Source: Lepidodermella squamata
Taxonomy: Eukaryota > Animalia > Gastrotricha
Assembly: GCA_047495785.1 (NCBI GenBank)
Contig: JBLDXI010000001.1
Span: 3,968,001-4,032,000, forward strand
DNA length: 64,000 nt
Direction: 5' to 3'
In this document: positions 1-64,000 of the stretch, one piece after another
How the letters are laid out: each line of letters begins with the position of its first letter
Position numbering within the stretch: the stretch's first letter is position 1
Position numbers and translations under genes: made by a program
Notes under the pieces: generated by a model
The model's database searches: none
What the model saw: the letters and a program-made list of their open reading frames with translations, nothing else
What the model was told of the DNA's origin: nothing

Positions 1-100
1 GCCAAAAACAACCGCTATTTTATATTTTTGTTTTATTTTTTTTCAGCAGCGTGGTTTCATAATTTGAATAGTAATGATGTAATAAAAGGGAAATGACGTT

Positions 101-2030
101 TTATCGCTTGATGCTTCCCGCATCGCTGTTTGTCTGGCTGAGCTGGGAATGATGGCGACGTTTGATGTAAACAACAGCTGGCGATTTGCCACTGTTACTT
201 CCATCCGTATTGCCGGAGCTTTCTTTCGAAGACGCACTTTTCATGCCTTCTTTTGACGGGAAAGCAGGATCTGAAATCTCGGGTAACGGCTGGAGGGTAG
301 CTTCCGTTAGCCGACCTGTAGTTAGATTCATCGAATTGCCGAGGTCAGCTGTAAAGCCGTCCAACACAACCTGGCCGCATAAGAAGTTGGCACATTCTGC
401 TTCTTGGCTGATAAACTCATAGGTGTGCTGCAGATGAGTCCGAGTAGCTCGCTTTTCTTCTAGGTTAGCCTCTATACGGTCAGCAAGAGCTTGCATGTGG
501 TCGATTTGACGCACAAGGAACGGCATGACCATGCAAGATTCTTCCAAATCTTCGATTGAAATGTTTCTGCAAAATTTACATAAAAGAGATGCTTTATTAT
601 TACTACCTATTATTGCGAATTACAAGTTGGGGTGGGTGTATGCATCAGAAAAGCAATGAATTCAAAAGGTAAAAAATATGCGCTTTGATCTTGAAAGAGT
701 CTTAGGTAACAGGGTTAATAGTGATCGTTGGATTTTCAAGCGGATTTTTCATGCAACCTTGTATTTTGTTTGGCCAAAGTGACCCGCGATCCTGCTTTTA
801 ATGAAACCCCTTTTTATCTCATAAGGCGTTAGGTTCTATGTTCTGTGAAAGCAGTTGGCAGGTTCAAACTTACTGAAAGTAGTTCAGAAATTTCTGCTTC
901 TTCTTTGCAAACGCAATTTCCCGATGGCACACTTGCGAAATTGTTAGAGGATCTTGAGTAGCGATAGCTTCTGATGCTGCTGAGGGTAGCGCTTCATCCA
1001 ATGGCGATGGTGGCTTTGGAGTGTTTGAAAGTTGCAGAGGGGGCAGCACTACTGCGGGCCTATGGTGATTCCTTACTCTCGCCCCTTTCTCAACACTTAA
1101 GATCTCAGTTTCAATCGCTTTGATACGACGCTTAACATTCACGACTGATTCTGTCAAACCAGTGGCTATTGCGGTAGATTCCTCAATAGACTCATGAAGC
1201 TGGAACAGTGGCTGAAGGGCGTTGGCTGCATCGCTTAGATTCATGTCAACCGCCGCCAATTCATCAACTATCACCTCTAATCTCTGTTTGAGCAAAGTTT
1301 GGCAGGTCAACAACCGTTGTAAGCGAGCGGAGTCTTTTTCAACATTCGCCTTTCCACTGTCCAGCTGTTCGTCGATATGCTGCTGCAGCCAATCGCCGGC
1401 GATTTTACAGCATTTCAATATCCGATTTACAGTAACGACCATTTTCGGGAGGTATTGATGACAGTTCCTCTCGGTAAGAGGCTGATCGTGACGATGCCAC
1501 AATTCATGCTCGCTAGCCGCTAGTAGTTCAGATAAAGAATTGCAGAAAACTTGGTTTGAGGCGAAAAGATGAGTTATTAAAAGCAGTTCAGGTACTTCCA
1601 CCACCGCTGATTTCAAAGAGTGATAGACTCGATGTAGATCAATCACCTGCGGGGCGTCACTTTTTGTTGCATTTTGCTTCAGAGATAGCGAAGCTGATAG
1701 AGGTGCTTGTCTTTGCTTCATTTCCGGCAGCGATGTCATCGGTGCCAGCAATCTAGCCCGGAAACCTGAGCACAAACCTCGAAGGTATTCGTTCATTTTG
1801 GCAAGCCATCGATACAATCGATCAGCTTGTTTCACCTGTCGATGTTCATCAGTTTGCTGAGATAACTCGGCCAAAACCTGCTCGATTTTCTTCTCGAAAG
1901 CCTTCAGAGATTCAAGCAATTTCGCAGGGGAGTTGACCGAGATTGAAGATGCTGTTGAAATATCCGAATTCGCTCCAACAGAACGCTCAGGCATTAAATC
2001 TGGCTTCGATTCTTCATCAGCCTTGGGCAT
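101..2030 (-). CDS. Uncharacterised coiled-coil protein, about 540 aa, 2 exons (2030-874, 566-101)
   Basis: ORFs 870..2030 and 101..547 join in frame through intron 873-567 (TTCA|GTAAGT ... TTTTGCAG|AAAC, giving YFQ-NISIEDLEE). L/E/Q-rich helical composition; no recognisable family motif. Confidence 0.7.
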
Positions 2031-2268
2031 CTCTTAGGAGTCACTTTAAAGGCTGAAAAATTTCAAATTCTCGAAAAAGTACCTTGAATCACAAGATGCA
2101 TATTTGTGCGCTATGAATGCACTTGTCGACATCAATAGATTGCGTAAACACAATCCTTTGATCCGCAAATGAATGGTGAGCCCTAGCAACCTTTTGAAAG
2201 TGTTATCTCTTGCTTTGACATCAACGCTGCACCATTTCGGAAATGATTCTTTAGAATAGCCGCACCTA

Positions 2269-3317
2269 ATGTCCAGCACGACTACAACAAGTTCATATTA
2301 CTGGAACACAAGCGAGGGGCAAACTGTTATATATGTTATCATCAGTCTTGGCGCCACATTGGTTCTAGGTTTAATTCTCGGCTTTCTCGGCTGGTGGTGC
2401 TACAAGCGAGGCAAAGCCTCAAAACCTCCAGAGTAAGATCTAGTTATTTCAGATGCAGAAGTCGTTACAACATTTTACCTTCTATTAGGATGTTCGCAAA
2501 ACGGCCTGTTTGGGCTTTGCCTCAAAAAGTGCAACCTCAACCGATTCTACCAGCAGGCCCAGGTGGGCTGCCGATGGCTCCAGGTCAGCCGTTACCTCCG
2601 GGAGTAGCCCCTGGTGCTATGATGCAAGGCCCAATGATAGGTGGCGGGGGCATACACATCCATCACTACGACGGAGATGACAAGGAGCGGAGAGAGCCGA
2701 AAAAAGCGACTAAGCCCGAAAATAAACCACCAGCAGAATCGAACAGGCCGCAAGTTGGCTTCCCTCGTCAGCAGAGGCAGCGAGGTCCCATTGAAGTTGA
2801 TGTGAACAATCTGCCAAATGGCGTCGAACCTATCCAGCAGCAAGCTATGCCGCCACCATTATCGGCGGCACCTAGCAATTTATCTCGTCCAGATTACGTC
2901 CCGCCCATTACAAATGTTGACGCTCCGTTCGTGCGCCCGTTCTTGCCATTTTCAGTCGATCCGAACCTGAGTGCTCCGTATGACAACGTTCTAACGGACA
3001 ATTTGCTTCGTTTCGCAACCGGCAGTAAGAAACAGGTGCCGCGGAACACAAATCTCAAATCGGTGCTTATTCTCAACAAACAGCGGCGTAAGAATGTGAT
3101 GGATCACCTGGAAGGAGGGAAAGACAGTGACGACTGGGACGAGGAAGATGCAGAACTGGACGAACGGCTTGCGGGTACTTTTCAAGCAGTTGGCGGGGAT
3201 GAAATTGAAGTCGACGCTGGTACGGGTAGAGTTTATCTCGACGGAGATGATGAGTTGCATGTCTATGGCCCATCTCATGATGGCAGAGTGATGAAGAAAC
3301 GCAAGGAAATTCTCTGA
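2269..3317 (+). CDS. Single-pass membrane protein with Pro-rich then acidic cytoplasmic tail, 2 exons (2269-2432, 2489-3317)
   Basis: Exon 1 (missed by the ORF track) encodes MSSTTTTSSYYWNTSEGQTVIYVIISLGATLVLGLILGFLGWWCYKRGK: N-glycan sequon, TM helix, basic stop-transfer. A 56-nt GTAAG...TTAG intron joins it in frame to ORF 2394..3317. Head-to-head with the previous gene. Confidence 0.75.
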
Positions 3318-3880
3318 AATATTTTTCGAAAATCGAATAAAAGTATTTTGTCATTCGGTTTGATTCATCATTCAATCTTGAAGTACCTATAATTGGTTTA
3401 ATTTTCTTTTATTGCAGGATTAATCATGAAATAAATGAAGCATGGCACGCAAAATAACGGCCGTAGCAGCTGTTTGCGTGTGCTAGCGCTCCCGGGTGCC
3501 ACACCGGTCGAGGATTAGCATAAAATCCGTAAGCCGCATCATCCGGCACATACTGAGCTGATATTTGCTACTGCACAGCTATCGGCTGTTTATATGTATC
3601 GCGCGTGATACTATTATACTATTAGCCAATGACTACTGGGACTTGACTGAAAGTAGAATGCTTGCGCGTGCCGAGCCAAGAGCCGTGTGTGATATGTATT
3701 TTCGTAGACATGCGGCCTATACACGATACTTTGCTCTCAGCAAAGGCGTCGTGACGTTTCACATGTCGATTTAATAAAATTAATATTGAGACAAGCAGCA
3801 TTCGCACATTATCACAGTTTTGTTTTGTAGATGATTTTCTATACAGAGATAAGGAAAAATCCTCGGCTTAAAAGGAAAGC

Positions 3881-6110
3881 ATGATAAACCGTCGATTGTC
3901 CAACTACTATTCTAAGAATTTGCTCAATCTCGCGGCTTTCTCAGCATTGGCGGTATGTCTGGCGCTGTTCCTCCACACCGTCCTTGTTTTCAGTCCGCAA
4001 TCCCTCATGCTGATTATGACGGACTCCTCCGAAAATCACGTGTGTCATCTACCGCGACTTGACCCATGGGACCCGACTGTTATGCCGTATGTCTTCAAAA
4101 TGGCACCTCTAAACTGCCCACCAGCGAGCGATTTAGTCGAAATCACCCAAGACACGACAACTGGAGATTTACTGCTAGTCTCAAACCGTGGTAATTTGAC
4201 TTGTCAGTATCGGACGGCGAAACGGGGCCAAGATGACAACACTTTAATATATTCGAACTATTTTGTTATTAATGCGTTCCCGTTCAAATCTTGGCCATCA
4301 GGGGCTGAGTTCTTAGAAGTTACATGCTACCAGCCTAACACTCCAGCTTCTGTGTTATACTCAAATGTATTTACGAAAATTCTTCCTAGTCAAGCAATGC
4401 CTAGTCAAGCGAATGGAAATGCGTGGAATGTGCTTATTGTTGGCATTGATTCTGTGTCTCGCCTCAATTTTGCGAGATCACTGCCGAAATCTCTCGATAA
4501 ACTGAAAAAGCGGGGCGCGATATTTATGAATGGCTACAACAAAGTTGGGGAGAACACATTCCCGAATCTAGTCGCGATTCTCACAGGTCAGCGGGTTGAA
4601 TTAATGCCAGGAGAAAAATTTCCAGCTGAACTGCCACATGACGGCACGAATGGCGAAATTTTTGACGACTACCCGTTTATTTGGAAGAAATTCAAAGACG
4701 CAGGCTATGCTACTGAATATGCGGAAGACATGCCGAGGATTGGGACATTCCAATGGCAGAAAAATGGCTTTCGAGAACAGCCCACCGATCACTATGGCCG
4801 GACTCTATTAATGACCATGGAAAAGCTGCATCCTCTTGATGCGTATCTCAACCCTTTCCTACAGTTATTTGAGGCGAAGAATGTCCAACTCACCGCATCG
4901 CCAAGTTTATGTTTCCAAGGTAGAAAGAAGCATGAAATATTCTGGGACTATGCTGTCAAACAGTTTGTGAGAGCTTATAATCCGAAGAACCAGCCGAACA
5001 GAACGAGGCCGTTTTTCGGTTTAACCTGGCTCAGCGAGCCGAGTCACGATCACGTCAACATCGTCTCGATCTGTGACCAAGATCTAGCCTCATTGCTGGA
5101 CTGGCTAAATGAAGATAACATCAGGAAAAGAACTTTCGTTTTCGTAATGTCTGACCATGGAGCAAGATTTGATAAGTAAGACATTCCGGAAATCATTGCC
5201 GTAACATGAACATTTCTTTTTCAGCATACGAAATACTGTGGTAGGTCGGATTGAAGATCGGACGCCCTTCTTCTCAGCATTAGTTCCTGATGAGTTCCGT
5301 AAGAAATATCCTGAGCTTGTGGCCAATTTACAGAGAAATTCTGACCGTTTAACCACCCCGTTGGACTTTCATCAAACATTACAACACATTTTACATCTTT
5401 CCAAGAATCCTTACGATAGAACCGGTAAGCTGATGGATCCCCATCTTATACATTTTCCTTATCTATTTCACGTAGAGTTTCCTCGCATCTATTACGGCGA
5501 TAAGTATCGATGGGCAGCAAGTTTGCTGAGCGAAACCTTGCCACAAACCAGGTCATGCTGGCAGGCTAATATTCCTGAGCCTTATTGCGCATGTTACAAA
5601 GAGACGCCTGTTTCAGATCCAGGCAATGACAAGCACGTGTTGAGCGCGGCTCATTTCATTGTGCAGAGCATCAATTTTGATCTCAATTCGAAGTATCAGC
5701 CACCTGATGTCAACTTCACGGACACGGAATCGCGTTGCTCTCGTTTCAGTCTGGCGAGCGTCGAGTCTGCTAGTCACGTGGGCGCGACAAGAAGCGTTAT
5801 TAACGACATGCAACGATCGTTTATTGGCGGATGGCTCGAACCTAGCCGGCAAATCAGGCGAGTTCTGGCTCAGGCGGCTAAGAATAGCTCTGATTACGTC
5901 GTCGTAGTACGAGCTGAGCCGGGTGGGGCCTTGTTCGAGGCGCATGTTGCACCGAGCCTGGAACAACAGCAATCATCCGCCTTAATAAAAAAACGAAGCA
6001 ACTCTCCGTGGTCTATAATAGGCGAAATACAGCGCATAAATGCATACGGCAATCAATCTTGGTGCATAAGCGGCTCATCGGCGGCTAAAAAATTCTGCTA
6101 TTGCACCTGA
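3881..6110 (+). CDS. DUF229-family (alkaline phosphatase/sulfatase-like superfamily) type II membrane protein, 2 exons (3881-5175, 5225-6110)
   Basis: N-terminal TM; family motifs NVLIVGIDSVSR, GYNKVGENTFPNL, SDHGARF, GRIEDRTP, LTTPLDFHQTL, RSCWQANIPEPYCAC, RINAYGNQSWC, KKFCYC; 49-nt GT-AG intron keeps frame. Confidence 0.92.
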
Positions 6111-6554
6111 TGAGAAAAAATGCAGTTAGATTACATTTAGTTTTTAATTATCCAGCAGATCTTTCAAGTAACGTCACATGCAATAAAAAATGAATAACGA
6201 AGCCAATCTTGGATTTTTAACTAAGCTTTATTCAGATCGATTTTTCAGGCAAAATTTGTGTTTATATATTTTTTAAATTTTTTTGATACGCCGCTTGTTT
6301 TGAGCCCCCGATTAAATCACGAGGTAGGTGCATTGTAGCTATAGCGACGCGGCTCACAACTATAAATAAAGCGAACGAACGTGTTGGCATGTCTACGAAT
6401 AAACACAATACTTGTGCTGCTTTATATTGACTCGTATCAATTTCTGTTGTGAAAAAACGTATCGACTTTTTCTTTCATCGTTAAAAAAGCCCACTTGATG
6501 CTAGTCGTAAATCAGGGGACAAACAAGCGTTTTTAGGGTTTAATTCGCGTTTTA

Positions 6555-8318
6555 ATGACAGCCGTTCATCCTGCGCCCTTTCCTGAGGACGCGGATGATG
6601 CGGTTTTTGTTGAGAGTTCAACTATTGAAGAGTCAGCAGTCATCGTTCATCCAGAGCCGAGGAAGGAGAAAACTCCAACTCCTCCAGCCCTTGAGCAGCA
6701 TAAAGAAGCTTTTGTCATTGATGCAGCTACCTCACCGAATCGTCCTGATGAAACGCAGACACCTCATAACCACAACAATTCAGTTTCACCTTTGGTTGAA
6801 ACAGTTACTGCTCAGCCTCATTCCGATCTCCATTCGGGTGGAACTCGTACAATCAACGAGCCTTATGAAGACACTGAGGCATTCAGATCGCCCCTTCATT
6901 CCCCAAGAACTTCGATAGCGATAGTTACGCAACAGCCTACTCCATCTGCATCTCAACCAGCGTCAACGATCATGCCACCAGCCCGGCCTTACCCAGCTCC
7001 TCATTTACATTCGAACCACATCGGCCACAGTAAGCCACCTAGCGTGATTTCATCAGAGATGCCGCCATCAAGGTCGCCTAGCCAGATAGGGAAGACGTTC
7101 AAAGACCATAACAACCCATTTGTTGGGAAGAGTAACCACAATCAAGCCGCCAGTACTGTTGTAAGTAACTGCGGTGATACTCAGTACTTTGGCACCGTCT
7201 ATGGAGACACGGAAATCGTAGATAACGAAGGCACAATCGACGGCGGCGATTATTCGACGACGATCCTCCGCGAAAGACGGGAACCTATCATGACAGACAG
7301 TATGATGAACGTGGCACCGAATGTTAGAGCTAAGGATGATCATAATGGGGATCGCCCTGGAGACGGCCTAGAAGCGCTGCAGAATGTGGTCAAGATCTAC
7401 CTCCATCGGATTGGGATTTGGGAATGCGACTGTAAGGGTGGAAAGTGGGCTGTTTACGATGGATTGACAAATGAACAGTTATACTATGCTAAGGAGAATG
7501 CTGGATGCTGCGGGTTATGTCGGCTTTCAGTAATGTCCCTAGTAGACTCAAATAATCAAAACGTGAGCTTAGATTTGCCGTAGACTTTTCAGATCGTTTG
7601 AATAATTTGAATTTCAGGAAGTTATGCGAATCGTTAGGCCTTGTAGGTGCCTTTTCCCTTATCAGCGTTGCTTTCTGTGTTGCTACGGCTGTTCTTGCTC
7701 CCGAGAGTGGCAAGACTCGATACAGGTCGAAGCTCCGCCCGGTTTCACAATAAGTCACGTTGTCGAACGCGCTTTCTGCCAAAATTTGCCCTATTACGAG
7801 ATTCAAGACTCAAACAAACGACCTCTACTCATCGTCGGCAAACCCCAACGCACGTGTACAGCTTTTACCTCTTGCCACAAATGCTCAGTCCAGTGTCAAA
7901 ATACGCTATGCGACCTTGCATGTTGTAGTGATGTAACAGGGATGTTCGGGATTCATCACACAGCTGTGCGACAGGCTTCTCGGGAGGTTATCGCATCTCG
8001 CCATAGCTATAACCGCCCGCCGATCCAGCCAAGGTTGTCGATCGACTCAGATCGATGCATCGGCCAAATCAGCAAGAAATGGGCGTTTAGGTTACGATGT
8101 GTTAGCGGCAACGACTATGAAATCAACTGTGAGTGCTAGATGGTTTGAAAATTGATGATGATTCATTCCATACATTTTCACAGTTCCGGTGGATCTTAAC
8201 CCCAGGGTGAAGGCATCACTGCTTTGTACCGCAATTTTTATTGTAAGTTCAATATTTACTTGCTGCCTAAAAATAACCATTACCTAATTTATAGAACTCA
8301 GCGCTGTACTGGGATTAA
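6555..8318 (+). CDS. Phospholipid scramblase-family protein with long Pro/Ser-rich N-terminus, 4 exons (6555-7562, 7618-8128, 8184-8242, 8295-8318)
   Basis: QLYYAKE, EVMRIVRPCRC, Cys-rich palmitoylation stretch, IQVEAPPG, IGQISKKW and FPVDLNPRVKASLLCTAIFI match the scramblase (PLSCR) pattern; splice phases are consistent. Confidence 0.88.
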
Positions 8319-9101
8319 ACGGCCAACGCAAAATACTCCGAATTTAGCTCGAACTACCTCAGTGACTCGTCCCGGAGATAAATTGACCGAATATATAGTT
8401 CAAAAAAATAACCTACAATTTCGTTCCATGTTAAATGTTATTCTTTAGCCGCAGTGCTCAGAAAACTGTTGACAGGTGGTCGAATGCTTTAACTTTAATT
8501 ATTGTACAAAAAGTTTTAAAATTTTCATGTTTTTCGGCATTAAAGTGAAAATCTTGTCACCGCGGATGTGTTATTAATTATATTGTTTGTACTTTGAATG
8601 ACGAGTTAATAGTTCAAAAAGTCCATAATTTCGGTCATACGCAAGGGTTATTTACTGTGCAGTGAAATGGTAAACAAGCGGAATCGAACATCACTAAGGA
8701 TTAACAAAATTGATGCGTCTGCACTATGTCTAATGAGACTAATTGCCTAGCAAGCTGATTTGATTTCCTGATTTTTTATCGGGAACAAATCAGACTTTCT
8801 AGTAATTTGAAAGTCTGCTTTTCAAAGGCGTGGCCCTAGCGCTGTACAATGTGTCGTGCAATTATCATCAGAGACTGCATGGATCGCGCCCCACGCCCCA
8901 CGCAACGGAACTTGCTATAGCGATTATTCAAATTATCACCTGTCAAAAGCAATCATGTGACAAGAGGGTTTATTTATGATTGTATGCTTGATTTACAGTT
9001 AATAGTAATCTTCAATTGATAATGGGCAATATGGGCAAAACGTGGGCATTTTTCCCGAACTGTTCACTGTAAGTTTTAATTAAATGTTCAGTTTATAGGG
9101 G

Positions 9102-9108
9102 TATATAA
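9102..9108 (+). promoter_or_regulatory. TATA box upstream of the small secreted gene
   Basis: TATATAA about 55 nt upstream of ATG 9163. Confidence 0.45.
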
Positions 9109-9162
9109 TAGGCTAAAATGGTGAAGAAGTTGATCAGTTGACAATACTATTTCTCAGCGATA

Positions 9163-9643
9163 ATGGCAGCCAGGTTCTGCTTCCTTGTTACTTTTGCTGT
9201 TTCTATTGCAACATCAACGCTTGCGAACATAGCTGAGCCAAAATCGAAGCCAGCCGAACTCAATGGTCCTTCATCTTCCCGTATGCTAACATCAGGTATA
9301 AAACCTAACACTTTAAATGTTTATCATCTTGCTTATTCCAATATTGTTATTTTTAGGCCAAAGATCCGAATTTCAAATGATGGTGAGGGAGAGAAAAATG
9401 CGAATTCTGGGTCAATTATTGCGAGGAGCCCGTGAGCGGACTTTACAGCAACTTCGCCTGAAAAAGTGCTTGGATTTATTGAGATCGCGAAACCTTTGTG
9501 CGAACAAAGTCACTTTTTACGTTTGGGCGCAGCGGCTTGCGCGGAACATTATGGACGGCAAGCTAGACGGAACACTAGGGCTGCCTAAATCAAACGATAC
9601 CTTACGGATACGCTCAGTTAAACGGATATTTCCCTCTCAATAG
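9163..9643 (+). CDS. Small basic secreted protein, 139 aa, 2 exons (9163-9295, 9357-9643)
   Basis: Signal peptide MAARFCFLVTFAVSIATSTLA; a phase-1 61-nt intron joins ORFs 9163 and 9317; AATAAA near 9678; R/K/L-rich helix with two Cys. Confidence 0.7.
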
Positions 9644-9796
9644 TTTTCAAATTTTGATTTTACTTGACAATACGTTCAATAAAAGCTTTACTAAAACAAT
9701 GCAGCTCGCAATTAATTTTACGCAATTTTAACACGTCCAAAGAGGTGTCGGAGAATGAAAATTGGTCAAAATTTGACAGATGAGCTTGGTCAAAAT

Positions 9797-11215
9797 ATGC
9801 CTTTATTCGCTTGTATTATTCTGTTTAGTCTGTGTTTTCACCCTGTCAATTCGTTTGAGTATTCAGAGGAGGCTTTTATTCCGAGGTACAGCCGTCAAAA
9901 AGCGACAGGTCGTCGTTTTATTGATAGCGGAGACAATTACGACTACCCAGAAAATGATGCAAGCGGTGACCGCGATTTTGTTATTGATATATCCATCGAA
10001 AGTCGCGATAGCAGAGAACGAGATCAACCCGAGGAGACGTACGACGATGACTTAGAAGAGACAATTCGGCAACTGCTGAAAATTCGGCACCAGGGCGGAC
10101 ACCATCGGAAGACAAAACGTGGTATGAGAGGCGTTGTTAGCCAACTATTACGGGACCATGAGTTCATAAGACCTGCTTCCGTGCTCATGTACAACAACCC
10201 TCCGCCCTCTACGACATACGTATCAAGCTCAATGGAAATTCCTTACCAAGAATCGAGACTACGACCGTCTCTTCCTCGGCCTTTACAAGGTCAGGATCCG
10301 CCAGAGCAACTTTCGTCTATAAATAACGGTCTTATGCTGGTACCAAAGACATTGTTACCTGATCAGCCGGTTCATAAATTGTCGGTTATGGGGCGGCCCG
10401 TGAATCCTCTGTTAATTAACCATGTCACGCTGAGATGTCAACATTTGAACTGGAACGTCGCGCCCGGAATATACGCATGTTGCGGACAATCTGTTTATCG
10501 GATAGAATCTGAGCAGTGTTCACCTGGAGACAGGGTTGAGAAACGAAGATATGAAAATAATAAATCGAGTACTGAAACATCAACTCTGGGACCTGTGCAG
10601 ATTCTCACGTGCAAATCTAGACGCTTCAGCATCCCGCAGTATGATGCAGAATTTTATGGTTCGTTTTTGTAGATTTGTTCATAATATTGTATTAAACATA
10701 CTTTCCAGCGTGTTGCAATGATCGGGTATATTTTTGGCCGAAAGAAGAGTGTAAAAATGGCGTGGTAACTGGCGAACATCCGTCAACTCATTTCAAGACC
10801 ACACCTGGTCCAGTGAAGACAGCATCCGTTCTTCTAATGTGTGAAGGTATCCCTCATTGGATTGATGCTCGCCTGAAGCGCTTTTACGGTATGAAGTCGT
10901 CAAAATTTTCTCATCCAATAATTTCTGATGCCATCAGGCTGCTGCGACGCTCGGCCAATCGACACAAGACGGGAGCTATGTAAACAGAGCGATGTATCCA
11001 ATCAAAACGTGGATCCGCCGAACTCAGGAACCAGCCATAAAGACAGGTGCCCGGATGGTTATTTGTGCTGTCACCCCTTTTCGCCGGTTTTAATCAACTC
11101 AGCTCGGACCTTGCGATGCTGTGGAGATATGGGCCCTTACGATGTTGAGAAAGCTGCGTGTCTTCATTCTCAGATTGTCAGGAAGCGTGCGACAGGTCAT
11201 GTTTACCACAAGTGA
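9797..11215 (+). CDS. Secreted galaxin-like di-cysteine repeat protein 1, 3 exons (9797-10658, 10709-10888, 10938-11215)
   Basis: Signal peptide; acidic region; RKTKR processing-type site; three C-x13-17-CC-x11-C modules plus terminal CPDGYLCC...CC..GPYD...C module. Confidence 0.85.
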
Positions 11216-11828
11216 TCAAAGAAAAATAGCACTGCAAATCCTGCTCAAAATGACTATAAACTGACTCCCAGCTGTGATGTTTTCCCACCAAAAGATGCAG
11301 CTATCCCTCCTTCTTTCCGCCCTATAAGCATGAGATGAATGATGATTTCAGCTTTCATTTTTTTCTCGCTGGTCTTGAAGTAAGTCAGCACGCGTTTTTC
11401 CACTTGTAGTTATAGTTATGTATTTATGACACGTGGCGTGGAAGAATTTCGCTAATAGCCGGAATAACCGCAGGCCAAGTCTATTGTTACATGACTTTTC
11501 TCTCATTAGGCCTAAATACAGTCCTTTTACATTTAGCTTGTGAATGAGTTGCGAGTGATAATGTAACACCATGCAGTCTGCTGCGCATGGTGTCTTTACT
11601 TGAAAACGAAGCGAAGATTACAATTTGTCACCAGGGGCTCTCGCTAAAAAAGTTGATGTTGAAAGTTGATAATTTTTTAATAAACGTGCGATGGAATAAA
11701 GTGCCGGTTTTCTCGTTTTGCGCTAATTGCCCACGGCAGCTTTACAAGAGCAATTTTATTGCCTCTCAAATCAAGCAGTTCGGCTTATACATACAATGCG
11801 AATTACATGCCAAGAATGTGCTACGGCA

Positions 11829-13585
11829 ATGATGTTTACAGTTGCCTTTCTAATCCTCGCACTTAACCTCTCAGGAACAGGTATGGCGGATGTTTTCTTA
11901 TTGCTTTCCGATCCATCATCACTTTCAACAGAGGCTGTAAGACGAGGCTCGAAGAAACTTCATGAAAGGCGCAACCCAGAAATCCGAATCCGTCGAAGGC
12001 GGCCGACCACACCACGCCTGGACTTCACACCTCAAGAGCTAACAATGGAGGATGACGATCCTCTACCTTCGAAGTCGAGTTATCCTGAATCAAGAGGGAG
12101 CTCTGGAAGAGGTCGCAAAATTAGATTGCGCTTCCACGTTGGACAGAGGCCTTCGCAAAGACGAGTTAAATCCGCATCTTACTCATATCAAGATGCTCAT
12201 CCTCCTCATCTAATACACCATAATCATCCGGGTTCAGAAATGCAGCATTCGCAATCGTCGGTCGTACCGACATTGCCCTTTTACTTCCACAATCCTTTCA
12301 CGCCTCCTAGATCGGATCAGAGCTACGTGCCGAACATATTGAAAGTACCCGGGCCTTTCGCGAACCTCAGTTTAAACATTCCAAACTTTGAAAATCAACC
12401 TAATATTGAAATACCTGCCCTACCTAACATGGAAACAGGTCCCGCAATACCTTTTACAGGTAAAATTGCTTCGGAAACCTTTGAAATGGTCCATCCATCG
12501 GCTCCTAAGGTTCAAACCCTTGGATCTCAGCATGGATATAGCCCTTTTAATAGAGTTTTACAAGTTGAGCCCAGGGAACCCTACCAGCCAATTAGGTCTG
12601 AGGCTGGACCTTCACCAGCTTTGAACAACAAAAGCCCGAGGGTAGTTATGCAACAAAGGTTCATGAGCAGACTTCCCGCTCCAAGATTAGCGCTTAGCGC
12701 AAAGCATGCAAGCGATCTCCTTAATAAAGAAATTCTGAACTGCAACGGCAAGAAATGGGAACTCCCAAAGAACACGTTCGCCTGTTGTGGGCAAGCGGTA
12801 TATCGCTTGGACGCTGAACATTGCTCGCCTGAGGAGAACAACCTGGTTGTCAGGGCAACGCCGGCAGCGTCCATGACAACGCAAATGCCAACAGTGGAGT
12901 TTCAATGTGAAGGTGTCAGATTTGTGATACCAAGGTTCGATGCGGCTAGTTACGCTTGTTGTGGCCGCGAGTTGTACTTCTGGCCGACTCAGAAATGCAC
13001 CAACTCTAGAGTATGGCCGCCGAGACCGACTTCTTTTGTCCAACTTCACCATGCTAAGCGAGCTTCAACTATCGTCAGTTGCGGTGGTAAGGATTGTCAA
13101 TAATTTTCATCACATGAAAACTTCAGCACTTTGTTTCATTTCTTTATAGATTTGAAATTTAAAATTTGATAATTTAATTTCAATAAAAATTTAAAATTTA
13201 AGATAATTTAATTAATGAAAAAAGAATAATTTAATAGTTCATATTTAATAGCTTATATTTTCTTTGGAATGATTTTCCAGGTAAGGAACACTGGGTCGAG
13301 CCCTCTTTGCGCCAATATTCAGGCTGCTGCGGCGAGGATTTGATTGACAATCGAAATGATACCTGCTCTAAATTGGCTCATCGAAAGCGTAAAGCGATGC
13401 AAATAAGACCAAGCTCCAATCAGCCTCAAATGACCACGAAATGTCCCGATCGTTATCTGTGCTGCGAAGACTATTCACCCGTCCTAAATGAGGATAACTC
13501 TATGCAATGCTGTCCCAAAAATGGACCGAGACCTATAAACACATTTTGTCCAGATTATTTGCCAACTTTTCGAAGAAAAATCTGA
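11829..13585 (+). CDS. Secreted galaxin-like protein 2, 2 exons (11829-13086, 13281-13585); alternative start 11796
   Basis: Signal peptide MMFTVAFLILALNLSGTGMA; R/H/P-rich N-terminus; modules CNGKKW..FACCGQAVY, CEGVRF..YACCG..YFWP, CGGKEHW..GCCG, CPDRYLCC..CCPKNGP. Confidence 0.85.
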
Positions 13586-14273
13586 TGAAAAATCGTTCAA
13601 GCCTTCAAATAGACGCAATCACTTGTTTACTATTACTTTATATCTGTAGTAAATCAAATCGTGTGAAAAATAAAATTGATCAATTTGATATAAAATCGAA
13701 GTAGCTAGTCATTTTTAATCGCAATCTTTGAAATTTTCCCATAATTTCACAAATTAAACTGAGTCAGGAATTAAGCGCTTCCGCAATCATTTAGTCACCT
13801 TGAAGGGTCTCTTTCTGACGCGGAATCGTAAATATCATCAAAAAGCAACGCTGTCTGCTAAAATTGTTCAGAGGCTTATAAGCTGCTGATAAACAAAGCG
13901 GTGGTCTAATGGCAGTGGCTGGGTGTTCATGCGTCAGCTTTGTTTTTATATAGCTCAGCTTTTCACGAGTTGTGTGTAAAACACTGACGGCGCGCGCTTT
14001 CCACTACTACACTACAAATAGGTAACAATTAATAACAGAGCGCGTAAAATAATTATTTCCGCATATATACATTTATAGCCGCTTTCTGGTATAATGCGAA
14101 AATAATACGTACCTTATTCATTATTATCAGGAATGGGATAAAAATCTCCATTACTATAAACCGCTCTCAGTATACAGGTATGACGGGTATCATGCTGCTA
14201 CTAAAGGATATCTTTCATTAGACCTATTTGTGCTAATTAGGACAAAAATAGCGGTACTCAACTACAAAAAAAA

Positions 14274-15387
14274 ATGGGCCATTCGAATTTGCTGGCAATG
14301 GATTTTTCACTTTTAGCTCTTTTGATCTCTACAAATTATCTAACAGGTGAGAAACTTTTATATGAAATTCTGAAAAATTTAAATTGTTTATATTTAATTC
14401 CAAAATTTAGCTCTTGCTCATAATATTCTGCGGATGAATGGGAATAGGCAGTTCCCATTTTTTCAATCGCCCGTTGAATACCAACCAATTTCAACTCAAT
14501 TTTATTCTGGGAGAAGAGCTTCGCATTTTCAAGGTTTTTCATCATTCATCTGTCAGCCTGGATAATTGTGATCATATTCTTAAAATAGATGTCCCATTTG
14601 TAGAGATTCCGCCGCCTCAACCTAGCTTTGCCGAATCGCCGTTCGATTTTCAACAAGAGGACCCAATGTTGGGGAATCAGATATTTTTAGTGATGCGAGA
14701 ACCTCGTGGAAGGTTGCCGATCCCGCGGAAAAATAGGTTTTTTAAAAATCGGAAATCAATCCAAGTTCCTATAATTGGCCACCTCAAAAATCCACAACGC
14801 CGGCCGTTTTATCGAAAATTCAGTGAACCGGAACCAGACTGGTACCGAACTTCTGGAACCGACTATCTGAACCCTCTGTCCAGCTTACCATCAATGATTT
14901 CGCTGCCTATTCAAGTCCCGGATGATTATTCCAAGGAAGAGTTCGTTGTAAAGAGCAAGCCGAGGTCAAACCAGCTCAATGACGAATTTTTCGATGAGCC
15001 GAAACCGGTACCAGCGCCTCCATTGAAGGAAAACCTTGGCCTGGAACGATTTCACATCAGCCCTAAAATTTTCCTTGGTTCAAAAAAATCCGGGAATTAC
15101 GTAAATTGCCTCGGAACTCGGTACCGAGTTGGAACCCTGAAAGAAGCCAAATCTCTGAGATGCTGTGGTTCCAGAGCGTAAGATACATTTTCCGGAATTG
15201 TTAAAACCTTAATTTTTGTTGTTCTCAAAGATACAAATTTTCCGATTTCGACTGCATTGATGGAAACTTGGTCGATAAATTCACCGACTCGTTCCGCTCT
15301 GTTGATCACGCCAGCAACAGTCAACTCTCGAAACAAGAAGAATTTCCTTTCAACCAAAGACTGAATATTCGTTCATTTTTTAATTAG
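14274..15387 (+). CDS. Secreted galaxin-like protein 3 (single Cys module), 4 exons (14274-14346, 14411-14533, 14589-15177, 15231-15387)
   Basis: Signal-like exon 1; P/F-rich body; one module NCLGTRY...LRCCGSRA|YKFSDFDC completed across an intron; exon phases sum correctly. Confidence 0.7.
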
Positions 15388-15481
15388 CCGGCAATTTTTA
15401 TGAATAAACCTCAATTTTCCGAAATTCCATAATTTTATTGAGCCATGAGTCAAGAAAATTTCATATTGCTGTCAATCAAAT

Positions 15482-17569
15482 TTAGAAAAATCTCCGATTA
15501 GGGCAGCCTTGAGTTGAAGGATCGTAAGGTCCAACACTGGGGCAGCATTCCAAGTTTTGATCGACATTTAGAACTGGCGGATAAGGCGAGCAGCAAATGT
15601 AGCCATCAGGACATGAAGATGTGGCTGATTGTCTATTGGGGCTTTGATTCGATTCGCCAAATGTTTCGGAAAATGAAGACGGGTTAATTGGACCCGATGG
15701 TGCTGTAGGTTGTGAACACCTTTGCTTCCGGGTATCGAAAATGTCCTTGCCGCAACAACCTAAGAATACATAAAAAGGGTAAAAATAATAAATTTTATGA
15801 AATTTGAAATATCAAATAATGGATCACTCAAAATTCAAAATTTCGAATTCTCAGGTAATTAAATTAAAAAATGCTCATTAGGTACTTCAAAATTAATCTC
15901 CATTGAAATGATAGAATTTTATAATTGTTTATGAATTTTTACCGTGGAAAAATCGCTGTGTAGCCGGAACCCAATGGCTGGTACCATCGCAGACTAAAAT
16001 CGATGAAATCTCCCTGGCAATAGGCGAAACAGTAGTCACCTCATTCCTGGCTGGGAATAGTTCAAATGTCGCTTCGTCGCATTGCTCTCTTGGCCAGAAA
16101 AACGCCTTATTGCCGCAGCAACCGTAAAATGACGCATCGACCAGCGGAACCGAAAAGCGGTGACCTTGACACGTGAGTACCCGATAATCCTGGTGGTCGC
16201 TGCTTTTCCGTTCGCTCGTCACGCTTCGGTGATTTTGAGCGAGCGACGCCCTGGCCTGGCTTCGATTAATCACAAGATTCCCCCGGCCGCAGGCTTCGCT
16301 TTTAATTTTGTACAGCGACTGTCCGCAACATTCGTAAATCCCGACTGGTACCATCCATTTCTTCCCGTCACAGTTGAAAATTACCCGGTTGATACTCGCA
16401 GGTCCTACGGCAGGTTTTTTATCACCCCGATTCGGTTCGACTTTTTGATAACGGGTTGGAGGCGCTTTCGGGTAGTTTTGGAGCCGGTTCAATAATTGGT
16501 TCGGTACCACGCTGGAACCAGCTGGTAATCGAAGAGAGGATAAGGACTCGGTTGGAACCGCGGCTAAAATGTACCCGGAAACTTGCTGTGGTTCCACCAT
16601 GACAGGTGACTTCGGGGTTGGTAACGTTGGTACCGCTGCCGGTTCCAAGTTGGAACCCTGAACTTGATTTCTCGAATTTTGCACGATTTTATTTGTTGGA
16701 ACTCGCTGTTTTTGAGGCTGGTCGTAGTTGATCACGGTTGGTACCAGTGATTTCACGTCAATCAACTGCTGCCCGGGCGGTTTTGGCAATAACCACCCTT
16801 CGGAATTAGCCACGAAATTTTCGGGCAGGAAAACAAAAAATGGCGATTTTTGCTGATTCGATCTATGCCGATTCGACTTGAAATCTTGCTGCTCTGGGCC
16901 TAAATAGACGGCATCGGTACCAGTTTTGCCCCTGGAACCAGAAGCTGGCATCGTTTCTCCGTCGATGTTTATCAGGTATTTATCGTCGTTTTTCCGGTTC
17001 GTTGGTTCCAGCATCAAATCTAGTCCTTCGTTATCCTCGCTGACTTCAACCTGGTCGCTGATTTCGTCACGCTCGGATGAATAATCTTCAACCTTCCGAT
17101 CTTCTGTCTCGCGATTTCGTCGATTGCCCGCCACGCTTGGCTGATCAGCGCCGAGATAGACAGGTTTTTTGAAATTGTTCTCCTCCTCGCTATCTTCAAT
17201 TTCCGGATCTTCGTCGACTACAACCGGCTCGGCGTTTCGAAGTGCTTTGTACTTGGCCGAGAGTTGAGTCGGTCTTCGGTAAAAGCTCCGCGAATTCCCA
17301 AATAAATCGTCATTCAACTCGACTCGATTCGCGCCAGTCGTAGCGTTGATTTCCATTTTTTGGGGTGTTGACGTGGTTTTGGAATAAATTTGGTCTATCA
17401 TTGCCAATCTCGGCTGTTTCGCATTGCGACGTCTCGGCCGGATAAATGAAGCGTGACGGCGGAGCGGTTTGTTAGTCTCCTCAATTGATGATTCATTTTT
17501 CTGTGGCTCAACAAATCGAATAGCAACAGTTAGAAATAAAAATTCAGATAAAATGCGTGTAAAATACAT
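15482..17569 (-). CDS. Secreted galaxin-like protein 4, 634 aa, 2 exons (17569-15943, 15759-15482)
   Basis: Signal-like N-terminus; E/D-rich then P/Q-rich disordered region; three modules plus terminal CPDGYICCSPYPPVLN..ECCPSVGPYDP..C. Confidence 0.85.
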
Positions 17570-17821
17570 TTTCAAAATTTTTATGTCTAATTTTTTCTGG
17601 CAACTATTATTAAGAGTTTTCTTCCACAAGCATTGACACCTTTCTCATCTGCGCTGCATTACTTTCGTCGCTATTCAGCAAATTGAAGCTGTCAATTTTC
17701 AATTTTTAGCACTTTTTTGCAACAGTTGTATGTTACCGACTCGCAAAAATATTAATATAACACAAAAAATTGCTGTTTTATTGCTTCTAGATGAGACATT
17801 AACAGAATTTGTTTGAAATTA

Positions 17822-19087
17822 TCAAGAAAGGATGCAAGCGGAAACCTCAGGATCGTATGGACCTGAAAAATAGACAGTTTTATCGAGCGACAATCTGTTT
17901 GAAAAAATAATTACCAGCACCAGGGCAGCATCGAAATCGGCCATTCGAGTTCAAAATTGGTCTCGAGTCATTGCAGCCTAGAAAATTCGTAAATATGAAA
18001 AAAATGAATCCAAAAGTTTCAAAATTTACATAGATGAGCCTGTGGACAATTATCATCGTTAGAGTTGGGTATCCAAGGATCTAGTTCCATTTTGGAGCCG
18101 ATCGTGTCATCATTTCGATGGGATATCAACGATTGTTGATTGCAAATCGATTTCCGCTTGTCGAACAATAACAGCCCGCAGCAATCTATGGTTAATTTGA
18201 AAATTATTTGAAAAATTATTAAAAAAATACTAACAAATTTCATGAATAATGGCAATTATTTAAATTTCTTAAAAATTACCATAGTGGCTCCGAACAGACC
18301 CTGGAACCGGGTAAATAGCTCCACCGCAGTTCAATTTTTCGTCCATTTCTCCAAAAATAGTTCCATCAGCTTTTGCTACAGACTTGATATCACTTTGATC
18401 GAAAATCTGACCCGGCCTCCGGGATGGCAGTCCCATCTTGGTACCTTGCATCGACTTTTTCGTGCAAGTCTCGCCCGGCCAGTAGTAGACCTTACTGCCG
18501 CAGCATGAATAAAAAGCCGCATCGCGAGGTATTGCATAACGATGACCTTGGCACGTTAATATCGTATGAATTCCATTAGCACTAATTTTAGGCACGCCGG
18601 TTCCGCTTGGTGCTGGGATAAAGACGCGTTTAGCCTGTGGTAGTTCGATAGCTGGCTCTTCAACGACCTGTTTAGGCGGGGCGTAGACTGCATTGAAAGC
18701 TGAAACTCGATCTTTGTGAATTGCTGGGTAGTAAGAAGGCCGATATATTTCAGCTTTATGGTGGTAAATGAAGCGTGACCGATTTGGGGATCTGTTGGAT
18801 CTAGCTTGAGGCCGAGTGATGGCTGGCTTTAATACATTCTCGTCGATTTCAATTGTTTCAGCCAAAACCCCATCTGCAAATGAGCGATACCGAATTAGTT
18901 GAAAATTTGAAAAATTATTGAAATTTAAATGAAAATTTGAAAAATTCTTATTTATATAAAAAAAAACAAAAAAATTCCAAAATTTTTTCAAATATCTGCG
19001 CCTACCTTCGCATCGTACGACATTCTCAATAATTGTTGAGAAAATCAACAAGAGAAACGCAATTTTACGGTTAATTAGCTGAGCCAT
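17822..19087 (-). CDS. Secreted galaxin-like protein 5, 5 exons (19087-19006, 18873-18280, 18185-18030, 17977-17915, 17862-17822)
   Basis: Signal peptide; modules CQGHRYAIP..FYSCCG..YYWP, CGGAIY..YDCCG, CPQAHLCC..RCCPGAGPYDPEVSAC; all introns phase 1 GT-AG. Confidence 0.82.
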
Positions 19088-19468
19088 ATCTCCCGATGGG
19101 ACAAAACTGAGAAATGAAAATGGTAACTATCTTGCAAACACCTTATTTGACACCTTCCATGTAATATTACAACTTTCCGGGTATTACAATGAGACACCTT
19201 TCATCAGAATGAATTAGATGACAATAAAAACAGGTCAACCATTTTAGAAAAAAATATTTTATTCTTTCAGTCGAAACAAATTACTCTGAACTAAGTCATT
19301 GCCTCGCTTTTTGAAAGCGATTTGATCCTAGAAACCTATACAGTGAAAGGGGCAAAATTTAACCAGGCTTAAAAGGTAAAGCCTGGTTAGACCCTTTCAC
19401 ATCGAAAAAGTCGAAAATAAGCTCAATTGCAGCGTAGAAAATAATTCGATTCATTGTTGAAAGTTTGG

Positions 19469-22400
19469 CTATATCGGCACACAAAGTTGAGTTGTCGAGT
19501 CGTAAGGCCCTAAAATTGTGGTTAAAACAATTTTGACCGAAAATAAATTATAAAAATTACCTGCTCCTGGGCAACATGTGTACTTATCATCGGCATTAGG
19601 AATAGGAGTGTAGCCGTCGCAGCACAAAAAATCCTGAGGGCAAAGAGGCTTCGATTGCTGACCATTCGAGCTATTAGGCTGGGATCCGGGTGAAATCGGA
19701 TTGGGAAGCGGATCGGTCGATACGCTTGAATTTGTGGTAACGCAAGATGAAGTATGCGTGTCATACAAAGTTCGACCGCAGCAAGCTTAAAAAAATGAAC
19801 AAAATTTGGCGAAATCATTTGAGCCGCGACAAGTGAAAACCGTAGCTTACGACATTTTTTTCAAATTCGTGTTTATTGCATGGTCTAATGCAGTTTTTTG
19901 CGCTCATTCCAAATCTGAAACCCATTTTTTTATATCTGCTACCGTTCTCAAGATATTAACAATTGAGTGCGCGCACATTAAAATTGCAATTTTTCAGGAG
20001 AAGCAAAAAACTAAAACAAAAGATTCGCACATTTAATAGCGACAAAATTTAATGAAACCTTTGCAAAATGTGTTGACCGAAACGCCTTTCATTTAGTGGT
20101 TTTGATGGCCAACTAGTGCAGTTTGAGTCGTAGATTCTGAATTTTGCATTATTATGAACCTAAGCCCTGCTGATCTACCTTAATCTAACTCTTTTTGCAA
20201 AGCACTCATTTTCACAATTCCCCACTGTTCTTGCGTCTCTGTTTTTATGCTCTGTTTTTAAGCTGTGTGCCAACGAAACCGCCAATTGCGACGAGCTGGA
20301 AGGCTCGCCTTTTTATATGGCTACAGCCGTTATAACCAATAAGCAGCATACCACAGACGCAATTTTAGTTTCAGACTTAACAGCGGTCCTCAAAACATCC
20401 ACTCACGTTACATAAGTTTTTTATCGCAATCGGCATCCACCATCCACCGGCACACTGCTTATTTTTCACAGAATTTAAAGTGTAAGGCAGGCATTTTAGC
20501 CGTTCTGCAATCAGGGTACGATAAAATCAGGGTACGAATAAAGTATTCGAAATGATTAGCTTGGATAAATAATGCAAGTGCCAATGGCCTAATTTTGTTA
20601 GCCTGATAGTTTCCGTTAAATCGACGATCCCTCTTCTCACAATCAACAATAGTATTGAGCTTCTTATGTTGATTCATAGCTATAGCAGTCTTGACTTCAA
20701 AAACCATGCTACATTAATGGCTCGTTACATAACTTTTAAAAATTGGCGAGAGGTCCCTAAAATAAAAAATTGAAGATTTTATGCTCGAAAAGTGATCAAA
20801 TTTTGTTGACATCAGCCCCAGGGCTATGTCGTGTCCCAGGCATAATTCATTTCAATGCTAGCTAGGGAGCTCGGCTCTACTCTAGCTGCAGTAATTTCAC
20901 AGGGAAATTCGGAAAATTAATGGGAAAACAAAGAAAACAGTATTCTTTCGTGAAATTCATCCTATGATTTAATCTTGATTTCAACGGCGATTTACCCTCT
21001 TCCCTCAAATTCAGTATTTATCCTTGCCATAGGAACCTAGCCCTATTCATAGATATGATGGCAGATCACCAAAAGCTACATTGATCATAGAGATGATAAA
21101 AAAATCGCACTCAAAATTCGGATTTTGACGTTTTTTGATGAGTCATCCGCATTCCGCACGTTAGCGTCAAAGGTCAAGTTTCGAATTTATGGGCGGTTTT
21201 TATGTCTAAAAATACTGCAAGTAACAAGCTTTGAAATGAATATAGTGTTCTCGCTCGAAAAAGGTAATGGTAAAAAGTTTTACGCGCACCCCAAATTTAC
21301 CACAAAAACTACGAAAATGCGTAAATTTCGTGTTTTTTGACGCACTCGCATTTTTAGGTTATAGCAGGAAAACTATGCATCGCAGAGAAAATCGGATTGC
21401 ACCAGCAGATTCCTCATGAAAAACTGCACTAGAAAATTATGAAAAGTCGATTTTGACAAAATTCACCTATCAAGCCTTCTTTGCGTTCTTGTGAAAATTT
21501 CTCACAAGTGCGTAAGCTACGGTTTTCACTTGTCGCGGCTCATTTTATATCTGTCCACGGGCGAAATATTGAAGCTTCGAGCTTAAAAAAATAATTGAAA
21601 AAATTTTGAAATTTAAAAAATAAATTTTTGAAATGTGTGTAATTTTAAAAACAAATTTTTCAAATTTTTGAAAATTTCATTTCTAGTAGGATAGAATTTT
21701 TTCAAAGTTTTACCGTAATGTTTGCGCTCGGATTTAGCCACTGCGAAAAACGTGCCGTTGCAGGAGATAGAAACGATAACTTGAGCCGGTTGCGGCTGCG
21801 GAGTAGGTTCAGCCGGGCGCGAAGCCAGTGGCTTAATCACGCCATCGATACACATCTCAATCTTCCAGTAGTACAACTTATCCTCGCAACACGAATAAAA
21901 CTGCTGATCCCCGGCCACAGGGTGCGCAGTGCCTTTGCACAACAATATTGTCCTAGGCGGCGAATCATCAATGCCAAAATCCTTGTTAGGATAATAATAC
22001 TGGCCGCCATCGTTGTTATTGTTGTTAAACCTCGGAGGTTCGGCAAAATTCATTGGAGGTGATTGTTGGAACTGTTGGCCATTAGCCGGCACGATCTGAG
22101 ATTGTTGGCCGCCATTCCATTGCGGTGGTACCTGCTGGTTCCAGCCTGGAACCGGTTGTTGTTGTTGTTGTTGTTGTTGTCCCGGTCCCATCATATATTG
22201 CGGGTTATTATGACCCTGATGTCCCAAATGGGACCAATTATTGGGCCCGCCTTGTTGTTGCGGCTGTTGTTGCTGTTGGCGTTGTGGGAAAAATTGACTG
22301 TTTTGGCCACCCTGCAAGCCCTGCTGCAACTGCGGAACCTGAGGTTGAGGTATTATTCGATTGACATTTGGCGATGGCTGTTGCGGGAATATTGGCCGGC

Positions 22401-22565
22401 GATTGCCTGGGGAGTTGTTAATTGGCAGCTGGCCAAAATTTTGGGCGGAATTGACACAAGCAAATAATAGCACAAGCCCTGAAAAATTTTGGAATTTTCT
22501 TTTAATTTTCAAATATTATACAGCAAAAATAAATCACCTGGGAAAACCAGAGGCGGTGCCCACAT
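19469..22565 (-). CDS. Secreted galaxin-like protein 6 with Q/G/N/P low-complexity N-terminus, 4 exons (22565-22538, 22478-21714, 19785-19561, 19509-19469)
   Basis: MWAPPLVFP|GLVLLFACVNSA signal; polyQ tracts; RKHY|ACCGRTLYD joins across a 1.9-kb intron holding a transposon; terminal CPQDFLCC..CCPGA|GPYD. Confidence 0.82.
19821..21541. mobile_element. Non-autonomous DNA transposon, Sola2-like, 1721 bp
   Basis: Perfect 31-bp TIRs GAGCCGCGACAAGTGAAAACCGTAGCTTACG (19821-19851 and 21511-21541) flanked by a 4-bp ATTT duplication (19817-19820, 21542-21545). GAG...CTC ends with an AT-rich 4-bp TSD fit the Sola superfamily. No transposase ORF inside. Confidence 0.85.
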
Positions 22566-23184
22566 TGAGAATAATTTCAGCTATTTCCGCATTTGCTTTC
22601 GTATTTTTCTACATAAATGTAAACAAATTAGAAAAAATGGCGATTTTTAAGTGTAAAAAGTACGCGAATTCCCCTTAAAAAGATGCTATCAACAAAAATT
22701 ATAATTGGTAATTATTTTTCCCATTTTCACCATCACGTTTTGTGAAAAGTTGATGTTATCCTCATCTTTTTGTTTATTTATACACAAGAACAAACATCCG
22801 TCTCAAGTATATTTTAATAAACCTAAAGAAATACTCAGTTGTTTTTTAAACGTAACGAGAGCCGGTGCCTTTTGGAAGGTAAATAACTGAAAGCCTTGTA
22901 CTCGAAGGTGACATATATCCAGTATATTAGCCCAATTTTTCTATTCAAATGCTGCGTGCTTGTGTTCTGTGAAAACACTTGTTGTGGCTAATTGAACTCT
23001 CCGCTCACTTGCGGACGTGTTTTTCGGCACCTTTTATTGTCCCATCAGTAGTGCGAGCGTGAGACCTGAGTGGAGGCTATTATTAACTGCCGGCAACAAA
23101 ACTGTACAAAGAATAAAACTGGAACACATTTTGATCATTCTTTCATATTTCCGAAAAATTATCATAAATTTGAGGCGCTAGTAA

Positions 23185-23206
23185 TAGGGTTAGGGTTAGG
23201 GTTAGG
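23185..23206 (+). repeat. Short interstitial (TTAGGG)n tract, about 3.5 units
   Basis: tagggttagggttagggttagg. Confidence 0.7.
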
Positions 23207-23325
23207 ATTATAGGATGTAGGATAATTCCAAAAAACGAGTACTGCCGAGATGTTTATTTCATAATTCAAAATAAAAGCGAGTGAAGCAAGTAAATAGTTA
23301 TCAGTATTCCATGAATGAGTTCAGT

Positions 23326-26300
23326 TCATTGTATCTCGTGTTGATTTTCCAGTAATTTTGAGTCTGAAACACACTTTTTAGCCGGTTCATGCCGTTTTGC
23401 TGGTCCGGTTTTAGCCCCACCACTAGCCGGTCTTTGCTGGTTAGCAGCCGTGTTAGATCGACTCGGTGGTTGAAAAGTCTCGCGGATAACTTGCAGCGTT
23501 TTCTTATTAAGGACATACGTGTAAAAAATGAAAACGCCTTGAAGACCGTTCAGTATAACGAAGCCGTACCATAAGACCAGCCCGACGCCATATTCGTCCG
23601 GTATAAAGGGTGCTATACAGCCGAGAAGCCACGTCAGTCCCATCATTAGAGCCATTTTAGCGTAGATTCCTAACCGGCGGATGTACTTTGCCCTCTTCTC
23701 CTCACGTTTCTTCTTCTTATCAACTTCGTTAAGTTTCGCTGTAGAAGCTGAATCATGAGCCATCCCGCGAAATGAGTTAGCCTTGATCTGTCTAGCGATT
23801 AAGATGAAGAAGACAATGTCGATGATGAGAGCCGTAACAACAGGGCATACGAAAAATATCAATAGAGCATTAGGATCTGAGATCCAGCAGACAAATTCGG
23901 CATAGCGAGGGGATATGTCGCTATCTGGGGCGGATTGATCAACTACTACAGCAGTAAGGACTATGATCAAAGGAATCGCGAGGCTAACCCCCGAGAGAAG
24001 GTAGAGCCTCTTCGACGACTCCTGGTGCTGTCCTGGGACTGAGCTTTGCCGCACTGAGTACCATAAATCGATGTATAAAGCAGAGGCTAGGCAAAATGTT
24101 GCCAGATAGCTGAAGTGTAGCGTAGTCCCAATGATGTTACAAGCGGCTTCTTTCCATTTCGGAGATCGGAAACAATTCTCTTCATAAGTAGGCTCCAACT
24201 TGTGCCTAGGCTTAATGATAGTCACGTCTACGTAGATATTGATAAGGACCATAATCATTCCTAAGCAAAGGAAGCATGATAGTAACATAACTAACTTCGT
24301 CGGACGATTTCTCAACTTCGGGAAGGCCGTTAGTATGGCAATCACAGCAATTAAACAAAATAAAGACACCCAAATACTGATAGATCCGACAAGACTCAAG
24401 AAGTCATCGCTTCGGGGTATGATGCTTTGAGTTAAGGATGATTCAGACGAGTAAGAAGCAGATTTGCGAAAAATTTCGCATAGACATGGATGTGAAACTT
24501 GGAAGGTCTCTGTCATGAAGCTGTAACGAAAGCATTGGCTCTCAAGAATGAAATCCGGCTCATTTTCCTTAGCTAAGACAACAGAGGTTCCATTAACAGT
24601 TTGTTCCTGGCGCAGTAAGAAGAAACTGCGACTGAAGTCCAGCCATTCAACTTCCGTCTGGTCCATAAGTTGAGTCATTTGGGGAAGATAGAAAGAATGA
24701 AATGCTGAGCTGAATTGAATTCCAATGGTGATGTCGCCTGCCGCGCGTCTGACGCAAATTTTCCAGCGTTCGATGAAAATTTCTTGCCGACCACCGCTGC
24801 ATCTCCCACCGCCGTGATGTCTCGCGATCGCCTCTTCCGCTGCCACCAATTTGAATAAGTCGAACATATAGCGATAGCTGAAATCTGACCGTTGCATGCG
24901 GTGGATGAAGGATTGAGCTTCACTGAGGCCTGGGAATTGTTTTGAAATGACGAATTCGCCTGAAAAAGAATAAATTTCACGGTTGAATGGTTCCGTACTC
25001 TACCTAAGCCTTCCCGCAATAGCATTTGATACATTCATACTACCTAGTGATAATGTTGTTTTGGTGCCTAGTTTTTGCCCTGTTTGCTGCGAGTTATGGC
25101 AATAGTGAGGTGGAACAGGCGAATAGAATGGCTGCTGAATTCAAAAGAAGGCTTATGGAGCAAATGAGACCCTCATCGCCGAGTACCATCACTAGTTCGA
25201 CCAGTCTATGGACATCAACTTCGTTACCTACTACTACACGAAAGCTAAATCGAGGGGTAATATCTCCCACGGATTACAAAGAGTTGTTGCAGAAAATGTT
25301 GGCTCCTCGACAGGTCACTTCTTCATTGCAGCCAACAACCCAACAAACGACAACGACAACAGATGCAACATTCCCAACTACAATTCTCCGGACATCAACC
25401 GCGTTCTTTACAACGCGAAAGTTAAATGGAGGGATGTCTGCCAAGGATTACAAGGAGATGTTGCTAAAGATGTTAGCTTCTCGGCAGGTTACCACTTCAT
25501 TGCAGCCAACAACCCATCAAACGACTACGACAACGGCAGCACCATCCACAACTACAATATCACCTTTTGATGAGTTAAATATTGCCAGGCAGCTAGCTCA
25601 ACTTATGTCTGATCAATTTCGAGAAATCTACGAGCGCATGAGGAAAGCGAAAGAGGAAAGGAAAAATGTGAACAAAACTCACCTTGTTTAACGCAATTTA
25701 GATCAAGAATTTCGGAGCTAGTATCGTTTTTCAATTCTTGGCCACATTGCTGTGACAGTTCTTGATGATTGCTCGAACACATTCGATAAATAAAACCATC
25801 TTTGCCATGCGCCAGGCTTTTAGGCGTACCCTGGAGCTGATCCGTATCGCAAGGCGTAAATTTTCGGTCGGTCATGTTGAATTTTTCACACATGAACACT
25901 TCCTGCATGATCACGTCATCCGCAACTGGTAAACATATCGCTAGGGGTGAATTAACTCCCTCGATGGCGGAAATGTTCAGAGAGTAGTGGCAAAATATGT
26001 CCTCATCAGCGGTTGCATTGAGATCTTGTTGCAGCAGATCTACAGAGCCATTGCATTTCACGTTGATAGGAAGTGGCCTGATCCTAGCCATATTTAAGTC
26101 GTTTTGAAAACATTTCGCACAGCTCATGCTCGAGAAAACAAGACCAAGGTCTTGGTGGTAAACAGGGAGTCGCTCAATTATTTCGGAAGAATTTCTCCCA
26201 AAATAATTTGTAATCTCATCCACGTAACAAGCATCACATTCCGTCATAGCTTTATGAACATGGATGACGGAGCCTTTTGGATCACCCAAAGCTAACTCTT

Positions 26301-26637
26301 GGCATTTAGGTTGCAGTTTTGACCTCAATTTTGAGATATCGGACCAATCTTCGGTTCTTAAGGCGTTCTTGACGACTAATTGCGACATGCTGAGGGAGTC
26401 TGAACAGCAATCGCCGTAGAATGAGCAAAAGCCGGCGCAGGAGCATGCGCGGATAATTTTATTGCCGTCCCAGTTGACGGGAGTCAATATTGGAGGATCG
26501 CCGGAAGAGTAGGTCTCAAGCATCGAGGCGTAGTCACATGTTGCTTTGATACAGGTTGCAGACTGGTCTTCTGCCGTTAGGGCTGAATTTGAAAGCCCGA
26601 GAATAATTGCCAAAAATGGCAGCAATATTCTAATCAT
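23326..26637 (-). CDS. Family-B (adhesion/Methuselah-like) 7TM GPCR with N-terminal somatomedin-B-like Cys domain, 862 aa, 2 exons (26637-25683, 24959-23326)
   Basis: Signal peptide; CSCAGFCSFYGDCCSD; 7 TM segments with PKLRNRP, C..IG..LHFSYLA, CWI, MGLTW, LNGLQGVFIF; 723-nt phase-1 intron joins KQ-G-EFVISK in frame. Confidence 0.9.
25053..25691 (+). CDS. Nested antisense secreted Thr-rich mucin-like protein with two internal repeats of about 58 aa, 212 aa, single exon
   Basis: Signal peptide MLFWCLVFALFAASYG; repeat TRKLN.G..S..DYKE.L.KMLA.RQVT.SLQPTT.QTTTTT occurs twice; AATAAA at 25789-25794; lies within the GPCR intron. Confidence 0.8.
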   Translation: MLFWCLVFALFAASYGNSEVEQANRMAAEFKRRLMEQMRPSSPSTITSSTSLWTSTSLPTTTRKLNRGVISPTDYKELLQKMLAPRQVTSSLQPTTQQTTTTTDATFPTTILRTSTAFFTTRKLNGGMSAKDYKEMLLKMLASRQVTTSLQPTTHQTTTTTAAPSTTTISPFDELNIARQLAQLMSDQFREIYERMRKAKEERKNVNKTHLV

Positions 26638-27225
26638 GTATCAGTCCTAGAAAATTAATTTGGAAGCTGGAAGCACGAATTTTATTTTGATTTTGTTAAA
26701 TGTACATGATGTTGAAAATGACCTGGAAAACTGTACATAAATGACTGGGCTGGTATCGTCTCATTTATGATTGAAAGGAAAAGTATTTGATTTGAAGCAG
26801 TGCATCCTCTCTTGTTAGGGTCATTCACATTTGGCCCTATGTGAAGCTGCAGAAATATTACAAAAACCAGTTATAACTATAGCTATTGCAGTAGGAAAAA
26901 AATCTCCCCAGGTGCGCATTCATTTTTCTTCCCCTAGCACTTCAGCACACAAATGTGCGGGGAGCCAGAAAAAATAATGCATCTGGGGGAAGCGATTACG
27001 CCTTTCGGCCCCTCGTACAGAGGATTATTGATGGGGTATTTTCGTATGCGCTAAGCACCATGTTATGGCCTCATGAAGGGCTGTACTATGTGTTTATATA
27101 CGCATGATACAGCGATTGGAATGATTTATTATCTTTTAGATTCGAAGGTTACTGGCACAGATTAAAAATGGCGATAAAATCAGGTTTATTCAATGCGTAA
27201 TTGAAACTGAAATTCTGCTAATGAA

Positions 27226-28925
27226 TCAACGCCTCGTGCTTCTCGATCGAGAAGTTCTCGAAGATGAGCTGGTAGATGATGTGAATGTTGTTCCACTAGA
27301 AGAAGAAGAAGAAGTCGTCCCGCTAGTTGATGAAGAACCGCTGCTTGATGATGTTGTTTCTGATGATGATCCTGATGTTGAAGTTGTACCAGTTCCCGTT
27401 GATCGTGATTCGCTTCTTCTGGTGTAGCTCGTGCGATCTCTTGTTTCCTCACCTTCGTACTCAGTGTAAGTACGCCCATCTTCATAATATGAGCCGGTAA
27501 CAGATCGAGGTCGAGGTTTCGGGCGTCTCGCTTGTTGTGAGCTATAGGTGTAAGTGCCAGAAGTGGATCCTTCATCACGCGAAGATCTGCTTTCACCCGA
27601 ATAATAACTGCTTCCAGTTCGGCTGCCATCCGTGTAATAGTAATAATAAGACGATGAGTAAGGAGTTCCTGAGTAATAGCTGTAATAATCGTCGTCATAA
27701 CTGTAATAGCTCGGATAGCTGTCATAGTAATAGGACGAAGACGGCGGCTTCTTCGAATCCTTATGGAACACAGGAAACCAAGCCGATTTAAGGGGCTTCA
27801 CGTTTTGACATGCCCTTTTAAAGTTTCGACCTGAGGAAATGCCACTTGAAGGCGGCGGGGGTGGGTAGCTCTTCTTCTGCAGAGTTGTGCTATCAAGTGG
27901 GTTCGATTCAACTGGAGGAATGTCGATGATTTCATCTCCAATAGGTAAAATATCCGGGGAGGGTGTCATTTGGGCTGCTTGAGCTGCCCGATGGTCGAGA
28001 ACCTTTTGCAGCTGTTCCCGGTTGTAAACAGCTGCTTTGTAGGCTTGAACTGCATTCTTCGTCACATCCGCAACTTGCGCGTTGGATAACAACCGCCTTC
28101 CGTAACCAAGTTTGTATTCATGTACTTTGAACACGATGTACGGCAGGTATAGGAAGAAAAGCACTATCCCTATAATTCAAAAAATCTTCCAAGTTAAACG
28201 TCTAAGTTTTGTAATATGAACCTTCAGTGATAGTGCAGAAACAGTATAGGACGAAAACCGCCTTTCTCCACTTGCTCCATTGATAGCTGTCCCATTCGTT
28301 CAGTATGTAACCTGTAGTCATTGGGAGTGTTAAAGGGACGGTAGTGACTCCGCCTATTGGCTGGGTAGGTGTCGGCTCCCATCTCGCTGTGGTCATGCCG
28401 TAGTAGAACGGGTAAGGGGTCGTGCGCTCGGCTCTGTAAATTCCTGGTGCTAAATCAATAGTCCCCGCAACATTGTTAGCCACTGCCAGGCCCGATATTA
28501 CCACAGATACTGCTAACCAGCAACCGCATCCAACTTCCTATAGGCATAAAATTTCAAGTTGTTATCAGCTTGGAAAATTTATAGACATCAAGAACAACCC
28601 AAGTCCAATAGCCGTCTCGTTTCTTGAAAAGCCGGCAGAATTCTACGATGCAGAATATAATTGATGTCACGGACCAAACAAAGTTGGCGCCTGATCTGTG
28701 GATAAATAAAGGACTGTAATCGGCAGCTTTCAATTGGCAAATGGCTGCTCCTAGCACCAGAAGTGCCGCAACTCCAATGAAAGTCAAGCATCGGTAATTT
28801 CGCGAACTTGTGAACCAGTGAATGCTAGCGCGTTGAACTGATCGGGCGCGCTGTTGAAGAGAAATAAAACTAAAGGCATCAAAATTGAAAATGCTTCGTT
28901 ACGCGATAATTTCTGAGAAATGCAT
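27226..28925 (-). CDS. Multi-pass (about 4 TM, MARVEL-like topology) membrane protein with Tyr/Ser/Thr-rich C-terminal tail; 5' end uncertain
   Basis: ORFs 28554..28787, 28202..28504 and 27226..28164 can be joined by short introns, giving four hydrophobic segments. The start exon and one donor (GTCTAT) are weak. Confidence 0.6.
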
Positions 28926-29699
28926 TTTTGAACAGCCGGTATTGAACTGGAACGTAGGGTGTTACGTGAGCTTGACTAACAATGTAGGTCATTTTCAAAT
29001 CTTAATTTATATCATTTGAAAATTGATGATAAGGATTGTCCCGGGCTAAAAACGAGCGCTTTAGAATACAACTTTCAAAAATATCGTTTACAAAGTGCGC
29101 GAGTTTAAAAGATGCACCCGCGAGCTGTGTTACTTTCTATTTACTTCTGTGTGGCAAGTATTGTATTATTATTATTTTTCCTGTAATAATAGCGGTCATG
29201 TTCAAGAACGTGCGCGACGACGGCTTTTGCTGAGCTTTGTTTACTGTCGGCAAAATTCATTGCTACCGGTATACGAGCGGCTCGCAAAATAAATTTCGCC
29301 GTCTGCGCACAATGTTTTGTTAAGCTGAAACACCAACGTTGAAACGGCACTACACGGCATTCAGCGTTCAGGACGCGAGTAACCGGCAATGAGTGGAAGT
29401 TGAGACTGAGAAATTACATTCCTCCACTGTAACTCTAAGATTTCCTTGTACCTGTCTGGCTAATAACATTATTGCCAGGAAAGTTGAAAGAGGATGCTAA
29501 AGGCAGCCTAATCTTTTCTGCGTTAATTACAAATGACAACAAATATTGACAAAACCGGAAAATCTCTCGTTCATTTCATCATAAGAAATCCGGTGATTAT
29601 ATACAACAAATAAGCCAATTAATTTAAAACATAAATCAACAATTAATCATTAACACCAGCGGATAGTCGCGCCAATCTGTTTATAATTCTTTGAAAGTG

Positions 29700-30525
29700 T
29701 TACAGCTCTTTTGTTTTCTTCGCCAATGCCTTTGCCTTGGCATCATTACTCTCATAGTACAGCTTCAGGTAAGCCAAGCGACGATTGAAGCGCCGATTTT
29801 CCACGGCACTAAGCAATTTATCGGTATTGGACGGAATGAAGCTTTCGTGTTCGACTTTTGGTAAGTTTCGTGGTCGGCTTCCGAATGTGCCATCCCAGGC
29901 GACGTGCCGATCCCGCTTCAGCTGATGTTCATACTGACCTGGACCAACCGTTTCGTCTGCAGTAGTTTCAACTTTGGCTAATCGAGCGCCATTATACAAG
30001 AAAGGGACATTTTTATGAGATGTTCGATGAATCTAGTAAGAAAACAGTACAAATGTAAAGATGCATGCAGTATAAATATAGGCATACCGTCACTGTATCG
30101 GGTATTTCATAAGCTCCAGGGCCAGGTATATTCTCTATCAGTTGAGCCTGAACTCTAGGCGCTGTTCGAGCGCCCAAACTATAACCTCTCTTGCTGACTG
30201 GTAGGTGTTCACTCTTGTAATTCATGGATGTTTTCTGCAGATAAGAAGATAAATGTAACAACAAGTCGATATAATACAAATTTAGTCTCCTTACTTCGTC
30301 AACATTATATTTGGCAGGCCCCAACTTCGGATCGCCATTCGCTGAAAGTCCGGCTCCGAATCGATCAACAGGAAGGTCTTCCGGGAAAATCAATCGCCGT
30401 TGTCCGGACTGAAACGCTACTTTCTTCTGGCGTTCGAGCTCTTTTTCCTCATCTAAGGTTAGAATAATAATCATGATGTACCATGTCAGGCCAGTATAAG
30501 GCAATTTACCTCGAAGAGACTTCAT
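29700..30525 (-). CDS. PIFO: Pitchfork / ciliary microtubule-associated protein 3 (PGP-repeat protein), 4 exons
   Basis: AFQSGQRRLIFP..DRFG, LGPAKY, SKRGYSLGARTAPR, PGPGAY, VGPGQY, W..TFG and C-terminal RRLAYLKLYY match pitchfork. Confidence 0.82.
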
Positions 30526-30620
30526 TTCAGCAACAGCAACGTCCCCTTTTAGCAGCAGCAGATCAAATCTGGTGAACAAGCTTTGCTACGGAGCGCATGT
30601 TACTTCATGTATATCACGCT

Positions 30621-30653
30621 GTTGCTAGGAAAACGCGTCGTTACTATGCAAAC
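30621..30653. promoter_or_regulatory. Two tandem RFX X-box-like motifs upstream of pitchfork
   Basis: GTTGCTAGGAAAAC (30621-30634) and GTTACTATGCAAAC (30640-30653), about 100-130 nt upstream of the ATG of a ciliary gene. Confidence 0.7.
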
Positions 30654-31240
30654 ATATAATGTGAAAATCGGCCCAAATAAGTATTTAAAGAGTTTATATA
30701 AAAATAAGTAACTTAATTTTCAAAATACGTAAATTACTCCGCGCGGCAAACCGCTTTTTTTGTTCGAAAATGCCGACCGATTCCCGATAGGTTTGCGATA
30801 GGTTTGCGGTTTTCATGATTAGCAATAAATTTCATCTAAGAAGAGCTTCTCTTTAGACATCTTTAGTGTCCTTTGGCTTGTTCTTGCAGATGGACTAGTC
30901 ATAGACACAGAAAGCTTATCGATCGCAACCATCGTTTCAACGTGCTCGTCGAGTTGCTTGATAAAGCAAGCGATTGGCCGTAGCTTACCCATTTCCATGA
31001 TTTCTCCAGAGATCTGGTCTTTCTTTCATAGATCAGGCTGGGTATCGCGTGTGAATTGGGGAAAATGGGGATTGTTATCCCTTCTCAATTCACTATGTTC
31101 AGATGAATGTTTTTCTCAGCTTTCAGGGCTCAATTCAGCTTTCATTAGTCGGAAATGTGAATCGGAAATCTTGAATGCAATCTATTTTCTGACTTCATAG
31201 ACACCATATAAAATGGATTGAACCGGACCAAAAATAAAAG

Positions 31241-33482
31241 ATGGAGCACGAGGCGACGTCATCAGCTGCTCTGCCACCAGTGGCTGGATCCTCCACTGAA
31301 TCAGCTGATAAGAAGGGGGCTTTTGCTTTTCCACCGCCCAAGACAACTCGTTTCGTGCGACCGATCCTCCTCTCTCAAATGTTGCAAGTTTCTGAGCCTG
31401 CAGAATCCGTTGCTGAAGCTTCATTGGAGTCCCCTGTGAATGATAATGACAAAACAACCGACGGTGTGGTGACCGCAAATCAACAACAAAACTCAAATTC
31501 TTCATACCTTATAGAGCCATATCTTCCGATTCGTCCTATGTTGGTTTCGAAGGTAACACTAAAGCAGGTCGTAATGTTTCCAGCTAAATAGCTTCGATGA
31601 TGTAGGAGAGACGTAAGGTCTCCGAGGAGGAATTCGGACTAATCAAAGTACAACAAGCCATTTCAGCATTCATCGGGGTATCAGTTTCAATGAAAAAAGT
31701 ATTAATTTATCTTATGTGTTAATTAACAGGCACCGAGAAATCAACTTCTCAAAGAACCTCGAAAGCGTACTCTGACTGCCCCGCCGTCTTCTAAATTACC
31801 AGGGAAACGTGGGCCGAAGAATGTGGGGGTGATATTGTCTGTCAATGGAGAAACAGCCCATGTGCCGGTAATTTCTCTTGCTGTTTACACACCCCAAAGA
31901 TTGATATCACTAATTATTCCAGGTTAATTGTCCTCAAGCACCAGAAGTCGATCTGACAGTAAATGAGGATCGAATTCCTGAGACTGAAATTCATATCCCT
32001 CACCCACCGTCAGTACAAAAGGGCCCTAAACCCGGCAAGCGGATGCAAGACATATTGCTAGATGATGTGAGAAAAGCTATCGATGCACTCAAAGATCGTA
32101 CTCAAAAGGACGCCGTCGAGCCTGCGATCAAGTTGAAAAATATTCTTACACCGTCGAAAAAAGTTTGTATCGTTTATGAATTCAGAGCAGCGCTTTATCA
32201 TTGTTTTTTTATCAGCCAAAACCTGCGGAAATACCGAGGGCACCTTCAATTGATCTGCCTGAGCCACATTCTATGCCTACCTCCTCTGCAAACTCACGAA
32301 TTTCTCTCAAAGTCTGTAATTTTATGGGTTCAATTACTTGAAACTTGAATTTCTTTTATAGCCTGTGATCATTGAACATGCGCCTAAAGTCGTACTCACC
32401 CCTGTGAAATCTCATCTGGAACTAGCGAAATCTCCTGTAAAATTAGTAATAGCGGTAATAAGATTTTTCGTCTAACATTGTTTGGAAAATTTATCTCCTT
32501 ATTTTAGAGAAATGATGTTGCAAAGAGCAGCGCAAAAGCAATTGACAAGTCGAGTTCAGCGCGAGCGCCTACTGACCTATTGGAAGGAGCTTCCGTTGTT
32601 ATCGATCCGAGAAATGAATCACCGAATCCATTCTCCACTGTCGAACCCGAAATGTTGCCTCAACTCGAAAATCAAGTGGCTAATATATTGGTTGAAATGA
32701 ATCAAAGCAGGTCAAATGCTGTAACCCCTATGAAAATTTCTGATCCAGTTGCTCAACCTGAAACTCCAGTTGTTGTTAAGAAGCACTTTCGATCGAGTTT
32801 TCTCTCGAAGTTGAATGAAATAGATCGGGCTAGGTTCATGCCAGGTGCTCCTAGGGTGAAAAAATCAGTGCCCTCGATTGCTGAGAAGCCTGCCTCGAAA
32901 CAACAACCCAAGTCGGCTGATTATTCAAAGCTGAGTACACGGGGCAAGAAAATTCGGCAAGTCTCGTATTTCAAACGAGAAGCCGATTTATTGTTGAAAA
33001 AGACCAAGTCGAATTTGTATAAGAAGTACCTTCAAGATTGCGAGGTTGAAGTGATGCAATTGAAGGTTTTATTCAAAAGCGGCCAAGATATTTCGATTAA
33101 AATTCCAGCTGGTAAAGCTGTTCAGCATTTCTCATCACGGGGTGTTCAAACTGTCGAATCTTCTTTCAAAAATAATTCCGAAGTTTGCCAGCAACAACCG
33201 TCGTCTTCCAACAATTATCAACCGCTGAATCGATCAGCCAATGTGCCATGGATTTTGAGCTCCGAAAGTGAGGATGATCGGTATGATGAATCTTCCCACG
33301 AGTCGGCGTCAAGCAACACTCGGCGGCCTGCTGATTTAGCGGTTTTTCGATCGAAAACTCAACGCTGGGGTCGAACTCAGCCAGCTATTTTGCGAAAGCC
33401 GCCTCAAACTGGTGGGAAGAATGGTCCGAGCTCAAGTGCCCAGCAAAATGGCGGCGAAAATGTCATTAACATTTTCTTATAA
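31241..33482 (+). CDS. Uncharacterised, largely disordered P/S/K-rich protein, about 7 exons
   Basis: Chain of ORF segments (31241, ~31606, ~31730, ~31923, ~32215, ~32362, ~32508-33482) separated by GT-AG introns of about 50 nt; AATAAA at 33512-33525. Exact junctions are not all resolved. Confidence 0.55.
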
Positions 33483-33596
33483 ATTTGCTACCCAGTTTTT
33501 CAAGTTTTAATAATAAATGAATAAAATATTTACTTCGATTAATGATTTGAGATGTTTCTCAATTTTTTTTTTAGGGTTTTTTAGTCACCCTGTTAA

Positions 33597-35625
33597 ATGG
33601 GTGTTAATGGTTTGTGGCCGGCGATTGAAGACGCACGTCAAATTGTTTCGTTCAACTATCTCAAGGGTAAAATTATAGCCATTGATTTGTCGCTATGGCT
33701 ATGTGAAAATGTGACGAAAATTACCGATCCAAATGCTGTTGTTAATATGCCATTTCGGTTTGCATTGAATAGTTCGGAATTTTCCCCGAGTAAAGCATTT
33801 TCGATTTCTAGAAATATATTCTTCCGAACTTCTCATCTGCTCAAAAATGGAGTTCGACCAATTTTTGTCATTGATGGCAGGCCGCCTGAGTTGAAAAAAT
33901 CGGAAATTTTCCGGCGGATGAAGCTTACTTCGAAGTGCTCAGTGGATACTCGAATGAAAGAAGCCGTTGACCAGGTTTTAAATCGAAAATTTCACCAACA
34001 ATCGATGGGTTGATTTACTTCCATTCTAGTGCTGCTCGCTATTCGACGCCATGGGCGTATTCTATGTTCGAAGCGATGGTGAAGCTGAAGCTTTATGCGC
34101 TTATCTAGACAGAGAAGGGGTAAAATTTTCTGTCATGAACAAAATATTTCGATCGATGTAGTTCTGCTCTTCTAGTTAGTCGACGGCTGTATTACTGAAG
34201 ATGGAGATGCGTTTTTATACGGAGCTCAAACAATTTATCGCGATTTTTCGGTCAAGAAAGAGGTAATGATTATTCAAGCTTTCTAGGTCTGAAATTATTA
34301 TTTTTGTAATTTATTTAGGAAATTATGTGTTATGAAATGCTGAAAATTGAGATGGATTTGAATTTTAATCGCGAGAGTTTAGTCGCTCTGGCCCTCCTAG
34401 CCGGCTGCGACTACAACAAAACCGGAGCTCGAGGAATCGGTCCAGTACGCTGGGCTAAATTCGTAAATATATGCCAGAATGAGAATAATCGCAACCCTAT
34501 CGAAGTATTACGTTCATGGCTTGATTCTGAGGAAAATTTGCCTTCAACTCAAAGTTGCTCAAACGAGGAGGAATCTCTGTCAAAATTAGCGCAAACATTT
34601 CGGAAAGGCGTCACAAAGGAGTTGTTCGAACAAATTGTTGATGAATTTATGTCGGATAAGGATGCGAAATTTTCGGTTGTAGCGAAGCAAATCGCCGATA
34701 GGAAAGAAGCAGGAGCTTTATGGGCTTTACCTAAACTTGATCCGTTGATCGATGTGCTTTGTAACGTACAACAATGGAGCAGAGACAAAGCAAAGGGGCG
34801 AGTTTTCCCTCTTTTGACTAGATTTCGGATAACCGAGGTAAGTTGACCCAATTTTTATTTTTCAAAATTAAAATTGGAATTATTTCAAGGGAGTATGGCT
34901 TAAGTCATCAGACCAAGACGCTCTGCCTAGAGCTCGAAAAATTTTAAAGCGCCGATTTAGAAGCGAACAGCCATTTTTCGAAGTTGAATGGACCTGGCCT
35001 GGATCTCCTTCGAAAAATGCCACAAAAGAACGAGATTTTACGACCCTTGAGCCTGTCGGGGTGTTCGACCAAGCCTACCCCAAAATGGCGGCAGAATTCA
35101 TTGAAGCGGAACAAAAGCCGGCGAGAAAAACGAAAAGCAGCGAGAATGAATCGATCCCGAAGGTAATTTCGCATTTTTCTAAATTTTTAAAGAAATTTGA
35201 AATTTTGATTTCGAAAAGCTTGAATCATTTTGGCCTGTTGTAAAACGGCCGAGACTTTCTCCCTCTTCTGCTATCGAAACGGTCGATTTAACTAAGGCTT
35301 CTGATGATGAGGATGAATGATACCTATCTCAAATTATATAGAATGGTTTGTTGAAATCGTTTTTGAAAATTCTTCAATTATTTTTTTACAGAAAATTATA
35401 ACAGATTATTTTACTCCTGTTGGTGCAAATTCGATTGACGATCTCATAAAATCGATGGATAATATTGCGATTGCTCGGAAGCCGACGACTTGCTCAAGCG
35501 AATCCAAGGCGTGGAAACCGCCGCCTTTGCCTCGCAGTTCGAGTGATTTTTTCGGAATGAGCGTTGAAAAACCTGCCGTTTATCAAGGCTCAGTTTTTGC
35601 CACGCTATTCGGATCGAAGAATTGA
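33597..35625 (+). CDS. GEN1: Flap endonuclease / Holliday junction resolvase GEN1 (XPG/Rad2 family), multi-exon
   Basis: MGVNGLW, IAIDLSLWLCE, RNIFFRT, IFVIDG.PPELK, GEAEALCAYL, TEDGDAFLYGA, LALLAGCDY, and chromo-like FEVEW...TLEP..FDQAYP. Confidence 0.88.
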
Positions 35626-35926
35626 TATTTATACAAAATTTTATACTTGATGATAAAAATGCGAATAATTCGACTGCCTTTTGTTTTATCATGAATAAAC
35701 CGATTTTGATTACAAAAATATAATTACAAAACGGTTTCATCTTTTTGATCTATGTGTTTAGAAAGGCGTGGTTTTCGAGTGAATAACTGAATAAATGTAT
35801 CAAATAATGAAGTGGAGTGGTGATAAGCCGAATTATCGGTCTTTATTGCGACCAATTAAGTCTCCGGTCTTATTATCATCAAGATAACCCGTGAAGATAT
35901 CGCGGCTTTGGTTTTCACAACAAACG

Positions 35927-38793
35927 ATGTCCAGCTTTTTTGGTATATCTTTATTTTCGTCTCGCCGCTGTTTGCCATGGTAATTTATTGCGTGTAAAAT
36001 TTTCAGGTCATTTTTTTAACGAATTTTTTTCCGAAGGCTACTTTAAAATGTTCGACTTGCTCACTGCGATTCGATCGGCCAATGCTGTTGCCATGCGGCT
36101 TCACGTCTTGTCTGAGATGTCTACGCAGACTTGCGGCTGAACACCCTGAGTACATCATGTGTGTTGACTGCCTCAAAAGGCACGAAGTTCCCGATGGCAT
36201 GAGCGTAGAAAGTATACAAAAATATTTTTCAAAAAATAACTTTGGAATTTTCTGAATTTCGCCCTTAATTTTTTTCAGGTTTTCCCGTAAATAAATTGAT
36301 CCTCGAATTATTGACCTCAAACGACGTAGCCGGTCCGCCGCGCCGATCTGCGCCCGCCCCGCCGCCCGTCAAGTCTCGAACTGTTGAAATTTGCTCAAAA
36401 TGCGGCAACAAAACGGCGTCGTTTGAAAATTGCGCCCACTGCAACGCAATTTTCTGTATTTTCTGCTTTGAAAAGCACATTGAAGCTATCAACGAAGAAG
36501 TCGTCAATTACGTCTCAGCGGTAAATATTTTCCCTATCCATTAATTTACCAAATAATCTGAAAATTGTGTTTTAACACTTTCGATATAATTGCGAAAGAA
36601 ACCTCAATCCTCAGGGATTTCAGTTAATTTCTAAAATTTGAGAATTTGAAATCAGTTGAAATTTCAGCGTGAAATGAAAACTGTCATTAAAATTCTTCAA
36701 TTTTATAGGTCGAAGAGCATTGCGCGGCTGCTGGGCAGGTTGTTAGCTTTTATTCAAGCCTAAACAACGGAATTTCTTCGATTGTGGAGCGCGAAAAGCG
36801 GAAAGAGGCCGTTATCGAGTGGGGCGAGCAGTTGAAATCGCTATTCATTCGCGCTATTGGCGCTCGAGTCGGGCAACTCTGTTCCGAAGTAGACACGCTG
36901 TTTGACGATCAAAGCTCGAAAATGGGCATATTGGGCGATGCTGCGGCCAAGGTGCAGCACATTCAAAGCCGGTGTACTGCTATTGCGGAGGAATTGCGGT
37001 CGTCTTCTCGGCCGAATGTGCCGAACATTTTCGCAACTTGTGCTCAAGTTGATGAAGAGGTACTAAGATGAAAGATATTCCACGTGTTAGCAAAAACTAC
37101 ACCACATTACAATACGAATTTTTCTCTTTTTCTTTGCCACCACCAGTCTTAAACATCGAGACGAATCTGGTAGAAACAATTGAATTTTACCTTCATTTCT
37201 AATTATATTCTAAATATTTCTAAAATAATTCTTCTCTAAATTTCACAACTAAGTCTTCAGAGTCTTCTAGGTATTTTTCGCTTAATTCCATAAATGGGGT
37301 ACGAGACATCGAGCGAAATGCATTAATGAATAATGACTCGATGGATAACGAATAAATATTTGAAAAATTTCTATTATTACCAGGAGATTACAGTAAGTTT
37401 CCATTCGGGTTTTTCGAACCTAATTAGATTTTTCGGTAGAAATTTTCACATCAGTTGCTGTGAAGTTTTCTAAACATAAGACCTGAAATAATTTGGGGAA
37501 AATAAATTGGATGAGTTAAAGGGGCGTATTCGATATTAGGCTTCGACCTCGAATTGATAAGGAATTCATTTCGATTTGGTGAAATTTATGGAATTTTCTT
37601 ATTAGATCAGGTCATTGGAGGATTCACTTGATGGCCTGGGCCTGCCTTACATCGACAACGATTCATCGACTCAGGACACGCAACATCTGTTGGACGAATT
37701 GAAGAACCTTGGCAAGCTGGTTTGCGATTCGAAACGAACAATGCAGGACATTATGGCCGCGACACAACAGCAACAAACCGATGGTCAATATGACTACGGC
37801 GGGTCGTTCTCGGAAACGCCGCAAGTTGACCCGAATACTTACTACGAAAGCTTGACCAGCGCATCGCTAACAACCACCCTAGACGCGACTGAAAAGCCTT
37901 TTGGACCCATTTGGGATATGGCAACTTACTCGCCGATAACTGAAGATTCGTTCAAATTTGTCGTTATCGTTCATAACAAGACATTTGCAACAATTATTGA
38001 CCCGCAAAATGGGACATCCGTGGCTACCTTCGATTTATTCCCGCCTGAAAATGGGATTAAAATCGACGTTAAACACGTTGCAGTTTCGACTTTGCGTAAG
38101 GAAATCTATTTCAGCCAAAGCGATAAAAGCGGAATTTTCAGCCTTGCGATTCCGCAGAATTCCAGCCAAAAATCGGCGAAATTGATTGAAGCCACCCTGG
38201 GCCAGAAAATTCCAGCCTCGAATGATTCATGGTTCTGTGGTATGGCGGTTGACGACCGGGCCAAAGTCGTGTATGCCTGCGATCAATTCCGATCACGAGT
38301 TGTCGCTTGGTCGTTAGAAAACGGCTCGCAATTAGCTGCTTTTCCAATATCGGGTAGTCCCGTTAGCGGCGATTTTAAACCGTTTAAATGCGCTATTTCC
38401 CCTGTTCGAACTGCTGGAACTGTTCTGCTATCTGTTTCGGACTACACAAATGAAAGGCTTTGCGTTTTGGCCCTTACCAACCCAACAACTGGACAGTATG
38501 TGCCGAATGCGGTGGTCAATCGAGGCCAGATGTTAGGGACAGTGCAACGGCCGTGTGGAGTTGCCTTTGATGCGATTGGCCAACTTTTGGTTGCTGAGGG
38601 CCCGACTCGTAGAGTTCAGCTGTTTTGCCTAACCCCTGAATGTCAATCGCTAATGGCCTTCCCGGCTGATAACAGCAAGTTGCGATCGCCTCGAGGTGTC
38701 GGAGTGCTGTTCTATGGCCCGAGAATCGACCGACAAGTCATTGCTGTGGCCGATAATGCTGCGAATACTGTCTTTTTCTTCAAAACTGATTGA
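35927..38793 (+). CDS. TRIM-NHL-like protein (RING, B-box-like, coiled coil, NHL/beta-propeller), multi-exon
   Basis: LKCSTC..FDRPMLLPCGFTSCLRC..CVDC RING with FPVNKLI; CSKC..CAHC..FCIFCFEKH; NHL-type PCGVAFDAIGQLLVAE, PRGV..IAVAD. Confidence 0.8.
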
Positions 38794-39024
38794 GATGTTA
38801 GACGCGAATAGATAGCCTTGCTTGCTTTGAAATTTCGAGATTTAACCGTAGTCCTTCTTTGAATTAAAGACGAATCATTGCTATAGGTTCTTGGTGTAAG
38901 ATGTGTACTCTTGTTTTGTTTTTTTACGCACTTTTTTCGCCGCACCAAAAAAAGAAACACGCACGCACTTGGAGTAGCTTGTTTTAAAGCGTTTTCTTGT
39001 GTGTTTAGAGTTTCGTGGAAAATT

Positions 39025-40172
39025 ATGGCTGATGAAGAGGGTAAAATGTTTGTGGGTGGGCTCAGCAGATTTTCCACGCAACGTAAGCCCAAGCGTTTTT
39101 ATTTACCCGAGAACAGCAGTGTATACAGTCGTTATTTCCCAAACCGCAGAGACACTTTTCAATTATTTCAGCCGCTACGGTGAGGTGTCGGAGTGCCGCA
39201 TCGTCACCGACCCTGTGACGGGGCAGTCGCGCGGTTTCGGCTTTGTCCGCTTCACAGATCCTCAGTCGGTCGATGTTGTGCTGTCTTTCGATCTTCACAT
39301 GCTCGACGGCAAGCAGATCGACCCGAAACGCTGCAAACCGCGTCAGGTCACCTCAGCCGCGGCGGCTGCTGCTGCTGCGGCAGCTGCTAACTCGATGGTT
39401 TCAGGGCAGCAGCGCCTTCTCATGAAAAACATCAACAATCAGCCGCAACTGGGTGGTGGCTTACGCCTGCCCGGTAACGTGAAAACGCTCAATGACTTCA
39501 TGGGCGCCGCTCTCCCTGATGAATCTGGAACTATTTTCATTCGTGGCCTCAGTCCTATCACAAGTGAACGTATGCTTTTTTATCTTCTGTTTGATGATTT
39601 GATTCTATTGTTTTCGTGTTTTGTTAGAAACTATGTTCTCTTACTTCAACGAAAGCTTCGGCCCTCTTGCCGAGTGCATGATTATGCGCCATTCCGCGAC
39701 GCGAATCTCTCGCGGCTTTGGCTTAATCAAGTTCTGTGATCCCACAAGTGCTGAGCATGCTCTGTCCTGCTCACCTCATATTTTGGACGGCAAGCAGATA
39801 GATCTGATACCGGTGACTCAGACTGGGAAGTTGCTGCAGCAACAGCAACAACAGCAGGTTACGAATGGCCTGTCTCAAAGCATTTTGTCTGCAAGTCAGT
39901 TGGGCGCAACCAATGGCATTACGAATAGCCAGGCTCAACTGCTAGCTCATCAGTTGCAGTCTTCGCAACAGCAGCAGCAACAGCAACAACAGCTGCAACA
40001 GTCGCAACATCAGCATCTCATGCAATCTAACAATCTGAATAACAGTAGCGTGAATGGCCAGCTGTACGATGAATTTGATTATGACAGCAGCTATTACAAG
40101 CCAAGATCTAAAAGTTTACTGGTCTCCGGTGAACCTGATGCTAATCCGAGCAATAATTGTGGTGTGCAATGA
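39025..40172 (+). CDS. Two-RRM RNA-binding protein, DAZAP1/Hrp48/Musashi-like, with polyA and polyQ tracts, 3 exons
   Basis: [41 protein letters not shown]; second [27 protein letters not shown]. Confidence 0.85.
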
Positions 40173-40835
40173 AGAAAAGATGTGATAAAACCGTTGAACG
40201 AGTGGAAGGCGAAGTTGTGATGCGCGTTGTGATCAACTAATTAGTATGCAACCAGGACAATTACAATCATTTACGACATATCACGTACTTATTTTTTGTC
40301 GACTTACTTAATTGATAAATAAATGGATACATCATAAGACACCATTTAGCTGCGTGGAATGTTGTTGTTGATGTTAACTTGATGACGGGTCTCCAGTCGG
40401 AGAGTGACTATAAATTACTGCGGCTGCTAAATGCTATTTTACTTAATAATATAGTCAATAAACTTACTAATGCAATTACTATTTGTGAATTTTTATTCAA
40501 TTTGAGTTTTTATTCAAATCCTTTTATTTCGCGGGCGTTGGCGGTAAGTTTTCTCCACAACGAAGGCGATCGAATCCTGAAGGCGATGTGGAGCTGAACC
40601 TGGACCATCAATTTTAATGGCTTAGCCACCTGCTATGGCCTCTCATTTCCATATATTTTTAGCCAGTATCGAAACTTTATGCGTCTGCAGGTTTGCCCTA
40701 GTGAAAGGTGAAATGGGCATGCATGATGGTGACAGCTTCTGAAAACGTTGATGTTGCTAGCCATATTTATCATCCAAGTTGTCTCATCTCATAATAGATT
40801 GACCGCTGTTATACGTCACAAATTGATTCGTTCTT

Positions 40836-43393
40836 ATGGCAGCAGCAGGAGCATTTCTGCGCTTCCAGGTCATTCATCTAGACCTGGACAGTCAAGATGT
40901 GGTCATTGCTGTTGCAGTGAAAGAAGGCGAGGGAGGCGCCCTAGGTAAGCTGAAAGGAACTGTCAATAGTCAGGAGTTCATGTTAGTTTACTTATCACGC
41001 TACAGTTCAGCACAAACCGACGTTTTTTCGAAAATTTGGTGAATGGTTTGATTGTCACATCAGGTACGACTACTTGTCAAAAGGACATCTCTAGGTTTGA
41101 CACCGTTTGATCCTTAGACCAGGGCGTGTGGTGGAACTCATGCTACAAGACATTGAATCGGAAGACGGCAAAGAGCCAAAGATCCGAGCACATTGCACTT
41201 TGCTGTTATCTGCCATTTCAAAGAACTGTGACGTTGATGGATCGGTCGCAACTGTTCCGGTATGAGTTTCGTCTTTGAATTAAGCGAGTTGACCATGAGT
41301 TATATGTTCTCAGATTGTGTTGACACCTGTGGGCAAGCTCACTTTGCAAGTCAAGTATTTCCAAGGAAAGCAAGTTGCTTCTGGAACTGTTAGACAGACC
41401 AGCAGTCCTGAACAACCTCGTATGATTCACCCTATTGGCCACAACTTTCTCTTTTCTTACTGTGCTATCGTTTCACAGCTCTCCCTCAGCCCAAGCGCGG
41501 TAAAATTGTTCGCAGAAATGCTCAGAAACTGCCAAAAGTCCACCTGGTCAGCGGACATCACTTTGTCGCCAAATTCTTCAACCAGCCAGCATTTTGCTCT
41601 TTTTGCAATGAATTCTTGTGGGGTTTTAACAAGCAAGGATATAACTGCGAACGTTAGTTTCAATTCTATTCCCACCAGCTGTAGGATCAATAGTTTTATT
41701 CTAGTGTGCAATGTAACTGTTCATAAGCGCTGCCATGATAAAGTGCTTGATGCATGCACGAAAAATACTGCCCAACAATCAGATCTTGTTGTAAGTTTTC
41801 TCACGGTCGAATATTCACCGCATGTAACTTTGATTTTCAGAATAAGAGCGTTGAGCGGCTTGGTTTTGCTGTGCCGCACATGTTCAAGTCGAAAAACTTC
41901 CTACGGCCAACATTTTGTCGCCATTGCGGTCAGTTGCTGTGGGGTCTATTCAACCAAGGCAAAGAGTGTAAGAAATGCGGAGCCGCTGTTCACCACAAGT
42001 GCGCAGATATCGCCGCGAAAACTTGCGGCGTCGATATGCGTCAGATGGTTGCAATTCTTAATGAAATTCGTGTTCAGCGCCAAGGCTCGACGTCAAGCAC
42101 GCGACCTCTTTCCATGTCTGAGAACTGGGATGGGCAATCACTTGCTGTAATTTTTGATTATCTGAGGAATCGTGGCTTTTATTGAGTTTTTTCTAGAATG
42201 ATGACGAGGATTTAGTGAAACCAATCTACGAGGATCCGTCGCAGTTTTTGGAACTATCCAACTCCGGTAATTCTGGCTCTCGTGCAAGTCAAATGGTTGC
42301 CTCGAAGAAGCTATCACTCGCCGATTTCGACATTGTGAAACTGCTTGGAAAGGGTAGTTTTGGCAAGGTATTCTTAGCGCGGCGTAAAAACGACACTCGC
42401 GAGTATTACGCCATCAAAGCCATGCGGATTGACTTCATTCTATCGTCAAATGACACGGAAACTACCCGAGTCGAGCGAACTGTTTTGACTAGCAACACAA
42501 ACGCGAACGCGCCTTTTCTTCTCCACATGCTTTGCACATTTAAAAGTGACTCGCATTTATGTAAGATTACATATTTTTATTTGATGACTCAAATTGCTCT
42601 GGTCTTTCTAGTCTATGTGTTGGATTTTCTGCCCGGCGGTGATCTGATGTTTCATCTCCAGCAATCGGAGCGATTCGATTTGAATCGAACTCGATTTTAC
42701 GCGTCTGAAATTGTTTGCGCTCTGCAATTTCTGCACCGGGAAAGCATCATTTACCGCGATTTAAAACTCGATAACGTGCTTTTGGACCGAGAAGGCCACG
42801 TTTGCCTCGCTGATTTCGGCATGTGCAAAGACAAAGTGAACGACAAGAATCGAGCGTCGACGTTTTGCGGAACTTTGGACTACATTGCGCCGGAGATAAT
42901 CGAGTCGAAAGAATACACGTTCTCAGTAGATTGGTGGTCATTTGGCGTGTTGGTTTTCGAAATGATAACCGGTCAGACGCCGTTTTATGGCGACACCGAG
43001 GCTGAGCTGTTTGAGGAAATTAAAAACCCAACCCTGCCAGATATGGGTCTTGTTCCAGACCCGGCTTGTGCCCAAATGCTTCAGGCGTTATTTCAGCGCG
43101 ATCCCATGCGTAGATTAGGGTCTCCTACGAGTGGTGAGGGTGAAATTAGACGACAGCGGTTCTTCGAACCAATTGAATGGCCGCGGTTAGAACGCCGTCA
43201 AATCGCGCCGCCGTTTGTGCCTAGTTTACACGGTCCGGATGATGTCCGGTACTTCGAGCGGGATTTCACCCGAGCGACTGTTCGAATTTCTGCCGGCGGT
43301 GATTCGCGGCTTATGAACACCATACCGAGAGACATGTTCGCGAAATTCAGTGTCATGTGTCAGAATTACAAGCCGGCTGTTCCGCTTACGTGA
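40836..43393 (+). CDS. PRKCD: Novel protein kinase C, delta/theta type (C2-like, pseudosubstrate, C1A, C1B, AGC kinase), multi-exon
   Basis: RRNA pseudosubstrate; HHFVAKFFNQPAFCSFCNEFLWGFNKQGY; PHMFK..PTFCRHCGQLLWGL; LGKGSFGKV, YRDLKLDN, DFGMCK, ASTFCGT.DYIAPE, YTFSVDWWSFG. Confidence 0.9.
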
Positions 43394-44198
43394 ATTTTTA
43401 GGCGGTATATCCTTTTGTTAGGTCTGAAATCGTTGTAAAATATATTGCGAGATTTCATGGTGGTTGATGATTTTTTTAAAGCTCGATTTTAACTTTCAAC
43501 TCCGTAATTTTTCCTATAAATTGCAATTATCACATACTGCTAATTGAACCGATTTCTGGTTGTCTTTATTACTACATATACTCTTGGTTGTGGGTTGTTG
43601 TGAGGTGAAAAAATACTGTTGAAAATGCTTCCGAATAGTGAATACTGCAATAATTTACGGTGCAAATTTTTCCACTGCTATTTTCCTATTTTTTCTTCGT
43701 CTTCCACGGCGTAGTTTTCCTTGAAAGAAAAACATGGTTATTTTTATCGCTATTTTTTGTTGCTAGAATCACTTTAGCTAATTGAATGTGAGATGATTAA
43801 ATACTACTTATGTAATATTCATTATACGTGAATTTTATCGCCTGTTGAGAATGTGCCCAGCTGATTTCAGCCTTCCTCACTGTTTACTTTCACATTAAAA
43901 AAAAAACTCGTTACTAGTAGAATGCAGCAACGAAAAACGCACCGTCTATGTTCTCTACAAATATTATTTTATTTATTATTATTATTGTTGAAAAATCACA
44001 AGTGTATTTTGATAGAAGAAAAATCTTTCAAAATACAAGTTTAATATTTATCAAATTATTAAGCGACTGCTTGCGGTGTGGTCGAAATTCGGCAAAAAAT
44101 GCAAACTATTTTTTCGATAAAAACACGTTTTTTACTTATTTTTAGTATCATGTTAAAAATAATGGTTTAACAAGAAGTAGAAGGCAGGCGGGTTCAAA

Positions 44199-47100
44199 CT
44201 GGCGTGGATAGCTTCGTCGTCCGAGTCGTCGGTGCACAGCGCATCGGCGACGTCGAACCCGTTTTGGCCGGCGGTTTTCGAAGCGCCGCCGCTGCAGCCG
44301 GGCGCCTCGCCGCGCCACACGCTCGCGCACCTCCGCCACCAGGCATCGACGTCGAGTGGCGAATTTCTAGACGGCGGACCGTCGCCTGGCGGGCCCTCGC
44401 CGTCGAATTCAGCGTCTTGGCCGCAGCAAATCGACGCGGTTGAGTTGCAACAGCTTGATATTATCGGCTCAGGCGGGTGCGGGCTGGTTTTTCGCGGCCG
44501 ATGGGGCAGTAAATTGGTGGCGATTAAGCAGATAAACCAGGGCAGTTTGCAGGCGGGTGGCGCTGGGCCGGATGGCGTGTCGTATGCGATGTCGACTGAA
44601 GCGTGGCTGCAGAGGTTTTTCAACGAAGCTCAAACGATATGGATGGCTCGTGATCACCCTCATGTTGTTCAGGTTTGTATTTTCGATTTTTTGGAAATAA
44701 TGTACATCAATTAAGGCGAATTATGAAATTTTGAATTATATTTTTGAATTACAGGTATGATTAATTTCACCTTGTCAATTCGGATCATTTGGAAAATAGC
44801 CACTTTAAAATCAAATTTAAACAAAATTTCTGCAGCTGTTGCATAAACAGCTCTTTAAAAAGCCGAATTTATATTCGGATTTAACGATTAAAAATGCGCT
44901 GAAGTTGATAGAAAATTACTTTGAGAGAAATCCTCTTTTCTTGTGGCAATTTTCATGTGTTGCGTTTTTATTTTATTTCGATCTCATTTATGAAAATAGA
45001 AACTGCTTATCTGTTTCTAAGTCTGTCTTTTTTACCGCTTGGCCGCAGTCATTTTGATTTGCAATCAGCCAATAGTCTACTGAGAAAATTTGATTATCCT
45101 CGATTATCCCAGTTCTAGTTTTGCGTTATAGCATTACGGCCGACGCAGTTTTTCATCGACTCAGAAAGTAATTTCCTGAGTTGATTTATCAAATTCGATT
45201 CCTCTCCTACCGACCTGAAAAATAGCCCTATTCTTATTTTGCTGTTATATTTTAATGCGCGCTCGCGAATTCATGCAGTCGATATATATAAACCAATATA
45301 AAGTCATCAACTGCAATCAGAGACTAAGAATTCCAGCCGACTCGCTTGTCGCTTGTAGCTTACTGCATGGTTTTTTAACTCGCCTAGCATCGATCCAAAG
45401 CTCGTACTTGTGTCCGGTTTCGCTGTAGCGCGAAGACGCCTAGTAGAAAGATAAATATTGAAATGAAACTCGAGATTTCCGTTCAAATTACTTACCGTCA
45501 TCGTTGACTATTCAATCCAGATAGGAAACGTGATCTTGATGCGGGATGCGGCCTGGCACCTGGCTCAGAGCCATTTAATGCCGCGATAAAATTGCATCCA
45601 TCATTATATGACCCTGCACTTATGAATCAGAGGCAAAGATGAACGTGTTTGAATATGTAGGTCCTAAAGTAGCTTTGGAAATCCCTCAATTTAGTTAAGG
45701 AAAAACTATAAACTTGATGAGTAATCGTGAGTAATTTAACAGATTTCATGCGTAGCATTTTGGAATTTTATCATGATTTTATCGGTCTCCCAGGTATTCT
45801 TACAAAGCCACTCCTTAGGTGATTAATTCAACAAAATTTCGCCAATTTAACACCCAAACTTGCCGTGTGAGATTCCGGGAAGTAAGATTTGCCCTGAGAG
45901 CATGCTGAAATGTAAGAGCTCAGCAGAGGAAGATAACGCGGCCGAATTTCCATCGATAATCCAAGCAGCGAGTTGCTGTTGCCTCTCAGCAACTGCCATC
46001 GAACCAAGCTTCTCCAGGTAGCGAACGTGCTTGCAGACCACACCATTGCCACTACGTTCGCAATGATAAGGTTTATAAGACAAATCGGCGTAAAATGCAA
46101 AGAAGCACTCATGGTAGATGCTGAAAACTTGAATTAAATGCCTTATACCAGATGTGGTTAAGGTCGGTGAATGAAGGAACATTGACGATTCCCCAGTCGT
46201 GCCATTTCACGTACTCTATCGAGAAATTCTTCAGGCGCAGATATTTATCGCATCGGTGACTCGAAGCTGGTCGGCTTTTCGGCTCTCGTACATCAGCCAG
46301 ACCAACCGCTTCGATTCTTGCTTGATTGCTATTTAGGACCTGGCTCAGTATAGGTTATTGAAAAAACTTCTATATTCAGTGATCTGCAATGCGGTTTTGT
46401 GTCACACAGACACTGATATTTATTGTTAATATGCTGGGAACTGGGAAATTCGATTTTCTACATTCAAAAATTACGTGAGAAACCCTAACATTTCTTGTTA
46501 TTAGGCTCCAATTTTTATTATAATCTAGTTTAATCTAATTTTGTCCATTTTTGTTTTTAGTTGCTTGGAGTATGCCTTCAACGCTACTGGCTCGTTTTCG
46601 AATTTTGCGCCGGTGGCGGTCTCGATTTCGTCATCGCAAGGTGTCGCCTCGCCCCGGCTGTCATCGTCGAGTGGGCGACCCAAATCGCCTCGGGCATGGA
46701 ATGGCTGCACAGCGTCGGCATCATACATCGAGATTTAAAATGTATAAAATTAAAATTCAAAATTCATTTCTTAACAAATCCTAATTTTAATTTTTTAACA
46801 GCGTGCAATATTTTGTTGAAATACCCGCTTCCTCAGCTGCAAATGGCCGATGCAATATCAGAGACTGATCAGTGGCCGAACAGCGATGTTGGCGAGGAGT
46901 ATGGCGGCAATTTTTCGCCGAGTAACCCCGACACTTACCCGCCGGTTATTCTGAAAATCGCCGATTTCGGCCTCGCCAGGCAGTTGTCGCTCGACAAGTC
47001 ACGCGTGACGGCTAAATATGCCGAGGGAACGGTGCGCTACTTGGCGCCTGAGGTTATCACGAGTCGGACGTATTCGAAAGCGTCCGATGTTTGGGCGTAT

Positions 47101-50100
47101 GGCGTTGTCTTCTGGGAGTTGCTCACCGGAGAACAGCCGTATCGCGACGTTGAAGAGTGCGCGGTTATGTTCCGGGTCGGCAGGCAGCGGAGATCACTTC
47201 TACCTGTACCGCCATCATGCCCACCGGCATTCGCGTCATTACTGGTGAGTAAAAAATCGGAAGCATGAAATTGGATATCCAAAATGCATCATGATAAAAT
47301 CCAAATTTTTTGAAAATTATGATTACTATTTTGTTTTTTTTTCGGTAAAATTCGGGAATTGAAAATATATTAAAAAAACATAATTATTTTGAATTAAACA
47401 TTTTTCGATTTTTAGAATGATTGCTGGTCGAGTGATCCGTTTAATCGGCCGTCGTTTGCAGCTATCATCGATCGTCTTTCATTATCGGATTTACGCGTTG
47501 CTGAGTTCACGCGAACTGGCACTGAGTTTTCGTCACTGCAGGACAGTTGGCGGCAAATTATCGAGAGTAAGTTGCTCTGTTTCTCTTGAAAATTCAAAAG
47601 CTACGATATGTCCCTTAAGAAATGCTCCGAAAAGGGGTCCAAAAGTCTATAATGAGCGGCTAGGAAAATTCTAAATGCTTCCAAAAGCCATGAAAATGTT
47701 TATTATGTATGACTTTTATCAACGGAAAAAAACCCATTGGAATCTGATCAGCCGGGCAAAATACCAAACCAGTTACCATCGGGTTTTTCCTGGTTTTCTT
47801 CCGTTAATTAGTGAAATTTTAGGTTACAGTTTAGAGCAAGGAATAAATGAATTTTCTGCAGAAAATTGAACAAATAAAAATTAGAAAATGGGACATGTTT
47901 CCCTAATTATTTTGGTACTGATATAAATTGATATAAAAAATTCCAAAAGTTTTCAATGTCAGCACTGCATGATATTCTAGGTTGACTTGGGCTAATTAAA
48001 TCGCAATGTGGCTTCATAACACCGTCGTTATAAGTTTTTGCTCATTAGCCTGATCGGTCACAAGACCTTAATGATAAAAAAATCGGATTTTGACAGCTGT
48101 TTTTTAATTTTCTCATTAAAATTCGAGCATTTTGATGATGAATTTCTCTATTTTTTAAATGAACAGCATTTCATTTTTTCAAAGAAATTCAACATCTCCT
48201 TCAATTTTATTTGAAGCATTTTTGTGGTAATTTTAATTGCGTTCTAAAATTATTTGCTGTTTTCCAGATTCATTCAACGAGTTGAGAGTTCGGCAAGAAG
48301 AACTCGAGCTAGCTGATCTAGCCCTGCGAGAGCGAGCCGCCCAGCAGCAAATCATCGACAACCGACTACGGCAATGGGAGCGGCAACTAGCCCAACGAGA
48401 GTTGCGAGTCGTCGAGCGCGAACTCCGCACCCTGTTCATAGATGACGACAGGTGGCGCCACAGTTCAGCAGCTATGCATGGCACCCCGGATCGAAGACGG
48501 CGCCGGTCGTCCTCAGACACCCATTTCTCCCTCTCCTCATTCCTATCACCTCGCTCGAACCGGCTTCGACCGCCTCACCGCGTTTCTCTATCGCATTTGC
48601 GGCGGGATCGCAATTTGATAAGTCGCCCGTTGGTTTCGACTATGCACGTGTCGCATGTGGTGGCTCCGGGTGCTCCGGCGGGTGTCGCGGCCGGCGGCCG
48701 GGTGCTGCCGGCTATCATCACGACGGGCGTTGTCGAGCCGGGAAGTGAGGCATCGGTGATTCACCACCACCCGCATCGCCTGCACATGGCTGGGCCGAAC
48801 AACGAGCTGAACATACCGCATGCTCCGCCGCCGTCTCGGTCGTGGATTTCGTCTATGCCTGACATTCTTGCATCGCCGTCGTCACCTTCGAGAAAGGTTC
48901 GAATTGCCTCGAAATTCTGATTTTGTAATAGATCTTGAAAAAATTGGCTAACATTTTGATTTTGAGCTGGTCAAATGAACACTGCCGTCATTCAAATGCC
49001 GGTACTTATTGCGTATTCTGTAAAAACCTCGCTTATTTCCATTTTTCTTCAATTTTCTCCTTTTGGAAATATTTTGAAAAAAAATATTTCTTAATTTTAA
49101 TTTTTTCTCTATTTATATTTTAGGGTGCGAGGCCGTCGAGGGTGCGTCAAGCGTTGACCGGGGCGTCTCGCCTGCTGGCAGCCGTTTTATTAGGCCACGA
49201 CCCGGCTGGACCGAGGCCGCCGTCTATTCCACTAATTTCAACTGCTGTCGACAACGTTTCGCAAGGCTCATCGGCTGTTTTCGGACCAAGTCTGGCCGCC
49301 GATCGACTCATAGGTAAATTTGATGATAAAAAATTAGGTAGAATCGAATAACTGGAACGATGAAATGAGTTTCGTGAAAGAAAGATGTGGGCTATTCTGT
49401 CTGAAAATAATTCAAGCTGAAAAATTTAGATATTAAAGGAGTGGGAGATCTTTCACTTCATTTAAAATTTCAGATTTTTCTTTAAATTTATCATTTTAAT
49501 TTCGTTAATATTTTTAATTTTGATAAAAATTCATAATTTAAATGCGGTTTTTTCCATTTTTTCCAAGATTATGAAACTGGTTCACATATGGCCGAACCAA
49601 GCCCGGCTCCTCGTCATCGCTTCTCAGCCGATGACGTCCTTTCCGCACCCCTGCCTACTTCAAGCCGATTCCAGCAACCAATTATTCAACAAAACCAGCA
49701 ATTACAACAACTACAGCAACAAGCATCAAACCGGTTATTCTACATTGACGAATCGTTTTCAAAAAGCGTCGCCGCAACTCCGACCCCGGATACTGTTCAG
49801 ACCCCGATAGGCGGATCACTGCTTTCGAACCATAACCAACCTCATTTATCGCCTCCACCTCAATCAAGCGCCGTTCATCTGAGCCTGCCAGCGCCGTCTA
49901 ATAACAATAATAACAACAGTAACAACTTCATTTCTTTCGAAGACCAGCAAAATTCGGTGATGACTGCTCGAATCGGCTCAAGACCAGCATATCTGCCCTT
50001 CGCCCCGGCCAGAAATTCTATTTCAGCGGCGAATCCTGCTGGGCAAAATAAGATTTTGAACCAAGTACCGGCGCAGAGTACTGATTCGGGCATGGCGCTG

Positions 50101-52832
50101 TCGAGTTTGTCACTGGGGTCGGTCTCGGGCGCGTCCGGCTCGCAGACCAGCGCCACGACACCGTTGGATGCGCAAGCTGGTAGTAGCAGTTCGCATTTTA
50201 CTGCACATGACCCTGTTTCGACAGCCGCTGTCAACGAAGCTTTTTTCAACCTGACAATTACAGGTTTGTATTTTCATCGAATTAACAGGGTTGATTTAGA
50301 GAATACTCGAACGAAGAATTTCGTACATTCATACTTATTAGTCCAATAATTCTCGAGAAGTCCAGGTTGATAGAAAAGGTCGGTAAACATTAATTATACT
50401 CAAAAACTTCTGGTTGTATAGTTGGGCCATAATGGTACCGGGCGCCTCTAATCCACGGCTTAGATGGTTCAACTATTCTCGAGATGGATGAAAGAGGTGC
50501 ATCGTGTTTAAAGACTCGATCATTCTCAGACCAACTAATATCGCGGAGCTTTTTTAGGTGGGACATGATGTAGTTCAACGAGGCATGGTTTTTTCCGTAC
50601 TATTCTCATTATGTTCAAGTACACCTCCTGAGGTTGCTGCTAAGGAAACGGTGTATTCGGTGGAAGGCGTCTGATTAGTCTTATAGTGATCAAGCGCTGA
50701 CTAGAACAATGGGCATTGATTGTAGCGGCAGAGGCCGCGTTTTCGGCAAACCGTACAGCTATGTAGTCTCATTCGAACGACGTAGTCATTGAAATAGTTG
50801 CAGCACCGCTGTGTGTCGGTGTGTCTTGGTCGGAAAATTGACTCGCACCCACTCTACAAATCGTTTGATGGGATAAGTTGACTGGCGCTTCGTTTGTGAT
50901 CCAGCGTAAACATTTTCAATGAATGCGACTTGGCTTTGAATAGCGGCCTGAAGCTCATCTTCCCCATCGAACTCCAACACCAGGTCGAATTCGCGCTCCA
51001 TTTGTTCGAGTTCGGCACAGGCAGCCAAATAACCGTTAATTTTCTCGATTGAATGTCCCTACCAATCGGACAAATCGAAATACCACCTGTAGCGCCGCGC
51101 GTCCGCATTAACGCAGCCGGCGTTGATCCATCAGCATTATTAATCGGGCAATGAAGGCGACTAGTTTATGCTAAGCGTTTTACATGCCAATGCTTTGCAT
51201 AATCAGATTTGTTATACTCAGCCTGGGCTAATAGTATCTGCCTGATTGTAGCCATTTTAGCGAGGTGAATGAGTCGATTTACTTCGAAAATGTGAATTTT
51301 TTCCCCAATATTGCAGACCAGTATCGCGAAAATTTCGATAGCAGAGATGTTTGCAATCAATAGCGTGCTTAATTTCAGCCGTTTATTTCAAGCGTTTCAG
51401 CTTACATTTCTTGGATTTCGGCACTGCTTCGGCCCCTGCTTTTTCAATAGCCGCAATAGAGTCAAGATGGAAACGATCAAGTTCGGTCACCGAGCCGCCT
51501 TCAACCAAATCGGGAATTTCTCTGAAATTTTCCTGCAAGACCCGTTGGAATTTTGGCCAAACAGCCCGTTACCAATCATACACAGCAGCATTATCGCCGT
51601 AACCAACATCAACATTCATCTAAGAAATTAACGCAGATCGCTTTCCGCGATTCCTCGTCAGCTTTGCGCGCACGAGCAGCAGCGCGATCAGCAGCTTCGC
51701 CGCGCGGCTTTAATTCCTCAAGCGCCTTCTTTATCTCAGGGTCGAAGTCCTCATGGTCAAAGGACGTCGGGCGATGCGGCCGGGCGTTGCCGCCGAACGC
51801 GGACGCAGGCCATCCTCTGCGCGTAAGGAGCATCTTCACTGTCGCGGCGTCTTTGCACATTAAGCCAAGTGCGCCACGACGACAGATCCATGGCTTCGCG
51901 ATCTTGGCCTCAGGTGAGACCGCTGTGAGCTCGCGCATGACGTCAACAAGCGAGTTGAACCGAGACGAGATGCCGTCGATAATTACGATGCGCTCTCGAG
52001 CTGAGACTTTGCCAACTTGGGTAGTGAAACCGTCGCCGGCGTCACCGCCTTCGTCAGCGCCATCCCCGCCCGAAGTCGCGCCGTCAACGACCATCGCATC
52101 TCCACCCTGCTCGACTACCAATGCCGCACAATCTCATTTGCTCAGTAGTCGCTCATTGAGGAGACCCCGCTACAGGGCCTCATCGTTAATAGGTTTCGAC
52201 GAAGCACATCCTGATCTTAGTCAGAAAGCTTGTAAAAGGTACTGGACCGGGGCACAAAAAGGGGTACATATTTACCGAAAAATTTATCTGAAAATATTAA
52301 GATATTTCTAATGAGTATCTGTTAATCCGTTGTGATATGCAGAGTTTAATTCAGCTTTTCAATGTTTACTTAGGTTCATCTGGCCGTCAGATTGGTTCAA
52401 CCGCGTCGAAATATGGCGGGCAACAAGCGGCGGCGTCGCGATATCGCCAAGCGCGTGGCAGTCTGTCAACTGATCTGGACGATCAAAGGTTATTTCCCAA
52501 CATTTTCTCGAATATTTCAATTTTTCGCCTGGTTCTATTTTACACTTATCGAATTTCTGATATTATCCAACTAAATTTTATTACTGAATAGCCAGAATTT
52601 AAGGATTCAAAAATTGAAACAAATGAAAATTGAAAGATTCAAGTTTTAACAAGAAATTCTTGTTTTTTCTGATAGGTCTGCAAGGCATAAGGCACAATCG
52701 TCACCCGGTGCTGCCAGTTTTAATGCCGTATCAAGCGTGTTGGAGACATCTACCGCCGACGAGCTAGCTAAAAGCGCCGCGTCAGATCTGACCGTGAAAC
52801 CACTGGATGGTTTCATCGAATCGACAAATTGA
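44199..52832 (+). CDS. Mixed-lineage kinase (MAP3K9/10/11, slipper-like): kinase, leucine zipper, CRIB-like motif, long disordered tail; 5' end unresolved
   Basis: IGSGGCGLVFRG, VAIK, HRDLK|SCNILL, KIADFGLAR, GT.RYLAPE, SKASDVW; zipper ELRVRQEEL..RERAA..RELRVVEREL; ISRP..MHVSHV; terminal exons 52374-52488 and 52676-52832 are in phase with the exon ending at 50263. Confidence 0.85.
45850..46260 (-). pseudogene. Degenerate SWIM-type Zn-finger coding fragment (possible Mutator-like transposon relic) in an MLK intron
   Basis: VNVPSFTDLNHIWYK followed, in another frame, by YHCERSGNGVVCKHVRYL, resembling the SWIM CxC..CKH motif; broken frames; no TIRs found. Confidence 0.3.
51300..52130 (-). mobile_element. 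Decayed, internally deleted non-LTR retrotransposon (ORF1 fragment joined to ORF2 post-endonuclease linker) in an MLK intron
   Basis: ORF1-like GDGFTTQVGK..RIVIIDGI; then YDW*RAVWPKFQ..ELDRF..AIEKAGAEAVPKSK..TAEIKHAI..K..YR.FR, typical of the region between APE and RT in I/Jockey-type LINEs; contains stops and frameshifts; GC-rich relative to its flanks. Confidence 0.65.
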
Positions 52833-53377
52833 AATTCCAGCAAAGAACTCGCAAACTTTTAAAGATGATGGCTACGTTTTCAGTAAATTATAAAATTCTG
52901 GGTGGTATGAGAGAACGAGCTTGTGATAAATGTTCCAAGTTGACTGTCGAATTTAATAACCCAATTTTCTGCGGATGCAGGGTGGCTTTTGTGTTGTTGA
53001 TTTTACTCGTTGTTTTTGTTACGTTTTCCATGTTGTGAAGTTATATATCAAAAGTGAGGTGCTTTTTTACTCGAGCTGCAGTTGATCACACAACTCTAGT
53101 GAACAAAGAGCGCGGTTTATTTGATATTTGTTATACTACCTATTGATATGCCGATGATAGATTTTTCTGTCGCTGTTGAAACTCACGACGTGGCGACAAC
53201 GCTCGCTATTTTTTCAGTTTACGGAGAATAAAATGAACAGATTATTGAAAGCCGGCTTTTCATGTTCCTTTTACTCGACGGTAAAGACATAGATATCTTC
53301 AGTATAGGATTTTATTCGGATATATTGAAGCTACTTCCAATGTCCGCGTTGAAACATGAAACTCCGAATAAAGCGTA

Positions 53378-53729
53378 TTAATGAAATCTTCGGAAATGAG
53401 ACTCGCCGCGAGCTTTGTCCCAACCGGTGTTATCGCAATATGACAGCACGTAGCAAGTCTTAGCGCGGGTGTATACGTATGCTCCACAGTACTGGGCGTC
53501 GCACTCTCCTTCACACTCCTCACGAGACGAGATGTTTGAAAGAGTATCCATGACGTTTGTGCTCCCTTCAACCGAACCTTTGTTGAAGCAAGAATATCGT
53601 CCCGTAATAAAACCTGTAATGTTGGTAGAATTACTAGTCAGTGTCCTAAGGCGTTACGTGGAAATCCTTACCGGCAGAAACCGTGGAAATAATTGCGGCA
53701 ACGAAAAGTAGCGTGATGTGACTGCGCAT
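53378..53729 (-). CDS. Small secreted PAN/Apple-like six-Cys protein, 97 aa, 2 exons (53729-53672, 53613-53378)
   Basis: MRSHITLLFVAAIISTVSA|GFITGRYSCF...SREECEGECDAQYCGAYVYTRAKTCYVLSYC; GTAAG/TTACAG intron of 58 nt; TATAAA at 53789-53784. Absent from the ORF track. Confidence 0.8.
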
Positions 53730-54266
53730 TGTTGAAAAAAAGTGTGAGCTATAGGTAATGATGAATTCATGGTTTACATCTGGTTTATATGCTGCTCAAC
53801 TTGACGCATATCATGACCGCGACCTTAGCGATGGAGAAGCAAGGTATCCAATCTTTGTTTTAAACTAAAGCCGAGGCCAGTTCTGGGATATGTGTGGTTT
53901 ACAAAGCATCTTAAACGAGATCAGAAACAGAAGAAAGGCGAGCCCGTTTTACTAAAATTAAAAAGTAGAGAGAAACATATCGCTCAATGACCCAGCCCTC
54001 TTCCCGAGTAATACGGTTGACCGTGAGCTTCTTGCGTTGCCTTTTGTCACCGCTGCATACTGCATACTTAATAATAGTATATTTTTGTTGCTGGTTCAAA
54101 ATAACAACATAAAGGCAATTTCCTTTATTTTTTACATGATATCTATCAGGTTAGTTTTACGACTGTCAAAACATTTCACTCCAAGCACGTGATTTGACAA
54201 CGCTTAAGTTTAACAACATACACTCAAGAGCGCATCTTTAGTACACAAATCATCGTCACAAAGCTA

Positions 54267-55431
54267 TCATGTGCAATTGGCTTTGAAGACTATAGAAATC
54301 ATGAGCGCTGACATTGTCATGGCGTACAAGGATTGTCGGTTGTAGACGCTTTGGGCGCCTGAAGCGCCGCGCGTCCGCAGTAGCGCAGCCGTTGATTTAT
54401 AGCCGGCGTACATGGCCGTCGATAGAGCCGTCGCTCCTCGATTGTTTTTCGCTTCGATATTCGCGCACCGATCGAGCAGCAGCTCAACAACATCGGTGCG
54501 ACCCGCAAATGAGGCAGCTATCAAAGCAGTTGTACCGTCATTGTTACGTGCTTCGACCTAAAATATTGTTGAAATGAAATATGTGATCATAGTTTTCTAA
54601 GCTAGTTTTTGTTTTTAGTTTCATTCCCCCTTTTCAGGGGGTGAGCCGAATCCCGGAGGTACTGCAATACCGGGCCGACTCGTGGACGGGGTCCAGCAAG
54701 CTGGCTGCTCCCGCCCGGCTAGCCAAAAATAGGGCTAATATCGTAGGCCCCACATGGAGGCCGTTGTAGATATTAAACTACAAAGAACAGATACTACACT
54801 TTGATCATAGCCAAAAAGGCCGAGAAGCGATACTTTTTTGAAAAAAAATTTTTGACGGCGTTCTGGACTGAGAATCTCTTCGATTAGCACTGGCATTTGC
54901 ATATGCGCACCGTGCACTGGCTCATTAAGTGACGTTTGTAGTGTGAATAATCGCTAAGCTCCACCCACTGGCACGCGCACACTTAATATGATTCATAAGA
55001 TCGCGTGTCAGTGGTAGAACGCGCGCACTGACAAGTGATAAGCGGGTTTAAGCGTAATTTCGCACGCGCTTCCAGTTGAAATTTACCTTGGCTCGTGCGT
55101 CCAGTAGCATTTTGCAGGTTTCATAACGCCCAGCGAATGCGGCGACGATAAGCGGCGTTGACAGTTCAAAATTGCGCGCCTCAATATTTGCACCTTTGTC
55201 CAGCAGTAGTTTGGCAATAGCTGTATGTCCCAGGTAGCAGGCGAAAATCAACGGCGTCGCACCGCTGTTATCTCGCGCTTCGATATTGAGACCGCCCAGA
55301 TTCAACAAATTAGCTACCATATCGATTCGATTGTAGAAAATCGCCGTGAACAGCTCATCATCGTTTACCCCAGAAACTGTATGCAGCATTGCGACAATTG
55401 CTGCCGTCAAGATGATCGGGTAAAATCGCAT
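54267..55431 (-). CDS. Signal-peptide ankyrin-repeat protein A with GPI-like tail, 211 aa, 2 exons (55431-55087, 54557-54267)
   Basis: MRFYPIILTAAIVAMLHTVSG; about 5 ANK repeats (GATPLI.A..G..IAKLLLDKGANIEARN); RGASGA followed by a hydrophobic C-terminus; phase-0 intron. Confidence 0.88.
54639..54831 (-). ncRNA. U2: U2 spliceosomal snRNA, about 193 nt
   Basis: Minus strand reads ATCGCTTCTCGGCCTTTTTGGCTATGATCAAAGTGTAGTATCTGTTCTT; branch-recognition GTAGTA; stem IIa TGTAG-TTTAATAT-CTACA; Sm site ATTTTTG; stem IV CCCGGTATTGCAGTACCTCCGGG. Confidence 0.96.
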
Positions 55432-55697
55432 TTTATTTCTGAAACTAGTGTTGTGGTTTAAAAATGAATTTATGCCCTTGAAATTCTTTATTTACTTAAA
55501 GCTGATGTTCTTGATACCTGCGGCGTAAGATATTCGGTTTATTTTCAGTGTAAAACGCTCGTAAACACCGTGCAATAAACAATATCAGCCACTTGGGATA
55601 TTCGAAACGAGTACCATTTCACCTTGAAAACATTACTAATTCACTTTTACTCAGATTGCGTGCAGGTTAGGTTTGCGTATGAAATTTTTTTACAGCG

Positions 55698-56339
55698 TCC
55701 TAGTGATTCGACAAAGGTATTAGGGATTGGTGTGCCAATTATTAGGTTATTAGGTTTGCTTTTCGAAAGCTGATCGATTATCTCGAAAACAACACTTCTT
55801 CTACACTTTAGCCACTGTTACTGAAACCATGATTTTCGGTATTTTCAATGGCTTCCTACTAGCCAGAACCTATTGTCCGCCTTCATATTGGAATCCGACC
55901 GTTTCTGAAACTTTGTTTCGATACACCATGGTTGTGATCTCATCGTGTTGCTATTTGCTGAATGCAGGCTTTAGGGAAACCGAATTCGAATATGTAACTC
56001 GACGGCTGGAAAAGTAATCACGCTTATTTTCTATTGGGTTGAAAAATGCGAGTTATTACATTTTTCAGGCGCGCCGACAGCTATACATTTGGTGATTTTG
56101 CCCAAGAAGAATCGCAGACGATCGCGGCTGTGAATCTCGAAGGCGGCACATACAGCGGTCTCGTACGCCAACGGACAGTGGGCAATCTATCGACAGATAA
56201 TGGTTCTTCAACCGTCGAATCTACTCCATTAGTCACTGGATCAAATATTCATGTTGAAGAAGGACGGAGTGATTCGGCAGGAACCTTGAATTGCAATGAT
56301 GCTGAAATATCCGAGGAAATCGATTCAACGACAGGGTGA
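55698..56339 (+). CDS. Possible small membrane protein (partial model, about 3 exons)
   Basis: ORFs 55829..56017 and 56046..56339 are joinable by a short GT-AG intron; hydrophobic segments then an acidic tail; start not located. Confidence 0.4.
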
Positions 56340-56651
56340 TTGCCTTCCAACTTCGAATCTACCTATCGTTAGCGTCGTTGAATAACTAGGATTTAGGCTG
56401 GTTTACATCCGTTTCAAGGCGACGGGTGACAAGTAAAAAGTCTTTTGTTTTGCCTCTTCATTCACGTTAAAAAACTGGTGTTCAGCCTATTTTCTAGCGA
56501 TCAGGCACGCGACTGACGTGGCAAAGACGCGAAAAGTTAGTTTTATCATTATGTGTTACTATTTCCGGCACACTGTTACGGCGCGCAAGTCGCGCTATGT
56601 GGCCAAAACAAATTTTCATTGGCAAATCATTTTATTCGAAATTGGCGAAAA

Positions 56652-57275
56652 TCATAGTTGAGAAAAGAATATCAAGGCTAGGAATAAGCAGAATAGACTG
56701 ATTGCGTCATGATGTAGCAAACTAGACGCCCCAGAGGCGCCGCGACTCCTTAAATAATCAGCAGTGTCCTTAAAACCGGCCTTCCTCGCAACAGCCCAAG
56801 CTGTTTGCCCATCATAATTTTTCGCCTCAATCCTCGCTCCTCGATCTAAGAGTAACCGGCACGTATCCGACTGACCCGCTGCAGCAGCTGCTATCAACGC
56901 TGTATTGCCGTCCTTGTTAACAGCCTCTATTTGAGCCCCTTTAGCGGTTAGGGTATCACAAGCGTCAGTTCGACCAGCAGAGGCGGCTGCGATCAGCGCT
57001 GTAGACATGTCGTAACGCCTGGCCTCTAACTCAGCCCCACGTTCGATGAGCATATTCACGATTTTCGAATTGCCGACGATACTTGCGACAATCAAGGGCG
57101 TCGCGCCACCCGAGTCGCGTTGCTCCAGGTTGATTGCATCAGTTGCGAGTAAAGCTTGAACTCGGTCCACGTTGTTGTCGGTTATTGCTGAGAAAATATT
57201 ATCGCTTGTTGATTGGGAGGACGCAGAACCCAGGTAACACAAAAACAGCAGAAAAGATGTGATTAAAAGCGACAT
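56652..57275 (-). CDS. Signal-peptide ankyrin-repeat protein B with GPI-like tail, intronless CDS
   Basis: MSLLITSFLLFLCYLGSASS; about 5 ANK repeats; RGASGASSLLHHDAISLFCLFLALIFFSQL-stop. Confidence 0.88.
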   Translation of the reverse strand: MSLLITSFLLFLCYLGSASSQSTSDNIFSAITDNNVDRVQALLATDAINLEQRDSGGATPLIVASIVGNSKIVNMLIERGAELEARRYDMSTALIAAASAGRTDACDTLTAKGAQIEAVNKDGNTALIAAAAAGQSDTCRLLLDRGARIEAKNYDGQTAWAVARKAGFKDTADYLRSRGASGASSLLHHDAISLFCLFLALIFFSQL

Positions 57276-57671
57276 TGGCCATGCAGCAACTTCACAAACC
57301 ACCTCTAGATTACGCGAAGTACAACTTTCTTGATCAAATTTTAGAAAAATTCAGTTTACCTGTGGTATCAAATCTTGCCTGTCGTAGTATGCACCTACTG
57401 ATAGGTAAATAAATGACAAGAAACGCTGCTTTAGTTCAAGTCTTCATTGACGGCTACGCGAAACTTCGCTGCGTAGTCCATTCATCACTCAGCTACGTTG
57501 ACTGCCGTACTCTCTCATTCATTCATATTCATGCGTCTCCAGTATTGTGACAGAACATTCACACATGTATCTCGCCCTCAAATGAATGCAATAATCGCTC
57601 GATTATGACATATAACGTCGTATTTATTGAATATGTATAAATTGAGCGTATTTCATGAATGTAAAAATCGA

Positions 57672-58304
57672 TCAATGAGTCATGAACTCGAATATTGTTT
57701 GGACATCTGTAACAAAAGCAGTGGTACTTGCTGCTAGAATGAAGCTCAAAACCCGCGGAAGAATATGAGGCGCTCCAGACGCGCCGTGGATCAACAGCAT
57801 ATCGGCCATATCCAAGTACCCCAATCGTCTCGCAACCGCCCAAGCTGTATCTCCATCGTAACTCAACGCATTTGTATCCGCGTTAGAATCTAACAGAAAT
57901 TTGCTCGTCTCCAGTTTGCCGCCGTGGGCTGCTGCGATTAACGGTGTCCAACCGTCTCGATTTCTAGCTTCGATCGACGCTTTGAAATCGAGAAGGACAC
58001 GGCATACATCAGTGCGACCGGCGAATGCTGCGTTGATAAGGGCTGTGGATAGCGAGGTGTCCCTTGCTTCGATACTAGCACCGTGTTCCAGCAGCATTCT
58101 TACGATGTCAGTATACCCGAGGTAACTTGCGACTATCAGCGGAGTTGCGCCATTTACGTCACGAATTTCAGCGTCGTAGCCCGATTCCAGCAGGGTAGCA
58201 ACGTTTTCAAGCCGATTATTGTAAATCGCGACAAAAAGGTCGTCATTTGCTCCAACAGTATTAAGCAACGCTGCAATACTAAGTGTCACATATAATTCGC
58301 GCAT
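57672..58304 (-). CDS. Signal-peptide ankyrin-repeat protein C, intronless CDS
   Basis: MRELYVTLSIAALLNTVGA; about 5 ANK repeats; HGASGAPHILPRVLSFILAAS tail. Confidence 0.88.
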   Translation of the reverse strand: MRELYVTLSIAALLNTVGANDDLFVAIYNNRLENVATLLESGYDAEIRDVNGATPLIVASYLGYTDIVRMLLEHGASIEARDTSLSTALINAAFAGRTDVCRVLLDFKASIEARNRDGWTPLIAAAHGGKLETSKFLLDSNADTNALSYDGDTAWAVARRLGYLDMADMLLIHGASGAPHILPRVLSFILAASTTAFVTDVQTIFEFMTH

Positions 58305-59971
58305 ATTTTTGTTAAATTTATCAATCCATCGAGCGTATTTTTAGCTGAATGGAAATGTGTAAAGCAATGGATTCTGAAATGAATTATATATGATTGTTTA
58401 CAGCCACGCGCTTGTTTGTTTGCAAGGGAGTGTGGACCGAGAGGGCTATTTTCGAATCACCGGAAAGCACGCAACTTGAGATTAGCTTCAACTTTTAGTT
58501 TATTTAAGTCTCATTGTGCTGCGGCGAATGCCAAATCGATGATTCTTTGACCAGCAATGTGCGGATAAGTTGTAACATTCTCGAAAATGTCAGCTATGAT
58601 AAACTCAATTGTGATCACTGCCTCAAACTCAATCATTCCTATTTTGTCATGGTGTTGGGGCACCAAAACCGAGCTCCATTTTAGGGAACTCTACTCACCG
58701 TGTGAGGGAATGACGGCTGAAACATGCTTTCAACGACACATTCAGTAAAATAGCTGATGTTCAAATGCTACAAACTGCAGAGACGAAATGAGCTGCCCAA
58801 TTGAGGGAACAAAGTGTGTTAAGCCGACTTCATCAACATTTGCTCTCAGACCTAGAACATGGCCGACGTTGCTAGAGAATAAAAGCGGTCTGTTTAGCAG
58901 AAATTAATTTCTTCAACTGTTTAATCCGTGACTAAAAGTGGCATTTTTCAACCAAGATAGCATTTTGCATGGACATTGCATTCAATTTTTAACGTTTCCC
59001 CTTTTCGTGTATATCTGAACGCTTGTCTACAGCAGCATTCGTATAGTATGTAGGCTAATTTATCGATTTCCATACAATTTAAAGAATCTTTCATGCAGCA
59101 AGTACTACGCTTGCAGCACATACAGGTCGAAAAAGAGGTCGCAGTACATAGTAACACATTAGAGTGATGAGAATGTGCTCATTTATTTGCCAACTGATGT
59201 ATTGCTTTGAGATTTTTATCACCTTTCAGTTGAACAAAAAAAGGTCATGCCATTCATATTCAATGATGAGTACGTGATTACTCGATTCCACCTATAAGCA
59301 TTCTTCTTTCATTGAAGTAAACTTGTGCCGCTTTCCTACCAGGTGTTTAGCAGCATCGGCTTTCCGCTCGGTGTAAGCATAGCTAAAAGCTTGATATTTA
59401 GGTAATAGACTGCTGCTATTTACCCTAAAAAAGTATGAGAGCTACGACACTTTGGCGGCGAATCGCGTAATCATCATTAGCTGCAGTGTGTGACAAGTGA
59501 TGTGCGTTATATATTCCACGCCGTCTATATTCCACGCCGCCTATAGGCTCAATAGCAAACCGTGCGTATTATTTTACCTGTGCGTTTTTTTTTGAATTAT
59601 TTGCGCATCACGGCCGGTGAGAAAAAGCTTATTCGCTGTTCGTTATATACCACATCAATGTATACAGTGACAAGGGGCGATATGATGAACACAGCCTAGA
59701 GCGCTACGCCGCCAAAAAACCACGGAACAAGCGATTATTGCGTCACGGTTCTGTCTAACCCGCTAGACATGGGACCATCTTATGCCCATATCCAGCCAAG
59801 ACAAGTGCCTATTATTTGCGCCATACCGGCCACGGCGCATTGTCTCAATTCGAGCAAATAAGTAGCTTTGTTTTTTTGTAATATTCATTTTTTGTATCTT
59901 CGTTGCCGCGTTATATAGGCTGTCTGAATACTTTAAGTGAAAAAAATTGAAGGCTTGACTTTTATTGCGGC

Positions 59972-62900
59972 ATGAATCGAGGAGTAACAACTCCCAGCTC
60001 ACCAACTACTCCGCCGCCTCTTTTCATCGTTGAGGTAAGTACATGTCATTTTTGTAATGAAAAAAATATGACAGCTTATTCACGTCTTGATGAACCACAG
60101 CCCAGCAACAATGAGCAAACGTTTTACAAGCGAAATAGGACTAAACTAACGATTGGAATTGTTCTGTCTGTTGTAACTTTCGGCATTTTTTCGCTGATAT
60201 GCTACTTCATACGGAAACTTTGGATCAAATTTGCTTACGACAAATGTGAACCTTCAAAATGCTCAGTGGTGTTCATCAAGGTTTGTTAGAATCTCTATCG
60301 AACTTTCTCGAAATTTAACTCCGAATTTCAGGACCGTGCAACAGGAAAATCTTCCTATTACTACGTCAAATATTTCTCACCTGATGGTTTAGAGTTGAGG
60401 CCTCATTCGTGGCTCGAAGATGGCCTTGAAGCCTCAGATTTCGTATGCCCCAGAATTGATGTCGGAGAAGGATGGTGGCTCTACTACGACGAAGCTGCTC
60501 GCAGTTTCATTCGATATGAAGGGCCATCTCACCAGCCGTCCTCCCTCAACAACAGCCAAAGAGCTTTTTCGAGAATCATCAATATGGAAGAGGAAGAGGC
60601 AAATCGGAATATAGCGAATCAGCTTGAAAACGGGCCTAATTGGTTAAATTTCGGAAAAGATGATGAAAATGAGTTGGTTGGTTACCGCAAAGTGCCATTT
60701 CTTCAGTTTCTGTTGTATTTCGAATTCGTGATTTCTGCTGGAATATTTTGGCTATTCTGCTACTGGCAGCCGTATTTAGAGCTGTATCTTACTCATCGAA
60801 GGTGCAATTTACTAGCAGCTGATACAATCCTAGCAATGACGCCGCCGAATAAAGCGAAAAAGCAACGATCTGCCGTTGAAATCTTCCCACCTTGGCTACA
60901 GAAGCTGTTCGACTCCGGCGTTATTCATATTTTCATCATATTTCTACCGATCGGGCTGTTCTTCATGCTAGCGATGAATGTTGCTCTTCATATAATGCTA
61001 AGGCGTAAGTTTTTTATCGAGGTTTTCAAAATGGGCGGAGCTTAGAAATTATACTCACCATAGCCTCATAAATAATATCGAATTAATCCCTCTTTCATGA
61101 TTTTCAGCATACGCGGTCAGGAAAGTGCAACATTCAACTCGAGACGGTCAACATGTTACCTTGCCCGTAAGCTCAGCTCGAATCATCGGCTACTTCAAAG
61201 GAACTTCATGCGCCGAAGCTTCTGTTATCAAGTTTTTCACATGGCAAAAAGTGAAATACGTGTGGAGCGGCGTTACAACATACCAAACGCCGCAAAATCA
61301 AAACAGAATCGTACCTGCGTATCGTTTCGAACGTCAAACCGGCCTTGTAGCCTCAGATGACGTCGATTCAAGAAGTCAAGAGGCGAAAGCGCAATGCAAG
61401 CATCAAGTAATGGGTGTTGCGCCGACGTTGTCTTTTCTTCATGGCAGGAAAGGAATGACTCAGAAGGATGTTGCGCTGACCAGCGGACTGTTAGGCCCGA
61501 ATAAGATGAATTTACCTCTCACGCCGTTGTTCGTCGTCTTCCTTCGCGAAATTCTCAGCCCATTCTACATTTTTCAAATCTTCTCAGTTGCAGTTTGGCT
61601 GGCGGATGGCTACTTCGTCTACGCGTATATCATCATAATCCTATCCGGTGTTTCAATGATTTGGCAAATAGTTGCGATTCGAATGCGAGAAGTTGCGCTG
61701 AGAAAAACGATGCATAAAAGCGCCCCGGTTGAGGTTATAAGACCCGGTTCAAGTGAAACTAGTTTTGTAGAGCCAGAATTTCTGGTGCCCGGTGATGTAA
61801 TTGTGATCCCTAGTGGTGGTTGCATTCTTCAATGTGATGCAGCTATTTTATCCGGTACTTGTTTAGTCGACGAAGCTATGCTTACAGGAGAATCTGTCCC
61901 GGTGTTGAAATTCTCCTTGCCCCCGGTGAAGCCAGATGGTTCTGATGATGAGTTGCTGCAAATTCGTCGTAATGAGCGGAGTTTACTATTCTGTGGTACT
62001 AGGGTGCTTCAAGCTAATAGTCAAGGCAGTTTGGATGGGAAAATCCGTGCCGTAGTCATTAGAACCGGTTTCATGACGGCGAAAGGCGAACTTACCCGGC
62101 TGATTCTCTACCCGAAACCTTTGGATTTTGAGTTCGCAGTTGATGCCGTCAAATTTATTGGAGTTATGGCAGCTATCGCTTTTGTTGGTTTGTGCTATAG
62201 TATTGGACTCCGCGTTTCTCGTGGGGAAGAGTAAGTGTTTCACCTCAAGTTGAATTTAGCCAATTTTGTGATTTTTAGGAGAAACATTATCATACTTCGA
62301 TCTCTCGATATTATAACAATCGCCGTTCCTCCAGCGCTTCCAATCGCCCTGACCATCGGCTACATGATGGCTCAGCGCAGACTGCAAAAACGAAGTGTTT
62401 TCTGCACAAGCCCAAGTGCCATCAACGTCGCTGGAGTGGTCGATGTCGTTTGTATGGACAAAACTGGAACTATGACTGAGGGTGGTCTGGACTTCGAGAA
62501 GCTACTCCCGGTGAAAGATGGCCATTTCGTCTCACATACCACCCCAGCTACTCTGCCAGACGATCATTTACTTAGGTGCCTAGTTTCCTGTCATTCCCTG
62601 GCTTTGATCGATGGCAAGGCGATTGGCGATCCTATTGAGGAGAAAATGTTTGAACTAGCGAATTGGCACTTGCGACAATCTGATGTTGGCCAGACGTTCA
62701 CCCTCGGCTCAGCAAATAATGAAAAATTCTCGCCGCTTATGGTCGTTCGTCCTCCAGAAACTGGCCATAGCATGGCTCCAGCGATCGGAGTTGTGCGACA
62801 GCTCCCTTTTTCATCCCACTTCCAGCGAATGTCAGTTGTTGCATGCCCCGTTTTCGAGCAAGGCCAGCACTTGAATGAAACTGATAATATGGCTTTGTAT

Positions 62901-64000
62901 CTCAAAGGAGCTCCTGAGGTTGTAGTCAACATTTGCCGAGTTACGACCGTCCCGGCTGATTTGGACATTCATCTTGGTGCTTTGACAGAAAACGGCTATC
63001 GAGTCTTGGGCCTGGCCACGAAATCCTTGTCCGGCTACGCTTTGAACGAAATTCTAGGCGCGGATCGGGATGATTTGGAACGAGATCTTGATTTCCTCGG
63101 TTTTCTGGTCTTTGAAAACAAACTGAAGCCTGAAACATGCGGTGTTATTAACAAGTTGAAACAAGCTAAACTGAGGACGATCATGCTAACTGGTGACAAT
63201 GCATTGACTGCTGTAAGCGTGGCGAGACAAGCTGGAATCATTGAAGAGAAGGACCAGGTCTTGATAGTTAATGCGTTCGCTCCATCGCCCGATACCAACA
63301 ATAAGCCTGTCCTTAACTTTATCGAGGTCCAAAGGCGATTCACCGGAAACGAGTCGGAATCAGAGGTTAACTCACCGCGAAATGTTGCGGTTCCTGTTAA
63401 AACTGGGAAATTCAAAGGCGGGGAAAGGCCACCCAGTTACATCCTAGACATGCTTCCTATAGCTCCGTCCAAGGCTATAAAGCTAGTTGTCACTGGATCT
63501 TCCTGGGCTGCGATAAAGGACCACTTCCCAGAGGAGATTGATCGAATTCTGATGCGAGGAGCTGTATTCGCTCGAGTAAATCCTAATCAGAAGAAGGATG
63601 TTATCGAAGGACTACAAAGACTGGGCCTTTACGCCTTGATGTGTGGAGATGGTGCTAATGACTGTGGTGCTCTGAGAGCTGCGTGTACCGGCGTTAGTTT
63701 ATCACAAGCTGAAGCTAGTGTCGCGAGTCCTTTCACCTCAAGAATCGAAAACATCTCGTGCGTCCATTTACTAATTCGAGAGGGACGATGTGCTTTGGTT
63801 ACTTCCTTCTCAATCTTCAGGTTTATGTTACTTTATGGTAAGAATTTCTTTTTGTTAAGTACGGATGGTTATTCTTGTTTGGTTTTAGCGTTCATCCAGT
63901 TCATCTCTACCTTCATTTTGTACTACACCCGAGCTAATTTGAGCCAATACGGGTTCCTTTACGCTGATCTATTTCTCGCAACGACTTTGGTCTTCACGAT
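59972..64000 (+). CDS. P5B-type ATPase (ATP13A2/3/4/5-like polyamine transporter), multi-exon, 3' truncated by the window
   Basis: PFYIFQIFS, LVPGD, DEAMLTGES, VPPALP, CMDKTGT, FQRMSV, KGAPE, MLTGDN, FAR.NP.QK, MCGDGANDCGAL. Confidence 0.93.

Follow-up and report, generated by a model that had tools for sequence, protein, structure and literature searches.

Genes for small nuclear RNAs (snRNAs) that lie within the introns of other genes are known, as is the case of human RNU4ATAC in intron 2 of CLASP1 (PMC13484765). Introns also host snoRNAs, which are released from the spliced host intron. When 3' cleavage by Integrator fails, transcripts reading through snRNA genes become polyadenylated (PMC4349240). 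Introns themselves can be gained at an AGGT protosplice site, either by insertion of a transposon or introner or with filler DNA during break repair (PMC3443670, PMC4202315). Our literature search returned no report of an snRNA gene giving rise to an intron, nor of U2 genes in host introns.

The locus described here lies on the minus strand of a 64-kb window of Lepidodermella squamata DNA (the whole stretch that was analyzed, 64,000 nucleotides). It consists of a full-length U2 snRNA gene (54636..54831) placed in sense within the intron (54558..55086) of an ankyrin-repeat gene, gene A, which has two paralogs, B and C, in the same window. The reading that we favor, with a probability of about 0.7, is that of a working, independently transcribed U2 gene nested in sense inside a genuine spliceosomal intron of paralog A, with partial read-through. 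As for RNU4ATAC in CLASP1, a complete spliceosomal snRNA gene sits in a host intron and is apparently an expression unit of its own. In contrast to that case, the RNA is U2, i.e. a component of the major spliceosome, and its gene fills 37% of a short intron (at least 85% with its flanking signals); moreover the intron is present in one of three paralogs, and a read-through RNA reaches the last exon and the poly(A) site of the host. The parallel with failed Integrator cleavage is that a U2-initiated RNA passes the 3' signal and runs to a downstream poly(A) signal; here, however, the sample is an unperturbed public one, the poly(A) signal belongs to the nesting host, and the RNA is known from contigs alone. 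The sense orientation within an intron is shared with the snoRNAs, whereas transcription of this U2 appears to start at the 5' end of the U2 gene and not to include host exon 1. Finally, as in introns born by insertion at AGGT, the intron is paralog-specific, bears AG|GT on both sides and has a precise phase-0 junction, but no repeated or mobile unit and no donor were found here, the likeness to other loci ends at the U2 gene, and the change among the paralogs may be a gain or a loss. Nesting of this kind is uncommon but known; what is unusual is a major-spliceosome U2, in sense, filling most of a small paralog-specific intron, with a read-through RNA that uses the terminal exon and poly(A) site of the host. 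The locus contributes a case from an invertebrate, with the gene for a major-spliceosome snRNA lying in sense within a host intron.

The U2 gene was identified with cmscan. The match to Rfam RF00004 scores 159.4 bits, against a gathering score of 46 (E = 3.4e-33), and covers the model completely (1–192 of 192). It is the sole Rfam match in the 64 kb, and around the locus it was still the only real one at a permissive threshold. In the alignment the sequence is canonical: the branch-point recognition sequence GUAGUA, the Sm site AUUUUUG and stem-loops I, IIa, IIb, III and IV are all aligned to the consensus with high posterior probability. One-base insertions relative to this consensus are found in the loop of stem-loop I and immediately before GUGUAGUA. 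The original prediction had placed a complete sense-strand U2 at 54831-54639; this is borne out, with the 3' end shifted by 3 nt to 54636.

Four public runs were compared over positions 54000-55700 as Logan contigs, which cannot show true RNA ends or levels. One of them, X1, is probably DNA, since its contigs reach up to 130 kb and cover introns and intergenic parts evenly. High-depth X1 contigs over 54660-54761 and 54732-54791 show no difference from this U2 copy. A contig of run X3, labelled as a different organism (organism C), equals 54632-54832 without any mismatch, one-base insertions included. This U2 copy is a complete and apparently active gene. The summed depth in X1 is 4,000–14,000 over the U2 body and 87–101 over the intron and intergenic parts; from this depth there are many U2 copies in the genome, although summed depth is not equivalent to copy number. 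Seen as words, U2 is tens to more than 100 times deeper than its flanks in X1, and 105 contigs of varied identity are present at U2. Minority variants appear within U2 at 54706-54712, and one X1 contig jumps 91 nt inside U2 (from 54690 to 54782), which would correspond to an internally deleted U2 copy.

At the 3' side of U2 a terminal hairpin and an A-rich box (54609..54641, minus strand) together form a putative 3'-end processing signal. By folding, the hairpin has a CCCCC stem strand, a loop and a GGGGG strand at 54641-54626, and is followed by the A-rich box ATGAAACTAAAAAC at 54624-54611. Likeness to at least seven other contigs extends to 54609. The stem and the ATGAAA(A)C box are kept, with different loops, in organism C (X3) and in other U2 copies that X1 shows as loose ends. 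This is the pattern expected of a 3'-end signal under selection at independent loci, and a role in processing can be inferred from it.

Upstream of U2, the 255 nt that separate the gene from the 5' splice site (54832..55086) are a putative snRNA promoter or enhancer, proposed from motif enrichment. A search for repeats and motifs found, at 54887..54921, two copies of GCCAGTGC (at -90 and -63) on either side of an octamer, ATGCAAAT (at -71). The heptamer CCAGTGC occurs only twice in the 64 kb, both times upstream of this U2 (-89 and -62) and flanking the exact octamer, which itself has two occurrences in the window including this one. The pentamer CAGTG or CACTG is found five times in the 255-nt region, vs 1.28 times per kb in the window. 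In X1 the region has single-copy depth, and it has no second copy in the window. Judged by local motif enrichment, and not by comparison with a reference element for the taxon, the cluster is a candidate control region proper to U2. Another U2 copy, of which X1 provides 30 nt of upstream flank as a loose end, shares a single stretch with this one, GAACGCC, at -24..-18 there and at -32..-26 here. Either chance or a promoter element common to both copies, its spacing slipped, could explain the match. Where the spacing differs by 8 nt, the present copy has an A5-T8-C-A6 tract (54832-54863).

The host gene is read from the same strand. Exon 1 of gene A (55087..55431, 345 nt) extends from the ATG to the 5' splice site and encodes a hydrophobic N-terminus and ankyrin repeats; exon 2 (54267..54557, 291 nt including the stop) encodes ankyrin repeats, a GASGA motif and a hydrophobic tail. 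These assignments come from the open reading frame (ORF) and Pfam for exon 1, and from Pfam and codon conservation for exon 2. The intron, placed by colinearity with B and C, is a GT-AG intron in phase 0 (GTAAAT...TTTTAG) made of 255 nt upstream of U2, the 196 nt of U2 and 78 nt downstream. This agrees with the 529-nt intron predicted at the outset, for which about 255 nt before U2 and about 80 nt after it had been given. Paralogs B (56652..57275, minus strand) and C (57672..58304, minus strand) are each one uninterrupted ORF, and the four coding pieces (A exon 1, A exon 2, B and C) all match ankyrin families of Pfam. Joining the two exons of gene A yields a 211-aa protein that aligns with B and C with no gap across the junction, and B and C indeed lack an intron at this site, as first claimed. 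The junctions of gene A read CCAAG|GTAAAT and TTTTAG|GTCGAA, and at the equivalent site B has CAA|ATA and C has TCG|ATC. In all three paralogs (54267-58304) both termini are hydrophobic, the C-terminal one as a tail, and an RGASGA motif is conserved. The genome has further paralogs, two of them about 1.5 kb past the end of the window and others on other pieces.

Codon conservation of gene A is that of a coding sequence. Its exons compared with B and C are 52–72% identical at the second codon position and 24–33% at the third, values similar to those between B and C, and in both exons the order of conservation is second, first, then third position. No stop interrupts the 115 codons of exon 1 or the 96 of exon 2. 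We regard the intron as probably spliced because of the exact GT-AG borders, the phase 0, the gapless colinearity and the two intact exons; the evidence that it would be a genuine spliceosomal intron is strong, though indirect. GT and AG borders falling exactly at the point that restores both frame and colinearity would be a coincidence of about 1 in 256 absent selection for splicing. No joint between exon 1 and exon 2 (55087/54557) was present in any of the four public runs, in which the contigs cannot prove its absence. The length of 529 nt was also considered as an anomaly and this was rejected: short introns elsewhere in the window are 48 and 103 nt long, but the window also has an apparent intron of about 1.9 kb. 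The latter (44715-46560) lies between kinase-domain exons (ORFs 44232-44714 and 46561-47268). Within ORF 46561-47268 a short in-frame intron seems present after HRDLK.

Transcription was judged from run X2, which behaves as RNA because its U2-to-flank depth ratio is low (about 1.2–1.6, vs tens to more than 100 in X1), its longest contig is 6.9 kb and its cover ends sharply; we infer RNA from these features, the run record itself giving it as a guess. The contigs of X2 reach 54832, one base ahead of the U2 start. Over 54855-55700, i.e. the upstream part of the intron, exon 1 and the 5' flank, the cover is zero in this single contig set. A 573-nt contig, with one difference, is colinear with the window from 54675 to 54105 and runs through the interior of U2, the 3' box, the unspliced rest of the intron, the 3' splice site, exon 2 and the 3' UTR. 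It ends 19 nt past the AATAAA of gene A (54129-54124, minus strand), and this signal together with the RNA-like contig end at 54105 marks a putative poly(A) site of gene A. A low-depth contig of run X6 also links U2 with its downstream flank (54562-54744). The simplest account of these observations is transcription of U2 from its own start, with some transcripts reading through and being polyadenylated at the gene A site. A start at the first base of U2, independent of the host, holds only if X2 is RNA.

These contigs bear on two other readings of the locus. In the first, U2 would have no promoter of its own and would be processed from the host intron in the manner of intronic snoRNAs, with which its sense orientation within the intron agrees. 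Against this, the RNA-like contigs set in at the U2 5' end and none covers exon 1 or the intron ahead of U2, a motif cluster with an octamer lies upstream, and the 3' signal is common to U2 loci elsewhere. U2 also needs a cap, which is acquired at the start site of RNA polymerase II. We consider such processing highly improbable. Of the two modes of expression that the original prediction had left side by side, its own promoter is therefore favored, because X2 starts at the U2 5' end, and release from the host intron is not.

In the second, gene A would be dead or decoupled: the U2 unit would interrupt its coding sequence without being spliced, and exon 2 would be transcribed solely as the tail of U2 read-through. 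The zero cover of X2 on exon 1, and the fact that exon 2 is covered by a single contig that continues without a break into the intron and U2, are what one would then see. Absence from one contig set is nevertheless weak evidence, and a dead gene accounts poorly both for the GT and AG placed exactly at the colinearity point and for stop-free exons whose coding-type conservation resembles that of B vs C. This reading is thus very unlikely. For gene A, host splicing and even expression are predictions, exon 1 being absent from X2, the sole RNA-like run. Together with what falls outside these classes, the non-spliced and host-processed readings remain doubtful.

It had also been proposed that 3'-end formation at U2 might attenuate the host transcript. 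The opposite of attenuation was observed, with read-through from U2 extending across exon 2 of the host as far as its poly(A) site. In classic work on 3'-end formation of U1 and U2, use of the 3' box depends on a snRNA-type promoter, so host transcripts are not expected to be cut at the U2 3' box. Attenuation of the host transcript is thus less likely than promoter interference. The locus provides a natural case of snRNA read-through RNA borrowing the last exon and poly(A) site of a host, and is convenient for studying promoter-coupled choice of 3' ends and how a nested snRNA gene and its host interfere with each other.

In the favored reading of a nested, independently transcribed U2 gene, RNA polymerase II would start at the U2 5' end, driven by the upstream region of the gene with its GCCAGTGC pair and octamer. 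The U2 3' end would normally be formed at the conserved hairpin and A-rich box, as their conservation suggests. Some transcripts would miss this 3' signal and, with the remaining part of the intron unspliced, extend across exon 2 to the poly(A) signal of gene A, as seen in one RNA-like run. Transcripts from the gene A promoter would lose the whole U2 unit as a 529-nt intron, judging from the sequence. As to its origin, a U2 unit of roughly 430–460 nt would have settled in a pre-existing short intron of about 70–100 nt.

This two-step path had a competitor in the original prediction, in which a U2 cassette inserted into the coding sequence and became a new intron. The boundaries of likeness between U2 loci do not agree with a cassette that ends at the splice sites. 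In X1 the other U2 copies diverge from this one at 54832 on the 5' side and at 54637 or 54608 on the 3' side, i.e. at most 28 nt past U2, and the intron flanks beyond this likeness have single-copy depth. A blastn search for a copy or source of the intron flanks within the 64-kb window returned nothing beyond 15-nt chance matches, and X1 contains no intron-less allele of gene A. It is at the edges of U2, and not at the splice sites, that homology between U2 loci ends. No mobile cassette can be recognized in the U2 unit, and none of these data shows the intron to have been created by the U2 gene.

The AG|GT at both junctions, also pointed out initially, is there, but does not by itself indicate an insertion duplication, as it is automatic at any AG|GT exon junction. 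The AGGT shared by the two junctions amounts to four bases with no further extension, and border repeats such as AGGT must be compared with background (PMC3443670). More generally, AG|GT "duplications" at intron borders should not be taken for insertion scars unless a donor or an outgroup is at hand.

An intron born in one step can nonetheless be considered without a mobile cassette. An ankyrin coding sequence without introns would have captured, at an AG|GT, a complete U2 unit (control region, gene and 3' signals), e.g. during repair of a double-strand break. A duplicated or pre-existing AGGT and the AT-rich ends of the fragment would have supplied the splice signals, and the insert would have been spliced out ever since. 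Several features are in line with such a capture. The coding sequences of B and C are intronless at this site and everywhere else, AG|GT is present at both junctions, and the motif cluster reaches within 16–55 nt of the 5' splice site, so that nearly the whole intron could be U2 unit. Models of AGGT insertion and of break repair are established (PMC3443670), and an intronless ancestor is conceivable since the nearest relatives are intronless ankyrins of bacterial type. On the other side, the likeness between U2 loci stops at the U2 edges, the flanks are single copy and no donor locus is seen; the four shared bases follow from the AG|GT exon junction, X1 has no intronless allele, and the literature search found no paper describing such an event. 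Compared with arrival in an existing intron, the prior odds, roughly estimated, are about 1:4 against the capture. We therefore regard one-step birth, including its proposed source of splice signals, as unlikely. If it were true, it would be a clean and datable case of a captured functional gene becoming an intron, and the cargo would be unusual: the content of the intron would be the gene for an RNA that recognizes intron branch sites.

The two-step path, a U2 unit landing in an existing short intron, is the likeliest, somewhat above an even chance, and this estimate comes from prior odds and not from data: an intron is a far easier target than an exonic AGGT that is competent for splicing. 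A counterpoint is that only landing at an exonic AGGT guarantees a paralog-specific intron. Outside the putative U2 unit there remain 16–55 nt at the 5' end of the intron and about 50 nt at its 3' end. These leftover parts sum to an ordinary short intron for this window (48 and 103 nt), and thus two steps fit as well as one.

The direction of the change among the paralogs was also addressed. A, B and C form a star, with 51–54% identity in the core and saturated third codon positions. With this star, and with no orthologue found in the protein collection or the metagenome contigs, the intron may have been gained in A or, as the original prediction had also allowed, lost from B and C. Gene A is nearer to C in exon 1 (56% vs 43%) and nearer to B in exon 2 (62% vs 44%), and was considered as a chimera. 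This was rejected because, with three taxa, the pattern reduces to rate differences of B and C, the branch of A being about 0.26 in both halves.

Orthologues of the gene family were searched in a protein collection through a word index, with A exon 1 and paralog C as queries; none was found, the matches being generic ankyrins of at most 50% identity. The build composed of a signal peptide, GASGA and a hydrophobic tail was absent from the protein matches examined. A scan of metagenome contigs for orthologues gave only two distant GC-rich loci. The nearest relatives in the database are secreted, intronless ankyrin proteins of bacterial type (39–50% identity), and one protein match, P0001, sits in a bacterial gene context. 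A foreign origin of the ankyrin paralogs is conceivable, similarity between consensus-like ankyrin repeats being weak evidence for it.

The intron also contains a direct repeat of 8 nt, ATTTCAAC (minus strand), at 55075-55082 and 54568-54575, i.e. at +5..+12 and -18..-11 of the intron, the 3' copy being at the place expected of a branch site. The repeat was tried as a target duplication and rejected: excision between the copies leaves a 22-nt "intron", and several 8-nt repeats are expected by chance in 529 nt. It is probably a chance repeat.

Two odd contigs of X2 cover 54782-54832. In one, the U2 5' end runs into 40 unrelated letters; the second folds back at the U2 5' end, both strands carrying an identical 30-nt stretch. 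Chimeric U2 5'-end units could explain these contigs, as could a cDNA artefact where the RNA begins. Lastly, position 54134, in the 3' UTR of gene A, is A (plus strand) in the window and G in both X1 and X2, an allele or assembly difference.

Follow-up and report, generated by a model that had tools for sequence, protein, structure and literature searches.

Tandem ankyrin-only proteins with predicted signal peptides and GPI-type C-termini in the gastrotrich Lepidodermella squamata

Three ankyrin genes and their structures

The window analysed here is a stretch of 64,000 nt from Lepidodermella squamata contig JBLDXI010000001.1 (GCA_047495785.1, positions 3,968,001-4,032,000). Three paralogous genes (A, B and C) lie on its minus strand between 54267 and 58304, and their products of 207-211 aa share pairwise identities of 44-46%. 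An earlier note on this DNA had reported three tandem paralogs of about 210 aa at this location, in agreement with the 210, 207 and 211 aa found for A, B and C. No further copies of the family were detected within the 64-kb window by tblastn. The genes and their features are collected in Table 1.

Table 1 Features of the ankyrin gene cluster, with positions given in window coordinates.
Feature	Position	Strand	Details and basis
A TATATAA box, putative promoter element	58384..58390	-	80 nt 5' of ATG; read from sequence
A CDS	57672..58304	-	210 aa + stop, single exon; ORF, Pfam ankyrin families, AF2 model
A predicted cleavable signal peptide (residues 1-19)	58248..58304	-	n-region Arg, hydrophobic core, site between VGA and ND; rules
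A five-repeat ankyrin domain (residues 20-175)	57780..58247	-	Pfam, PDB matches, AF2 model
A GASGA (residues 174-178), candidate omega region	57771..57785	-	adjoins last ankyrin helix
A spacer and C-terminal hydrophobic segment (residues 179-210)	57675..57770	-	rules, model
A AATAAA poly(A) signal	57623..57628	-	44 nt past stop codon; read from sequence
B CDS	56652..57275	-	207 aa + stop counted from ATG, single exon
B predicted signal peptide (residues 1-20)	57216..57275	-	hydrophobic core 1-18, (-3,-1) sites at 17-20
B GASGA (residues 179-183)	56727..56741	-	alignment, rules
B spacer (7 residues), 14-residue hydrophobic run and 3 residues	56655..56726	-	mean hydropathy 2.9
B AATAAA poly(A) signal	56631..56636	-	16 nt past stop codon; read from sequence
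C exon 1	55087..55431	-	residues 1-115: predicted signal peptide 1-21, N-cap, repeat 2, most of repeat 3
C intron	54558..55086	-	529 nt, phase 0, GT..AG; read from sequence
U2 snRNA gene, complete, within C intron	54636..54831	-	same strand as C; Rfam RF00004
C exon 2	54267..54557	-	residues 116-211 + stop: repeats 4-5, GASGA, hydrophobic tail
C GASGA	54354..54368	-	in exon 2
C AATAAA poly(A) signal	54124..54129	-	X1 contig end 19 nt downstream

The earlier note had overlooked the GT..AG intron that splits C. Joining the two exons restores a full five-repeat protein of 211 aa, with no codon gained or lost; the intron has no counterpart in A or B. The U2 snRNA gene it houses matches the Rfam model at 159.4 bits (gathering score 46) across model positions 1-192 of 192. 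In the case of B, the mechanical ORF begins at a GTG located 9 codons 5' of the ATG, and an out-of-frame ATG occurs 7 nt ahead of the start codon. A scan for sigma-70 promoters and terminators gave background levels only, as expected of eukaryotic DNA.

Transcription was inspected using X1, a contig-only run that was taken to be RNA-like from its patchy coverage (its RNA nature is a guess). B appears to be transcribed: an unspliced X1 contig (56641-57246, depth 77) spans its frame except for the first 29 nt, and intergenic DNA is left uncovered. Coverage of A is confined to about 184 nt (57838-58021) at a depth of 6-9. For C, no X1 coverage of exon 1 was found, while a contig at 54105-54675 spans exon 2 and continues unspliced into the intron; no spliced C joint was seen, leaving a spliced C mRNA without support in this sole RNA-like run.

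Elsewhere, the window encodes a PKC-delta-like kinase with at most 51% identity to chordate, mollusc, annelid, arthropod and nematode kinases and 65% identity to an animal kinase in ENA metagenomes, as well as a DUF229 protein whose relatives point to animals in general.

A DARPin-sized ankyrin fold

Pfam returned ankyrin families only for the three proteins, far over the gathering scores. Ank_2 (cut-off 27.3 bits) scored 98.6 bits for A, 80.6 for B and 60.3 for C exon 1, with corresponding values of 94.9, 72.0 and 63.6 bits for Ank (cut-off 21.1). In the AlphaFold2 model of A, residues 21-175 form five helix pairs whose ten-residue blocks have pLDDT values of 83-97; values drop under 50 for residues 1-17 and 180-186 and are about 55 in the C-terminal helix. 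The five helix pairs agree with the estimate of about five repeats per protein in the earlier note. A, B and C are members of the ankyrin repeat superfamily.

Comparison of the A model with N3C DARPins using Foldseek gave a probability of 1.00, with an RMSD of 1.1-1.5 Å over 152-157 aligned columns and a TM score by target of 0.92-0.95. Like these designed proteins, A consists of an N-cap, three internal repeats and a C-cap, with the same size, the same expected groove and varying surface positions. Designed consensus ankyrins show 33-41% identity, and the earlier description of the repeats as near-consensus was overstated. An Ile replaces the His of the canonical TPLH tetrapeptide in repeats 2-4 of all three proteins, IEA(R/K) takes the place of DVNA, and position 4 of repeat 3 is not the usual glycine (L/M-S-T), in contrast to DARPins. 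TPLI is a known tolerated variant that is also present in bacterial matches, and ankyrin membership by profile or fold is unaffected by it. A, B and C further differ from DARPins in being natural genes with a predicted ER signal peptide and GPI-type tail.

Residues following the TPLI/TALI motif do vary as had been noted, with a pair identity of 0.17-0.50 at repeat positions 10 and 12-14, and the helix-2 surface positions 21, 22, 26 and 29 are equally variable. Pair identity is 35% at binding-face positions versus 57% (Fisher p=0.0008). We considered this variability as a sign of diversifying selection and rejected it, as it corresponds to the generic ankyrin pattern of the fold. Since dS is saturated or undefined, dN/dS is unusable on A, B and C. 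Third-position identity is 25-35% and dN about 0.6, with all reading frames intact; the duplicates are ancient yet intact.

Terminal segments and predicted topology

Both termini lie outside the ankyrin fold, and their sequences have diverged almost completely between paralogs while retaining the properties of a signal peptide and of a GPI signal. These features were judged by classical sequence rules. At the N-terminus, each paralog shows n-, h- and c-regions as well as (-3,-1) sites, the latter between residues 19 and 20 in A, at 18-20 in B and between residues 21 and 22 in C, with acidic residues following. The A leader falls outside every PDB ankyrin match. The hydrophobic signal peptide that the earlier note assigned to each protein thus fits the classical rules, as a prediction. 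The uncharged cores measure 14-18 residues, below membrane-span length. Such a short core with acidic residues behind it suggests, by the positive-inside rule, that the domain is translocated.

At the C-terminus, the GASGA motif is identical in A, B and C, and the candidate omega, omega+1 and omega+2 residues all belong to the small-residue set in 3/3 C-termini. It is followed by a spacer of 5-10 residues and an uncharged hydrophobic run of 14 (A), 14 (B) or 15 (C) residues, past which 12, 3 and 5 residues are left, respectively. The small-residue motif and hydrophobic C-terminal segment previously noted in all three proteins therefore agree with the GPI rule set (small omega and omega+2, polar spacer, hydrophobic end, no long tail), A being borderline. 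In A, the candidate omega sites are residues 174-176 with spacers of 6-8 residues, and the uncharged run (185-198, mean hydropathy 2.0) is modelled as a low-confidence helix outside the fold. The 12 residues behind it are in part charged, with Asp and Glu among them. By these rules, the tail of B would come closest to a classical GPI signal and that of A would depart from it most; a short membrane span would fit A too.

The ambiguity in A bears on an alternative with the same topology, whereby the C-terminal segment serves as a single span (type I, minimal cytoplasmic tail), or is removed to give a secreted protein. The hydrophobic run of A, with 12 residues after it, could near span length if neighbouring residues are included. 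However, uncharged runs of only 14-15 residues, the ends of B and C 3 and 5 residues past the run, and an invariant GASGA at the right distance in 3/3 proteins make such a peptide anchor quite improbable.

Ankyrin repeats are among the commonest protein-binding modules, and those of eukaryotes are overwhelmingly cytosolic. By that general rule, the domain would remain in the cytosol, through a hairpin, a reverse signal-anchor combined with a tail anchor, or mRNAs unlike the ORFs. The domain has neither disulfide pairs nor glycosylation sites, and X1 provides no transcript 5' ends, so that an upstream exon is possible. Against this, the N-terminal cores are below span length, and an Arg before and Asp/Glu after them favour translocation of the domain. 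Within their exons, A and C have no in-frame start codon upstream of the ATG, and the B frame is covered unspliced. A start at the next in-frame Met past the leader (residue 70 in A, 74 in B and 39 in C) would truncate the fold. We consider a cytosolic domain very unlikely.

Our favoured reading, which we hold to be probable with some reserve, is that A, B and C are exported five-repeat ankyrin-only proteins with a GPI-type anchor. With a signal peptide and a GPI-attachment signal by the rules, the ankyrin domain is expected on the lumenal or exterior side, and it is probably displayed outside the cell. We infer the following sequence of events from the layout. The short, cleavable signal peptide would bring the chain into the ER, where the DARPin-sized domain would fold inside the lumen. 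GPI transamidase would then replace the C-terminal signal with a glycolipid anchor, attached to the GASGA Ser or to a residue adjoining it. The resulting mature protein, about 155 residues long, would reside on the outer plasma-membrane leaflet, and for want of a stalk its C-cap would sit directly against the membrane. A partner may be bound via the usual ankyrin groove, with different partners for the diverged paralogs.

N-glycosylation sequons are absent from the 472 mature residues. Shuffles that preserve composition contain 3.7 (P=0.014), and the sequon density of other ankyrin proteins predicts about 1.5. This depletion weakly favours the export explanation, being suggestive against the shuffles and weak against real ankyrin proteins. 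Disulfide cysteines and glycosylation sites are common in extracellular proteins; the lack of paired conserved cysteines and of glycosylation sites in the domain counts against export. Passage of an ankyrin scaffold through the secretory route is feasible, as illustrated by a functional DARPin fused to a LAMP-2B exosome-display scaffold (PMC7847680). The missing stalk between fold and omega site makes access for the transamidase and for ligands uncertain.

The closest functional analogues are GPI-anchored LRR receptors such as VLRB of agnathans, by analogy and not homology. Like the predicted layout here, these combine a signal peptide, a capped repeat solenoid, a predicted GPI site and a hydrophobic tail, and for VLRB GPI anchoring has been demonstrated via PI-PLC release (PMC6050320). 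In contrast to VLRB, the solenoid here is ankyrin instead of LRR, Pfam identifying ankyrin families only and no LRRNT/LRRCT caps. A, B and C also lack a Thr/Pro stalk, disulfide-bonded caps and somatic assembly, being germline genes with three copies here. The earlier proposal of natural DARPin-like GPI surface binders is partly supported, by the rule-based layout and the DARPin-sized fold; GPI attachment, surface location, a ligand, and a role towards microbes, self or gametes form its putative part.

Relatives and origin of the family

No protein with the same layout was found outside this genome, in sequence searches of limited sensitivity. A leader and a hydrophobic tail occurred together in 0/58 ankyrin proteins of similar length retrieved by word search. 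Word-index searches with A and with the C-terminal 68 residues of B returned generic ankyrin matches only, as did the ESM Atlas and NCBIfam. A profile search with the A+B alignment against 1.84 billion representative proteins gave 494,511 matches and was set aside as a guide to relatives, as the best 150 of these were all ankyrin proteins of 980-5,901 aa. There was no record of the exact A and B sequences in the public assemblies queried, and no relative was retrieved when bacterial genomes, archaeal genomes and JGI metagenomes were scanned with the cap motifs, or metagenomes with the repeat-3 DNA pattern. A literature search for ankyrin proteins that are exported, extracellular or GPI-anchored turned up no description from an animal, and the papers retrieved on signal-peptide, periplasmic or surface-exposed ankyrin proteins dealt solely with bacteria and plants. 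The family seems confined to this animal lineage.

It is conceivable, if on balance doubtful, that the ankyrin repeat was recruited wholesale in this lineage as an extracellular recognition scaffold, with germline GPI-anchored DARPin-like receptors as its minimal form and diverged paralogs that each recognise another external ligand, for instance a microbe, a toxin or a conspecific cell. This would add a third solenoid or domain type, besides Ig and LRR, to animal surface recognition, and possibly a recognition repertoire so far undescribed, in a group of animals that has received little study. To our knowledge, extracellular ankyrin binders (DARPins) are credited to engineers and not to nature. 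If real, the family would show that neither disulfides nor glycans are needed for using the fold in the secretory pathway, and would offer natural templates for cell-surface DARPin display.

A separate possibility concerns origin, and is compatible with the surface-display explanation: descent by horizontal transfer from an ankyrin protein that bacteria export, to the periplasm or as a lipoprotein, and whose Sec-type leader would have served as an ER signal from the start, with the GPI tail acquired later. A GPI tail is a eukaryotic feature. The best natural matches of A are bacterial, and A and B are intronless. P0002 and P0004 (metagenomic) begin with a hydrophobic leader, and their repeats are of the same TPLI/TALI and GAxIEA subtype as those of A, B and C (Ile for the TPLH His, GAxIEA for GADVNA); the P0002 gene is located on a 203-kb contig, amid densely packed genes for transporters and enzymes. 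Exported bacterial ankyrin proteins such as AnkB do exist (cited in PMC10294975). In these, an export signal precedes ankyrin repeats that work outside the cytosol. AnkB-type and P0002-like proteins differ from A, B and C, however, in lacking a GPI-type tail and the family cap motifs, in being longer (about 360 aa) and in an identity of only 33-45%, the best match reaching 49% over 120 residues. No orthology to an AnkB-type protein in a bacterial gene context was found.

Designed consensus ankyrins score above the bacterial matches (125 bits), so that the similarity mostly reflects closeness to consensus. The bacterial proteins that share the motif are TIR-ANK proteins or are 260-890 aa long, with other architectures, and the family-specific cap motifs occur in 0/185,579 bacterial and archaeal species genomes. 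We compared 12 bacterial loci containing the shared IEAxNxxGxT[PA]LIAA motif and rejected a bacterial donor as demonstrated, given heterogeneous architectures and at most 45% identity over the domain. A GC3 of 0.47-0.54 and a codon adaptation of 0.78-0.82 match those of neighbouring animal genes, and C carries a spliceosomal intron. On this evidence, we regard a bacterial origin as unlikely. The context of the locus is animal, with its U2 snRNA gene, GT-AG intron and AATAAA signals.

Gene structures and ankyrin fold

Three tandem ankyrin paralogs (A, B and C) occupy window positions 54267-58304, as the earlier note had claimed; the gene structures, Pfam searches that returned ankyrin families only (well over threshold for each protein) and the five helix pairs modelled for A all support this assignment. 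Joining the C exons in phase 0 yields a protein of 211 residues that aligns to A and B with no codon gained or lost, and pairwise protein identity within the family is 44-46%. A tblastn search of the 64-kb window found no further copy. An AATAAA signal is located 3' of each of the three genes, and a TATATAA box occurs 80 nt upstream of the A ATG. The window is animal nuclear DNA; besides a U2 snRNA gene, it has genes for a PKC-delta-like kinase, a secretin-type GPCR, a DUF229 protein and a P-type ATPase.

Features of the paralog locus and other window elements (a slash marks the splice boundary)
Feature	Window position	Strand	Description
Paralog A	57672-58304	minus	single ORF, 210 aa
Paralog B	56652-57275	minus	single ORF, 207 aa from ATG
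Paralog C exon 1	55087-55431	minus	3' end AAG/GTAAAT
Paralog C intron	54558-55086	minus	only intron in the family
Paralog C exon 2	54267-54557	minus	preceded by TTTTAG/
U2 snRNA gene	54636-54831	minus	complete, Rfam 159 bits
Upstream ATG	57280-57282	minus	out of frame, 7 nt upstream of B start codon
ORF pair between B and C	55829-56339	plus	62 and 97 aa, the first hydrophobic
High-copy repeat	56364-56640		directly 3' of B
PKC-delta-like kinase exon	42215-43393	plus

B may require leaky scanning past the upstream ATG, depending on where its transcript begins or is trans-spliced.

Sequence matches in the PDB (ankyrin-1 and designed ankyrin repeat proteins, DARPins) span A residues ~22-176 and never include the termini. 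The AlphaFold2 model of A contains five helix pairs between residues 21 and 175, with a pLDDT of 83-97 per ten-residue block; values fall below 50 at residues 1-17 and 180-186, and are ~55 for a terminal helix at 182-209. Foldseek superposes the A domain on DARPins of the N3C type (N-cap, three repeats, C-cap) over 152-157 columns, with an rmsd of 1.1-1.5 Å, a TM-score by target of 0.92-0.95 and 33-41% identity. In size and fold the domain thus merits the description "DARPin-like", while "near-consensus", used of the repeats in the same note, is generous given that level of identity. By fold, A, B and C are ordinary members of the ankyrin superfamily. Within the family repeats, the TPLH histidine is replaced by Ile and GADVNA by GAxIEA(R/K). 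Repeat 3 has L/M-S-T instead of G-x-T, and its helix 2 holds the single conserved cysteine of the family.

Predicted targeting signals and topology

N- and C-terminal targeting signals were judged by classical rules. All three N-termini possess an uncharged hydrophobic core of 16-18 residues (small-residue c-region included), below the length of a membrane span. An Arg is located ahead of the core in A and C, small residues occupy the -3/-1 positions (A, VGA/ND at 19/20; B, sites at 17-20; C, VSG/VN at 21/22), and acidic residues follow the candidate cleavage sites in each protein. Such an arrangement typifies a cleaved signal peptide, predicted to translocate the downstream chain. At the opposite end, an invariant GASGA begins at the Gly-Ala closing the last ankyrin repeat and supplies candidate omega and omega+2 residues of the small set. 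Spacers of 5-10 residues lead into uncharged hydrophobic runs of 14, 14 and 15 residues in A, B and C, leaving 12, 3 and 5 residues respectively. The putative GPI signal is textbook in B, good in C and borderline in A. Alternatively, the tail could be a peptide span rather than a GPI signal; the ankyrin domain would then likewise lie on the lumenal or outer side. The earlier interpretation is supported in part: by these rules, a signal peptide followed by a GPI-anchored extracellular domain is a plausible topology for all three proteins, the A tail being its borderline element, and we lean towards extracellular, membrane-tethered ankyrin-only proteins.

Outside GASGA, leaders and tails have almost no residues common to the paralogs despite keeping their hydrophobic character, which argues for selection on the hydrophobic property itself. 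The word search gave 58 ankyrin proteins of similar length, and not one of them combines a hydrophobic leader with a hydrophobic C-terminal tail. The new element would be an ankyrin-only protein with predicted secretory and GPI-type signals.

The predicted layout is that of a GPI-anchored solenoid receptor such as agnathan variable lymphocyte receptor B (VLRB), which combines a signal peptide, an LRR solenoid, a predicted GPI site and a hydrophobic tail, and for which release by PI-PLC has been demonstrated (PMC6050320). In contrast to VLRB, the present proteins have ankyrin instead of LRR repeats and no stalk. Exported bacterial ankyrin proteins do exist, for example periplasmic AnkB (cited in PMC10294975), and in bacterial toxin systems ankyrin repeats act as immunity proteins (PMC3482391). 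DARPins are functional as fusions to a LAMP-2B exosome-display scaffold (PMC7847680). Searches of the literature on signal-peptide, periplasmic and surface-exposed ankyrin proteins found only bacterial and plant papers, and no description of an animal exported, extracellular or GPI-anchored ankyrin protein was found in the literature searched.

Relatives and the question of bacterial origin

A word-index search with A gave 58 generic ankyrin matches, the best of them covering 60% of the query with 42% identity. The C-terminal 68 residues of B gave six matches sharing only LLLDRGARIEA-type words, and an exhaustive profile search was dominated by giant ankyrin proteins. When 185,579 bacterial/archaeal species genomes and JGI metagenomes were scanned with the family-specific cap motifs, no relative was found; metagenomes likewise gave nothing for a DNA pattern taken from repeat 3, and the exact A and B proteins had no record in public assemblies. 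As far as these searches reach, the family is lineage-restricted.

The compact repeats had also been suggested to reflect a bacterial origin. The best natural matches of A (P0002 and P0004) are indeed bacterial, P0002 lying on a 203-kb contig between closely spaced genes for transporters and enzymes, and both share the TPLI/TALI + GAxIEA subtype of the family as well as N-terminal hydrophobic leaders. However, designed ankyrins outscore every bacterial match, and the twelve bacterial loci that carry the motif in common with the family, most of them from Acidobacteriaceae, reach 33-45% identity and encode TIR-ankyrin fusions or longer proteins. In addition, the codon usage of A, B and C (GC3 0.47-0.54, adaptation index 0.78-0.82) is that of the animal neighbour genes. 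We consider a bacterial origin possible but unlikely; it would in any case be old and leave the functional reading unchanged.

Acidobacteriaceae/Terracidiphilus MAGs encode proteins of ~420 aa that combine a TIR domain at the N-terminus with an ankyrin array at the C-terminus (L014:2000-3271; also L006, L008, L013, L016 and L017), the TIR domain having been checked in L014 only (TIR_2, 72.9 bits). Their repeats are of the TALI + GAxIEA subtype, as in the animal family. Relatedness searches place the animal itself no more closely than as a divergent invertebrate. The PKC-delta-like kinase exon has at most 51% identity to kinases of named animals. A protein encoded on ENA metagenome contigs (L001-L003), where two more kinase ORFs come after it, reaches 65%, indicating that a kin micro-animal is present in environmental assemblies.

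Age, surface variation and transcription

Third-codon-position identity among the paralogs is 25-35%, which equals random expectation, and dS is saturated or undefined with dN at ~0.6. The duplications are therefore old, and the persistence of three intact 210-codon frames since then implies purifying selection. Residues after TPLI/TALI had been reported to vary between repeats and paralogs, and this holds. In repeats 2-5, pairwise identity is 35% at the six sites that are randomised in DARPins, compared with 57% elsewhere (Fisher p=0.0008). Helix-2 surface positions 21, 22, 26 and 29 vary equally; the variation is the ordinary ankyrin-fold pattern and does not demonstrate diversifying selection. 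The 472 mature residues of the family contain no N-x-S/T sequon, against an expectation of 3.7 from shuffles (P=0.014) or of ~1.5 if sequons were as dense as in other ankyrin proteins; this hints, weakly, that glycosylation may be avoided.

Coverage was taken from the two sequencing runs holding the stretch, X1 (2015; its RNA status is a guess) and X2. X2 covers the whole stretch at ~100x and is probably the DNA used for assembly. X1 coverage is patchy, with zero depth in intergenic stretches, and its contig over C exon 2 (54105-54675, depth 31) ends 19 nt beyond the C AATAAA signal; both observations argue that X1 is RNA. A further X1 contig (56641-57246, depth 77) contains the B reading frame minus its first 29 nt with no splice, and within A there are small contigs at 57838-58021 with a depth of 6-9. 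No 5' transcript end was seen for A, B or C, so the concern that extra exons might change the topology is only partly answered.

The U2 gene lies inside the C intron on the same strand. The X1 contig over C exon 2 continues unspliced through intron sequence as far as the 3' part of U2, and neither exon 1 coverage nor the exon-exon joint was seen in X1, which gives no support for a spliced C mRNA; the exon 2 transcript may thus be read-through from the U2 gene rather than C mRNA. X2 depth reaches ~9,800 at the U2-bearing intron, compared with ~100 in single-copy DNA, which marks U2-like sequence as highly repeated in the genome. The high-copy repeat next to B reaches an X2 depth of ~19,000 versus ~100, with many loose-ended contigs and "opposite strand" joints at 56440/56473. 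A repeat search found no inverted repeat inside it; a dispersed mobile or foldback element is the probable explanation.
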